Position numbers and translations under genes: made by a program
The notes under the pieces: generated by a model
What the model saw: only the letters and a program-made list of their open reading frames with translations
The model's database searches: none
Told to the model about the DNA's origin: nothing
Part shown: piece after piece, positions 1 to 64,000 of the stretch
Layout: each line of letters opens with the position of its first letter
Position numbering within the stretch: position 1 is the first letter of the stretch
Origin: Peribolospora baueri
Taxonomy: Eukaryota
Assembly: GCA_029717555.1 (NCBI GenBank)
Contig: JAMDHS010000034.1
Location: forward strand, 1 to 64,000
Length of the DNA: 64,000 nt
Reading direction: 5' to 3'

Positions 1-829
1 TTTTTTTCCTTCCCTTCCCTGTACGTCTTTTTCCATTCGCTTTTGTCTCGCCTTACCTTGCGCTCGACGGCGCTCTCGTTTGTCTTTGTCTTCGTCTCGT
101 CTTCGTCCGTCGGATACGTGTAGCGGCCATCGACGTCTGGTATAACAGCCGAAATCGAACCTCCTTCCTCCTTCCTCCTTCCTCCCTCCGTCCTTCCGTT
201 CGAATCCCGCCCGACGAACGAGCGGCTCGAAGACGCGGGCCAGAACGAGAGGGGCGACAAAGGAAGACGGGAAAGATGGGAAGGCGGGCGGGCGGGCCAA
301 GGGATCCTTGCCCTCGGCATCTGTCCCGTCCCGTCCCCTCCCGTCTCTCCGTCCGCCCCGACTGAGCGACTGAGCGAGGTGCCCAATTCGGATGCGACGC
401 GACACGTGCGGCGGCATCACGGCAGACATACATACATACCAACGTCTTATCTGCATGTGGACACCGCCCTGTACGCTCTTTCCATCAGTAGGCGGGGGAC
501 GTTCTGTTCGCCCTGACTCTTTTTTTTTTTTTTTTTCATTTTTTTTTTGTTTGGCCTTGAAAGGACGGAACGTACTGACGGGCCGTACTAACGGACGGAC
601 AAAGGGATGAGATGAGGGGTGGTCCTAGGATACGTGCAGCGTAACGTACGTGTAAGATGCGGACAGGGTGGTATGGTATGAGCACGGTGTGGTAGGTAGG
701 GGTATGAGGAGCGATCGACGCTCGAACTGGAATGGACGACGACGAAGACGACCGACCGGTAAGCTAACTAAGGTGGGAATAACCATCCGTCCATCCATTT
801 CTCCTACAAAGAAAAAAGATACACCTTCT

Positions 830-966
830 TCATCGACATCGCCGAAGCAGACTCGCATCCGAAGCGACCGCCGCCGGCGTAAGCAGCATCACACTCTCCA
901 CCCACGACTCTGTCGCCTCGTGCTTCGCCGCTGCCGCCGAGATCGGAGATGGCATCGGACCGTCGT

Positions 967-1003
<37 letters not shown>

Positions 1004-2672
1004 GCGGCGTCCGGACCATGCTCTCCGCGTCCGTGCGGGTGCGGGCGCAGACGGCCGTCGGCCCTTGACTCCGCCTTTGCCACCTCTTGCTCCCCTTCCG
1101 CCCGTGTCCTCCTCTTCGTCTTCGTCTTCGTCTTTCTCCTCCTCCTTTTTCGGACTGATCGGTGACACCGGCAGACTGCTCGGCAACGGCGACAGCGCAG
1201 AAGCCTTGGAAGAAACCGTCTTCTTTCCGTAAAAAGCCGCCTCGAGGAGGGCGAGGCGCCGCCTGAGACGCGCGTTCTCCTCTTCGAGATCTTTGAGCCG
1301 GGCGACTTTGCGCTTACCTAATCAGGCCGAAGGGGTTGGTGTGCAAGAGAAGAGGTTGAAGATGGTCAGAACGGAAGGGAATGGGGGCGGCGAGAATTAT
1401 ACGAGGCTGGGAGACGAACAGGTGGAGAGGGTCGGTAAACCGCCTCCCGTGGCAGGACTCACGATATTGCCTCTGAGCCTGGATGTTCCTCTCCCTCCTC
1501 ACCTCCTCCGACGCCCTCTGCCTCCTCTTGCGCGTCGTCGTCGTCGACGACGACAACGTCCGTCCCTTTCCCCCTTCTTCGCCCGCCGCCGCCGCCACCG
1601 TCTTGCTAGGCCGCCCACCGCCCCGTCCTCGGCCGACGGGTTCAAGTCCGACCATCAGCTCGTCGTCGATACTCGCATCGGGGCGTCCCTCGTGGTCGTG
1701 TTCGCCCGAAACCACCGAGCCCAAGCCATCGTCGTTGTCGTCGTCGTCGTCGTCGTCCACCATGACGGGCAGTCGACCGTCTTGCTCTCCTTTCCGGCCT
1801 CCGCGCCAAACCCCATCAGCTTGCCTCCGTTCGCGCTCGGCGTCGACATCGGATTCAAGGGAAGAGAAGGATGAGCGGTATTCAGGATCCTTATGATGAT
1901 GACGATCGTGATCGTGCTCGTGATCGTCACCATCCAAAGAATGCAAAGAGCGAGGCTCGACAGAAGACCCTTCGGTGAGGATCGGCGAAAAGGCCTGCCA
2001 GTCGGCCGCGGCCGCCGTCATCGGCCCGACCGGTTCGCCGGTCGTTGGAGATCCGGAGCCGGGCGCGGCGGACGGACGGAAGGGCAAAGATCGTTGGAGG
2101 ATGGACGGGTCCAGGGAGCCGGCCATGGTATCTGTCCTAGCCGCCGCACACGAGTCCGGCCCCGGCCAAACGGAGAAGCCGACTCCCATATTCACGCCCA
2201 AACCGAACCCCCACTCCGGTCCCGGTCCCGGCGTCCACGCCTGCTCCAAGCCCAATTGGTTCGGAGAAAGCGAGGCCGAACAAGGACCGCTTAGGTCTCG
2301 AAGGAGGAGCGCCTCCAGGCCGCCGGGCAGTTGGACAACGCCGGGCGGTGGGGCGCCTTGGACGTGCGCCGACGCCGACGGTCCTGGGGCGAGTCCGTCG
2401 AGTTGGACCTGCATCTCGAGCTGTTGTTGAGCGTACGCAGCGGCGGTGCGTGTGCTGGGCCAGGGGATGAAGGCGGAAGAGGAAGAAGGGGAAGAGGGAG
2501 AGACAATCATCGGTGGCTGAGCGGACGATATCCGAGGTGCAGGGGGATCACTGAAGGAGAACGAAGAGGATGGGTTGCCGCGGCGTGCACCGGCGAGGGA
2601 GGAGGGGTATCGGAGAAGAGGGTCGAAGGCGGGGGAGGAAGAGATGAGGTGGTGGTGCGTGGGTGCGGCCAT
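830..2672 (-). CDS. bZIP transcription factor (2 exons: 2672-1463, 1317-830)
   Basis: Splicing out a GT..AG intron at 1462-1318 joins the basic region to the zipper: RRERNIQAQRQYR|KRKVARLKDLEEENARLRRRLALLE. This matches the bZIP N-x2-AQ-x2-(Y/F)R consensus plus leucine heptads. The start codon is uncertain. Confidence 0.8.
960..1005. repeat. Compound (GTC)n(GCC)n microsatellite, coding poly-Gly/poly-Asp in bZIP exon 2
   Basis: cgtcgtcgtc...gccgccgccgcc seen directly. Confidence 0.9.
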
Positions 2673-4270
2673 GTGGAGGTGGAAGGGAAAAGGTGGGCAC
2701 CTGGCGGGTTATGTGTGGTCAGTTGACTGGCTGGAAGGAGGTTAGCGACGGCCAAGGGAGAGCAAGAACGAGGGACGAGGTGAGCGAGGCGGGGTGGAGG
2801 AGGACAAGAGAAGGAAGCAACGGTCGGGCCGAGGAAGGAAGGAAGGATGAGCGCGGGCGAGATGAGATGATGATGATGGTATTTATGAGTCGCCCTCGAG
2901 TGGCCCTCGTCCGACCACAGACCGAGCGACAGACCACATGGGCCGTCGTCCGTCTTCCATGCGGGCGCGAGTCAGACAAGTCCATCCACCAACCTCGGAG
3001 TCGTCCAGCCGGCGATGCCCGCCTGCTCTCCTCTCCTCGCCGCTCGCCCCGGACGTTCTTCGGTCGCACAGACACGGAACGGAGAGCCGTTTCCGACCGC
3101 CCCGCCCGCGGCAGGCGGCAGGCGGTGCGGCGCGAAAAGAAAAGACGGGGCGAGATGGGGCGTCGCCTTGCCTTGCCGCGCCTCACGTCTGCCACGGCGT
3201 GTATGACCCAACCAAAATGCCCATGGCAAGTGGACGACGTGCTTGCTGCGCCGTGTGTGTGGCCGGTGCGGTGCAGTGAGCACGCTGACGACGCCCCGGC
3301 CGACGACACGGCGAGGGAAGGAAAGCGCCGGCCGAGGGGGCGACTCGGAGAAAGACGGCGATCGCGGCGCACTTCGGAGATGGACGACCGAAACCGCCGA
3401 TCGATCGAGCGCCGGCCGAGCTGGTTGAGCTCACCACCGCTGACCGACGCGGGCAGTCGCGGGCCGTCGACGACGAGACGAGACGAGACGAGACGGCGGC
3501 TAACTGTGCCGTGTGCCATCGACGACCCAGCCGGCGTTGGAGGGAGTTGTCCGTCGACATGTCTGTCTGCCATGTGCATGCGGATCGAGTCCTTCCTTCT
3601 CTTCTCGTTCGGCTACGCGTTCCGGGCGAGCGCGACGACGCATCCTTTGCTTCTTCCAGACAGCCACCGTCCTTCCAAGCGGAGCGGACGGGGACGGGGA
3701 CGGGAACCGACGCCCGCTCGGCTCGGCTAAGTTGTGCCTGTGCCGCGTCGGCCCGCGAACGAGGAACGAGAGGCCGATGACTAACTACCTGCCTACTGCT
3801 TACTGGCGCCCGGCTCGGAGCGACGCCGTCCGCGTCCGGCCGATCGGGCGACGCAGACCGCTTATGGCCGGCGACGACCACCAAACCACCACCCCACGAC
3901 CTTACCAGTGAGAGTGGCTTCCCACATCCGACCCGTATCCGGTCGCCGACAACCGCCGTCGCCGTCGGACCTGCCGCTCCGTCTCGTTTGTCTCCTCAGA
4001 GCACGCTGGGCGGCAAACAGACGATGCCGCCCTGGCCTTGGCCTCGGCGACGGCGACGGCGACGGCGACGGGCCCACCGGCAGTCGTCGATCGCATTGGA
4101 AGAAGCGCAACACAGACCCTCTCCTCTCCGCTCGCACTCCATCTCCGTCACCGCGCCATCCCCATTCCTCCCTCCCTCGACTCAGGCACCGCCGAGAATC
4201 TGATCGACTTGGAGGCAATGCAGGTTCGCATCGAACCGCCGAGCCCACGGCACACGGCACATGGCGCATG

Positions 4271-4357
4271 GACGGAGGCGTTGTGTTGCGTCATGAGGAA
4301 ATGGACTGTTGAAGATACGCGTGAGCACTGTTCATGACGCAACACAACGCCCCCGTC
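4271..4357. repeat. 26-bp inverted repeat (25/26 identical) with 35-nt loop
   Basis: gacggaggcgttgtgttgcgtcatga (4271-4296) versus tcatgacgcaacacaacgcccccgtc (4332-4357). Confidence 0.9.
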
Positions 4358-5865
4358 TACGCCCAGTGGTGCCCGTCGGTCATAGGCTCCGACGTCGTTG
4401 CTGCGCTGCACCGCTCCCCAGGAACCCCTTCCTTGCCTTCTTCCTTCCTTCGCTCGGATCAACTCAGGCTTGCCAGTTCCACTTCTCGAAAAACCGCCCT
4501 CCCCGTCCCCGCGAACACCACCGCCGCCGACACCTGTTCTCTAGCCTCTATTCCTCTCCCCATCGTGGATGTCGCCCGCCCATACACGACCCGTTAGACC
4601 CGTTAGAAGCGGCTGGCAGTTGTGAGCGAAGAGAGGAGTGGGAAGGAGGGGATGAACGAATTGCATTGTCTGTCTGTCTGTCTTGTTACGGAGAGGAAGG
4701 AATATGGGAGAGGAGGGGGACGACGATCGCTGACCGCCCCGCCGGCTCGTGCAGTCCCAACAGTCGCGTCTCGCTCGTTCGACCGACACCACAGCGCGCG
4801 TGGGCCGTGGTTGACTCTGTTTAGAGTCTACAGGGAGGTCATCTGGTCGTTGCGCGGATTCACTTCCTCGTCTAGCTCCACCCTCTCAGCAACGAGACGA
4901 CGGACGACGGAACGATGGACGACGAGCGCCCGTTCCATGCTCGCAAGCAAGCCTGCCCCACCCGCCAAACGAGCTCACGGCCCATTTCCTTTCGTTCTTG
5001 TCCATCCGTTGCCGACACATCGCTCTTTTCTTTCTGCTCGATCGATTTCAGCTGACAAGACACGACTCGTTCAAGGCCGTTTGCGGCGGCCGTGCCGACG
5101 ACGGCCTCTTCGATGCCCGTGCGTTCGTTCGTCTACTTGCTCGCGTCGCCTTTGAAGCGCACCATAATAGCACACGCATCCCGTCCCGCGTCGACTTTGG
5201 CCGTCCACCCCCGATCGGCTGTCTCGAAACTTGCCCTTTGCCTCCGACGGCTTTGAAGCACGTACCTGAAGCCCGGAGATGAGCAGCACTTTGCATATTG
5301 AATTGGAAGGGACCTTTCTTTTGCCTTTTTTTTTTAAGTCGGTCTCGAATGGGCAGGAAGGAGGAGATGGTTGGGTGGACCAGAGACCAGCGCGGCCAAG
5401 AAAGGTAGAAGAACGAGGACGAGGACGAAGAAGGGACGGAGCGGGGCGGGAATGCCATCCTATTCGACCCGGTCTGTTGCGATTGTCAGCCCGCGGGGTT
5501 TAGGAGGCCGCCTTGAGCCATGACCATAGTCATGGAAGGGTGGATATATGCTGGGGTTCAGGGCCGGAAGGTGAAGCGTAGGCGAAGGCGAGTCCCGAGA
5601 GGGAGGCGAGAGCGGGTAGGACCTTGGGGATTCGACGTGGGAGGGAGGACTTCCGAGGTGAGTGGGAAGCTCGGCCCTCGTACTGGCCGGGGCTGCCCTA
5701 GGGAGAGCTCAAAGTTAGCCGATCCTGATCCAAGTCAATCGTCATCGCATCCGGGTTTGCCTGTTCCGAATCATGCGAGGCGGAGGTTTGTCGCGCGAGT
5801 TGGAGAAGAGGGTTGAGCGGGTCGAGCGACGGAGTGCACCGGAGCACTCAAGGGTACGAGCTCCC

Positions 5866-6443
5866 CTCCAAACGTTGGCCTACGTCAATCAGACGAGGAA
5901 CTCAACTTTAACCTACGGGAAAGGCAGCCCTCAGCATTCCCGCCTCATTGGACACTCTGACTCAGATAGTACGACCGGATACTGCGTCTATCACCTCGGA
6001 GACCTGATCAGCTGGCGCAGTCGAACCCAAAAGTGTATTTGTATTGCCCAGTCGACAGCTGAAGCCGAGTACGTCGCTGCTTCCGCCGTTAAGGAGGCAG
6101 CCTACCTCAAATCCCTCCTCCGTGAATTGGGATCGGATACACGACCTATCATCCAGTCCGACAATCAAGCCGCAATCCGAGCCGCGGAAGACCGCAGAAT
6201 CACCAAAAGTTCAAGCACGTCGATATCAAATACCACTACATTCCGACGGACGGTGAGGAAACGGCACATCCCCGCGAGATCCGAACGGGTAACAACACCG
6301 CTGACGTCCTCACCAAGATCCCGACAAAGGAAATGCCCTTCCGAGCACGCCGCAACTTCAGGGTCCAAGACCACAGATCCGTTGTCGTCACCAACCATCT
6401 GGGCAAACCGAAGTTAGACGGTCAAGATGAAACATCGCCTTGA
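5866..6443 (+). mobile_element. Ty1/copia retrotransposon remnant (end of RT plus RNase H), degenerate
   Basis: LAYVNQTRNSTLTYG..LIGHSDSD..STTGY...ISWRSRTQ..IAQSTAEAEYVAAS...SDNQAAI, then a frameshifted KHVDIKYHY. These are hallmark copia RNase H motifs with small deletions. Confidence 0.9.
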
Positions 6444-6451
6444 GGGGGGAG

Positions 6452-6737
6452 AGCTAGAGAACATAGACACTGAGTGCTCCGAAGGAGAGTTGTCATGTGA
6501 CCTGTCACGTGAGGAGGGCTTTTGTACCTAGACCAACGCGAGATTCACTGGTTCCCGAGTAGATAGAAACCACGACATCATTCCCACCCCGTCTAACTCG
6601 CTTCCATCACGACTACAGCTCGCAAGACTCTACTGAAGCGCTCCACTTTTCGAGAGGCTCTCTCAACGACCGCTGAAGCCGAACGAGGACGGTATGAGAG
6701 CGCTGGCCAATTCGGAACAGTCGACGTGGTTCCAACA
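6452..6737 (+). mobile_element. Probable 3' LTR of the copia remnant
   Basis: Follows a polypurine tract gagggggggag-like run (6442-6451) and ends in ...TTCCAACA. The expected 5' TG is apparently mutated to AG, and there is no second LTR copy in the window to confirm it. Confidence 0.45.
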
Positions 6738-7294
6738 TTCGACATGGGAGCGGACACGTCTAGCGCGTTGAGCTACGCTTTGTTCGGGCAACTGACTGAC
6801 GCTTCTGGACACAACTCGTCTGTCAGTTTGTTATTGCACCCTCAAGATGGAAGGTTGCTCTGTAACAGTGTCGAACGCAAGGCTCGAGGACGCCGTCAGC
6901 CGTCACCGGACCCGACTAGGGTCGGTTCACAAAGTCGCCAGCAGCGCATCCCCATCATCGCCGCCGAGAGACTATTCCCCTTCGACACCTGCCGTCCTCT
7001 CCACCTCTTCTCGCTCGTCGCCCCGCTTCGCCCACACTCACAGCGTCTTTTTTTTTTTTTTCTTCCTTTCTTTCTTTCCGCTCTGGCAGGCGCATACTAC
7101 AGCGCCTTCAATCATCACTTTCGCCTCGTAATCCTTGCACGACGTCACATACCGCCTCCTAGGTGCCTCTGCTGTGGACGCCTATCCAACCGCCTGCGAC
7201 ATTTCTGGCCTGGCCGCCCAGCCGGAGCCGACCAGCTCATAAGGAGACCACGTGGACTCTATTCTCCGCTCTCCAACTTGGGCCAATATCTTCG

Positions 7295-9085
7295 TTACAC
7301 GCTGCCCACGGCCGCGTCAGGTTGTGGGGTCGCAGCCTTCGCTTCCCCGTCGTCCTCCCTAGCCGCCTCGCCATCGCCTCCCTGTCCCTCGACACCGTCC
7401 TGCTTCGCCACGTTCTTCGACTTTCCGGCACCCCTCTTCGGCGGCTCCATCCCCGCAAACCGCGGGTTGATCTTCTTCTCCTTCTTCTTCTTTACCGCTT
7501 CTCCCTCCTTTGCCCCCTCCTTCGGGTACGCCTCCTTCTCGGCCTGCTGGAACTCCTCGTTCCGCGCAAATTCTTGCCGGATCGGTTCGAGGAGCACGTT
7601 CACCGCATCGATGACGCCCAGTTTGAGGTCAAGAGGGTGAAGCTTGCGCTCTGCAAAGTCCTTCTCCAGCGACTCGTACGACCCGTAGTGCAGCGAGCCG
7701 CCGTGCTTCTCCGACCGGTTGATGGAGAAAAGCGTCCCCTGTGGCGCACCTTGTCCGACGAAGGGAGAGGCGGAACTCGCCGTCGATTCCTCCGTCTTAC
7801 CGTCCAGCAACGCCGCCTGGATCTTGAGCTGAGAGATGGGGAACACGACCGCCTTGGCGAACGCCAGCACGCCGTTTTCTTCCACCTCGCCTTCGGCACA
7901 AAACGCCTCGTTGATCTTCTTTTTCACCGTCTTGGCGTCGTCCAGAAAGTCGATCTTGCTGTTTGGGTCCGACGAAGACATCTTTGCTCCCTTCAGACCC
8001 GGCACCATCGCATTCATCAGGTGTGACCGCTTCCGGTAGCCCAGACGTGGCAGGTAGGCTTCCGCAAACGTGAAAATTTTTCGCTGTGCAAAGCGAGAAC
8101 AAGTTGAGGTCTTTAAGTAAAATCCTGCCAATCCTATGAAATCATACTCCTGCTCGAACGCTCACCTGATCTACGCCACCGAACTGCACGTCCACGCCGA
8201 GGTACTCCTCGTCGAGCGCCTGCAGCCCAGGGTAAAGCAGACCGCTGAGCAAAGGACTAGAGACCTGCTTGACGACCTCCGCGCCGGCCTTTTTGGCGTC
8301 GTGTTCAGTAACGGTGACACAGAGCCTGTAGTTATCCATGTTGTACTTTTCCGACAACTGGTACGAGGAGCCGACGACGAAAACGAGCTTGTCCGTCGGG
8401 ACGCCGACGGCGGCAAACACAGCTCGGACGACATGCTCGTAGTACCTTACGCGGTGTCGCACAAGCTCAATTGGCGCTTTGAGGTTGTCGAGGAAGGCGT
8501 GGATGTCTGTGTGGTCCACAGAGAGGAGAGAAGCGGGATGAGCGAGCGCCCTGGAGAGTGATGAAGTGAACGATGAAGCCAAGGGACAGCGAGCGACGAG
8601 TCACTCGTGCCTGAATGATCATTTGGACGCACCTGCAAAAAGGATTTTAACTTCCACTCCTGCGCGCAAAAAGTCGGCGATCTTTGTGAGGGGAACGAAG
8701 TAGCCCAAGTGTGCTGTTCATGATGGGCAGGAATAAAGATTAGGACAATGCAACACAGGTCAGATAGCGTTCCGTTTCTTGTCAAGAAAAAAAAAAAACA
8801 CTGCTCTTCTCTCATCTTCGATACTCACGCCGGCCAGTCGGTGCCGAACCTTCGAGCATGGAGCAACGAATCGATTCGTGGTAAGCGCTCCGGTCTCCGA
8901 AAGTCGCCAGAAAATATCAGGCCGCGACGGAGATCTCGCCTCGTTCAGCCCCTCCCTCACTCACCCCAGTACAGCTTGAGCGTCTCGCCCTTACTGAGCT
9001 TCTCTTTGATTTGCTCTCCTCCGAGGACCTCCTGGAGGCCACGTGTGATGAGCTCGTAGCGCTCGTCCGGCGTGAGTGCGGCCAT
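7295..9085 (-). CDS. TYS1: Cytosolic tyrosyl-tRNA synthetase (5 exons: 9085-8965, 8849-8829, 8713-8633, 8506-8166, 8083-7295)
   Basis: The spliced product reads [28 protein letters not shown] (HIGH-like), [27 protein letters not shown] and KMSSS. All introns are GT-AG and keep frame. Confidence 0.97.
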
Positions 9086-9392
9086 GTCAAACAAAGTGGT
9101 ATCCAATACCGTTCCAAGGTTGCGCTCCGTGGGATGTTAAAGAGAGGATTTGGCACGGAATCCAGAGGGCGAGCGAGCGTGGCAAAGGAGGAGTGGTGGG
9201 GTGCGTGAGCAGAGCGACGCCACGGCGGCGAGTCAGAAGACGAAGGCGAAGCGAGGCTCGGCGATGCGCGGGCTTAAGCCGATCGCTTCGGGACCTGCCG
9301 AAAAGCTCGGCTGTTCGAAATCCTCACCACCACCTCTTCTTCGATCGACTCCCCCTCGAGTCCTCCCATCCCATCCATCGACTCTGGGCACC

Positions 9393-11105
9393 ATGGCTCT
9401 CCCTTTTGCTTACGCGCCCCTTCGTCTCGCGGCAGGGCGGCCACGCCTCGAGCCCTCGATGTCTGCTCCCTGCTACGTTTGCCTTGCCCAAGCTCTCGCC
9501 CCCCCTTCCGCCTTGCCCCTCCGGTCTCCCTCCTTCCCGCATGAGTCCCGGCGTGGCATGGGTAAGAGGGTCAAAGCGCGAAAAGGTCTGTCCGGCCGAC
9601 TATTCGACGAGACGCCTAGGGACAGGCTAACCATTCCAACCAAGGAGGAGCTGGAAAGGATTTATATTCGCCGCGTCAAGAAGGCCGAGAGGGACGAGCG
9701 GGTGGACTTGACCTTGCAGCTGACCGAGGCGAAGACATACATGAAGGGCTTCACCCGCCCGAAGTCGCTGAGGACGCTCATGCGTTTCAAGGGTGGTAGC
9801 TATCGGGGCGAAATGGACCCCGCGCTGGAAGAGGAGCTGTACGAGAAGTCTGAGGATGATGTGGTGATGTACGAACGGCGCGGGGTGGGATTGGACGGCA
9901 TCCACGCCGGCAAGGGGAAACCGTACGAGCTCCCCCCCGCTGACGCCTACCAGCCTACGACGGTGTACATCGTGGAGACGCGCCACCCGGTCAACTTCGG
10001 CATTGGGCGATCAAGGCACAAAGATGTCGATTACGGCATTACGCGCGACCTTCCTAAGAGGCTGAGGAGCGCGTACAACTCGGATGCCGCCTGCAAGATA
10101 GCCAGGACGGCGATCGAGAACGCCCAATGGCCTGAGTTGGGCATCGGACAGACTAGGAACAGGAGGAAGAAGGACTATGACCGACCGGTCCTCGACGTTG
10201 GAGAAGTCAAGAGGGCTGAGGAGACGAACAAGCCCCTTCCACCCAACGCGCTCATCCTGCCCTCTAAAAACCCTTCGCTGGTCTCCGAACTTGAGGCCCT
10301 CCGCGCCTCCTCCCACCACTCGCCCGTCTTCGCTACTATGGTACCATTTCTCGCCGACCAGCCCTTTTGGAGGCCTCTCATCGCGGTCACCTTTCCCACC
10401 CGCCCGCTCGCCTGCTCTCTCCTCCGCCTCTGCCGGTCCCTCCCACGCGGGACCCCTTTCTACGCTAGCGTGGAGAACGCAGATCGCAAGGACGGTCCGT
10501 CCTTCCACCGTCGTATGGTCCGCATGCGCGTGGACCGCATCCGATCGCTCTGCTCCGAAATCTCTAGGAAGTTGGCCGGTTTTAGAGGAGGGTTCATCGG
10601 TCTTCGGTTCCACTATACCGATCTCGGAAGGGGCGTCCAGGGGGAGGGACTGGGTGCCATGCCACCGGAGCTGGACGGCGACAACTACCACGTCGCCGCT
10701 GCTGAAGCCGCCGCCAAAGCCCAAGACAAGGGCGTGGCGTCTGAAGGAGGGAGCTACCTCACTCCCGGAGTGGGCCTCGTTCCCTCCCCGGAGAAAGAGG
10801 TCTCCCGCCGGCGAATCAAGGTGCTCTTTGGGCCTACGCTCTCACCTGAGCTGAAGGCTGATTGGGCTGAAGAGGTCTTGTGTCTCGAGCTCGGTGAGAT
10901 GGACGAGTTTGGCAGGGAGCTCGATTCCCAAGGCAATGTGTTGCCCGGTCAAGAAGTGGAAGGGAAGGAACCGGATGTTTGGGGACGTTTCGGGCAGCCT
11001 GACGACGCAGACGAGGTGGAAAAGGACGTTTCAAAGGACAACAAGGTGACGGAGCCCGCGGCCGGCAAGGAGAAGCGAGATGGAGCTCGAAGGGAAAGCT
11101 TGTAG
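9393..11105 (+). CDS. Hypothetical protein with a putative mitochondrial presequence, single exon, head-to-head with TYS1
   Basis: Long uninterrupted ORF with coding-like composition. The N-terminus from ATG 9393 (MALPFAYAPLRLAAGRPRL...) is rich in R/S/L/A/P. No recognised domain; the start could be further upstream (ATG 9264). Confidence 0.75.
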   Translation: MALPFAYAPLRLAAGRPRLEPSMSAPCYVCLAQALAPPSALPLRSPSFPHESRRGMGKRVKARKGLSGRLFDETPRDRLTIPTKEELERIYIRRVKKAERDERVDLTLQLTEAKTYMKGFTRPKSLRTLMRFKGGSYRGEMDPALEEELYEKSEDDVVMYERRGVGLDGIHAGKGKPYELPPADAYQPTTVYIVETRHPVNFGIGRSRHKDVDYGITRDLPKRLRSAYNSDAACKIARTAIENAQWPELGIGQTRNRRKKDYDRPVLDVGEVKRAEETNKPLPPNALILPSKNPSLVSELEALRASSHHSPVFATMVPFLADQPFWRPLIAVTFPTRPLACSLLRLCRSLPRGTPFYASVENADRKDGPSFHRRMVRMRVDRIRSLCSEISRKLAGFRGGFIGLRFHYTDLGRGVQGEGLGAMPPELDGDNYHVAAAEAAAKAQDKGVASEGGSYLTPGVGLVPSPEKEVSRRRIKVLFGPTLSPELKADWAEEVLCLELGEMDEFGRELDSQGNVLPGQEVEGKEPDVWGRFGQPDDADEVEKDVSKDNKVTEPAAGKEKRDGARRESL

Positions 11106-11442
11106 GAAAGCAAAAGCGCTTAACGGCGCGGATTGGCTACTGTTCTGGTTGGCAGTGAGACGCGCGAATAGATAACCCTGGACGTAAATTATATATACCA
11201 CAATTACGCTTCCACCAAAGATGAAGAGCCGAAGCAATCGCTTGGCTCAAAGTAGCAGGAGAGCCCGACATCGGCTCATTCCCGGAAAAGTCTGAACGAC
11301 ACCAAGGAAGTACGGGCGGTCACTATACTAGAGCGTGAAAGCAGTAGAGGGCGGAACGTAGCGCGAGAGCCAGAGAGGAGGCGGCCTTGCGGTTGGTCTC
11401 TCTTCTTTCGTTCTTGGAAATGACGGCAACGACCATCGAGAT

Positions 11443-12192
11443 TCATGCGATGCCGGCAACGTCCTTCTCCGCCTTCTCACCTCCACTCGCCTCCTTGGCC
11501 CTACCACCGACCTTGGCAAGCACCTGCGTCCCTCCGACGTTGGTGATTCCAGGCCCGCCGAAACCTTTACGGTCCGGTCGGTCCGCAAAGGGGACCCTGC
11601 AGCAGCACATTATCGAGGCCAGGACATCACAGACGCCCACCAGCAGGGTGAAGACAGCTGGGAAGTTTGAGAGGGCAAATGAAAGCGAGCCAATGAAAAT
11701 GTGCGTTAGGACTGGAGGACTCGGAAGACGGCAGAAGATCTTTGGATGTTTGGGACAGGTGCGCACCTCGAATAAAGACAGACACCACTTCCGCAGCACC
11801 CATCCAGACCGCTGAGGAAGGGAGGTGAAAAGGAAGGTTTCGATGTACAGGTGGAAGGGCGGAAAGGAAAGGCGTAGAGAGGAGAGTGGAGAAAAGAACG
11901 GAATGGTCACAGATGAAGATGAGAAAGCCGTCGCAGGACTTGAGGACTGGAAAGCGTGGGCTCACTCTCGATGACTTGGCCCACAACGACAAGGCACGAT
12001 GCAAAGCAGGAGCTGGTAGGCGGCAGGCCAGGATAGCCAAGGATGGGTTTCGAACCAGTGGAGAACAGACAACCAAGACAAACCAGATAGGAAACGGATT
12101 GCGTCAGGTAAGCTTTGGCTGACCGTTTTCTGGCCTTGTCCATATGAAAGGAAACCAGAAGCCAACAGAAGCACTCACAAGACTTGACCCAT
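11443..12192 (-). CDS. 106-aa small hydrophobic protein, probable N-myristoylation/S-acylation (4 exons: 12192-12179, 12012-11966, 11811-11767, 11657-11443)
   Basis: Three GT-AG introns give a 321-nt frame-consistent CDS: MGQVFSCFASCLVVVGQVIETVWMGAAEVVSVFIRAVFTLLVGVCDVLASIMCCCRVPFADRPDRKGF...GIA*. Confidence 0.75.
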
Positions 12193-12830
12193 GATAAGAT
12201 CCTGGTGTTCGTCTGTGATGAGCGGAGCAGCGTGGGTCGAATATCAGAGCTGACCTGGACGAGCTGGATAGAAGTGTAATGTCCTCGTCGCTTGGTCGTT
12301 ATTATAGTTTGGCGTCGCGGGGGTCGTTAGGATACGTCAAAGTCGTGAAGGTGTTTCGTTATGGAGTAAGGGAGCGCAAGGCGATGCCCGCATTGAGGAA
12401 GGGATGGGAGACCGTGAAGGAAAGGACGGTACGCTTTGGAGAATGGTGGAAGGGGAATGTTACGTCGATAGGGGCGTGCGGACGCTCCACCGGCCCCGCC
12501 CTGACGCACGTGCGCAGGGAGGACACCTGTGGTTTAGTGTCCATTCTCGACTTGCATTGTATGTACATCAGTACCGTGCGATAAGACGTCGACAGTTCGT
12601 TGTGGCCTCGGAAGGGCACGGCTAGAAATCAAGAATACATCATTTCCACGAACATGTACAAGTACAACGCCGACCGCACGGTCATCTCGGCGCGCAGTCG
12701 AAGGGGGATCAGTCCCACTCGAGGTGGGATCAGCATATCAGACGAGGGATGTGCGTGGATAGAAAGAAGAACATAAAGGCGGGCATGAAGCACGCTGGCC
12801 CATACACAACGGAGACAAGTACCACCTCGT

Positions 12831-13669
12831 CTATCGAGCTGGGCCATGGGGGGTTCCGGGCTGCGGCTGCCCTTGCTGTGGTTGCTGCTGAACGCCCGGT
12901 CGCTGCTGCATGACGATACCCGCTTGGCCCTGTGTCGGAATTTGGCGCTGTTGCTGCTGCTGCTGTTGCTGCTGCTGCTGTTGCTGCTGCTGCTGTTGCT
13001 GCTGATGCGCTCTCTGAGCGGCTGCAGCTTGTTGCTGCTGCGCCTGGTGTTGTGCAAGAAGCTGGATCGCCAGCTGGGTGATCTATAATCGGTGATGTGT
13101 GGATGAAAAGGGACACGTCAGTCAAAGAACAGAGCGAGTAGCTCTTGTGACCAGACCTCATCGCCACCCCTCCACCCCCCTAGAGTTCTCCTATACCGCA
13201 CTCACCTGGTCCTGCGTCAAGTTGCTCCCATTGAGATTCATACTGAGATGATGCTGCAACGCTGTCAGGCTCATCGGCAGATTGTTCAGCGGACCTCCTT
13301 GCTGCTGCTGTGGCTGCTGTTGCTGCTGCTGTTGGGGGAGATGGTGCTGCGGCTGCTGTTGCGGAGGGTGATGCTGAGGCTGTGGAGTTTGTGACGGCGG
13401 GGGAGCAGTCGGTGTCCTCTGCTGCTGGGCTGGTTGTTGCGCCTGAAGAAGTGGACTGGATCGTGCGGGCATGTGCTGAGCTTGAGCATGCGCGATGGCT
13501 GGCGAATGCGCTCTGGACGCAGCATTCTGCAGGTGCGGACTCGACAGGTGTGGGCTTTGCTGCTGTTGTTGTTGCTGCTGCTGATGCTGCTGATGTTGCT
13601 GATGCTGCTGAGATAGCTGAGCTGCACGCTTTGCCTGAGCAGCCAGCAACTGCTGTTGCTGCTGCTGCC

Positions 13670-13706
<37 letters not shown>

Positions 13707-16700
13707 TTGCTGTTGCGCATGTTGGGCAGCGTTGGGTGTTCCAGGCTGGGGCATGGCAGGTGACCCCGGCGGAACCGCCGGGCGACTTTGCGCTGGCAAG
13801 ACGACAATAGATGGACGAGGCGTTTGAACAGGCTAGATGGATTCCAAAAAAAAAAAAAAAAAAAAGTCAGTCCTCTTTCAAGACCACGAGCAGGGACGGT
13901 ATGAGCTCACAGTGATACCAGGCTTCGCTTGATGAGCAGGTTGCTGTCCCTGCTGAGCCTGCTGGGCCTGAGCCTGAGCGGCCTGTTGCGCAGCCTGCGC
14001 AGCCTGCGCCGCCTGCTGCTGCTGATAAAATGCGGCAGCCGCCCGCTGCTCCTGAAACGCCCTCTGCAACTGCATATCGCGCTCAAACTTCATCGTACTT
14101 AACGCCTGAGGCGTAGGCGCTGGGCCGACCTTGAATTGACCGTGCGTCTCGTGAGGTTGTAAGTTGACTTTCTTGTTCGTATTGGCTACTAGGCGCGAGT
14201 CAGCCAGTGGTTAACGTGGGGATGCGACGGTTGTCTCTCTGTAACACGCTCTTCCAAGTAACACGCCCCTGGGACCAAGGCTAAACGGTAACCAAAACTT
14301 ACCAGGCTTGGCGGCCGCCGCCTCCCTCCTCCTCGCGTTCTTCCTGATCACCTCGTACAAGCTCATCCTCCTCCACTTCTTCCTGCTCCCGTCAAACTTG
14401 GCACCCAACCCGAATTTCTTCGCCAGCTTGTCCTTCTTGGCAGCCAGAGAGCCATTCAGCACGCCTTGCGCAGGACTGTCTGACCTGCCAGCGCTTCCGG
14501 CGGCTGCTGACGCCCCCGTCGATTGCGGGTTAGTTCCTTGAGGCTGCTGACCGGTGGCGACGGCATTCGCTTGTTGGGTCTGGGCCTGTCCCGTACTGGA
14601 CGAGCTCGACCGGGCGGCAGCGGCGGCGGCCTGAGCCTGCTGTTGCTGCTGGCTCGGGCCCTTGGGGTTCCATCGACGGTTCCAGCGGTCGTAGCAGTCC
14701 CAAGCGATCCGCCGATCGGTAGGTGCGGTGAGTAGGGACGAGTTAAAAATGTCGGCGATGAGAGGCCAGTAGCCGTTGTACTGCTTGACAAGCTGAAGCA
14801 ACAGATTGTCGTCCTCGGCCGTCCAGACGAAGGCTGCCGAGCGCGCTTCAGCATTCGGTGGTTCAGATGGCGGGCCAGGCTCTGGCTTCTGTGGATCCTT
14901 GTTCTTTCTGCCAGTGAATAGCACTGAAGGAGGGAAAGGGCCGAGAAAAAGAGTCAGCGTCGGGAGGGCCCTCCCACCGCCAGATTACGACAAGATAGGA
15001 TCAATCGCTCACATGACGCAGGCCGGGGGGTTGTCTCTTCACCGGCGCCGACAGCATCGTCGGGCCACCAGCCACCCTCCTCGATCCATCCTTCCTTTGT
15101 CCTCTTCCGCCCAGGTTGTAACGTTGACACCAGCACGGGCTTGCTGTCTAGCAACCTCGTGACGTGCACAAGCCGCCCGGCGTTCAGCGAGCTCTCGTCG
15201 ATGCGTTTGTCGACTTTGGACGGGTCCGAGGGGAGCGACGGTTCCGAGTAGAGCGGCAGCTCAGGGAAAAGAGAGGAAAGCGTGAGAGACGAGGCCGACA
15301 GATTACGTAGAGGAACAGAGATGGACGGGTCGTCAAGCAGCGGCAACAAGGCTGGGTTACCCTGACTTTCGCAGGACGGGTGCTCGTTCGTCGAAGGTGG
15401 CAATAAGGCCGTCGCATCGAAAGTGGTCGCGCCTGGGTCGGCCCGCAAAAGCGGTGCGCGCACGGCAGTAATGACGTCGACTGGAAGCTCGCCCACCAGG
15501 GTCGCATCGCCGTCTGCGTGCTGATGTAGACTGCCCTGGATGAAGCTCCCGGGCTCCACCGAGCTTTCCTCCTGCTCCTCCGTCTGTGCTCTCTTCCCCT
15601 TGTCGCTACCGAGGAAAAATTCTGGCTCACGGGAGCTTCCCGTCGCCGTCGTCTCGGTGTCCAGGTCACGACGTCGCCGCTCACGTATTACCTCCATGCC
15701 GTCAGGCCCGTGGTGCTCTCGTCGAGCAGCCTCATTCTGCGAGGCCAACCGCGCAAGCGAGGCAGACTCGAGAGCTGCAGCTGGATCCTCTTCCGCGTCG
15801 GCGTCGGCGTCGGCATCTGCATCCGCATCCGCATCGACCTCAGCGTCGGCATCAGCGTCTACGTCTGTATCCATCTCCATATCACCTTGACCAAGTCCGT
15901 CCGACGTCTGTCCAGCGGATGGAGGAGCAACAACGGCAGGCGAAGCGAACCTCGAAGCCTCAAGGCTACCTTCCGCATCGGCGTCGCATTCCGCGTCCAC
16001 GTCCGCTTCAACGTCCATGGTCACCCCGTCCTGGTCTTCCATCTTGACGTCCACCTCGGAATCCTCTCCGTCCCGCTCAACCCATCCGGGCAGTCGCCCG
16101 TCCTCGGTGCGCCTGACGCACAGAGCTGCCCGGGCTGTCGCGTCCGGAGCAGCATGCCAAGCGATGACCGCTCGAGAAAGATGAAACGCCGCGGCGATCT
16201 TCCAGCGGCGCTCTTCACGAAAATCGGTCTGGAGCCACTTCTGTAAACATTAACAGGAAACGGTTAAAGGAAAGAGGATGCAATCGATAGAACACGTTGA
16301 GAGAATGAAAACTCTGGGTTAAGCTTGTTTACCGTAACACGGACGTCAAGGTCACCGACGAAGGGAAGCGCGGGAACGCACCATCTCGTCGAGCAAGTGA
16401 TCCCAGTGAGCTTTGGTGACAACCGGACCCTTCTGCTTCTTTGGCTGGCGGAAACTCCAGACACCCTCGGCTTTGAGGTCCTCTATGCGGTCCATTGCCT
16501 TGCGAAAGCGGAGCTCCGAGAAGGCGAGCTGGACAGAGGGTGAGACGCAAAAATAAAGAGCGAGTTGAATCGTGGAGAGACGCAAGAAATGAGGTCAGTA
16601 CGATGGCACTCCTGAATAACTCGCCCACAGCGCTGTTATGAAGGGACTAGGCTCCTCACCTTCCATTCCTTCGTCCCCAAACATCGGTCCGCCTTACTGA

Positions 16701-18022
16701 CCAACTTGCTAGCAGGACTTGCCCTCGCTCTCACCCACCACCTCCAAAGCTCGCCGGGTACGGCGGCTTGAATGCCAGCAGCGCCCACACTGGACCCGCC
16801 GGGAGCGCCGAGTTTGCCAAGCTGTTGACCTTGGGCGCCTTGTTGTAGTTGCGTCTGCGCCTGCGCCTGCTGCTGGTGCTTGTGCGGTCTCACGCCTCTT
16901 GCGCCTCCTCCACTTCCTGGCCCGCCCAGCTTCCTGGCTGCCGACATGGACGGGGGTAAAGGTCGGAGCGAAGACGCATACGTCGTGGAAAGAGGGTCGT
17001 TGGCGAGGAGTTTGAGGGAAGGCGGCAAAGGCGGCTGTGGCCTTTTCGGGTGGAGAACAGAGGATGGCGGGAGGGGCGTGGGAGGGTAGGAAAGCGGTGC
17101 GAAGCGAGAAGCGGTGGGCAGGACGGGAGGTCGTTTAACTGGTGATGTCGCCGGCCGTTTGAGTTGCTTGGACGGCGAGGCCAGAGGGCGAGTTGGAGAT
17201 GCTGAAGTCGTCGCCCCTTCTTTCCCATCCTTCGCCTCCTGAGCACCTTCACCTTTGCCCTTTTCCTGCGCACTTCCGTCTTTTCCCTTTTCCTGCGCAC
17301 TTTCACCTTTACCCTCTTCCTGCGGAGCTTTTCCGTGCTCACCGTCTCCGTCGCCTGCCTCCTTCTGCTTAACATCCCCATCTCCGTCGTCTCCTTCCGT
17401 CTTGTCAACCCCTCCCGTACTTTCCTTCTCTCCTTCGCCTTCGACTGGCTCCCCGTTCCCTCCATCTTTGTCCATGGTGAAGAGTAATCGAGAGAGCGGG
17501 AACTCTGAGATGCTCTTGCCGGTACGCAAGTCATACTCTTCCGCCAGTTTCTTCACTTCGGACGCATCCTCTGCGGCGAGCGCGTCGTCAGGAAGCACCG
17601 TTCCCAACGAAGAGGCGTAATCGATGAGGTAGGCGAGCGAGCGGAGGTGATTGTGACGCCGGGCGACGAGAGTCCTAAAGGCCGATCGCGGGCGGGAGAG
17701 GATGCGTGGGTAAACGGTTGATAACAAGAAATGGCTCACACATTCTCCCCCTTTTCCCTCACCCCTTCACCAGGAGAGGAGCCATACAAGCCATCCATTC
17801 GAATGGCAAGTTCTGATACTCCTGAAAGGGAGCGAGCGCCTTGCGCTTCGACTCGTCAACTCACCGGACTTGCTCCCTCCTCTTCTCGACCTCTCGCTCT
17901 CTCAGCTCGTCCAATTCTCCTCCCGGCCTCTTGGCGGCTTTTGATGTCAAGGGCGAGGTTGAGGAGGAGGCGGCAGCTGTGGAGGACAAGGAGGGCGGAA
18001 CCGGGGGTTCAATGGAGGGCAT
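12831..18022 (-). CDS. EAF1: Eaf1/Vid21 NuA4 histone acetyltransferase scaffold subunit, multi-exon
   Basis: HSA domain WSFRQPKKQKGP..KAHWDHLLDEM|KWLQTDFREERRWKIAAAF; SANT/Myb domain WTAEDDNLLLQLVKQY..WPLIAD...AWDCYDRW; polyQ C-terminus; stop TAG at 12833-12831. The first-exon start is less certain. Confidence 0.92.
12950..13715 (-). repeat. (CAG/CAA)n polyglutamine tracts in EAF1 3' exons
   Basis: Multiple (ctg/ttg)n runs on the + strand. Confidence 0.9.
17236..17335 (-). repeat. 27-bp (9-aa) tandem repeat in EAF1, about 3.5 copies
   Basis: GKAPQEEGKGESAQEKGKDGSAQEKGKGEGAQE. Confidence 0.75.
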
Positions 18023-18339
18023 GGCGGGCGTGTAGGGAGAAGGAAGAGGGGGGAAGGGGGGTAGTGGGTTGTGGAGGCCGGTCGTCGGGGAATAGAAAGA
18101 GATTGGAGAGGCGATCGTCCGCTGCGGCGTCTCGTTCGCGTCCACTCGCTCTCGCTCTCTCCGGGAGGAGCAGAAGGTGGCCGAGACGGTTTTCCCTCAA
18201 CACGCCATCATTTTTTCACGTCAGGTCGCCATCTTTCCACAAAAATTACACAACCGTATGAGAAAAATTCGGGACTTTCTGATTATTCAAAGAAATTAGG
18301 AAAGTATGGGAAATGGTCCTTAGGAATAGGAGGATTCCG

Positions 18340-18790
18340 CGCCTACACGCGCGTGGTGCGGGAGTCGCGGCCATCGCGCTCAGCGGTTTTGGTGCCGGAC
18401 ACCGGAGACCTACGACTCAAGATTCTCCAATCAAGGCACGACGCCAAGCTCTCGGGCCACCCGAGCCAGCGATGCACGTATTCGCTCGTAGCCCGAACCT
18501 ATTGGATGAAGAGATACGTCCAGGAGCATGCGCGCGCCAAGTCTACACGGCATAAACCTTGGGGCCTGCTGAAACCGTTGGAGGTCCCCGAGCTGCTCTG
18601 GACATCGATATCGATGGACCGCATCACGCAGTTGCCGGTCAGCCAAGGGTTCACTTCCATCCTCGTCATCGTCGATTGACTCACGAAATTCGCCATCTTC
18701 GAGCCAACACGCTCACCCAAGACCAACTCGCGGAGATCTTCCTGCGACGTGTGGTGGCTCAGCATGGAGCGGACATCTTGTCGGACCGCG
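18340..18790 (+). mobile_element. Ty3/gypsy integrase fragment (degenerate HHCC zinc-finger region and start of catalytic core)
   Basis: [80 protein letters not shown], with internal deletions and a stop. Confidence 0.92.
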
Positions 18791-18795
18791 GCCGG

Positions 18796-20171
18796 GGAGC
18801 TCAAACTCGCCTGGGGCAGCTCCAATACTCTTCATCAAGAAGAAGGACCGAGGACTTCGTCTCTGCGTAGATTACAGGGCGCTCGACCGCATCACAGCCA
18901 AGGACCGATACCCGATCCCACTCATCAGCGAGCTCCTCAACTGACTTCGGCAATCCCGCGTCTTCACGAAGATCGATCTCCAGTCAGCCTACCGCCTTCT
19001 CCGGATTAGGGAGGGTGACGAGTGGAAGACGGCGTTTAAGATGAAGTACGGCGGCTACGGCTACCTGGTCATGCCTTTCGGCCTCTGCAACGCGCCAGCG
19101 GTCGTTTCAGCGACTCATGAACGACCCCTTTCGCGACATCATAGACACTTTTCTCATCATCTACTTAGACGACCTCCTGATCTACTCCGCCAGTCACGAA
19201 GAGCACGATGACCATGTTCGCCGTGTTCTGCAACGCCTCAAGGATGTTGACCTGTACGTTAGTCCGAAGAAGGGCCGATTCAACCAGCCGAGCGTGGAGT
19301 TCCTCGGCTACATCGTCTCAGAGTCCGGAATCTCGATGGATCAGAGCAAAGTTCCTTGTCGTGGATCTCGTAGTTCTGCTCGTCTGGATTCATCTTGCGG
19401 CTGTAGTACGCGATGGGATGGAGCAAGCCGGTGTCCTTATCCCGCTGGCTCGCGACACCCGCGATGGTCTGGTCTGACGCGTCAACCTCGAGCACGACCG
19501 GTAGCGACGGGTCGAAGTGCTTGAGAATCGGCGCGGACGTTCGCTCTATCCCATCGCGTACTACAGCCGCAAGATGAATCCAGACGAGCAGAACTACAAG
19601 ATCCACGACAAGGAACTTTGCTCTGATCCATCGAGATTCCGGACTCTGAGACGATGTAGCCGAGGAACTCCACGCTCGGCTGGTTGAATCGGCCCTTCTT
19701 CGGACTAACGTACAGGTCAACATCCTTGAGGCGTTGCAGAACACGGCGAACATGGTCATCGTGCTCTTCGTGACTGGCGGAGTAGATCAGGAGGTCGTCT
19801 AAGTAGATGATGAGAAAAGTGTCTATGATGTCGCGAAAGGGGTCGTTCATGAGTCGCTGAAACGACCGCTGGCGCGTTGCAGAGGCCGAAAGGCATGACC
19901 AGGTAGCCGTAGCCGCCGTACTTCATCTTAAACGCCGTCTTCCACTCGTCACCCTCCCTAATCCGGAGAAGGCGGTAGGCTGACTGGAGATCGATCTTCG
20001 TGAAGACGCGGGATTGCCGAAGTCAGTTGAGGAGCTCGCTGATGAGTGGGATCGGGTATCGGTCCTTGGCTGTGATGCGGTCGAGCGCCCTGTAATCTAC
20101 GCAGAGACGAAGTCCTCGGTCCTTCTTCTTGATGAAGAGTACTAGAGCTGCTCCAGGCGAGTTTGAGCTCC
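18796..20171. repeat. Long inverted repeat: 629-bp arms (18796-19424 and 19543-20171), 118-bp spacer, made of gypsy RT plus RNase H
   Basis: Base-by-base comparison gives 624/629 identity, no indels and 5 transitions. Both arms encode YLDDLLIYS and share the same stop codon and frameshift. Confidence 0.97.
19349..19540 (-). mobile_element. Gypsy RNase H fragment forming the spacer and inner arm
   Basis: [60 protein letters not shown]. Confidence 0.93.
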
Positions 20172-20781
20172 GAATGAAGCCCTTCGCGAGCATCTCATCC
20201 AAGTACTTTTTCAACGTCTGACGTTCTTTCTCAGAGAGCGAATAGATCGGGTGATTCGGTATCGTGCTCCCTGGAACCAGCTCGATCGCATGATCGGAGC
20301 TTCGGTGAGGCGGTAGCGGACTCGTTTTCGCCTTCGAGAAGACGCTTACGAACTCGTGATGCTTGGACGGGATGAGGGCGCGAATCTCATCCTCGTCATT
20401 CAAGGCGCGTCCTCTGAATCTCTCGAGCTTGGACGTGTACCGTAGGGCTTGGATGAGCTTGAGCTCTGCCCGCTTCTCCCGTTCGAGCCGTGAGCCGGGA
20501 CGGCATCTCGTCGGTCGCGCTGGACCTCTATCGCCCGGACCTGGCTGGCGAGCGTGGGGATGCTGGTCAATGACGACTCCATTAACTCGGTCTTCATTTA
20601 CGCCGTCGAAGCTTTCTTTAGACGTGTAAGACTGGGTGGAGGCATCGCTCTTCGTCGGCCACACTCTTGCAGCGGTCTGAACGTGAGCATCGCCAGCGAG
20701 GCCGGCGCATCCTTTGTATCGCGTCGAAGTCGTCTTTTTTCTCACCGGCTGAGTGCTCTTGGATGGACATGAGGACCCTAC
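19614..20781 (-). pseudogene. Gypsy gag remnant plus RT (pol pseudogene)
   Basis: IPSKHHEFVSVFSK...[77 protein letters not shown] followed by [30 protein letters not shown]. Confidence 0.92.
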
Positions 20782-21068
20782 TGTCACAGACGACCCGCGG
20801 GTGACGCCGACGCTCGTCGCTTGCAACAGCCAGAACCAGCTGGATTTCAAAACGTCACTGCTGGAAACCTCTCTATCGGAATGAATGCACAAATGGGCGG
20901 CCAGCCTCGCCGTACGAGGGAGATAGTAGGAGCGCCAGCCAATCTACCAATCTCCGAGACAAGTAAAGAAGGGCAGGAAAGGAAGAGAGTTTGACACGAA
21001 GAAGGCAGAACGGAAGGGAAGGCACGGAGCTGGCCACCGTGTCCTACCAATGAGGTGACGGGACAACA
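20782..21068 (-). mobile_element. Putative 5' LTR of the gypsy element
   Basis: On the - strand it begins TGTTGT and ends TGTGACA (TG..CA, TGT/ACA termini) and sits immediately upstream of the gag/pol remnant. No second copy is available to confirm it. Confidence 0.4.
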
Positions 21069-21588
21069 ACTGAACTGAGTCCTACAATGGTCGAGGTGGG
21101 GTAAAGCGAGAGCAGAAAAGCACCGATCGCGGATGGCAAGTCTTAGAGCAAATAATCATTCAGAGGAGAAGCAAGGAAAGAAGAAAGGGAGAAGCGCGAA
21201 CGACGAAGGCCACGTATAAGCAGCACCGTCGGGGCAAAGTGATATATGGGTGTTCTTCCGAATTTGAGGCATAGGCAGAAGAATAGGAGAAGAGAGAGAA
21301 GGAGGGGGCACTCAATAGGCGAACGAGCCAGAGCAATACGAGACGGTTCCAGGTTTTGGGATCCTGTCGAGAGGGCAAGGGAATACGATGAGGAAGCCTG
21401 CGAGAAGAAAAGGAAAGGACGTAAGAACTCGAAAACGGAAGGCAACTCCGCGACGGAGACAGGACGCCGTTTGTCACAGCCTGCCTCCTCTGATGTCCCC
21501 TCCCCTCGACAACCTCCACTCCCGCCGCCTTTGTCGTTGAACGAGGCGGCGTCGGCGGCCGGCGTTTTTCCAAATCCAAGACTGGGTC

Positions 21589-21658
21589 CTAGTCCGAGTA
21601 CGATCCAAAATCCGATTGTCCGCCGTCATCGCCATCATCATCATCATCGTCATCGTCG

Positions 21659-21691
<33 letters not shown>

Positions 21692-23151
21692 TCTTCCTCC
21701 TCCTCCTCGCCATCCTCCCTACCCCGAACCCGCCTTCCCTTCGGCAGTCCCATTCCATTCGTATTTGCCTTGTTATATACTTCCCTCCTTGACCCTGGTC
21801 CAGTCTCGCCATCACCGTCCTCATCATCAGCCACCTCCTGCCCCTTGTTCTCATCATCGTCTCCGACAAGGTCTCTCCTCCTGTCGCTCTGCATCGTACG
21901 CAAAGCTTCTGAATTCAGGAAAGAGCCTGTGGAGCTTCTTCGAGAAGCACTGGGGGCCTGGCAAGCGGAGACAGCGTGAGCGTCGGAGGCGGCGTCCGCG
22001 ACGGGAGATCTTCGACCCTTTGGTGTCGCTTCTCCGTCCTCCCTGTGTTCCGGTGAAGGAAGAGCGCGACCCCCGCCATCTGCCGGCGCGGTAGAGGAGT
22101 CCTCGACGTGCTGAGCCGTCTTCCCGTTTTTGTCCTCCGCCTTCTCCGCCGCGCTTTCAGCGGCCCCTCCCTTCTTGTCCTTGCGAGCCGACCCCGTGCC
22201 CCGTTTCGTCGCCCTCCCCCACAACCTCTTCGCCCCCTTCTTGACTAACTCGCCGACATCGATCACGTCGTCCGGCCTTTGGCCCCCCGAATACCAAGGG
22301 GCAGGCACGCCGGCGTACCCGTACGCGTACCCGTACGACTGGTTAAAGCCCGCATACCTTGTCGCATTCTGCCCTCCGCCAGGAGGGACGGAGCTACCTT
22401 GGGAGGCGAGTAGGTGCGCACGGGCTGCGACGCCGATGGTGATCGAGTTTGCGCGGTGTCGTCGTCCCGACGTGGGCAGTGGGGCGAAGGTGATGCGGGT
22501 CGAGGAGCCAGAAGTAGAGGGCGCGCGCGATGAGGCCGTAGAGGACATGCTGATCGTTGACGTTCTGCTGCGCTGCTCTGACATGTCTGCTGAGGCAGCG
22601 TCGCCGACGGCCTCGCCGCTGGCATCGTCGCGGTTACCGACAAGCGTTTTCGTCGCCTCCCTTTCGTCTCCCTCCTCATCCTCTGAATCGGCGATCGCGT
22701 GCTCGTTATCTGCCTCCTCGTCCACCTCGGGCGTAGGTGGCACGAGCGGAACGCCATCGCCCATGCCGACGAGCCCGAAGCCGCTGAGTCGCTGGGGCAT
22801 CTTGTCGAGCACCCTCCCGCCCTCGGTCGGAGGCGGGACGCCCTTCTTGCGTCGGAACGATCGGCCCAGCTCGCCCCAGTCTTCCACGTCCTCTGCTTTC
22901 CCCGGAGTGGCGGTGGCGGAATTGCCAGAGATGCCGCCACCGTTCGTGCCCACGCTGGACTGGGACGGTGTCTCTCCAGGAGGAGAAAGGGAGGAGGATC
23001 CCGGGCTGGAGCCATTGCCACCGGAGACCCGACGCTGATTGTTGATGAGGATGCCGCCGGAGCAAGAGGGGGATGGGTGGAAGGCAGGGTTGGGAGGTTG
23101 GAGCCGGCTCGTGGTCGTGTCAAGTTTGGCGGGCTTGTTGAGAGGAGGCAT
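21589..23151 (-). CDS. Hypothetical low-complexity protein with acidic poly-D/E tail
   Basis: Uninterrupted ORF (open from 23211; first ATG 23151). Contains an ordered-looking island RITFAPLP..RRHRANSITIGVAARAHLL and a (GAC/GAT)n tail at about 21625-21710. Confidence 0.75.
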
Positions 23152-24612
23152 GGCAGACGGTGCGTCGATCGTCCGGAATGCAGAGGGAGACGGCTCCGGT
23201 GGTGAAGACAAGGCGAGGCCTCGGTGTCGGTCTAGTCTACCCTGTCCAGGGTCGCGTGTAGAAGGAGGGCAAGGACCAAAGCGACAAGGGAGATGGAAGT
23301 AGTACAGATCCGAACGCTGTCACGAGACCCAGCGATGGCCCTCTCCCTCGTCTTGTCTTCGCTTGCACCAAACGGAGATGTTGCGGCGTTAGGTGGGATG
23401 CTGTGAGGGTATGAATGCTGGGCGCAAGGACAAGAGGGGGGAGAAGGACGTCGGAGTGGCTGGGGAAAAAGCAGAAAAGAGGCGAATAAAGATGAGAAGA
23501 GGAGCAACGGAGCATCGGCTCGATGGTGGTGGTCGAAACGACGAATGACGGCAACGTCGACGGCATTTTTTTGGGCCGGCCCGTCTGGAGACCCCACAAT
23601 TGGGGTCGCACAGATTACCAGAGTTGAATTGAAATCTTTACACCCCGCGCCAATCCCATTTCAAATCTTTCCGATCGCTGCCGTACCCCGCTCGTGCACC
23701 TATCCGGAAGGAACCTGGTGCGAGGATGGAGGACGTGTACATCTGAACTGGCAAGAGCAAGGACAGAAATGAGAACGAAAGGACAGAGGAACCTCACCCT
23801 CGATAGATAAAAGGCAGTGGCTCTCTTACCCGAACAAGGACGCTCAACATATGGACGTCTGGCTTGCTCGTCACGAATGGCCGATCCCTCGAGAAAGCTT
23901 TGCTGAACGTCATTCTCTGCTGGCGAGACATTGCTGGAGTCGGCCAGCACGGTCATCTCGGGCGCTTGCCCTGCTGCATGCGGTGCTGGACGAGATGCGA
24001 GGAGACAAAGCGTGGTCGACTAACTAGTGCTTTGAGTGGCGTTCGGAGTGAAGGGAAGGGACAGACGACGGATTCGCAGGCTATGGGCGACGATCCCCAA
24101 GCCGGAAGAGAGGTGCCGCTTTGGGCGGCTAGCGAGGTAAAGATTGGTTTCTGAAAGGGCACTCGTTAATGCGCTTGCGTTTATGAGGTACGACGTCTCT
24201 TAGTCTGCTCGAGTATCCACTAAGTAGTACCTGCCCACCGCCCGCGCCCCACCCCCATCTCTTCCGACCGCAGTAATAAGCAGCTTGGGCTACGGACGCC
24301 AGGCTTCGACGGGTTAGATTGGCTTGGAAGCGATGCCACAACATATGGAAACAGCTACTTGAGTACATGATCGATGTGAGATTCGGTTGATGGTCGGTAA
24401 ATAATGGCCAGACAGAGGCGGTGTGAAAGCAGGAGCGCTAGAATGGGAGCCCGGTGCAAGACCGAACAACGTGTGCATCCAAGGGTTGCTGCTATAGCTG
24501 ATGTCGGACCCTTCGGTACGGTAGAAGCGATGACAGCCGGTAGGGTACATAGCAACGCCTCCAACTGTTGGCGATCGGCACAAGACCGCGCCGACCGCGC
24601 CAATTCATCTGC

Positions 24613-27553
24613 TCAAGACGTCTGGAAAGCCTCTTGAGGGATCGCGTTCTGGTTCTTGAGCATCTGGAAGTTGCGCGTGGCCACCGCCTCGTCCCAGTTG
24701 TTCTGCTGGAGACACTGCAACGAGAAAGCGTAGTTGAGACCGGTCGACTGCATCACTTTCAAGGCCAGTGCGTGTTGGCTTGGCGTCTAGAGAGGGAATG
24801 ATGAAAGAAGCGTGAGGGGCAAGAATGGAGAGTAAATCATAGGCGTAACCAAAGCAGCCTTTTAACGACGCCGTATGCTAGCCCGAGCGCAGAGGAGGCG
24901 AAGAATGTATACACACGATGCCTGGAGCGGGAGTGATATGCGCCTGGGACGATTGACCACGGGAGCCAGAAGTAAAAAGGGTGGGAGCAGCCGCTGGTGT
25001 ACCGGCAGGCGGAGGGTTGAGCGCTTCGAGCACCCAAGCCTTGGGGTGGGAGTAGTGCCTCGGCGTCAGCTGATCCGACAGGATTACGCATGGCCAGCCG
25101 GCATTCTGAGCCGCGGAACCTGATGCAGCGGGGGCGAGGATGAAGGTCCGGTCGAACGAGCGGATGCCGCCCGATGGCTCTGGAGACGGTCCAGATCAGG
25201 AGGGGGATCAATACACCTTCCTTGACAGGAAACGACAAAGGCCTAGCGCCACTCACGTTCTGCAAACTCGCCGTGTACGCTAACAAAAATGAGCATGTCC
25301 GAAACAGCGGCATTCGGGTCACCGCCGTTAGCGCGCGCGGAGTTGGGTATGGCCCAAGCGTCGAGGATGAACTTGGAAGGGTCGGTGAGCGGATGCGCCG
25401 ACCCCGGAAGTTTCTTGAGCACGCCGATGATATCTGAAGGACCGGTGTGCAGCATTGAAGTTCTAGCGCCTATGGCGACGAAAAGGTTTGGACCGGTCAG
25501 AAGATGTGCCGAAGACATGGACAAAAAATGGAAGGTACAACTCACGCATATCCACGACCTTCATAACGTTACGGCTGCCAGCGTCGAAGTACGCGTTCCA
25601 ATGTAGTTTACCCTGGTTGGGCATATCCTTGCTGTGGACATATCCCGCACTCTTGGCTCGAGGCGGGATGCTCGCGTTGCCAGAGAAGCTGAATGTCGCC
25701 TTCACAGCGTACGCTGCGCTGAGTTGACTGCGATCCGAGTCGAAAAGGGAAAAGTACTTCTGCAGGAAGGTCGGCACCACTGCATTGGCGGCTTCGTCGC
25801 GGAAGCTGGTCGCGATGCCGAGGGGAAACTCCTTCGGAGAGCCCGACGGCAAACCGGAAGAGCTGGCGTGGGCAGACGAAGCTCCCCCCACGACAGGGTT
25901 CGGATTGACTACCGGTTGACGATCTAGAACTTGCAGAGTTGGGAAGCGGCGAATGATATCGCTGGGGAGGACAGGTAATGATTCAGCTTGTGGGTTCCAC
26001 CAAATACAAAAGTCTTCAGACGGCTCACCTCTGGTAGGTTTGCAAATTCCCAGCGGCCTCGGCGATGGTGTGGATCGGGTTGCCCAAGAGGATGAGCTCT
26101 CTGAGGTTGGTGAACTTCCCCTTCTTCCCGGAGAGGGCATCAAGATCTTTGTCCCATTTGAGCTGGTTGCCCTCAAGGGACAGGTTCTACGAACGGCGAG
26201 TTACGAATGACAAAGTTAAGATGTCGGCGGAAGGTGAAGGCGAGGATGATTTTAGACCCACCTGCAAATTGGGAAGGAAGAATGGCAGGTTGCCTAGGGG
26301 AAGCAGGCTTTCGAGACCGTTGTTCTGAAGGGAGAGGGTCACGATCTGCACGCAGAGGTGATAAAGCCTTAATCAGGACAGGCCAGGACTCCAAGTGTCT
26401 CATTTAGTACCCACTTCGGGGCACGATTGTCGCGTGATCTTCCATATGACGTTGGCAGTATCCCTATTTGCGCCTTTCTGGCCAGGAGGTTTGATGTTCT
26501 CGCGAAGAAGGATGGGATCCGCGGCCATGTTCTAATGACAGCAGACGAGCGCTAAAAATCAGTGTCAAGAATGGTCAAGTTGGTCGACGGACGTAACTCA
26601 CCTCGAGATTCAAGAACTTGTGTTCGGCGTTCCACCTGCTGTTGACGAACTCCCGGAGGATCTGAACGGTCTTGTGGGCAGTTGGGGATGGCACGTTTCC
26701 AGCACCAAGCGCAACTCCGCCTCCCCCCCCTACACGAGCTGTAGCCGCAGCTGCAGCCGAGCCACGAATCGACCTGCCGAGAGCCAGATCTCTGGCACCA
26801 CCGGCACTACCTCCAGCGCGGAGGGTGGATGCTGCTGCACCGCCACGATTGCGCCCGGAGCGCGACAACGGATCCAAGCGTTGGCGGGCTGTTGGCCGAG
26901 ACGCCGGTATAAGCTCGCTGTCCACCTTCATGCGAGACTGAAGGGAGGCGGATACGGTATGGGGCAGAATGAACGAGAGATACAGGAGCAGGTATCGCGT
27001 GCGACAGACGTAAGCCGAGCGTGCGGGAGGGAGCAGATGAGGAGTCGAAGGTTGAATAAGCGCGTCGTAGTCGAACTAGCAGGACGCTTGCCGCCGCCAG
27101 CTTGCCGCGTTCGCGCCGCCGTACAGAGGCGAATGCTCTTGCCCTGCGCCAACCGTGTCCACCGACCCGGCCGCGCGTGGGACTCGAGCACAAAAGGGAA
27201 AAGAAGACGAATCAGCCAGAGAGGAGGAAATAGGAAATTACCGATAAAGACCCAGGTTTTCTTGATGGCGACGAGCTTGATGCGACTGCGTTGCTCCTCT
27301 TCCTACTTGTCCTGCCCGACCCGATCGCCGATGAGTCCTTCATTCCAACGTCATCATCCATGAGACCTGCGGTACGAAGCGCTCCCGATGCCACGGTTGC
27401 CTCTCCCCCACGCGCCCTCCTCAGCCGCCGTCCGGAGCCTGCCGCGTCCCCTCCGTTGCCGTTCGCTCCAGGATTGCTGGCACCTGGAGCGCCTCCGTTG
27501 GCACCACCAGGGACACCATTGGAGCCCCCAGCAATCCCGGCAATGGTAAACAT
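24613..27553 (-). CDS. MEX67: mRNA export receptor Mex67/NXF1, multi-exon
   Basis: LRR ([10 protein letters not shown]...[33 protein letters not shown]), NTF2-like domain ([35 protein letters not shown]...[10 protein letters not shown]) and TAP-C/UBA domain ([23 protein letters not shown]....IPQEAF*). Confidence 0.95.
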
Positions 27554-28404
27554 GGCAGTGTGCGCAGGAGCGCTTGGTTCGGCGTCAGGGGCGTGTTGAA
27601 AGGAGGACAGGTGGCAATAAGTCCGAGCGAGAGCTCTCGTAGCAAGACGTCACTGAGACGTAAGAAACTGTCCTTGGCAAAGAGCAGGCGGCAGGGAGAT
27701 AGCCGAAATGAGGAGTTGCTAGGGAGAGGAGTGAGGATGGACGGCGACCGATGATGGTTGGTGGGGTTGAGGTGTCTTGGTTGAGTGTTGGTAGTCAGAG
27801 TTGAATCTGTGTGCGATCGCGATTTGGCGGCGATGAGGGCGAAAGGGGAAGCAGGTGTGCCGCAGCTAACCCTAGTCCTGTCCTCGGATTGTCTCAGCCA
27901 CCCTTGCAGAAGACATCTCAGTCGGAGTGCTTGCGTACGTCCTTGATCGGAAAGGTGTGCAGCGCAAGAGACTCCAAAGTTACTACAGTGCGGACAGTCT
28001 TTAACAGCGCCCACGTGAAAAAGTGGAAGGAGAATGAGCTGCCATTGATGGCGTGACAGCCTGTCTAAGGCTTGTTGGGATCCAGACGGCCGACCGTCTG
28101 CATCGCTGGAGACCTTTGTCGGAACTTTCCTTCACGTTGAGTATTTCGTCTTCACACAAGGCCATCGATGGCACAAGGAAGTTTCTCCTCGGGGGCGCCT
28201 TCCTCCAGCAACTCCCCCAGCCGAATCCAATCAATTGCGACAATCAAGAAGGAAGACGAGAGAGACAAAGGCAGGTATGCAAATGACCGGTACACGAGCA
28301 CAACGAAAACAACTATAAAAACGGGCGCTAAACGAGCACGAGCACGTCCACGACCTCGTCCGCGACCAGGAACACCAGACAAATGCCACGCGCCATGGCC
28401 CAAA

Positions 28405-31400
28405 TCATGGCAGCCGCTCATCCCCAGCAGGGCCCTGCGACCGGGTCTTACGCCGCATAATATTCAGTGTCTCCGCCACCTCCTCTTCACGAACATCCAT
28501 GTCGGCGTCCTGAGAAGGCTTGTATGATGGATCGGATGCTTTGGCACCGCCGCTTTTACGACGGATAGACTTCGTTCGGCGCTGAGAAGTGGCAGTGGGC
28601 TGGGCGCGGGTGGTGGGCGACTCAGGAGCCCGTTGCGACTGCGTGGCGCGGGTCGCATTGTCCTCCTCAAGCCCGGAATTCAACCGCACCCTCTTCGTCT
28701 CGCGGCCCGGGGAAGTCGACGTACGACCTGCATCCTCCCCCTCCACCCTCGTCTCGTCGTCGTCAGCGGCTAGCTTTTGTACACGACGAGTGGTCAGCGC
28801 AGGTGCTGAGGCGCCTTGATCCGAGATCACGCGCGGCCTCTTGGCCAGCCTGCAGGTGCCAGAACCTTCGCCCTCGCTACTGGTGTCCTCATCCTCATCG
28901 CCCTTGGACGGCTTATAAGACTTGTTGTCCTCGGAGAGGCGACCACGCCTGCGCTTCTTTTTGGAAGAAAGGGTTCCTAAAGAGACTGCCAAAAGCAAGC
29001 CAGGAGGTAAACGGCACCGTCAGGCATCGGTCGTCGCGGCAGAGTCAGGTCCCACCAGACTTTGGCCCGATGAGGAAGACGGAACCCACCTGCAGAAAGG
29101 AGCTCGTCCACCTCCGCTGCACTCTCTGTGTCGGGGATCTCGCTGCGAGGACTCCAAGACCGCGCCGAGAACCTGTCCCTCCTCTTCTCTTCTCCATCGC
29201 CGCCGGCAGCATCCATCTTTGGAAGAATTGCCCAGCAGTCCATCAAGATCTCTGCCCCGATCGCGCGGCTGAGACAAGCGTGCACCTCGGTCGGCACGCG
29301 CTCAAAGTCGCCAGCGTCCTTCTCTGACTCCGGATCCGCCTCACCATTGTCGTGAACGCCCTCCCGTGCAAGTGCCTCGTGATCTGAAAGTGCACATTCG
29401 GGGACCAAGAACGTCCATCGAGTCGGTTGTGATGTCGCCGTGGCCTCTTCTCGGAGCTGGGGGACCGTGACAGAGTGCATGTGGCAAGTAGAGCGAGTCC
29501 AGTGACTCGATCGAACTGGCACAGGTCTGCGCTCGTCACCTGTGGCCGTGCCACCTGCCCCAGCCACAGCGACATTGTCGTCCTGGGTTGATCCCCGCGC
29601 ATGATGGTTCGAGCGGTGTTGATGGGCGAGGCGCAGTCTCGGAGGTGGCTGCGTCGGCTGCTCTGAAGACAGCACGGTTCTTCTAAGTGGTGGGGAGAGA
29701 CCTTCAGCCACGGCAACTGTCTGTGCTACCGCCTCAACGTCTTGGCCGCCTTCGGACGCGGCCTCCTGGTGCTGATCCAGCCATGACGACCCATTTGCGG
29801 CTGCCGTTTGACCTCTTCCGGCACTCTTGCCCTTGACCTTGCCCTCAGCCTTTGCGTCCCCTGCCGCGACCACCTTTCCTCTGCCATGGCTATCAGCCAC
29901 ACCAGAGCGTATCGTCGGAGGAAGGCCATCAACCAGTTTCGCCTTGGACCCACTAAGACGAGCCGATCTCCGCGGAGACTCCAGCGCTGTAGGCTCACCA
30001 AGGGCGGAACCGCGCCTGACAGGGGGAGTGGAAGGAGGAGTGCCTATCGCCGAATCGGCGGCAGGACTCACAGCAGGCATGGTAGACATGCCACGCGCGG
30101 TCGCCTCTTGGTTGTCCTCGCCAGCCGTTTGTACCGCGGACCTGTCCTCGGCTCCCTCATTCTCTTTCTGAGGCGTCGGAGTGGCTTCCGCGGACCTAGG
30201 ATGCTCATGAGAGTCATCCATGGGCTCCGCTACTTGTTTCTCCTGCGAGACGGCGAATTCGGGTTCAGGGACTCTGTCGGAGGAAGGCCCTGAGGTGCCT
30301 ATCACGTCTTCAGCAGTTGGCCCTGCCGAAGGCTGGGAAGAGGACGCCCGGGGGCTGGCAGGGGAGGTGGCAGCCTGAGGCTGCTCATGAGGGGCATCCA
30401 CGGGCTCCGCCACTTGCTCTTCCTGGGCGGAGGAAGGTTCGAGTTCGGGGACTTCGGCGAAGGAGGGCTTCAAGGCGCCCATCTCGTCTTCAGCAGTTGC
30501 ACCTGCCGAAGGTTGCGAAGAAGGCGCAGGCACTGTAGGGGCCGCCTTGTGGCTAGAAGGCGCAGCGGAGGCGGATGCGACGGCGGAGGGCGCCGATACC
30601 CCTGACATCGACTGAGGCCTTTGAGGCGCAGAGGGGGAGACGGCTTCGGAGATGTTGGACGTGGCAGAAGACGCGCCGGAGGTCGCCTCACCGGAGCCTA
30701 AGGGCGCAGAGATTACGGAAGGAGAGTGCTCGGGGGTCGGAGTGATCGATGCGGGGTGATTGAGCTCGTGCTTCTTCGGCGGCTGGGGTCTAGGCGGTTC
30801 GGGCTGGATCGCCAACGGACCGGGCGTGACTCCTTCCTGTCCAGGCTTGGTGGCGGTGATGGCGACAACCGCAGAGATGGCCAAATCGCCTTCGCCCTTC
30901 TTCGTGGGAGGAGGCCCCTCCAACTCTTCTTCGCCGCGTTCGTCGGCGCTTGTGCTGGCGCTGGCACTTCCACTGAAAAGTGAGCCAGCATGATTCGGCG
31001 TTAGCGCCAGATCCTCCGCTTCGGCTTCCACACCATCCATCTCTCTCTCCTTTTCCTTGCCTATCTCCTCCTCCGGCAGCCTCGATACCTTGGCTACCTC
31101 TGGCCCGGCAGGGCTTTCCTCCGCTATCACCTCTTTGATACGTGACCCTACATCCGCTTCCCGCGACCACTCGAATTCCTCGGCAGCGTTAACCGGAGTC
31201 GCCACGTCAAGGAGAACCCTGAAGGCCGCGTAGTGATGCATGAGGATGTTCGCATTCTCCTCCTTGGACAGGAAAAGGATAGTCTCCTTGATGGTCAACG
31301 GGTGACGGATGACGAAATGGCTCTTGAAGTCGAACTCGGTTTCGTGGCTAGGGCCGGGCGGCTTCTTGAAAATGATGCCGACATGAAAGGCTTCTTGCAT

Positions 31401-33406
31401 CTTTGTGCAAAGCTTCCGCCAGGTCACAGAGAGTTTTTCGGGGTTCGGCTCGCCCCCAGCGAGACCCGTATCATCTTCGTCATTAAAGACAGTGACCTGA
31501 ATCCTGCTGGGGCGTTGAACTTGGAGGCCGAAGAACATCTCCTGAAATTCTTCGTACATCCGGCGCAGATCCGGTCGGAGACGGAGGTATGCCCAGTATG
31601 ACTCAAGCACATCCTTATAGAGCCCTTCAAGTTTGGAGGTGTTCCATGGAGTCCGTCCCGCTTTGATGCGGCCCTGGTCGTCCCTGGGGTCTTCGAAGGT
31701 CTCCAGGCAGAGTTTCGGGGCAGCCCGCCATTTTCCCTTGTCCTGGGTGGTCAGACGGGAGCGCGTACGGGAGCGCTCCGTCTTTACAACATCCAAAGAT
31801 GCACCTGGCGAAGGTTTGGGTGGTGCCGGCCCGGGGGAGGATGATTTAGGAGGCATAACCGCTTGGGACCACGGCTTGGGTGGCACAGCCTCGGTAGGCA
31901 ACGGCCCTGGTGGCGATTGAGCCGTCGTCACCCGAAACGGAGACGTTTCTAGCTCGGGTGACGTTGCCCTGGGTGGCGACGCTTTGTGGACAACCGGAGT
32001 AGCAATGCCAAAGAGGGTGCGTGCTCGCTTGGCGTCCGAGTCGGAGGCCCTTGAGACGTTGCCGACCTCTTGGGAAGAAGCGGCCATAGTTACGTCAGAT
32101 ATTTGGACGTCGGCGTGAGAGGCGATGGCGGCGTCTGAATCGGACACCCTCGACCCGTCGCCGCCCTCTGGGAAAAGAGGAGTGACGGTCGAGCTAAATG
32201 TCGGGGCGCCAATGGTGGACAACTCTCGGAGAACAGCCATACCTCGCGCGAATCGCTCTAAGATCGATTCGCGCGCCGCTGCGTGTCTAGTCAGGTGGCT
32301 GTGGGCGGAGCTCGAAGAGGCAGACATGATCCGCGAGTTCGGTGTACGGAGTGGAGGAGCGGCCCTGCGCAGAGACGGCGTGACGTTGACGTCGTTGTCG
32401 ACAAACTGGGCCGGGCGAAGCGGCGAAGATGCCGGGAAGGGGCCGGTGGTGGTGTCGACGGTTTGGGCCGGGTCATCCGCGGAGCTTACGGAACCCTGGC
32501 TCATGGGGTTGTCGTCAGCCGTCGTGGGCAGCTGGGAGGGTACGCCGCGGCGGCGGTGCAGCAAACCACTCATGATCGCCTGCAGGACTCTGGGTTCGTG
32601 GATGTAGTCGGGCGAACGCTGCTCGTGAGGCGGGGGAGGTGTGAGAGGTTTTCCGAAGTAGTCGACCGGAGAGATGTTTTGGCCGCGCTCCATGTCGACG
32701 TCTTCGTCATAGATTGTCCTCTCATCTCCTGAGTCTCCTTCGTGGTTGTAGGAGGAGGAGGCGGGTGACGGCAATGTCGCGCCGCCTCCAACTGGACGGT
32801 TGACGCGAGTCGGAGAGCTGGGGCTACGCTGGGAATGTTCGCGATGGATGATGAGGCGGCTGGGGGAGGGAGTGTCCAACCGTCGGCGCACTCTCCTCTG
32901 TGGCGTCAGGAGGAGGTCGAGGAAATCCTCGGAACGCCTGCGACCTGGAATAAGGGGCAGGGCGAGACGCGGCAAGGGGTCAGCAACGGTTCGGCGCATT
33001 AGTGCTCCGCTCGGCGCGTTTTTTTCGTCCGCCATTCAGGCGATATCTAATCGTTTAGTATACGCGCGAATCAGATCTCCTGAGTGGATCGCATCCCATG
33101 CCATCCCATGGCCGTCCATCCATGTTGAACTGGCTGAACCGTGCTGCACCTGAAGGGCACCGGCAGAAGGCGTGGCACCGCAGGATAAATGGACGGAAAC
33201 AGCTGCTCAACAGACTCACTGCGACGCATTTTCCTTGTAAGTCTCAGAGGCGTGGCGAAGCTCGATAGGTCGAACGAGGAAGATGATAGATGAGGGGATG
33301 ACGTGGAGCGGTCAAGGGTGCGACGGGAGGTGGACGGGAGGACGGAACGAGGGATGGGAGGTGTGTGCTTTATGTCAGCGAAGGGGTCCAAGAGCGACGA
33401 GTCCAT
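28405..33406 (-). CDS. Large, mostly disordered hypothetical protein (probable exons 33406-33220, 32944-~29091, ~28986-28405)
   Basis: A 1352-codon ORF joins flanking ORFs through frame-preserving GT-AG introns. Basic NLS-like KKKRRRGR is present, plus one globular-looking segment at about 31190-31740. No known domain recognised. Confidence 0.7.
30185..30525 (-). repeat. Internal 180-bp (60-aa) tandem duplication
   Basis: SSQPSAGATAEDEMG..PELEPSSAQEEQVAEPVDAPHEQP versus SSQPSAGPTAEDVIG..PEPEFAVSQEKQVAEPMDDSHEHP. Confidence 0.85.
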
Positions 33407-34368
33407 CGGGCCGGTCCTCAGCGGGAGAGTGACGGACGACCGGCGCGTTTCGAAAAGCGCAGGGTAGGCAGAGCAAGGGTCTGTGTAAGACATCTGGAAT
33501 CGGCTGGCCGACCACCATCCGTCGCCGGTCGCCTCACCCTGACCTTCGGATGCCGGCTAACGTTTACAATGAAATGTGGGATGACAACGCGTGAGAAGCG
33601 GCAAACCAGTGATTGGGACGCGTCCATCCGCCACAAAGGTAGGTGGTGGGTGCTGAGGAGAGTGGCGCGGAGCGAGGTGTGCGTGGAGGGGCCGTGGTCG
33701 ACGGTGCCGGTGCCGTGCAGGGAATCAGCAAGCAGGACAAATGAGCGGGACGGGCTGCACGACTCGTGCCGACTCGTTCGACGTCCGGCCAGAGAGCACT
33801 GGCGAAGCCGGACGAGTGCGAGAACGGCGACGCGATGAGAAGGAGAACAAAGAACGATGAGGTTCGGAGGACGAGTGCCGCAGTCCGAGGACGAGGGACG
33901 TAACTGAACATTGGATTGTGTTCCTGCACGTGATAGACCACGCACAAACCACCATACACGACGCCCCTCTTAAATCGCCGATGAGCAGCAGCCTCCAACG
34001 CGACGACAGCTTGACCTCGCTCGTACACAACGTTTCCAGCACCAACGCTCAGCATCCGAATTAGCTGCCTTACATGGGGAAGAGGTGGATGCACTGCGCG
34101 CTTTGATGGCAGACCGGCACGTTACGGGTCAGCTTCAGCCGTTGGGCGTTCATCGGCCGACACAGTTTTTGCTCCGACACTTTGTCGCTCACACTGCGTG
34201 TGTTCGTCCTCCAGTCTTGTCGGCCTTGATTTTGCGGTCGTTTGCGCTTCCTGGCACTCTTTTTAATCTTGCAACGAAGGCGAGCGAGCTTTGCCTCGAT
34301 CACCCTCAACTTCCAGAGTTGGCAGACCTGTCTCGCCGTGGTCCGGTAGAGAGGACCGCCAGTAAAGC

Positions 34369-35097
34369 ATGTCTAAAAGTGAGTATTTATTGCGTACTTT
34401 CGTTCGATTTCATTACGCTCTCGCGTTTTGACGGTATTTTTGTTTGTTTGTCTGTGCTTCTTTGATGCGACCCTGCGCACTTGCACACCTTGGCGCAGTG
34501 AGCTACCCCCAGTCTCGCGATTTTGATCCCTCCGAGATCAACTTTTCCCCTCCACCCGGATACACCGCCCCGCGTTTCCCCTCTTTATACTGGCCCTTCC
34601 CTCCATCTCCGCCTCCTACGAGTGAAAACTACCTCTACCTTCCCTCCGACATTTGGCGCTTCACCCTCTACTGGACTCTGCTCTTCTACGGTGCCGTCTT
34701 CCTCCTCTGTGGACTTTGGGCATTCGCTGTTTTCGGCAAGAAGGGGCATAGGTACGCTAGGTGGGCTTGGCTGTTGCCCGTCGTTTTTGCGAGCATTGGA
34801 CTGGTCATGGCTTTGGTTAGTGCTACAATCGTGGGTGAGTGTGCTCGCTTTGTTCTCTTTCAACCAGTCCACTCCCTCATGGACGCCGTTCAAGAAAGTA
34901 CACTCTCTTGCTTATTATCTGTTTCCTCTTTGTCTTTACAATCTGACCGTCATATCCGCCAATCAGGCTTTGCCCTAGCAGCGATCTACAACGCGGCCTA
35001 CTTCCGCATGTCAACTTGGGTCCCCTTGCTATGGGCTTCTGCCCAGATTCTCGTCGTCGTCATGAGCAGTTACTCCACTGTCACCACTGTACTTTAA
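34369..35097 (+). CDS. TMEM170-family ER membrane protein (exons 34369-34378, 34499-34834, 34967-35097)
   Basis: PPGYTAPRFPSLYWP...YLYLPSDIWRFTLYWTLLFYG, several TM helices and LAAIYNAAYFRMSTWVPLLW match the fungal TMEM170/YPR153W-like pattern. Confidence 0.85.
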
Positions 35098-35703
35098 TTT
35101 CCCTTCCTTGAACAATTCTCATGCAGTGGTCATATGGCCCGGCTCTAGCCTCGACTCTCCCACACAGCTGGTCAAACTTTGGAGGAAGTGAAATTACAAC
35201 TAAGAGATAAGTGACACAGCCTGCACGTGCTTCGGGCGCCTTTCCACGTGTCTGCGGTCGGACCACCTCGAAGGCTGCCCCTAAACTCACGCGGACGCTG
35301 CGCTCGGCTCAACGACCACGTCCAAAAGCAACGGCCACTTTCGCTCGCCGTCTCTTGACAAGGCCAGCTTTTCCTTAGGACCTCCGAGTGGCCCGGCGGT
35401 GCCAGCGAGCTACGACGACTGTCGCCGACCATCGCCGACCATCAACGACTTCCCTTGCCTTGCGTCCCCGCTCGTCTCCTGCCAGCCCAGACGCGTTGGC
35501 AAAACGCGACGTCGCGCCTTTGCTCGCTTCCCTAGTCGTTCTCATTTCCTTATTAACGCTCTCCATTGCGCTCTTAGTAACCTCCATCCTTGCCATTTGG
35601 ATTGTCTCACTATCTCGTGCCGACTGCAGAACCCACCCGGACCCGCGCCACTGCTCTCATTGTCCACACCTCCGGAAGCGACAACAGCAACGACGACAAA
35701 GCC

Positions 35704-38094
35704 ATGTCTGCCCCATCTAACGTCGCCACAGCTTCTCCAGAAGCTCCCGCTCGTATGTCCTCGCCTATCGGCAAGCGTGCGCGAGTTTCCTCAGTAGTCG
35801 CCAAGGCGCTCATGTTGCCGTCCTCGTCGCGCTCAAAGGACAAAGGCAAGGAGAAGGACAAGGAGATGAAGAGATCCGTCCCCGGCGCGTCTTCTGCGCA
35901 GGATGCTTCTGTTGGTGCGCCTGCGCATGCCGATCGGAAAGGGGCGCCGGCGGGGAAGCTGCCAATGGATGGCGGCTCGAATGCGACTACAGATGCCGTT
36001 GCCGACGGCGCGCCGGAACCTTCTTCGAACTCGAACACGGACCCGACGACTCATGGGGCTGTATTTGTGAAGGAGGAAACGTCTCCGGCCGATGAGTCGC
36101 CTTCGGGTGTGCCAGACGGTACAGCTCCTTCTCAAGCGGTGGTCGATAGCGTTGACGAGAGCTCCCTGACGCGTAAGGCTGGGAAGGGCCCGTACAAGAG
36201 AGAGGACGCAAAGGAAAAGAAGAAGGAGGTAAGGGAAAAGAGGAAGAAGGCCGAGTCATGGACCAAGGTCGAGCTTGACTCCAATTCCGGCCAGAGCATG
36301 TCCAAAGCGGAGAAGCAACTGAAGAAGCAAATCAAGGTGCAGGCGGCGGCGCGACGCAATGCCCTCGTCCTTCGCGCCATCATGGACCCTGGTGCCGACG
36401 TAGATGACACGGGAAATGCGGACGAGACTCAAACGGCGATGAAGGACCTTTCGCCTCCTGTACACAAGAGCAAGAACGAGAGCAAAGCCAAGGACAGGAT
36501 CAAGGTCAAGGCCAAAAGCTCGGCCTTCCAAAGTCCCCCACGCCCGAGGCCCGTCCCTGTCGTTTCTCAGCGCCAGCTTAAAAGCCTCAAGACGGCTCTC
36601 ATTGATCCTGATCAAGCAAGGGCGATTGTCGCAGAGCTGAGGACAATGCGACCTCCAGGGATGGAGAAGGAGAAGCTGAGGGTCGTCGTGGGCGGCGGGG
36701 AGGAAGTAGTAGTGGAAGAGCAGGCGGGGAGGAAGAACGGCGCCGGTAGCAATAACCCCGCATCCGCTGCTGAGGCTGTCGAAGGAGGATCCGAGCATAG
36801 CCAAGAAGGTACTTCGCTCCTGACGACCCTCGGCCTGATGCCGCGACCTCTGAAGGCAGCCTGTCTGGATTGTGGAGACGAGGAAGCGATGAGGAGAAGG
36901 GAGCAACATGAACGTCACGAACAGGATCGCCGGAAACGCGAGCAGAATGAAGAGGAGCAGCAGGAGGTGAAGAGTGCTGAGGGAGGAGGCGCTAGTACTT
37001 CTCTTGATGAGCAAGTGGAAGGCGGTAATGGCGGCTCTGATCCTTCCAAAACCAAAGGGGGAACAGAAAGCGGCGGAGGATGGAGCTGGGGCTGGTTCGG
37101 CATGTCCAAGTCGTCCTCTACCACCACCGCCTCCAATACAGAGAACGAGGCTGGTGCTGCTTCGTCTCCTTCCGAACCGATTTCTGCCACATCGCCCACC
37201 TCTCTTCTCCCCAACCTCGTAACCTTCGCCTCGTCGCCCACCACCGCTCTCTTGACCAGTGGAGTCTCTTACGCAGGAAATGCAACAGGCGCCTTCGACA
37301 TCCTCGCAACCGTCTCGGGCACGCTCATCAAAGCCAGCGGCGCTGACGAGAACGTAACGGCTCCCCTTGACCGGATGGCGATATGGATCCACTGGTTCGG
37401 CTTTGAGATCACCATGCCGCCTCCCTCCTTGGCTCATTTGGGCACCGCCAAGAGCATATCCGGTGCCTTCTTGGGGTTCTTGCAGACCATTTGCGTGGCT
37501 CAGGGTGTGCCAGAGATGTTGCCTTTCATCAGGTACATCTCGATGTAGTAAGTTGGGCAAAAAAGGATATAGGGTTTTTCGGCGAGCCCTGCTCTTTGCC
37601 GAGAGTGCTCATAAGTTGCGTACATCCCTTTCTTCTTTCCCCGGATTTTTTCTCTCCTGTCTACCTCCCCTCTCCCCGCTTTTCCCCCATCCCCATAGCG
37701 TCGACTTGGAATTCCAGGCCATCCAAGGCCAAGATCATGGGAACGGCGTCATCTTAGCAGGTGATTGACGTCTCTCACTCCATTCTCGTTTCAGCCCTAT
37801 TTCCATATCACACCAGACGGGACCATGTTTCTCATTGGCGACCATATCTGCTTCCTTACACCCCTTCCCTTGCCCACCGTCCTCCCTTAATTTCTATCAG
37901 CATCCTGGTTCATGCCTCTGGCCCTCGTTCCCCGACCATGGGACCTTCCCCTTACGTCAACTACCACCAATGGCACGGCTCCCGGCCGTCAGGCTCCTGT
38001 CCCACCTCCTGCCTCCTCCTCGCAGTCTGCTGCTAACACGCCGACGGTCCCCTTGCCGCTGCTGTCTGGTATGATTCCAGTCCCGGTGGCTTGA
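35704..38094 (+). CDS. Conserved-looking hypothetical protein (exons ~35704-37547, 37699-37760, 37901-38094)
   Basis: The spliced C-terminal domain reads PLDRMAIWIHWFGFEITMPPPSL...LPFIRYISMY|VDLEFQAIQGQDHGNGVILA|ASWFMPLALVPRPWD. The frame is open from 35590. Confidence 0.8.
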
Positions 38095-38798
38095 AACGAA
38101 GGGTGAGGTAGGAAGAATAATGGAACGATGGGCAAAGTGGCCAATCAGCCAAGGGGTTCAGTTCCATTATTCTGTCCGTTGGCTGGGACTGGGTCCGACG
38201 GCTAGGTCAGGTTAGGTTTCGTCGATGGCCAGGCGTATTGCTGGCAATGCACTGGGCTGGGGACAACGCGCGGGTGCGCTGAGCGAATTGGTACGGGATG
38301 GGATGGCCTCAGGACAGGATGGGATGGACAGAATGGGGCGGCGGAAGATTGAGGGCGAAGATACCTAGTCATACTATCGATGCAATACGTCGCCTCTCCT
38401 CTTGGAGGCATCGTTGTCGCTATTTGTCTCCTTTCTTTCTTAAATCGCCACCTTATTTTTCGTTCGTGCTAGTTTGGCACGCCTCTGATGATTGTAACCA
38501 CAATGGATGAACGATCTTTTGTAACCTCCTTACTGTCGAGGCAGTCCTTTCCGATTCGGAACCTCAGAATCGCTAGGAACGGAACACAATCTCACTAACC
38601 AATGCCAAGCTTACGCAAGTGCCCACAACTGTTGTCAATGATAAGCAGACACATGTGGAAGAGATCCGCGGAAGTGGCGATTGGACATTATACATGGTCG
38701 TGCATCCTCTGCATCTCGTCTCGCCGCCTACCTCCATGTCTACGACCGCCGCCGCCCCATTCTACATAAGGCTGGGAGCGGCAAGATCAAGGAGAAAA

Positions 38799-39420
38799 CT
38801 ACTGGGTGGTGACCGTCTTGTCCTCCTCTGTGAGGATGGTGTCGAAGAGAAGAGGGGAGATGAGAGGTTGTTTCAGAGATTGAAAACAATGGGCGTCAAA
38901 CTTTTGGTAAACCGATGCATTCCCTTAGCCCACCTCAGCGGCAATGAGCTATACTCTCCACCTTGGCGCCAAAACCAGTCTCTGCCGCTAAGGGCGAGCA
39001 TGCGAAGGGCAATCCCTGCATAGCCGTCGTCACTCACCAATGCGCTCAATTATCCCATTAGCACCGGAAAGGCCCTTGAGATTCTCAAGGTGACTCTCGG
39101 GAATGGAGCCAGCGATAGCCTTGATGAGCGTGCCGCCGATGGGCTTACCTTGGCCGCCTGCAGCAGCGATGTCGTTGAGATGCTGTTATGGTAATGATGT
39201 AGATGAAAAGAAGTAAATTGCAAGATTAGGAGAAGGGTGATGCGAGTGAAGGAGAGAGTGTACATCTACCTTTTCAATCTCCTGGTCCGTTGCGGAGTCC
39301 TTAAAGGTGACAATGTAAGACTTGTGCTCTGCGCGGGTCGGCGAGCGATCACGGAGAGACGGGAGTTGAGACGTCCTCAGTCTGTTACTGACCAGGGGAG
39401 AAGCATCGCTCACCAGACAT
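38799..39420 (-). CDS. Peptidase inhibitor I9 (subtilisin propeptide-like; POIA1/Pbi2 type), 79 aa (exons 39420-39414, 39328-39270, 39182-39038, 38827-38799)
   Basis: MSEHKSYIVTFKDSATDQEIEKHLNDIAAAGGQGKPIGGTLIKAIAGSIPESHLENLKGLSGANGIIERIEEDKTVTTQ* has the YIVTFK start and IEED.TVTTQ end typical of I9. Confidence 0.9.
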
Positions 39421-39770
39421 GATGTCGACTTGCTTCAAGTTGGATGATCAAAAGGGATACACAAGGAACGATCAAGACTCGTGTAGACGTGCCGGAGAGG
39501 AGGCAGGAGGTGGTGGTCAGGTTGATGGCTGTCCCGCTTTGGTCGTCCTTATCAGTCCACGCGTCGCCCCCGCATCTGATCGATCGACTGCGGCATGATT
39601 GCCTTCGCTGCCCGCATACGGCGCCTATGACCGACGGCTCGGAACTACCGCAGTCATTTTTATAACCCTACTCTTATCACCCGTCCGGTCCGTTCATTGA
39701 CTCACATCGCGGATAGGCCAAGAAGAAAGGAACGACGGCGATCCACCTCCATCTTCATCTCCGTCGTTTT

Positions 39771-42700
39771 ATGACCTCCAGCTCGGTCTGGACTGTCATC
39801 CCTCGCTGTGCACTTTTCTGTCCAAGGCGCACTTCTATTCCGTTTTGTCTCCTTTGGACGCCTCGCCTTGCAAGTTCTCACTCTCTCTCGGCCTTCTCGC
39901 CTCGCCGCTTGACCACGACCATGGCGTCCGACAGCGCTCTCAACGACCAAATCCAGAAGGCTGCCGCCGCCACCACGGCTGACTCCACACCCCATGCGGA
40001 CAATGGGAGTGTAGGACAGCCTACCCCTTCTTCCACGGAGGGCACCAGCACGCCTACTACCAAAAGCGCAGGTGAGGAGGCATGATGTTCGGACCACCGC
40101 TCAGAGGTGGTCACGGTAGCTCAATGTCCCCTGTTCACTCATCCTCACAGCGAAGAAGGCTGCCAAGGCTGCTGAAAAGGCCGCCAAGGTGGCGGTCAAG
40201 CAGGCTGCGAGGGATGCCTCGGCTCCCAAAGCTGGTGGCGGAAAGAAGAAGGAAAAGGAAAAGAAAGAGGCTGTACCTGAAGTGGATGATTGGGTGGACC
40301 CTACCAAGCCGGGCGAGAAGAAGGGTGAGTTGATGTGCTGTCGTCGTACCTTGTCCTTGCATGCAAGCTGATTGAGCATGTTATTTTTGTCGCCATCTTT
40401 CGTAGATCTCTCCCTGCCGATGGAGGCAGCATACAACCCCCTCCACGTAGAATCTTCTTGGTTCCAGTGGTGGGAAAAGTCCAACTTCTTTGCTCCTCAG
40501 GATCCTCCTCCCCGCCCAGACAACGGAAAACTCGGTCAGTCCAACTCGGAGAACACTTTCGTCATCCCTGCCCCGCCGCCGAACGTTACGGGCAACCTGC
40601 ACATCGGCCACGCTTTGACAATCGCCATTCAAGATACGCTAGTGAGGTGGTGAGTAATCACGAGGGGTCCCGATATGTATCTTTTCGTCCCAGCTCTCTC
40701 GCTACGAAGAGTTGGGCTCACATCTGTGGCGCTCTGTCGCAGGTGCCGAATGCGAGGTATGCATGTTCTCTTCAACCCAGGCTACGACCACGCCGGTATT
40801 AGCACGCAGTCGGTGGTGGAGAAGCGTCTGTGGAAGACAGAAGGCAAGACGAGACACGACTACGGACGCGAGGCGTTCCTTGGAAAGGTGTGGGAGTGGA
40901 AGCACGAGTACCAATCTCGGATCGCCAACCAACTGCGCCGACTGGGAGCTTCGTACGACTTCAACAGGGAGAGATTCACGATGGACGAGAATCTGTCGAA
41001 GGCTGTTATCGAGACGTTCTGCAGGCTACACGAGGATGGACAGTTGTATCGGGCGAACAGGCTTGTGAACTGGTGTGTCCGCCTGAACACCACGCTCTCC
41101 AACCTCGAGGTGGAGCAGAAGGAACTTCCCGGGCGGACTCTACTCAACGTCCCCGGCTACGATGCCTCGGAGCGCATCGAGTTTGGCGTCATCGTCTCGT
41201 TCGCTTACCCGATCGAAGGCTCGGACGAGAAGGTCATTGTCGCTACCACCCGTCCCGAGACCATGCTGGGCGACACGGCGGTGGCGGTGCACCCGGACGA
41301 CCCCCGGTACAAGCACCTCCACGGTAAGTTCGTCTTGCACCCTTTCCTCGACCGACGTATCCCCATCATCACGGACGACATCGCTGTCGATATGAGCTTC
41401 GGAACTGGTGCGGTCAAGATTACGCCAGCCCATGATCCTAATGACTACGAGGTTGGCGTGAGGCACAATCTCGAGTTTATCAATATCCTCAATGACGACG
41501 GCACGTTCAATGAGAATGCTGGACCTTATAAGGTGAGCCTTTGGTCCGATTCGATCATTTGAGGTACTCCTCTACTTCCTGCCTGCCCCACCCCAGTCCC
41601 CCACCCCCACTCTCGCACAACTTCTAACCTAATGAACGTTTCCCCGCTCCTTGGGATGTCGCACCGACAGGGCGTCAAACGCTTCTCTGCCCGTCGACAG
41701 GTGATCGAAGCGCTCAAGCAAAAGGGTCTCTACGTGGAGACGAAGGACAACCCGATGAACGTGCCCATCTGCGTAAAGTCGGGAGACATCATCGAGCCAC
41801 TCATGAAGCCACAGTGGTGGGTCGATTGTAAGGGCATGGCGAAGGAATCGGTCAAGGTGCGTTGTCAGGATGGGCCTTTGCTCCGCCCTGTGCTAGGGCA
41901 TCAGGATAGCTCATATATTTCCTGCACGTTCCATCCTTTTCCTTGCATTTGTTTACAGCGTGCCCGAGCTGGCGAACTAACCATCACGCCCAAGCAGTCT
42001 GAAGCGGAGTTCTACCGCTGGATGGAGAACATCCAGGACTGGTGCGTCTCCCGTCAACTCTGGTGGGGCCATCGTTGCCCGGCTTACTTCGTCGACGTGG
42101 AAGGCGAGGCAAGGGACCGCGCGGACGGAAAGAATTGGGTGGTGGGGAGGACCTTGGAGCAGGCGACGGAGAGGGCCGAGAAGTTGGCCGGGGGCAAGAA
42201 GTTCCAGTTGGAACAGGACGAGGACGTTTTGGACACCTGGTTCTCCTCCGGGCTGTGGCCATTCTCGATTATGGGCTGGCCTGATAAGGTGCGCTAGGAA
42301 AGCCTGACTCGCTTTCTGCGAGCATCTGCGTTTCGCGCTTACTTAGCCTCCATCATCGCGTCCTTCGTTCCTGCTGACCTTTTGGTCTCATCCTTTCCAT
42401 GCATATTTCGCAGACCTCGGACCTCAAAAACTATTACCCCTCGTCGGTGCTCGAGACCGGCTGGGACATTCTCTTCTTCTGGGTGGCACGCATGATCATG
42501 CTCGGCATCAAGCTCACGGATCAGATGCCTTTCCGCGAAGTCTTTTGCCACGCCATGGTCCGAGACGCTCACGGTCGCAAGATGTCCAAGTCGCTCGGCA
42601 ATGTGATTGACCCGATCGATGTGATCGAAGGCATCTCTCTCGAGAAGCTCCATCAGAAGCTCCTGGAGGGCAACATGGATCCCAAGGAGACGACAAAGGC

Positions 42701-44515
42701 CATGACGGGGCAGAAAAAGGACTTCCCGAGCGGTATCCCCCAGTGCGGCACCGATGCGTTGCGCTTCACCCTCTGCGCCTACACCTCCGCCGGAAGAGAC
42801 ATCAACCTGGACATCCTCCGCGTGGAAGGGTATCGCAAGTTCTGCAACAAGCTCTGGAATGCTACTCGATTTGCACTCATGAAGCTCGACGACGGTTTCG
42901 AGCCTCCCAAGGACGACAGTCTGACTGGCAAGGAAAGCCTGGTGGAGAAGTGGATTTTACACAAGCTCGATGCAGCCGCCAGGGAGATCAACGAGGCGCT
43001 CAAGGAGCGCAATTTCATGAGCGCCACCTCTGCGCTGTATAACTACTGGTTGTACGAGCTTTGTGACGTTTACATCGTGAGTCTGGTGGCAAATACCTTG
43101 TGCGCTGAATGGAAGAACTGCAGTGCAAGGTGCAGGAGCTCACGTTGTACCCCAAACAATTCATTCTGTCAACCGGATGCCCACCCACAGGAAGCTATCA
43201 AGCCCATCACGGACCCGAGCGCTCCTGCATCCCAGCGCAAGTCGGCCCAGGACACGCTCTACAACGCCCTCGATGGCGGACTTCGACTTCTCCATCCTGT
43301 CATGCCTTACGTTACCGAGGAGCTTTGGCAGCGTTTGCCTCGCCGGCCCGGTGATGAGACCCAGACGATCGCGCTTGCTGCTTATCCTACCGCGGTAAGT
43401 TTCATACGTTGAGGGCTATACTGCGGCTTTGCTGTGTTGGGTAGGAGGTCTTGGCGCGTCTCTCTTCTCCAAGAGTGCTTATTTCTCTGCCTCAATTTAC
43501 CTTCTCTTTCCCGCCCCAAACTCCACCGCTCTGGTACACCTTCCTGTCTCCCTTTCGCCGTCGTGGTAACATGCGATCCGGACCAACGAACGATAGAGGG
43601 AGGATAGGAAGAACCCGGAGGCGGAAGCGGACTTTGAGCTGGTCTTCTCCGTCGTTAGGACCATTCGGTCTATGGCCGCGGAGTATGGATTGCAGAGCAA
43701 TTTGCAGAGTGAGTATGGACTAAAAGAATTTTGCACGGAGATGTACTCAAGCTCGGCAGAGAGGCACTGGAGAGGATCTGGCCCATTCTTTCGCACGCTG
43801 ACATCTTTCCGTCACCGTGCTTGACTTACCACTTCTTTGCCCTGAAGTGACCATCCAAACCGCGAACCCACGCCTTCGCGAGCTCCTCTCCTCACAAACG
43901 GCGACAGCTGCCGCGCTGATCAAGGGGACCAAGTCTATCGACGTTGTCGCCGACCCGAGCCAGGTGCCGGACGGCTGCGTCGTGACCACTGTTGGCGCCG
44001 ATATATCGATCTACTTGCTCGTCAGGGTGAGTTTGGTCGTGTGTGTTTTCTCTTCGAGCCATACTGGATCGGAGGGAATCGTAGATGAGTTTCCTGTCTG
44101 AGCGATTTGGCTGGGTGGAGAAGGTGCGCTGATCAGTTTCCCACTTCGTCTCTCTGTGCTCGTTCGATCCCTTGCCCCCTTCTCGTCCGACATAGGGTCT
44201 GGTCAACTTTGATGCGGAAGTGAAGAAGCTGGAGAAGAAGATTGACTTGGCTAAGGGTAGCGTGGCCAAGTCTAAAGGCCTGCTTTCCAAGGAAGGCACG
44301 CCTGAAGACGTAAAGAAGGCGACTGCAGAGAAGGTATGTTTTGGACGGAGACTGTTCGTGGTTTGCATTTAAGCGGTGATGGAGTCGATCCTGTGCGAGG
44401 GCCGGAGTGGATGTTGATGAATTTTCGGTTGGCGTTCTTGCAGGTTCGCAACCTTGAGGCTGAAATCGAGACCCTCAACCAGGCCATTCAGAAATTCCTC
44501 ACTCTTAAGGGTTGA
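39771..44515 (+). CDS. VAS1: Valyl-tRNA synthetase (12 exons), with two in-frame ATGs (39771, 39921)
   Basis: [83 protein letters not shown]; 11 GT-AG introns. Confidence 0.97.
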
Positions 44516-45526
44516 CGACCTGCGTGCAATGCGATTATTGTGTCGAAGGGCCAACGGGTCCGGGTGTCTTCGTAGAACATATTCGCCAAAGGTTACCGCA
44601 GTCGCCTCGCCGCTCGCACCTATTCCATTGTTCCTCTTTTGCGTATCTTTTCTTTGCGTGTTGGGGCCGATGGCCAGCCGGCCTGCCAGGCTCCCTTTCT
44701 TCTCTCTCCCCACACACATGTTTTCTATGACACTTGAGATGAAGGAAGGATAGAACAGCGGATGAGTCTTACGTCGTCTCCCTCTTACCTGGTCATCCAT
44801 CCCGGTTTTGTCGCGTCGAATTACACACGCTCGCCTGGCCTGAATCCTCCGATGCCCTGACTCGTTTCGCGAGCCATGCGAAGAGCATGACGATCATATG
44901 CGCATAGTCACGAAGCATGCGCCTCGTGTCGTCCAAGCCATGGACGACGACGTTCGAGTTTCTGTGGAGAAGCGGGTGTTGACAACTCGTCCGAGATTGG
45001 CTCGACTAACCCGGTTGGTTAAGCGCATGACGTCAGCTCATGTTGCCTGGGGCGGTACTGTACGACTGTGGAGCGCCGCTCGATGGCTTCCACGATGTTT
45101 TCCGGGCTTGCTGAAACTGGCTGAAACTGGCTGGACTGGGCATCGCGACTGTGAACAAGGGAAATTGGGACGAGGCGCGAGGCGCGTCTGTGAATGGGAA
45201 AGGAGAACAAAGGCTGATTAGATTAGAAGTCCGGGGCGACAAACACGGCCGACACTAAGGCTGATAAGGCGAGATGAACTAGACAATCATCCGTAACTCC
45301 GACCATTATCGAGCGGCGCATTTGGGAACTCTTCCACACCGCTCCCCACGACGGCGGTGACGACGATGAACGAGGAGCTGTGCTAACCACGACGTGCTTT
45401 TTGTACCGATTCGCTCGTTTCTTAACTTCTTCATCTCGAACTCACCACCATCCACCGTCTACCTCATTCCATCTGTCCATCATCGTACATCACCCTTTCA
45501 GATCCGAGACCCCCCTTTCAGCACAT

Positions 45527-48500
45527 ATGTCCATTCAATCTTGGCCGTCAAAAAGTCGCCGAACTACCGAGGACACGTCTACCTCCCAACCCCAACACGA
45601 CTGTCAGCAGCAGCCATCGGGCCGAGGTCGTTCGGACGACGATGCATCCGACAGCGACGATGACGAAACATCAGAGCCAGAGTCGAGGCGAGAACGGCCG
45701 TCCTGGTCCCGGTGGCCCGGCATTGAGGAGGAGGATGACGACGACGACCAGGGTTATGAGCCCCCCCCAATGAGGTTCTCCCAAGCATTTCACGACCGAA
45801 TGGACGCCCTCCCAAGGAGCGAGGAGGATAAAAAATACAGGGAATGGGTACTCAGCCTCCCTGAAGGTTGGGATTATGACCCTGACAGACCCATCATCTG
45901 GAAAATTTCCCCGGTCGACAACGGTGAAGAAGAGGCGCTTCTCCGTTGGGCCGCTACCAACAACTTTGACGACTCGGACTTCGGCTTCCGCCGGATGCCT
46001 GCAAGGTCAGAATTGGAATACGAATTTCGATTAGACCTCATTAATTACATGCAGAACTTGAGGGACGAGCAGGAGCTGGATCAGGTCATCGAGCTGCTCA
46101 ACCTCGGCGAATCGGACAGCGTCGCCGCGGCCGCTTCAACTAAGCAGCTGACGGAATTCGGGTCCTGTTTGCTGGACCTGTTACAACGCTACCTGCCGGT
46201 GGAAGATCCATCGCAGTTCGCTGCCGTCAACGAATTGGCCGGAGCGATGGAAGGCTGGAACGTGACCACAGAGAGGATGGCCGCCGAAGGGCAGACACAG
46301 CACGCACGGCAACGGCCGGCGAGAAACGTCGGCCGAAGGAGCGTTATGATAGAGCTGGAGACTGGGGAGAAGGTCACCGTTCTGCCGGTCAATTTCTTGG
46401 ACGTCACTTTGCCCCCCATCCGTCGGTTTCTTCGGCAGAAAGCATCGTCACGATCAGCGTCTGGGGCCAACCCTAACGTGAACTCCACAGAAGGCCGGAG
46501 CCAAGATACAGTCGGACCAGGACGGACTGCTGAAGGAGGAGGGGATCGGAACCCTCCAGCAGGAAGGCCTGCTGAGATAGCGCCCGGGAGCGGGTCGCAG
46601 ACCAATGTTCAGCCTGCGCCCTCTTCTTCGCTCGCTCCGGGTCCATCCACCGATCAGTCTACCAACGCTGCCCTGGAAGGTGACGAGGAAACATCGCAGC
46701 TTGCGCCGCCTCCGGCCATTGGCCAGTCGACTCACGCTGCCGTGGAAGGTGATGAGCAGACGTCACTCCCTGCGCCGGGATCCATCCAGCCGGAAGCGCT
46801 AGGGCACTTCGACCTCCGTCCGGAGGATCTGTACGACCAGCAGCAGCCGAGTTCCATTCATCCTGAAGCGCAGACGCATTTGGACCAACACCAACTGCAG
46901 CAGCCGTACGGAGAACACACGCAACAGCAGGCGCCCGAACAACACCAGCTACAGCAGACGGTGGAAAGAGATGCACAGTCAGAGCTGGACGACCAGCAGC
47001 AGCCGAGCTTCATCCAGCGTGAAAGGCAGGGATTCCTGGACCAGCATCAGCTGCAGCTGACGATGGACGAGAACGTACAGTCACAGCTGCATTATCAGTA
47101 CACGCAGCAGATACACACCTATCAACACCAGCAGCAGCATGCTCTAACTCACCAACTGAACGAAGACTACCAGCGATATGCGTGGGCCGGAAGTGGTAAT
47201 GTGCCACTTACCTATCAGCAAGCATATGCCTCTGGCATGGGATACGCAGCCGCTGCTGAGCTGGCTGCCATTGGTACAGATCAGTCCTATGAGCACCAGC
47301 AGTTCCACCAGTACCAGCCTGGCCCTTCCGTGCTCTCACTTGCGAACACCCAAGTACAGACTCACCCTAATGGCGAGCAAATGAGATTTTCATCAATTGC
47401 CCCTATTGTTACTGATACATACTACCATCAGCCGGGCAACCAAGATCAGCAGACTCATCCCGCTCACCAGTACGATGGCGAGCAAATGATCTCTCCGTCG
47501 GATATGTCCACCGCGTCGTCCAACCCCTACATCTCCGTCACAATGGGGACCTCCGATGCAAACAGCGAACAGCTGAACGTTCCATTGCCAGAGACGGCTG
47601 AGGACGCCGGAATGTCGGTCGGCGCCCAAGTGATGTCGGCGGAAAGTAACAGTAGTCGCATCAACATTGGCACGAACAGCGGCAACGACGGAAGAAACGA
47701 AGAGCCAACTGCGGTATCACGTGAAGCCTACCCTCCTCCACTACCCGTCTCGCCCGTTCACGCTCTCACCGCATCTTCGGGCACTGCCATTCCTCCGATC
47801 GGCGAAGACGAACGCATTGGCGACCACAAGAACGCCGGCGTCGACACCACCGCTGGTGACGCGACCAAGGCCGGTGACGACCACGACGCCGCGTCGGCCG
47901 ATAACGCTGGGGTGGTCCATTTGGCCACGCCCGTCGATCACACTGTGATCCCCGCGACCGTCGATCACGGCATAAACGACGATAGGGAGATACAGATGCC
48001 GGCGCGACAGGAAAGTGTCATGACTGCGTCTTCGGATGGCCGAAACGCTTTTGCGCCGCAAGAAGGACAGCAGCAGAATGGCGACGTAGCCCCGTCGTTG
48101 GCGAGCGGAGGCAGCTTTGTCTTTCCTCTGGGGCAGCAGCAGCAGCAGCAACCACAGCACGATGCCTTCACATCATCATCGAGTGGAGTCGGTCCCTCCC
48201 CGTTTTCAGCAGCTGGAAGCAACTTTTCCTTTACGGCGGAGCAGCAACAGCAGCAACAAATGGGCCAGTTCCAGCAGCCGTCCAGTGCATTTGGGCCTGC
48301 TCCCGCCGGACTGTCGCCGTTTTCCAGCGCGTTCGCTCAGGGGTCTCCGTTCTCAACTGCGTTCTCCCAGTTGAATTCCTCGTCACCATTTGCCGGCCCC
48401 TCCATCCAGTTGCCACTGTCCACCTCATTCCCCACCTCCACGTCTTCTTCTCCTGCCATCCAGCCCCCGTCCGCATTTCCAGTCCCAACTTCGGCCGCTA

Positions 48501-51500
48501 CGACCGCCTGGCCTAGTATGGGTCAGGGAGGCGCGCAAGCAGTGGATGCACAAGCTGGAGCAGAGTCCGTCCACAGGGTCATTGAGTCGTCAATGTTTCC
48601 AGCTGCCGCAATGGCCCCTTCGCCGCCGTCGGCTTTCAGCGCGTTCGGCCAGTCGGCCCCGCCGTCGACTGCCTTTTCCCAGTTGCCCTCGTCACAAATT
48701 GCAGGTCCCTCCAATCAGCCCTCGCCGTTTTCCCGCTCCTTCACCGACGTGTCATTTGCTCCCACCGTCCAGTCTGGAATGGGTTCGATCGCTAGGCCTC
48801 AAGAGGACAAGGGAGGCGGACGAGCAGAGGAAGGTGGAGTAGAGCCTGGACACAAGGTAACGAGGTCATCGACGTCTTCACTGGCTTCAACACCTCCTTC
48901 GCAGCCGCTCGCAGCCGCCTCGTTGCCTCCGGCGTCGATGGCGGCTGAAATGGGCAGCATTGGGACGACTGGAGACTCTTCCCGCTTCGGAAGGGAGGAT
49001 ACGCCTATCATAGGGCAGGCTGCTTCCAAGGACGACGTTGAAGCAAGGAGGAGGAGGTTTGAGGGTGGAGGCAATGTGGAAACCACTAGACGCAATGTGA
49101 CGACGAGGAAGCAGAGGTTCCAGGAGGCCACCCACCTTCCGGGGAATAGGTATATGGAGGTCAGTGGCCGTTACCTTCAACTACTGACCGATGCCTTGCC
49201 CAGCATCTTTCCCCCGGTTGCCGCTGAATTATTCCACTTTGTCGTCTTCTGTTTGAAATTCGTTCGATGCCCACAGCTCAGGGCGACCAGGGATGCTCAG
49301 CGAGATCAATTTATCAAACAGGGACTCATCAGCGCTCCGGATGTGCAAACTCGACTACAGGACGCCGTCCGATTCAAGGGCCTTTGCGAAGACATGTGCC
49401 CCGAGTTTGAGCGCGAAGAGAGGGAATATCAGAAGCAAGTCGATCCGCTGGAGATGGTGAGTTTCACGTCTTCGCTGTGGAGCTTCTCACTCTCTGTCTT
49501 CACGTGGTATCGCCTCATCGCCTGCTTCCGCTCCCTCCAGATTCCGGGAACGCGCCGCATAGACCCTGCCCGCGCTGTCACGGCTTACCACCGGCCCGCT
49601 GCGAATATGCCTCAACCGCTGCCGACGGACGTGCGCACGCCCAAAGCGCTCAAACGAACGGTGGACTACCTCTTCAATACCCTTCTCTCAGCTGATCCTT
49701 CCGATGGACGCCTGGCCGAGACGCACCCCTTCATTCGCGACAGGGCTCGACAAGTCCGTCAGGAGTTTGAAATGCAGGGATTGAAGAACACATTGCTATG
49801 TCTCGACGTCTACGAGCGTATGGCGAGGTGGAATATCCTTTGTTTGCACTGGTTGGGCGGAAGCAGGAAGGGCACGGCTTGGAATGAGCATCAGGAGATG
49901 GAATTGACGAAGAAGAGTGAGTGCCTCTCTCGCTTGTTCTTCCTCATGTCCTGTTTGTGCGCCCATTCTTGTTAGTTCCAGCCCTCACTCTAACCTTCCC
50001 TTGTCCCTCTTGCAGTTCTTCTCGACCTGAACGAGATGTACGACCGTCTACGCCTTGTCCACCCCGATTGGTCGGCCGCGTTACGCAACGAGCCTGAATT
50101 CCGGGCTTACCACCTTCTCATCCACATACGCGATCCGGAGGTCCTCCGTCAAACCCTCCAGCTTCCCGTCGAAGTTAAAAACTCGCCGGCCGTGCAGACG
50201 GTGCTGAAGCTGCGCAAGCTGGCGTCGCGCCAAAGAAGGCGATGGTACAGTCGCACGGCGAAGAAGGCGTTCTCCGACGAAGAAGGCTTGAGTTTTTACT
50301 TCGCCTTCTTCAAGCTCGTTGGCTCCAAGGAGGTACCCTATCTCATGGCCTGCCTCGCCGAGCTGCAGTTTGAGCGGCTCAGGAACGTTGCCCTCAGCGC
50401 GCTCATTGAGTCGGTCCATCCCACCAACAAATCCCTCCCTCGGGAGTGGATGAAGGAGTACGTTCCTTTAGAGGTGGTGGCGCGCACCCTCGGCACAGAC
50501 ACGATCAGGCAAGCTGCTAAGGAAATCAGAGCACACGAGTTGCAAGTAGAATGGACGAAGACGGGGGTGGGGGAAATTAAGGGCTATGCAGTCTTAGAAT
50601 CGCATCGGGCAGCCAGGGGTAAGATGCTCGCTGCCGCTTTCCGCTGTCTCCCCACAAGGCAGACCTCTGGATGTCACGAGTCTGTCCACAAAATCATTTC
50701 TCAACCAACCCCTCCTGTCCTTCTCCTTGCCTTTGTTCCCTTCAGAGAAACTCCGCGCGGCGCGCGAAACGCCGACACGGCGGTTTTCGTGCCGGCTGGT
50801 AGAATGGAAGCGTTTGGGGCGCACGACGCAGCAGGTGATCCACGGCGAGGTAGCCGACACGTCCATCATACCTGATGACCTTGCAGCTGCTGCCGCCTCA
50901 GTCAGGACGTGGTCCGGCCAGTTGATCCCCGGTGCTGACGAGGAAGACGACCCAGGCCCCGTCACCTTCACCAATCTTGTCTCGGCGTCAAAGCACCCCG
51001 CTTTGCAGTCCGCTCCTACATTAGCAGTCCCCGCCACCTTCATCAGTCCCTTTTCGGCGCCAACGCGCTCCGTTGTACAATCTAATCCTTCCACATCAGC
51101 AGCTCCTGCCGCCTTCGCCAGTCTCGCCTCGGCACCAAAGCCTTCTGCTCTGCAGTCTGCTCCAGCACTCCCCGCCACCTTCGCTAGTTTCGTCTCGGCA
51201 CCAGAGCCTTCCGTTTTGCAGTCTGCTCCTTCTACGTCAGCAGCACCCGCCGCCTTCGCCAGTCTCGTCTCGGCACCAAAGCCTTCCGTTCTGCGGTCTG
51301 CTCCTACATCAACAGCCCCCACCACCTTCGCCAGCCTCGCCTCTGCGCCAACGGCCTCCGTTCCCCAATTGGTTCCTACGTCGGTACCTCCATTGGCCGC
51401 GCGCACTTCTAGTGCCTTCCCGCCTGCTCTTTCCGTGCAGCCTCCTAGCGCCCCTGCAGCGGAGGTCGCTTTCGCCGGACGCAAGGGCGAAGAAAAGACT

Positions 51501-53262
51501 TCTGCATCTGCTTTCCCTCTGCCAGATGTTTCCCCTATGCCGGCTTCTTCCCCTGCGCCAGCTGCTTCCCTTGCCTTCGTTTCTACCGCCCAGTCTACAG
51601 TCAGCTTGGGTACCCCATCCATGACGCATCCACCTGACGCGCCGAAGATCACCATCGAGCGGCCTGCGACATCGACCGCCGGCGTGGAGAGCCTCGAGAC
51701 GCCATCTGCCGCTGAGACTTTGTCGATCACGACACCACCGGCAGCACGGAAGGGACTGTTGGCTAAGGCGCTTAAAGCCTTTGAGGAGACAGCCATGACG
51801 ACATCTGTCGATGCAGTGGCGGACGAGAGGGACAGGCGTGCCGCAATGTGGCCGTCCTTCAATGTGTGGAGGAATAAGGCTGCAGCTGCGAAACGGAAGA
51901 GGCAGGTGGAGGAGTTGATGGGGGATGTTCGGCCGCTAGGGAGCAAAGGGTTTAAGAGGAAAGGGAGCCCGGTGGCAGAGGAAAGCGAGAGGGGAAGCCC
52001 TGCAGGAGGAAAGAAGAGGAGGCAGGTGGAGGAGCCGATGAAGGCTTTTCAGCCTGTGGCGAGCAGAGCGTTCAAGAGGAAAGGGAGCCCAGTTTTGGAG
52101 CAGAATGAAGAGGGCAGACGGGCGGGAGCAAAGAAGAGGAAGTCAGTGGAGATGTTTGTGGATGAAAAGGTGGCTCTTGATTTGGCGAAGGTGCGTAGCG
52201 TGCGATCCGCCTGGCGTGCCTCCACAAGGATGTTCCGCTTATCCTCGTTGTTTGTGTTTCTGCACACCCTAGACCGAACGAAAGCACAGCAGTCTCTTCT
52301 CACGTGGCACCTACCTCCGCGCTCTGCGGTCTCGCGTCGACTCCATCTTTTCGCGCCCCTCGTCTTCCCAAATGGGAGGTCGACCAACGTTCGTTGTGGC
52401 GTTGTCCGTTTGCCACCCTGGAGCGCCCCACACGTGGTTGAAAAGAAAGTTGGCGGATGATGTGGCGTCGGACCAACCCAATGTACGAATGGCGCAACAG
52501 GGGAGGGTGGATTTGCAAGTTAAGGATGTGAAGAAAGCTGCAGATATCCAGGTGAGCTCCAAGAGAACGAGCCTTGTCATCATCAAGGGAGTGCTCTGAC
52601 TGTCTGGTGAACACTTTCTTTCTCACCTTGCATGCTTCTACGTCTATGTTTCAGCTCTACCCCGATGTCGGCCTCGTCATCTTCGAACTGTCTCCACAAT
52701 TGTCGAAGTGCACTGAGGCGGCAGAGAGGTAAGTAAAAAGGCTGATGTAATGTTCGTCGCTCATGATCACTCGGCGCCGGGCGTTCCAGGCTGAGAATAT
52801 CTTATCCCGGCTCTCCTTGCGCCCGGATTTGTTGACTGCAGAACGCGGCTCTGGGAGGAAGAGAGGGAACGAGTCAAGGGACTCGCCGATGCTATCATTG
52901 GCATGCCGTCGCGGACGTACGACACGTCCATTCTCGTTGTCTTTTGGCCCGCAGAAGACCCTTGCCTAGAAGCGGATCTCAACCCCGCCTCGGTCAAGGT
53001 CCAGCTAGGCCTTGCACCGCCTCCGCGTTCGGCGATGACACCAGGAAGTCGGCGCTCGTCCGCTTCCTCGGACGAGTTCATCTCGACGCCCTTTGTTCGC
53101 TCCGTGGCGATGCGAGTGGAGGCGGAGGGGAGGGACTTTGACTTTGACCGTCCATTCCAGCGAAGCATCGTGACGCTCTTGGACAGAGTCCGTCTCTCCG
53201 CTTGCGATCCGACCGCCGCCGTCAGCCGTACGAGGCCGTTTGTTGAGGGATGGGTCGTGTAG
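45527..53262 (+). CDS. SAC3: Sac3/GANP-family TREX-2 scaffold protein with very long N-terminal extension, multi-exon
   Basis: FKGLCEDMCPEFERE...AVTAYHRPAA..QPLPTDVRTPKALKRTVDYL...HPFIRDRARQVRQEF..Q...YERMARW, NEPEFRAYHLL, VPYLMACLAE. Orthology versus a divergent paralogue is not established, and the 3' exon boundaries are approximate. Confidence 0.85.
50960..51360 (+). repeat. About 6 imperfect 22-24-aa repeats (SAPxxxxAPAxFASLxSAPKPSxLQ) in SAC3
   Basis: Recurrent gccttcgccagtctcg..tcggcacca.agcctt units. Confidence 0.85.
51890..52160 (+). repeat. 120-bp (40-aa) basic tandem repeat in SAC3, about 2.3 copies
   Basis: KRKRQVEE..FKRKGSPV..E.G..AG.KKRRQVEE..FKRKGSPV..E.G..AG.KKRKSVE. Confidence 0.85.
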
Positions 53263-53925
53263 TCTGTTTTGTGCCCCCCGTAGTCTTTTGTCATGTACGT
53301 CTTGGATCGGAATCCGACCTCTACATGTGCGTCGCCACGAACCCCTCACCCACCTGGTCAGATAGGCGTTGGAAATCGAACTTTTTGCGTCCAAGAAACG
53401 GCTAAAATGCTCCCCCCCCGCTCGCAATGAATGGCAGGCCGGCCGAACTCGGGGGAAGTCGGTCCCCTCCTCCTCCGCCTCCACTCCACTGGCATCGCCA
53501 CGGCGCGAAGAATGGGCGTCTGCCATGAGGCTCGTGCCGAGGAGAGCGGAGCAGCTAGCTGGGTCCGCTCCCCCAAAAAAAAAGTCGAAAAAGTTCTCTC
53601 TCTGCGTTGACGGCCGACAGAGGAGGCGAGCTCGGCAAAGCGTAAAACGTTCGGAGATCTATTTCGCGTGCGGAAATGAATGACGGGAGCAGCGTGCCGA
53701 TCTGAACGCGAACGTGGGTTGGGGGAGAGAATATGCATGGATGCGGTGCGGGGAGTTGAAGGGACAAGAGGAGAGGAGGGGAGGGGAGGGGAGGGGAGGG
53801 ACGGGTGAAGATCGTCCATTTATCTATCTGACTGTGTGCATATCGTGGACGACCGCGCGCCGCTAAGACCTCGATCGGGGAGGGAGGAAACGAAACGTAA
53901 ATGTAAAAGACACACGGTTGTGGAT

Positions 53926-55874
53926 TTAGAAGGCGATCTGAACGAATCGAACGACCGCCACGGCGAGGGCTGCTGCGTAAATGACTCCCTTTGCGTCGGC
54001 GGCGAAGGGGGGAGCCGGACCGGCGCCGACGGCGTTGGTCCACCGTCCATCGTAGCTCGTCGAGTTGGCCCACGCCTGCCGGAAGTAGGCCTGCACGTCG
54101 GCGTTGCCGCCGACGGCCCTAAAGTCGTCAAGCTGATTGACGCCGGCGACGGTCGCGCGGACTTTGAAGATGTTGAACCAGTTGACGGCGATCAGGTGGG
54201 GGTACCGTCCTGCCGCCTCTTCGCCCGTGAGCTGTTCGAACCAGGCCTGCTTGATCTGAAGCTCAGGGGCACCTCCAGCGGCGGCCGTCAGGGTAGACGA
54301 CGAGGGGAGGGTGCCGAGGAGCTCGCCAGAGGTGCCGCCAGCGATGGCGGTCAAGTTGGCCGGCATGGCGTAGTGCTGGAAGAGGATGGGGGAAGCGGTC
54401 GAAGGGAGAAGGACAGACCGGGCGGCGACGGGTGAGTCCATGCAGTCTCCACCTCGCGTTCCCCCGTCCCATCCGACTGTGCCTTCCTCCGCGACGTTTC
54501 CCTCGGTGCCCGTCAACTCACATAAGCGGCCGAAGTCTCGCTAATCATGACAGGCTTGTGAGAGTACATTTTGTAGAATTGGTCGAGGTTGGCAGTCAAG
54601 CTGTTGGAGTAACCGGCCTTCTTGCCCTGCTGGGTCGGCAGTACGTTTTGAGATTGCGACAAGTCCTGGTGGAGGGAAGGTAGAAAGAAGGAAGACGGAC
54701 AGGCGTTGATTGAGCGCTCTTGCTCGCGGGTACGGGCGAGACCGTGCCACAGGGCTCGGAAGACGCTCACGCCAAGGAAATAAGCGGAGAGACCGACGAC
54801 GTCCACCTGGTCATCGCCGACGTAGTAGGTCGAGTAGGTCTGCAAGGGGTCCTTGAAGGCGTCGCCAACGACGACATTAGGAGCTGCGGGCGCACGGACA
54901 CGGGATACCCGACGGTGAGCCACGAGACGTCCTTCGAGCTCTAAGGGACACATAGCGCGTACGTGTAGGTCGGGCCTCCTCCTGGGCCACATACACCAAA
55001 CCATAAACGTCTTGTTCAACCCAGCGCTGGCAAACGAGGTCCGAAGCATGGACCACGCGTTCTTGAAGTCGGTCGGCTGGAGGCCGTACGGCATCCAGGC
55101 GCCGTTCATCTCGTAGGCGAAGCGCACCTTTGGGTTGAGCGTGGGCGCCCAACCAATGCATCCTCCGTCAGTTTCGACGGATTGGACGGCCTGCAGATCC
55201 GTGCTCACGACGCCTCACTCACCCAGCTGGTCATTCCGTCCTCCTCCAGCCCCTTAAAAGCCTGCGCCAGAGCGTCCGCCATGGCCTGTGTGAAGTTGCC
55301 GGGAGTGACGCCGGGAGGGAGGACGGCGGGATTGTAGACGGCTACGTCTTTGTATTTAAGGATTTCGGAGCGGTGGTAGTCGAGTTGGGAGAGGGAGGTG
55401 TCCTGAGGAAAGCGTGTTTTAAAAGAGGAGGCAACGGGGTCACAAGAGGGTTAGTTCCTTGGCGTGGCGAAGTGGTCAGGCCGGCTAGCTAGCGTCCCTC
55501 GCCGTTATCGTCCTCTGACGGCCGCGCTGCCGCACGCCGCTCACATTGGGGGATATGTTGAGGTAGTCGCCGATCAAGGCGGCCTCGGTGCCGACGGCGT
55601 TGAAGATATCCGTTGGGGTCTCCCTACTCCAATCGGGGAACACGCCGACATAGATAGAGTTCTTCTGCAGGGCGTCGGGAAAAAGGCCAAGGGTTGCTCT
55701 TTGGCCGAGCGCCGGGGGCTTGCCGGAGGAGGAGGAGGTTGGAGGAGCCGAGGAGGCGGTGGTTGAAGAGACCGCGCGGGCTTGAAGTCGAAGGTTAGGG
55801 GCGGAGGACGAGGGGGAGACGAAGACGGTGAGGAGGGCGAGGAGGGCGAGAAAGTGGAAGGCGGTCGAGGGCAT
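53926..55874 (-). CDS. Secreted, probably GPI-/membrane-anchored GH26-like glycoside hydrolase, multi-exon
   Basis: Signal peptide MPSTAFHFLALLALLTVFVSPSSS; clan GH-A motifs VRFAYEMNGAW (acid/base Glu), YYVGDDQVDVVGLSAY, KPVMISETSA (nucleophile Glu) and AVNWFN; hydrophobic C-terminal tail. Confidence 0.85.
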
Positions 55875-56059
55875 GGTGCGAGGCAGTGTGGGTCGTTGAC
55901 GTTGAGGAGAATGTCCTTTTCTATCTTTGGTATCGGCAAGGCAGTCGAACAAGGAAGAGAGGAGGTGGGCGTGCGGTCTATCAGTTGGTGAACGCGGACT
56001 GTCCCTGGTCGTTTATAGCCCTGGTGAAATTCCAAATAGCTGCCCCTCCGTCGTCGGGT

Positions 56060-56160
56060 CGTCTGTTGGTCCGTTGGTCCGTTGGTTCGTTCGTTCGCCG
56101 GTTCGTCCGTTCGTTCGTTCGTTCGTTCGTTCGTCGTCGTCGTCGTCCTCGTCCTCGTCC
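56060..56160. repeat. (GTTC)n/(GTC)n microsatellite upstream of the GH26-like gene
   Basis: gttcgttcgttc...gtcgtcgtc. Confidence 0.85.
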
Positions 56161-57803
56161 AAGGAGACTGGAGGGGGTATTCTGAGCTGAGCGAGGTTGA
56201 GGGTCAACCAACAGGCCCGTTACGCACTATGAATATAATTTGCATGCCCAGCATGACAGACGCGCCGAATATTTAAATTAATCCTTCTTAGCCCGCCTCG
56301 ACGTCACGGTGCTGCTGCGGCGTCCATCTGATCCCTCACTCGCTGGGGCACCCGTCTCGCCATATCCACCCTTCATGGCCGGGAGAGAGAGAGAGAGAGC
56401 CTGCACCGTTCACGTCGGCGATCTCTTCGTCGTTCGTTAAAAGGGCGCGGTGCTGTGTCTGGCGGGATGGCGTGAGAGTGCGAACCGCGGCGTCGCGTCG
56501 CCCCGTCCGTGGCTCTGCTGGTGATCAGTCTGCTGACGTACACGAGGCGGGCGACAGAAACGCCAAGCCAAACCCATCGCATCGCGTACCTACACATCGT
56601 CCTTGCCGCTGAGGCGCTTTCAGTTGAGAAGTGGTGCGCACGAGCTTGAACGAAGGGCCAGGCGCCACCGTCGACGGCCAGGCTCTGTCGCCAGGAGGAG
56701 CAGGAGGCCGGGAGCGGGGGACACGCCCCCCCTTCCCCCCACAAGGTGGAGTCCCGACATGACGACAGTTTGATCCGGCCGTCCTTCTCTCCTCTTCTCC
56801 AATCTCGAATCTCGTGCCCTCCACGACCTCAAAATGGCTTGACGGAAGCGCGACGGCGGCAAGGAAGCCGGGGGCGAGCGGACAGGCGGACCGGAACGAA
56901 CCGGCAGCGTCCGTCCGAGTTCAAGAGCCGGCGACGGCGACCGAGCCATCACGTACTTAATGGGCACACCCGTCAAGAAAGGATGGCCACTGCCAACCTA
57001 ACGTTGGATATCAAAATCTATTCTTGTATTTTAGGAATTTTTTACAGTGCAAAAGAACGAGAAACGTGACGTGATGACGGAGAGGAGAGGTGACAGCGTG
57101 TCCTAGCATGGCCGACGCCTAGAATCAGGAGCAGGAGCGCACGAGACGGGTCCGTGTGTGAGAGAATTAAGAAGAGAAGGAAAGAGCGCTAAAATGAAAA
57201 TCAGAGGCGACAGCGGAAGTGGATGGACAGGAAGAGGACTCTAGGCCGAGAAGCGTGAAAGAGGAGGAAACCCCGTAACAAGTGGAAAGCAGAGAGAAAG
57301 GAGGAGAGCAGGAAGGCAAGTGGTACGATGGTGCGAATGAAGCAAGTGGCATCGAGCGTGTGTCGTGCGACAAAGTCAGAAAGGTGGGTAGGCGCTCGGT
57401 CGGCGTTGGTCGATGGGCACTGATACGTCACATCAAGTGCGCGCGTATATTGGCGACTGGAAAAGAGACAGTGGTCGGGAAGGGCAAATGGGAAGGAGGA
57501 CGAGGGTGGCGTGAAAAAGTCGGGGGTAGCGTAAGCTCGCAGCGTCGAGAGACGGGCACACCTTGAAGACGCAACTCACCTGGGAGAAAAGGCAAAGGGA
57601 AGGAAGGCGGGAAGAAAGGGACCAAGCGGTCTATCCATGCTCCATTGACCGGCCGCCCATGCCCTCGTCCACGCACGAGCACGCACAGAAAGGCTCTCGG
57701 TGGCGGGGCCAACCGCTCCCTCCCTATATGCCGCACGTCGTCCCAGCCGAGCTTTCGTACCCGCAGTCTGACGCCGCACGGTACCACCTCTCCTATCGCC
57801 GCC

Positions 57804-58542
57804 TCACAGCTCTGTCCTGCCCGCGCCGGCGGCGTCCCTAGCCATCTGCCTCACCGCATCGCTAGCCCTGCTGACCACCGCCGCCACAGTCTTAGAGAGG
57901 GCGACACCTGTGGAGCCGGGCAGACTTTTAAGCGGCTGAGCGATGGCGTCAGCGGCGGGTGCGTGGGAGGAACCAAAGACGGAAGCATAGGAGAAAGAAA
58001 TAGACGAAAGAGACGAAGGGAGAGGCACGGAGACGTGGAAGATGTGAGACGTCGGTGAGGAAGGATCTCTGCCGGAAATGTAGTAGGTGAGGCGGCGGGA
58101 GACGAAAGAGAGGTAGGAGGGAAGGATGAAGATGAGGTAGTAGGCAAGGAAGAGGACGGAGAGGGCGAGAAGGGATACTGGAGGGCGAGATAGGGAAAAG
58201 GGCGAGAGAAAGCGAGTCAGCGCACGTCGTTTCGTCCCACGCACCAGAGAACTCCGGCGGGCGAAAGAGACAAGCGAAAAAAAACTCACGGACTAGAACC
58301 ATTTCCCAAGGTTCATACAGCCCCCGACCAATACAAGTCCATCCCTCGAACCTCTTCGCCCTGAGCCACGCCCAGTCCCGGACTTGGTCTAGAAGGGTGA
58401 GCTTGCGTGTCGGCTTTCGCGCGGAGGGTCTGCTTTTGGTGCCGGGGCGTTGGGATGGTGCGCCGGAGAGGGAGAGGCGGGACGTGTGGGTGGAGGCCTC
58501 CTTGAAAGCCTGTTCCTGTCGCTGGACAGTCATCGTGCTCAT
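57804..58542 (-). CDS. Serine palmitoyltransferase small-subunit-like protein (exons 58542-58290, 58177-57804; 208 aa)
   Basis: FEGWTCIGRGLYEPWEMVLV|LSLLALSVLFLAYYLIFILPSYLSFVSRRLTYYISG resembles the ssSPT/DUF3317 signature (E..G...EPWE + TM + LP...R..YY). Confidence 0.7.
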
Positions 58543-58694
58543 ATCGTGAGGTTCGTCTCGGCGGTCGTCTACGAAAAATAAATAGCTGAGGCCTATGCGA
58601 GAGTTTGTGATGCTCTCGAGATGAATCGGATGATCCCGGTGGGAGGAGAGGGGCGATGACGAAATCTAGGCGTTAGTGTGCAGGCGAGGAGAGG

Positions 58695-58770
58695 GGATGG
58701 GGATGATGACGGCGATAGCGATGGCGATGGTGATGGTGATGGTGATGAGGATGAGGATGGCGGCGGCGGT
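58695..58770. repeat. Degenerate (GAT/GGT/GGC)n repeat upstream of the ssSPT-like gene
   Basis: gatggcgatggtgatggtgatggtgatgaggatgaggatg. Confidence 0.8.
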
Positions 58771-61700
58771 TATAACGAGAGAGGCGAGCCGGAATGGAAT
58801 GTGCAAACATTTCCTCCGTCCATCCGTTACTCTCGCACCGATCTCGGCCGTAATGCCGCTCGTCGATCATTTGTTTTTTTTTCCAGACGCTAACCATTAA
58901 CACGATGCGCAAGCGTATAGTACTACTGTATGCATAGATCATGCATAGCCCTCGGGCAAAACAACTTGTATGCTTATAGACAGGGTTGACTGTAGTACAT
59001 CTCCGGCTCTTTACCACTCAACGTCGCAGCCTAACTGCCGACTAAGACCTTCCAAGTCAAACAAACACGCTCAACTTTCACGAATGGTCGGGTCACCGTC
59101 ACAGTCCGTCTGAAGCAAAATAAATGTTTGGCGGGGTATCATCGATTCGTCTGCAGTAGCCAGGCGTCATACACACAATATCTCTCTCAGCCTCCTCTCC
59201 CCAACTGAGCGCCAGTCGGCTTCGCCGCCATGCCCTCCCAATATCACCCGGACACGTCATTCGTCCTCGCTGAAGAGCACCTGACCTCGATGATTGAAGG
59301 TCATGAAGCTCGGTCGGGCGTCGATCTGGTCGATGGACCTGGTTTGTGGCCGGCGCAGGGATGGAGGGGAACGGGGCATAAGAGAGAGACGGTTCAGAGG
59401 GAGCAGTGAGAAGACAAAAGACGAAAGGACTTGGGAAACGGGACAAGCAAGCCCGGCGAAGATCCTGGTCGCTCCATCTGTTTTTCCCGGCTCAGGAAAC
59501 ACCATCCTAGCCTCCGAGGCCCACAGCTCACCTCTTTCGCATCTCGCTCGCCCAAGTGATCTCCTTGAGCGGAGCGGCGGTGAGGGCGACACCAAGGAGT
59601 ATGATAAGCAGGGACGACAAGGTTTCGACGGCGATCTACTTGGCGCGGGCCGCAGGGAGATGAATAACCAGCATGGGCGAGAGGGCGTCAGTACAATGTC
59701 CAATGCGTGGGGGATGTGCTTGTAAGGGTAGGTACCAGGAATGTCACGTCAGCCATAAAGCCGAGCTCACTCACATCGAGTGGAAGCTCTCCCTGAGGTC
59801 TGTCTAGCGCTTTTTGAAGGGATAGATCTGTTGAGATGTCCGGGCGAGTCCGATCAGCGTCACCCAAGCAGCCGGCGAACGTATGGGAAGCCCGCGTGCG
59901 TCGCTTCCACCTAATACTAGCATGGAAGCACGCAAACAGCACTGCAGTGGAGGAGTAAGGTACTCACGCTCATAGGTGGAATAAGCTGAGTGGAAAAAGA
60001 CGACTGTTGTCCGCGCGAAAAGTGAAAGGTCGGTCGAGACCGACGGGGCGACGGTAGGATGAAGAGAAAATGTGAGAGAAATGGCAGAGTGAGTGTCCAC
60101 AGTTTTGTCTCCCGCCTCCGCCTGGTCCCCTCAAGTTTCGCAAGCGGAAGAGCAAATGCGAGCTCATACGGAGACCCCATCCGTACCCAAGCCTGCATCT
60201 TTAACCCACACATCTACCACTCTACCCCCATATCCCAGCGCATCCCAGCGCATCCTCCTCATATTTACCCTGCTGCAGCATTGTATGGACGAAACTCACC
60301 AGTGCCCAGTGCAAGCACCAATCTGCCAACCTTCGACGGCATCGTTTGTCGTTGTCAGTTCCCCGGGACGGTGGGTAGATCGCGCTTTCTTCGAGACGCC
60401 TGTGATGGCGCGCACAAGTTCGAGAGGCTGGGCCACGTGGTCGGCACGTGACTACTCTGCCTATTTCCGTTTGCAGTAACACAACACGCCCATGATTTCA
60501 CGCCTGGAACCATACGATGAGAGGACGAAGGAGACGGTCGAGTATGGACGGCGGGCTCTCGTCCTCCTCTTTTAACATCCTTCCCTGTCCTGACGATTAA
60601 AGCCCGATGTCGACTGCTAAACCACCCAGGTCTCCCTCACCCCGGAAGGAGGCAGCGGTGTCGTGCACCAGACGCACGACGTCCGCGATCGGCAACAGAA
60701 TGGACGACCGTGCGTATCTAGCTGTAACTCCCCCGCACTGCCTTCTCGAGAGCAACATTCCTGGCCTCGGAGGAAGACGGTCTTGGTCGCCCGAAGCGCC
60801 AGCTGAGCCAAGGTTCTTGTCGAGCCGCCACAGGCACGCGAGAAGGGTTAAAAGAGAGCGCAGCTTTGCGTGTAGAGCGCCTATGGTTCGGGAGCTCAAG
60901 ACGAGAAGAGAGGAAACCTCACGAGTCTTGGATGCATGCTGTCCAACGTGACTCCTATATATTCCGGCCGAAACGTGCGCCCGCAAGCGTTTAGGGAAAC
61001 AGTGGTGCGCGGGGCGTTAGCGGAAAATGCAGTGGTGCTGATGATTCTGCTCAAGGCAGAGAGGTGGAAGTGTGCGAAGGCGACCGGAGAGGTCGTTCAC
61101 ACGTTCCCACGTCCGGAACAAGCTGATACACCCTTAAGAGGAGGCTCGAAAGACGTCGGCCTTGACCGAGGCATCGATTTTCGCATCACGCCCTTGTGAG
61201 AAGGCGAATGCGGGACAGGCGGTACGCTTCGACGGCCATCACTTCTCCCTTGAGCCTGGTCGCCGTTAGCAAGCGGTCTGAACTGGTCATCCTCTTTCAG
61301 GTCCACCTTATGGGAATCAACACGGATGAGGCCGCCACTACGCCATGAAAGCCATCTGTAAGCCGCCCGTCTGCACATGTGTAGAGGGAGATTCGTTGGC
61401 CGCACGACGCTGTTCGTCCTAGCCGTGACAGAACTGCATCTCTCTGCTTGCAGCACATTGCATCGTAACCGTCTGTTGGAAGAACGGATATGAAGTCGGA
61501 CCGAGGAGGCTGGACGGGTCACTCCGGTGTCTTGCACCACTCCGGCGGCTTAACTGGGCCCGATCGGGCGGGGCAGGAGGACAAGGGAGACGCGTCGAAA
61601 AGATGAGGTGGATTGAGCTGGACGACGGGGGTGAAGCAGGGTGTTGTTGTTTGGCTTAGGCGTCGGTGCCGAGACGTTACCGAGACGAACGAGGGAGGCG

Positions 61701-62679
61701 TCGATGACGACGGCGACAAGGAAGTGGAGGCCCGCAAGGCTTGCCGACTCGGACCGATCCATCCGCCGCACGTCCACGTGGTTTGCGGCCGCCTTTCAAA
61801 CACTTGCCGACGTGCATCGCGACAAAGACGTGCACCGGACGAGCTGCGCACCGGGACTGGTGAGATTGTCAAGAGCGAGACAGGCGTAATGGGAGTGATG
61901 AGAGCAAAGCGAGCGTGGAGACGGAAGAGAAAGGAAGGTGACGTTGTGGGATGAGACAGATGAAGGGAGGCAAGGCCGACTGCGGCAGACAGCAAGAAAA
62001 GGTGAATTGGATATCCGGATTGACGTCCATGGTGGGTTGAGAGAGTGGAGAGAGAGTCGTTATCTCAAGACAGTATAGTATCATCATCCTCTCCCTCTAA
62101 CCCTCTCTGATCAGGCCCCGTAAAACCAGCGACGCCAGCTGGGAACCAGGGCCACTGCGCTCCCTCCCCTCCACCCACACCTCCATCTCTCTCCTCCCTT
62201 CCCAAGCCTTAAATAAATTTGTATCTTCAGGAGCTCTATATGCTTGAAGTTGAATAAGTTGGTAATATTTATTCACTAAAAATAACCGATTACGTTTGAT
62301 GGATTGACAATGGTTAGGTAGGCAGTGCGCTTGAGGACACCGCAAACAGCGCAGCGCTTCCACAGACCAACTTAACCCGAGCTGGTCCCACCCAGCACGT
62401 TCTGGTCCTCCCTTATCTCGCCGGATGCAGAACTTTCTCAGCGAATGCGGATTGTCTCTCCAGACGCACAAAGAGACAACCGCGTCCCCCAGGTTTATCA
62501 ACCGCAATTGCGCTGCCAGAAGCGGAGATAGGCCTTCTTTCCTCTGTTCCCCGCACGTGGACAACGTCTCCAAGACGTCTGCTCCATCGCCGGTAGGCAG
62601 ATAGATAACTAGCGAGCGCATCGCCCAGCTTCCTCTCAGCTCCCAGCACGCGCTCAGACGACAACGACAATCGGGAAGG

Positions 62680-64000
62680 ATGCTCCCCAGACGACAAAGA
62701 CGCCTCTGCTTCCTTCTTTCCCTTCTCACATCAACAGCTGTCACCGCTCTCGCTCCCTCACAACAACCACAACCATCGCCCGTCAACTTTGAGCCGCGCT
62801 TCGACCACGACAGATCTGTGCCTCTCCCCCACCGCCCGACCGACTACCGAGTCCTCTCCGCCGAGCTGACCTCCCCCTTCTTCAGCCCAGATCACCCCTC
62901 CAACCTCCTCCTTCAGAAGAGAGGCGGAAACAGCAACAGCGCCAACGAGTCCGCCGCGGAGCTCGTCAGGGGGGCCTTGCTCAGCGCCCAGAGGGCTAGG
63001 TGGGTGTTTTCTAGCCTCCTTCAGGTTGGATTGGAGATAGATCGGGTGGGGAGGGCTAGCTAGAAGAGGATGGGGAGAAGATCCCTTTCGCCCATCAAAG
63101 GGTCTTCGAGGAGAGTGCCGCCGGAAGTCGAGCTCGTCGTTCGACGGATGGCGCAGCGCTCGTCCGCGCACGCCGGTACTCAACGTGGACATTGCTATGA
63201 TCGCCTCCTTTTCTCCATTCGACGTCTATATTCAATGATAGTTGGGAACAAGGAGTGTGAGTGTCTTTGGATAGAATTTTTCGGCGCCTCGTTCCCCGCG
63301 TATCTCCTCCCTGATTCATCGCCGGGCTTTTTTTGTCCTCATTCGATCTGGATCAACAGCGCTATCTCAGCACTGCTAGAGTACGGCTACGCCGGCTTTT
63401 CCGTCTTCGCCCAAGATGGCCCCAGCTATCTCGGTTCGCACCCTCCCCGGTCCTACCCCAACCAGGTCCTCCAGCTCGCCTATGACGCCGTCGTCCGTCA
63501 AGACCCGTCAGGCCGCCTTGGAAACAACTTCATCGACGTCAGCACCTCGCCCACTGTCGGCTCTTCCGCCGACCCAGCCAGCCTGGGCGAAGGCGTCCTT
63601 CTCGGAGCCCTCGCATTCGGCCAGCTCGCCGATCCGTCCTCTTTCTGGGGCGGTGGAGCCTCCCGCCAACTCACGTGGATCCTCCAGACCGCCCCTCGAG
63701 ACGCCAATGGCATCGTCTCTCACCGCGCTGATTCGCTCCAGTACTGGTCCGACGGCGTTTACATGATCCCTCCCTTTCTCGCCGCCTATGGCCTCATGAC
63801 GAACAATCAGAGCCTCCTCCAGGCGGCGTACGAACAGGTCGTAGGCTACAGGACGTATCTTCGGATCGGCGCCGGGAACGCGACCGGCACGTGGAGCCAC
63901 ATTTGGAATCAAAGCTCGAGGACTTGGGTCGATCAGGGCGCTTGGGCTACGGGTGAGCGCTGGAGCGCCTGCTCTTTTTACAGATTTCGTGCTTAGCTCG
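62680..64000 (+). CDS. Secreted (alpha/alpha)6 glycoside hydrolase, GH105/GH88-like; runs off the window (exons 62680-62999, 63242-63256, 63360-63952)
   Basis: Signal peptide; AQRA|SWEQGV|AISALLE; ADPASLG; APR..NG.VSHR....QYWSDGVYMIPPFLA; W.HI....DQGAWATG followed by an intron donor. Confidence 0.8.

Follow-up and report, generated by a model that had tools for sequence, protein, structure and literature searches.

The window analysed here, a stretch of 64,000 nt of DNA, contains a long palindrome made of dead gypsy reverse transcriptase (RT) sequence, and the question this raises is whether the structure is there to silence transposons or is what DNA repair left behind. The initial annotation favoured the former, proposing a 'killer' locus directed against an active gypsy family. 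The analysis below indicates instead that the palindrome is probably a fold-back DNA-repair scar in a dead, chromovirus-related Ty3/gypsy relic, and that the scar is possibly used as a source of small RNAs.

The inverted repeat has the dimensions first reported for it: two arms (18796-19424 and 19543-20171) of 629 nt each, identical at 624 of 629 positions and separated by a 118-nt spacer. No comparable inverted repeat was found elsewhere in the window, where the next-best arms measured 49 nt, and 20 shuffled 10-kb stretches rendered none. When the folding of a transcript crossing the palindrome was computed, a single 629-bp duplex was predicted (-1431.8 kcal/mol, a value given with no shuffled sequences of that length), in agreement with the earlier expectation that such a transcript would fold into a long double-stranded RNA. 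No Rfam match at the gathering threshold was obtained between 17500 and 22000, and no tRNA gene was found within the window. A second, decayed inverted repeat is present at 53059-53550 (arms of ~86 bp, 81% alike, with a 330-bp spacer). The features of the palindrome and its surroundings are as follows:

14954-18022, minus strand: Eaf1/Vid21-like host gene (Pfam HSA, E = 6.4e-06; translation)
18386-18795, plus strand: integrase fragment, from the zinc-binding region to the start of the core (tblastn to P0010 residues 629-778; DNA matches to the C655 and C110 copies)
18796-19424, plus strand: left arm, 629 bp; RT on the plus strand (18796-19354) joined to an RNase H piece coded on the minus strand (19350-19424)
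18942-18944, plus strand: in-frame stop within RT, with its right-arm counterpart at 20023-20025
19100-19103, plus strand: frame change in RT (tblastn frame switch), mirrored near 19865-19867
19350-19354, unstranded: 5-bp microhomology at the junction between the RT end and the inverted RNase H, mirrored at 19613-19617; overlap of the matches to the C110, C656 and C652 copies
19425-19542, minus strand: 118-bp spacer, corresponding to the beginning of RNase H (Pfam RT_RNaseH_2, E = 6.5e-21 on 19349-19549)
19543-20171, minus strand: right arm, 629 bp; RNase H piece on the plus strand (19543-19617) and RT, including YLDD, on the minus strand (19613-20171; Pfam RVT_1, E = 3e-15 on 19611-19862)
20172-20414, minus strand: unduplicated start of the RT region (C110 copy match up to 20414; P0010 residues from 71 on)
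20415-20872, unstranded: relic-adjacent stretch of unassigned origin (single open frame with the RT start; common to sister organism B)
21589-23154, minus strand: neighbouring host gene of unassigned function (homologs named from Melanopsichium and Violaceomyces, 2 named of 9 matches)

The relic contains a Ty3/gypsy-type RT with its YxDD motif, as well as RNase H and integrase sequences (Pfam RVT_1, RT_RNaseH_2). Its RT and integrase pieces are 45-62% identical to P0010, a full-length pol with rve and Chromo domains, and since many full-length relatives of the RT carry an integrase and a chromodomain, the relic is regarded as chromovirus-related. No long direct repeat of the paired-LTR kind was found around it, and no match to gag, protease or a chromodomain in 18000-21600; given also its scrambled domain order, it is a relic and not an element. 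The arms had been described as covering RT through YLDD plus part of RNase H. Both parts are indeed there, but they do not form a colinear piece: the RNase H part lies on the strand opposite to RT, and the region that connects the two (~residues 333-398 of P0010) is missing from the arms. The spacer runs on naturally from the RNase H piece of the left arm, as does the RT-region start (20172-20414) from the right arm, and the integrase fragment, which carries internal deletions and a stop, is joined directly to the left arm. The relic thus has three new junctions: integrase to RT, RT to inverted RNase H, and RNase H start to inverted RNase H (19542/19543). The 5-bp microhomology is clear only at the second of these, the other two having no clear one, and this RT-end/inverted RNase H junction was seen at no other matched locus in the genome. 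The stretch at 20415-20872 rendered no match to the fetched loci (nor did 20415-21600 as a whole) and no convincing match to the proteins of relatives.

Before any function or origin is considered, the possibility that the structure is an assembly or amplification fold-back artefact has to be weighed. The stretch is contained in four public runs from one study, X1 and X2 from organism A, and X3 and X4 from organism B. Flank depth was flat in X1 (85-95) and X2 (105-120). An arm contig of 328 bp from X1 (19023-19350) showed 0 differences and a depth of 162.6, 1.8 times that of the flank, and one of 339 bp from X2 (19617-19955), also with 0 differences, had a depth of 237.5, 2.1 times that of the flank; a 247-bp contig crosses the integrase-to-left-arm junction at ~1x in both runs. 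Arms at about twice the flank depth, together with a junction contig at 1x, indicate that the reads contain two near-identical copies of the arm, and make a random amplification chimera unlikely. The five arm substitutions, with derived states on both sides, likewise speak against an artefact. In its favour, the whole palindrome is spanned by none of the listed contigs, which leaves the orientation of the spacer relative to the flanks unfixed by the reads, and X1 and X2 come from a single study and may be the source of the assembly. On balance, an artefact is extremely improbable.

The proposal of a 'killer' locus likened the palindrome to Mu killer (Muk) of maize, a true equivalent of which would use its hairpin to silence an active, autonomous gypsy family in trans and in a heritable manner. 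Like the present locus, Muk is a natural, rearranged, non-coding transposon derivative that forms a long inverted repeat. Its transcript is described in 10.1101/2020.01.09.900282 as identical to part of the active MuDR, terminal repeat included, and as yielding 21-22-nt RNAs that silence in trans. The present locus, in contrast, derives from an LTR retrotransposon, its arms cover internal coding DNA and not an LTR or promoter, and its transcript is putative. The search for intact family members matching the arms, which had been recommended as a check, was run in one assembly, a fragmented one of 668 contigs, and found none: the 29 DNA matches were all fragments except for the locus itself, the 21 RT-protein matches contained no intact member, and the 50 pol-protein matches (43 of 123 candidates scored) contained no intact pol, the longest having five stops. 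C110, the nearest copy, has 86% identity and is itself broken by many deletions and frame changes; the relic differs from it by 56 substitutions in 662 aligned columns (8.5%). Every family copy examined was deletion-riddled or scrambled. There was no sign of a collapsed high-copy family at a likeness of at least 85%, no listed organism A contig over the region exceeding ~2.6x. Only 57 of the 609 arm 21-mers match C110 exactly, as opposed to the identity reported for Muk and its target, and 69/609 match any of 15 other retroelement loci exactly; when up to one mismatch is allowed, the number with a match to another locus is 210/609. For a dense patch of differences at 19800-19850, none of 13 loci was a better donor than C110.

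Within this one assembly, then, the locus apparently lacks what characterises Muk, an active and nearly identical autonomous target. It does have a long, near-perfect duplex over RT in a genome with the core of an RNAi machinery (see below), and young elements could hide among 668 contigs. Even so, the broken state of the family, the absence of high-depth contigs among those listed, the low number of exact 21-mers and the internal coding nature of the arms together render a true Muk equivalent very unlikely.

Two further observations concern the family copies. In C110 (L025:5848-7020), gag is immediately preceded, on its own strand, by an integrase fragment that is 94% identical to the window's integrase piece, compared to 86% for RT. 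The copies C655 and C483 (L027 and L028) contain nearly the same internal deletion junction, window position 20309 being joined to ~19778, which suggests that a deleted derivative may itself have been copied.

How, then, could the palindrome have been formed? According to the fold-back repair model, a 3' end inside RNase H would first have folded back over ~385 nt and paired with the RT end through the 5-bp microhomology; RT would then have been recopied backwards, after which a switch to the integrase piece would have taken place. In a second step, one arm would later have been recopied from the other, by arm-to-arm conversion or break repair. Through this recopying the second arm would have gained the junction together with 75 bp of RNase H, the connection region would have been lost and the loop reduced to 118 bp; the middle of the arms would have become identical again, with older differences surviving at the ends. 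The order of these steps is a model. The product would have persisted because relic DNA in the genome tolerates rearrangement, and any transcription from the neighbourhood that crossed the palindrome would probably provide the resident Dicer with a substrate, as a by-product with no live target.

The distribution of the mismatches between the arms bears on the second step. There are five (18815/20152, 18823/20144, 18825/20142, 19369/19598 and 19420/19547), all of them transitions, and they are confined to the outer 30 bp (3 differing sites, 10%) and the inner 57 bp, leaving the central 543 bp perfect. If mismatches were placed uniformly, a perfect run of at least 543 would have P = 2.5e-4 (simulation), and the position of all five near the arm ends therefore suggests later arm-to-arm copying. 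Comparison with other copies assigned 2 of the derived states to the left arm and 3 to the right arm. As reported earlier, both arms have the same in-frame stop (18942-18944 on the plus strand, 20023-20025 on the minus strand) and the same frame change in RT (a tblastn frame switch near 19102, mirrored near 19866); these may be older than the duplication, or may have been spread by arm-to-arm recopying. Arms of >99% identity attributed to conversion are also known from sex-chromosome palindromes (PMC8981503), which are, however, large and gene-bearing, while the present arms are 629 bp of a dead element whose conversion is deduced from the mismatch pattern only.

Precedents for the first step come from yeast, in which stems of only 4 bp are reported to suffice for priming fold-backs, and large fold-back loops to form in MRE11/SAE2-proficient cells (PMC7467729). 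The fold-back inversions of Saccharomyces cerevisiae resemble the palindrome in their short-stem priming, possible large loop and secondary template switch (PMC7467729; PMC10622511). They differ in being selected, chromosome-scale events found mostly in repair mutants, whereas the palindrome is a local, fixed event of 0.6 kb in which the arms apparently grew into the loop during a second round. Fold-backs might also arise where Ku or Sae2 has been lost, but both have matches in the genome, and this cause was ruled out.

An alternative origin would start from two independent family copies lying tail-to-tail. A microhomology-mediated deletion would have fused the RT end of the first with RNase H sequence of the second, and the arms would then have become identical by gene conversion. 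The 10% difference in the outer 30 bp is close to the 8.5% divergence between the relic and C110, as this would predict, and an integrase piece precedes gag-pol in the same orientation in C110, which resembles the left side of the relic. Such an origin, however, requires two insertions at one spot plus two deletions, and the smaller, short-loop fold-backs found elsewhere are better explained by fold-back copying, which covers the palindrome too; it must be considered quite unlikely. The fold-back repair model has a difficulty of its own in that the two new outer junctions show no clear microhomology.

Fold-backs are in fact frequent in the retroelement relics of this genome. Inverted repeats with arms of at least 30 bp were found at 7/15 retroelement loci compared to 2/40 evenly spaced stretches (Fisher p = 8e-4), a contrast favoured by the choice of controls, which came from 9 large contigs, had no gypsy-like match, and are probably gene-dense and not matched neutral DNA. 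The 15 loci were ten-kb stretches picked by homology to the element; one is LINE-like and one has no protein-level match, and none was dropped. Nine of ten repeats lie within 312 bp of element-like sequence. Those in or beside retroelement relics are:

L061:3841-5142 (C21), RT and RNase H pieces on the plus strand facing RT-RNase H on the minus strand: second gypsy family, 53% amino-acid identity in RT
L067:4022-4398 (C636): inverted repeat, arms of 154 bp, 98%
L030:2099-2985 (C13): inverted repeat in or beside a retroelement relic
L026:4141-4308 and 6316-6478 (C656): inverted repeats in or beside a retroelement relic
L032:4103-4377 (C27): inverted repeat in or beside a retroelement relic
L028:6603-6995 (C483): inverted repeat in or beside a retroelement relic
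L066:4878-5014 (C44): inverted repeat in or beside a retroelement relic

The C21 locus has an RT/RNase H fold-back layout like that of the palindrome, its 119-bp arms being 95% identical and accompanied by a nested palindrome; in the remaining six loci the arms are 40-197 bp long, with identities of up to 100%. An inverted repeat with perfect arms of 62 bp around a 93-bp near-palindrome was also observed in C88 (L117:515-774), which has no gypsy similarity. Since similar fold-backs are frequent in the genome's retroelement relics, a single locus of this kind needs no special function to exist. The repair scar is thus supported by the junction map, the microhomology, the end-clustered mismatches, the fold-back enrichment, the broken family copies and the C21 layout. 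As a scar the palindrome is ordinary, yet it is a clear example of repeated fold-back and recopying in the relics of a genome. A search of the literature at the level of listings, with subscription papers mostly outside it, found no report on palindromic retroelement relics in Ustilaginomycotina.

The same enrichment would, however, be expected if hairpin sources had been selected, which argues against a mere scar. The palindrome might accordingly be a selected source of hairpin siRNAs of the type present in Naumovozyma castellii, in which relic palindromes are the main supply of double-stranded RNA to Dicer and Argonaute with no RNA-dependent RNA polymerase (RdRP); it would be transcribed from a neighbouring promoter, be kept matched by arm-to-arm conversion, and act as a memory against re-invasion by the family. 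Many N. castellii palindromes were reportedly found to be built from Ty fragments (Drinnenberg et al., in 2009). The two fungi are alike in having Dicer and Argonaute, retroelements seen as fragments only, long inverted repeats able to give hairpin RNA, and no detected RdRP, this last being weak in the present case (10.1101/2019.12.12.873604; PMC13709905). For N. castellii, the former source gives palindromic loci as the origin of 74.1% of siRNA reads, with RdRP absent, and the latter mentions no known active retrotransposon despite many Ty fragments. They differ in that the present host is a basidiomycete whose Dicer is multi-domain, and in that its hairpin siRNAs are putative. This host is probably one of the smut fungi and their allies, judging by the Melanopsichium and Violaceomyces proteins that were the two named best matches of the neighbouring gene.

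The RNAi genes were examined by reading gene models exon by exon from the genome sequence, and two of the three genes recommended for checking at the outset, those for Argonaute and Dicer, were present. There is one Argonaute (C175), with its N, L1, PAZ, L2, Mid and Piwi exons in order, and one Dicer (C110), with a dimerisation domain, two RNase III domains and a dsRBD. The Dicer helicase motifs and RNase III acidic motifs, and the catalytic-type motifs of Argonaute, were read by eye. Both genes look intact. No RdRP was matched by PF05183 or PF25358, a weak negative since both controls were silent (0/14 prokaryotic genomes); a motif scan rendered 10 matches, and the 9 viewed in frame were not RdRP-like by eye, although a motif interrupted by an intron could escape such a scan. 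A search for C5 DNA methylase, with a control that was positive in 9/14 genomes, found none. RIP-like or methylation-type decay was also considered as a driver and set aside: transitions make up 41/56 of the substitutions between the relic and C110, and 18/41 of these fall at CpG, compared to 34% of C/G letters being in CpG, which is no clear signal. Among related fungi, Ustilago hordei has RNAi and U. maydis has lost it according to a review (PMC7763443), and an early survey predicted no RNAi in the Ustilaginomycotina it included (PMC4290597).

Transcription of the locus is putative, and two candidate sources can be proposed from the arrangement of the neighbouring genes. The gene at 21589-23154 points at the palindrome, with its stop 1.4 kb from the outer arm edge, and read-through from it might cross the arms; when 20415-21600 was scanned for six words resembling poly(A) or TATA signals, one match was returned. 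The gene at 14954-18022, which we take to be Eaf1/Vid21-like from its HSA domain plus a SANT-like layout, points away, with its promoter region ~0.5 kb from the left arm, and divergent transcription might start from this promoter, near 18200.

The presence of Dicer and Argonaute with the expected domains and catalytic-type motifs, the lack of detected RdRP and C5 DNA methylase, the enrichment of fold-backs at retroelement loci, the N. castellii precedent, a duplication that may be common to organism B, and the 210/609 arm 21-mers within one mismatch of another locus are all consistent with a selected siRNA source. The retention of Dicer and Argonaute when no intact gypsy pol was found also argues against a mere scar. 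In opposition stand the putative status of the transcription and of the palindrome in B, the weakness of the RdRP negative (silent Pfam controls, possible intron), and the broken state of all family copies examined, which makes any benefit only prospective. This reading is possible, if on the unlikely side. More speculatively, and rather improbably, a smut-related lineage might have lost RdRP and C5 DNA methylation and kept a Dicer and Argonaute fed by relic palindromes of several families; the locus would then be old, common to B and conversion-matched in each lineage, forming a self-maintaining small-RNA memory with no live family copy. If this were true, a basidiomycete would have arrived independently at a counterpart of the N. 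castellii system, and concerted evolution would be what maintains its palindromes. If the hairpins were transcribed and diced, they would offer many natural, datable loci with which to examine how RNAi is first primed against a transposon in the absence of RdRP, and would pose the question of whether palindromes of this kind are under selection or just tolerated.

How old the palindrome is and how it has been maintained can be tested from existing DNA data, since public runs of the sister organisms are available. The relic lies at the same place in B, where 20196-20295, 20407-20753 and the right flank are linked by a single 10-kb contig. The summed depth of six arm bins was 4.59 and 4.75 copy-equivalents in B, compared to 4.74 and 4.67 in A, and this equality indicates that the duplication may predate the A-B split. 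A B-only signal with two 2-bp deletions absent from A was seen at 1.8-2.0x depth; together with the arm depth, this signal would fit a palindrome kept across the split, a further point against a mere scar. The arm end segments differ at 5/87 sites, of the same order as the A-B divergence adjoining the relic (14/347); divergence in other flanks was 1.4-2.3%. Other observations speak against the presence of both arms in B. At several arm positions, all the B contigs shown lack the A letter. One B contig runs on as natural integrase past 18768, not joined to an arm, and another has the natural RT-to-RNase H connection; the contigs of the arm region are not assignable to loci, and the extra B copies of this region could lie elsewhere in the genome. 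The loose end at 18768 had no exact match in 121 loci. That at 20232, integrase-like by eye, had no genome match within 3 mismatches and none better than 10 mismatches in the fetched loci; it had brought to mind a longer left arm in B, a reading with which the length of this loose end conflicts and which was dropped. Beside the relic, B has its own small inversion cluster at ~20752-20872 and, further right, a 38-base insertion at 21475, which represent more local rearrangement since the A-B split.
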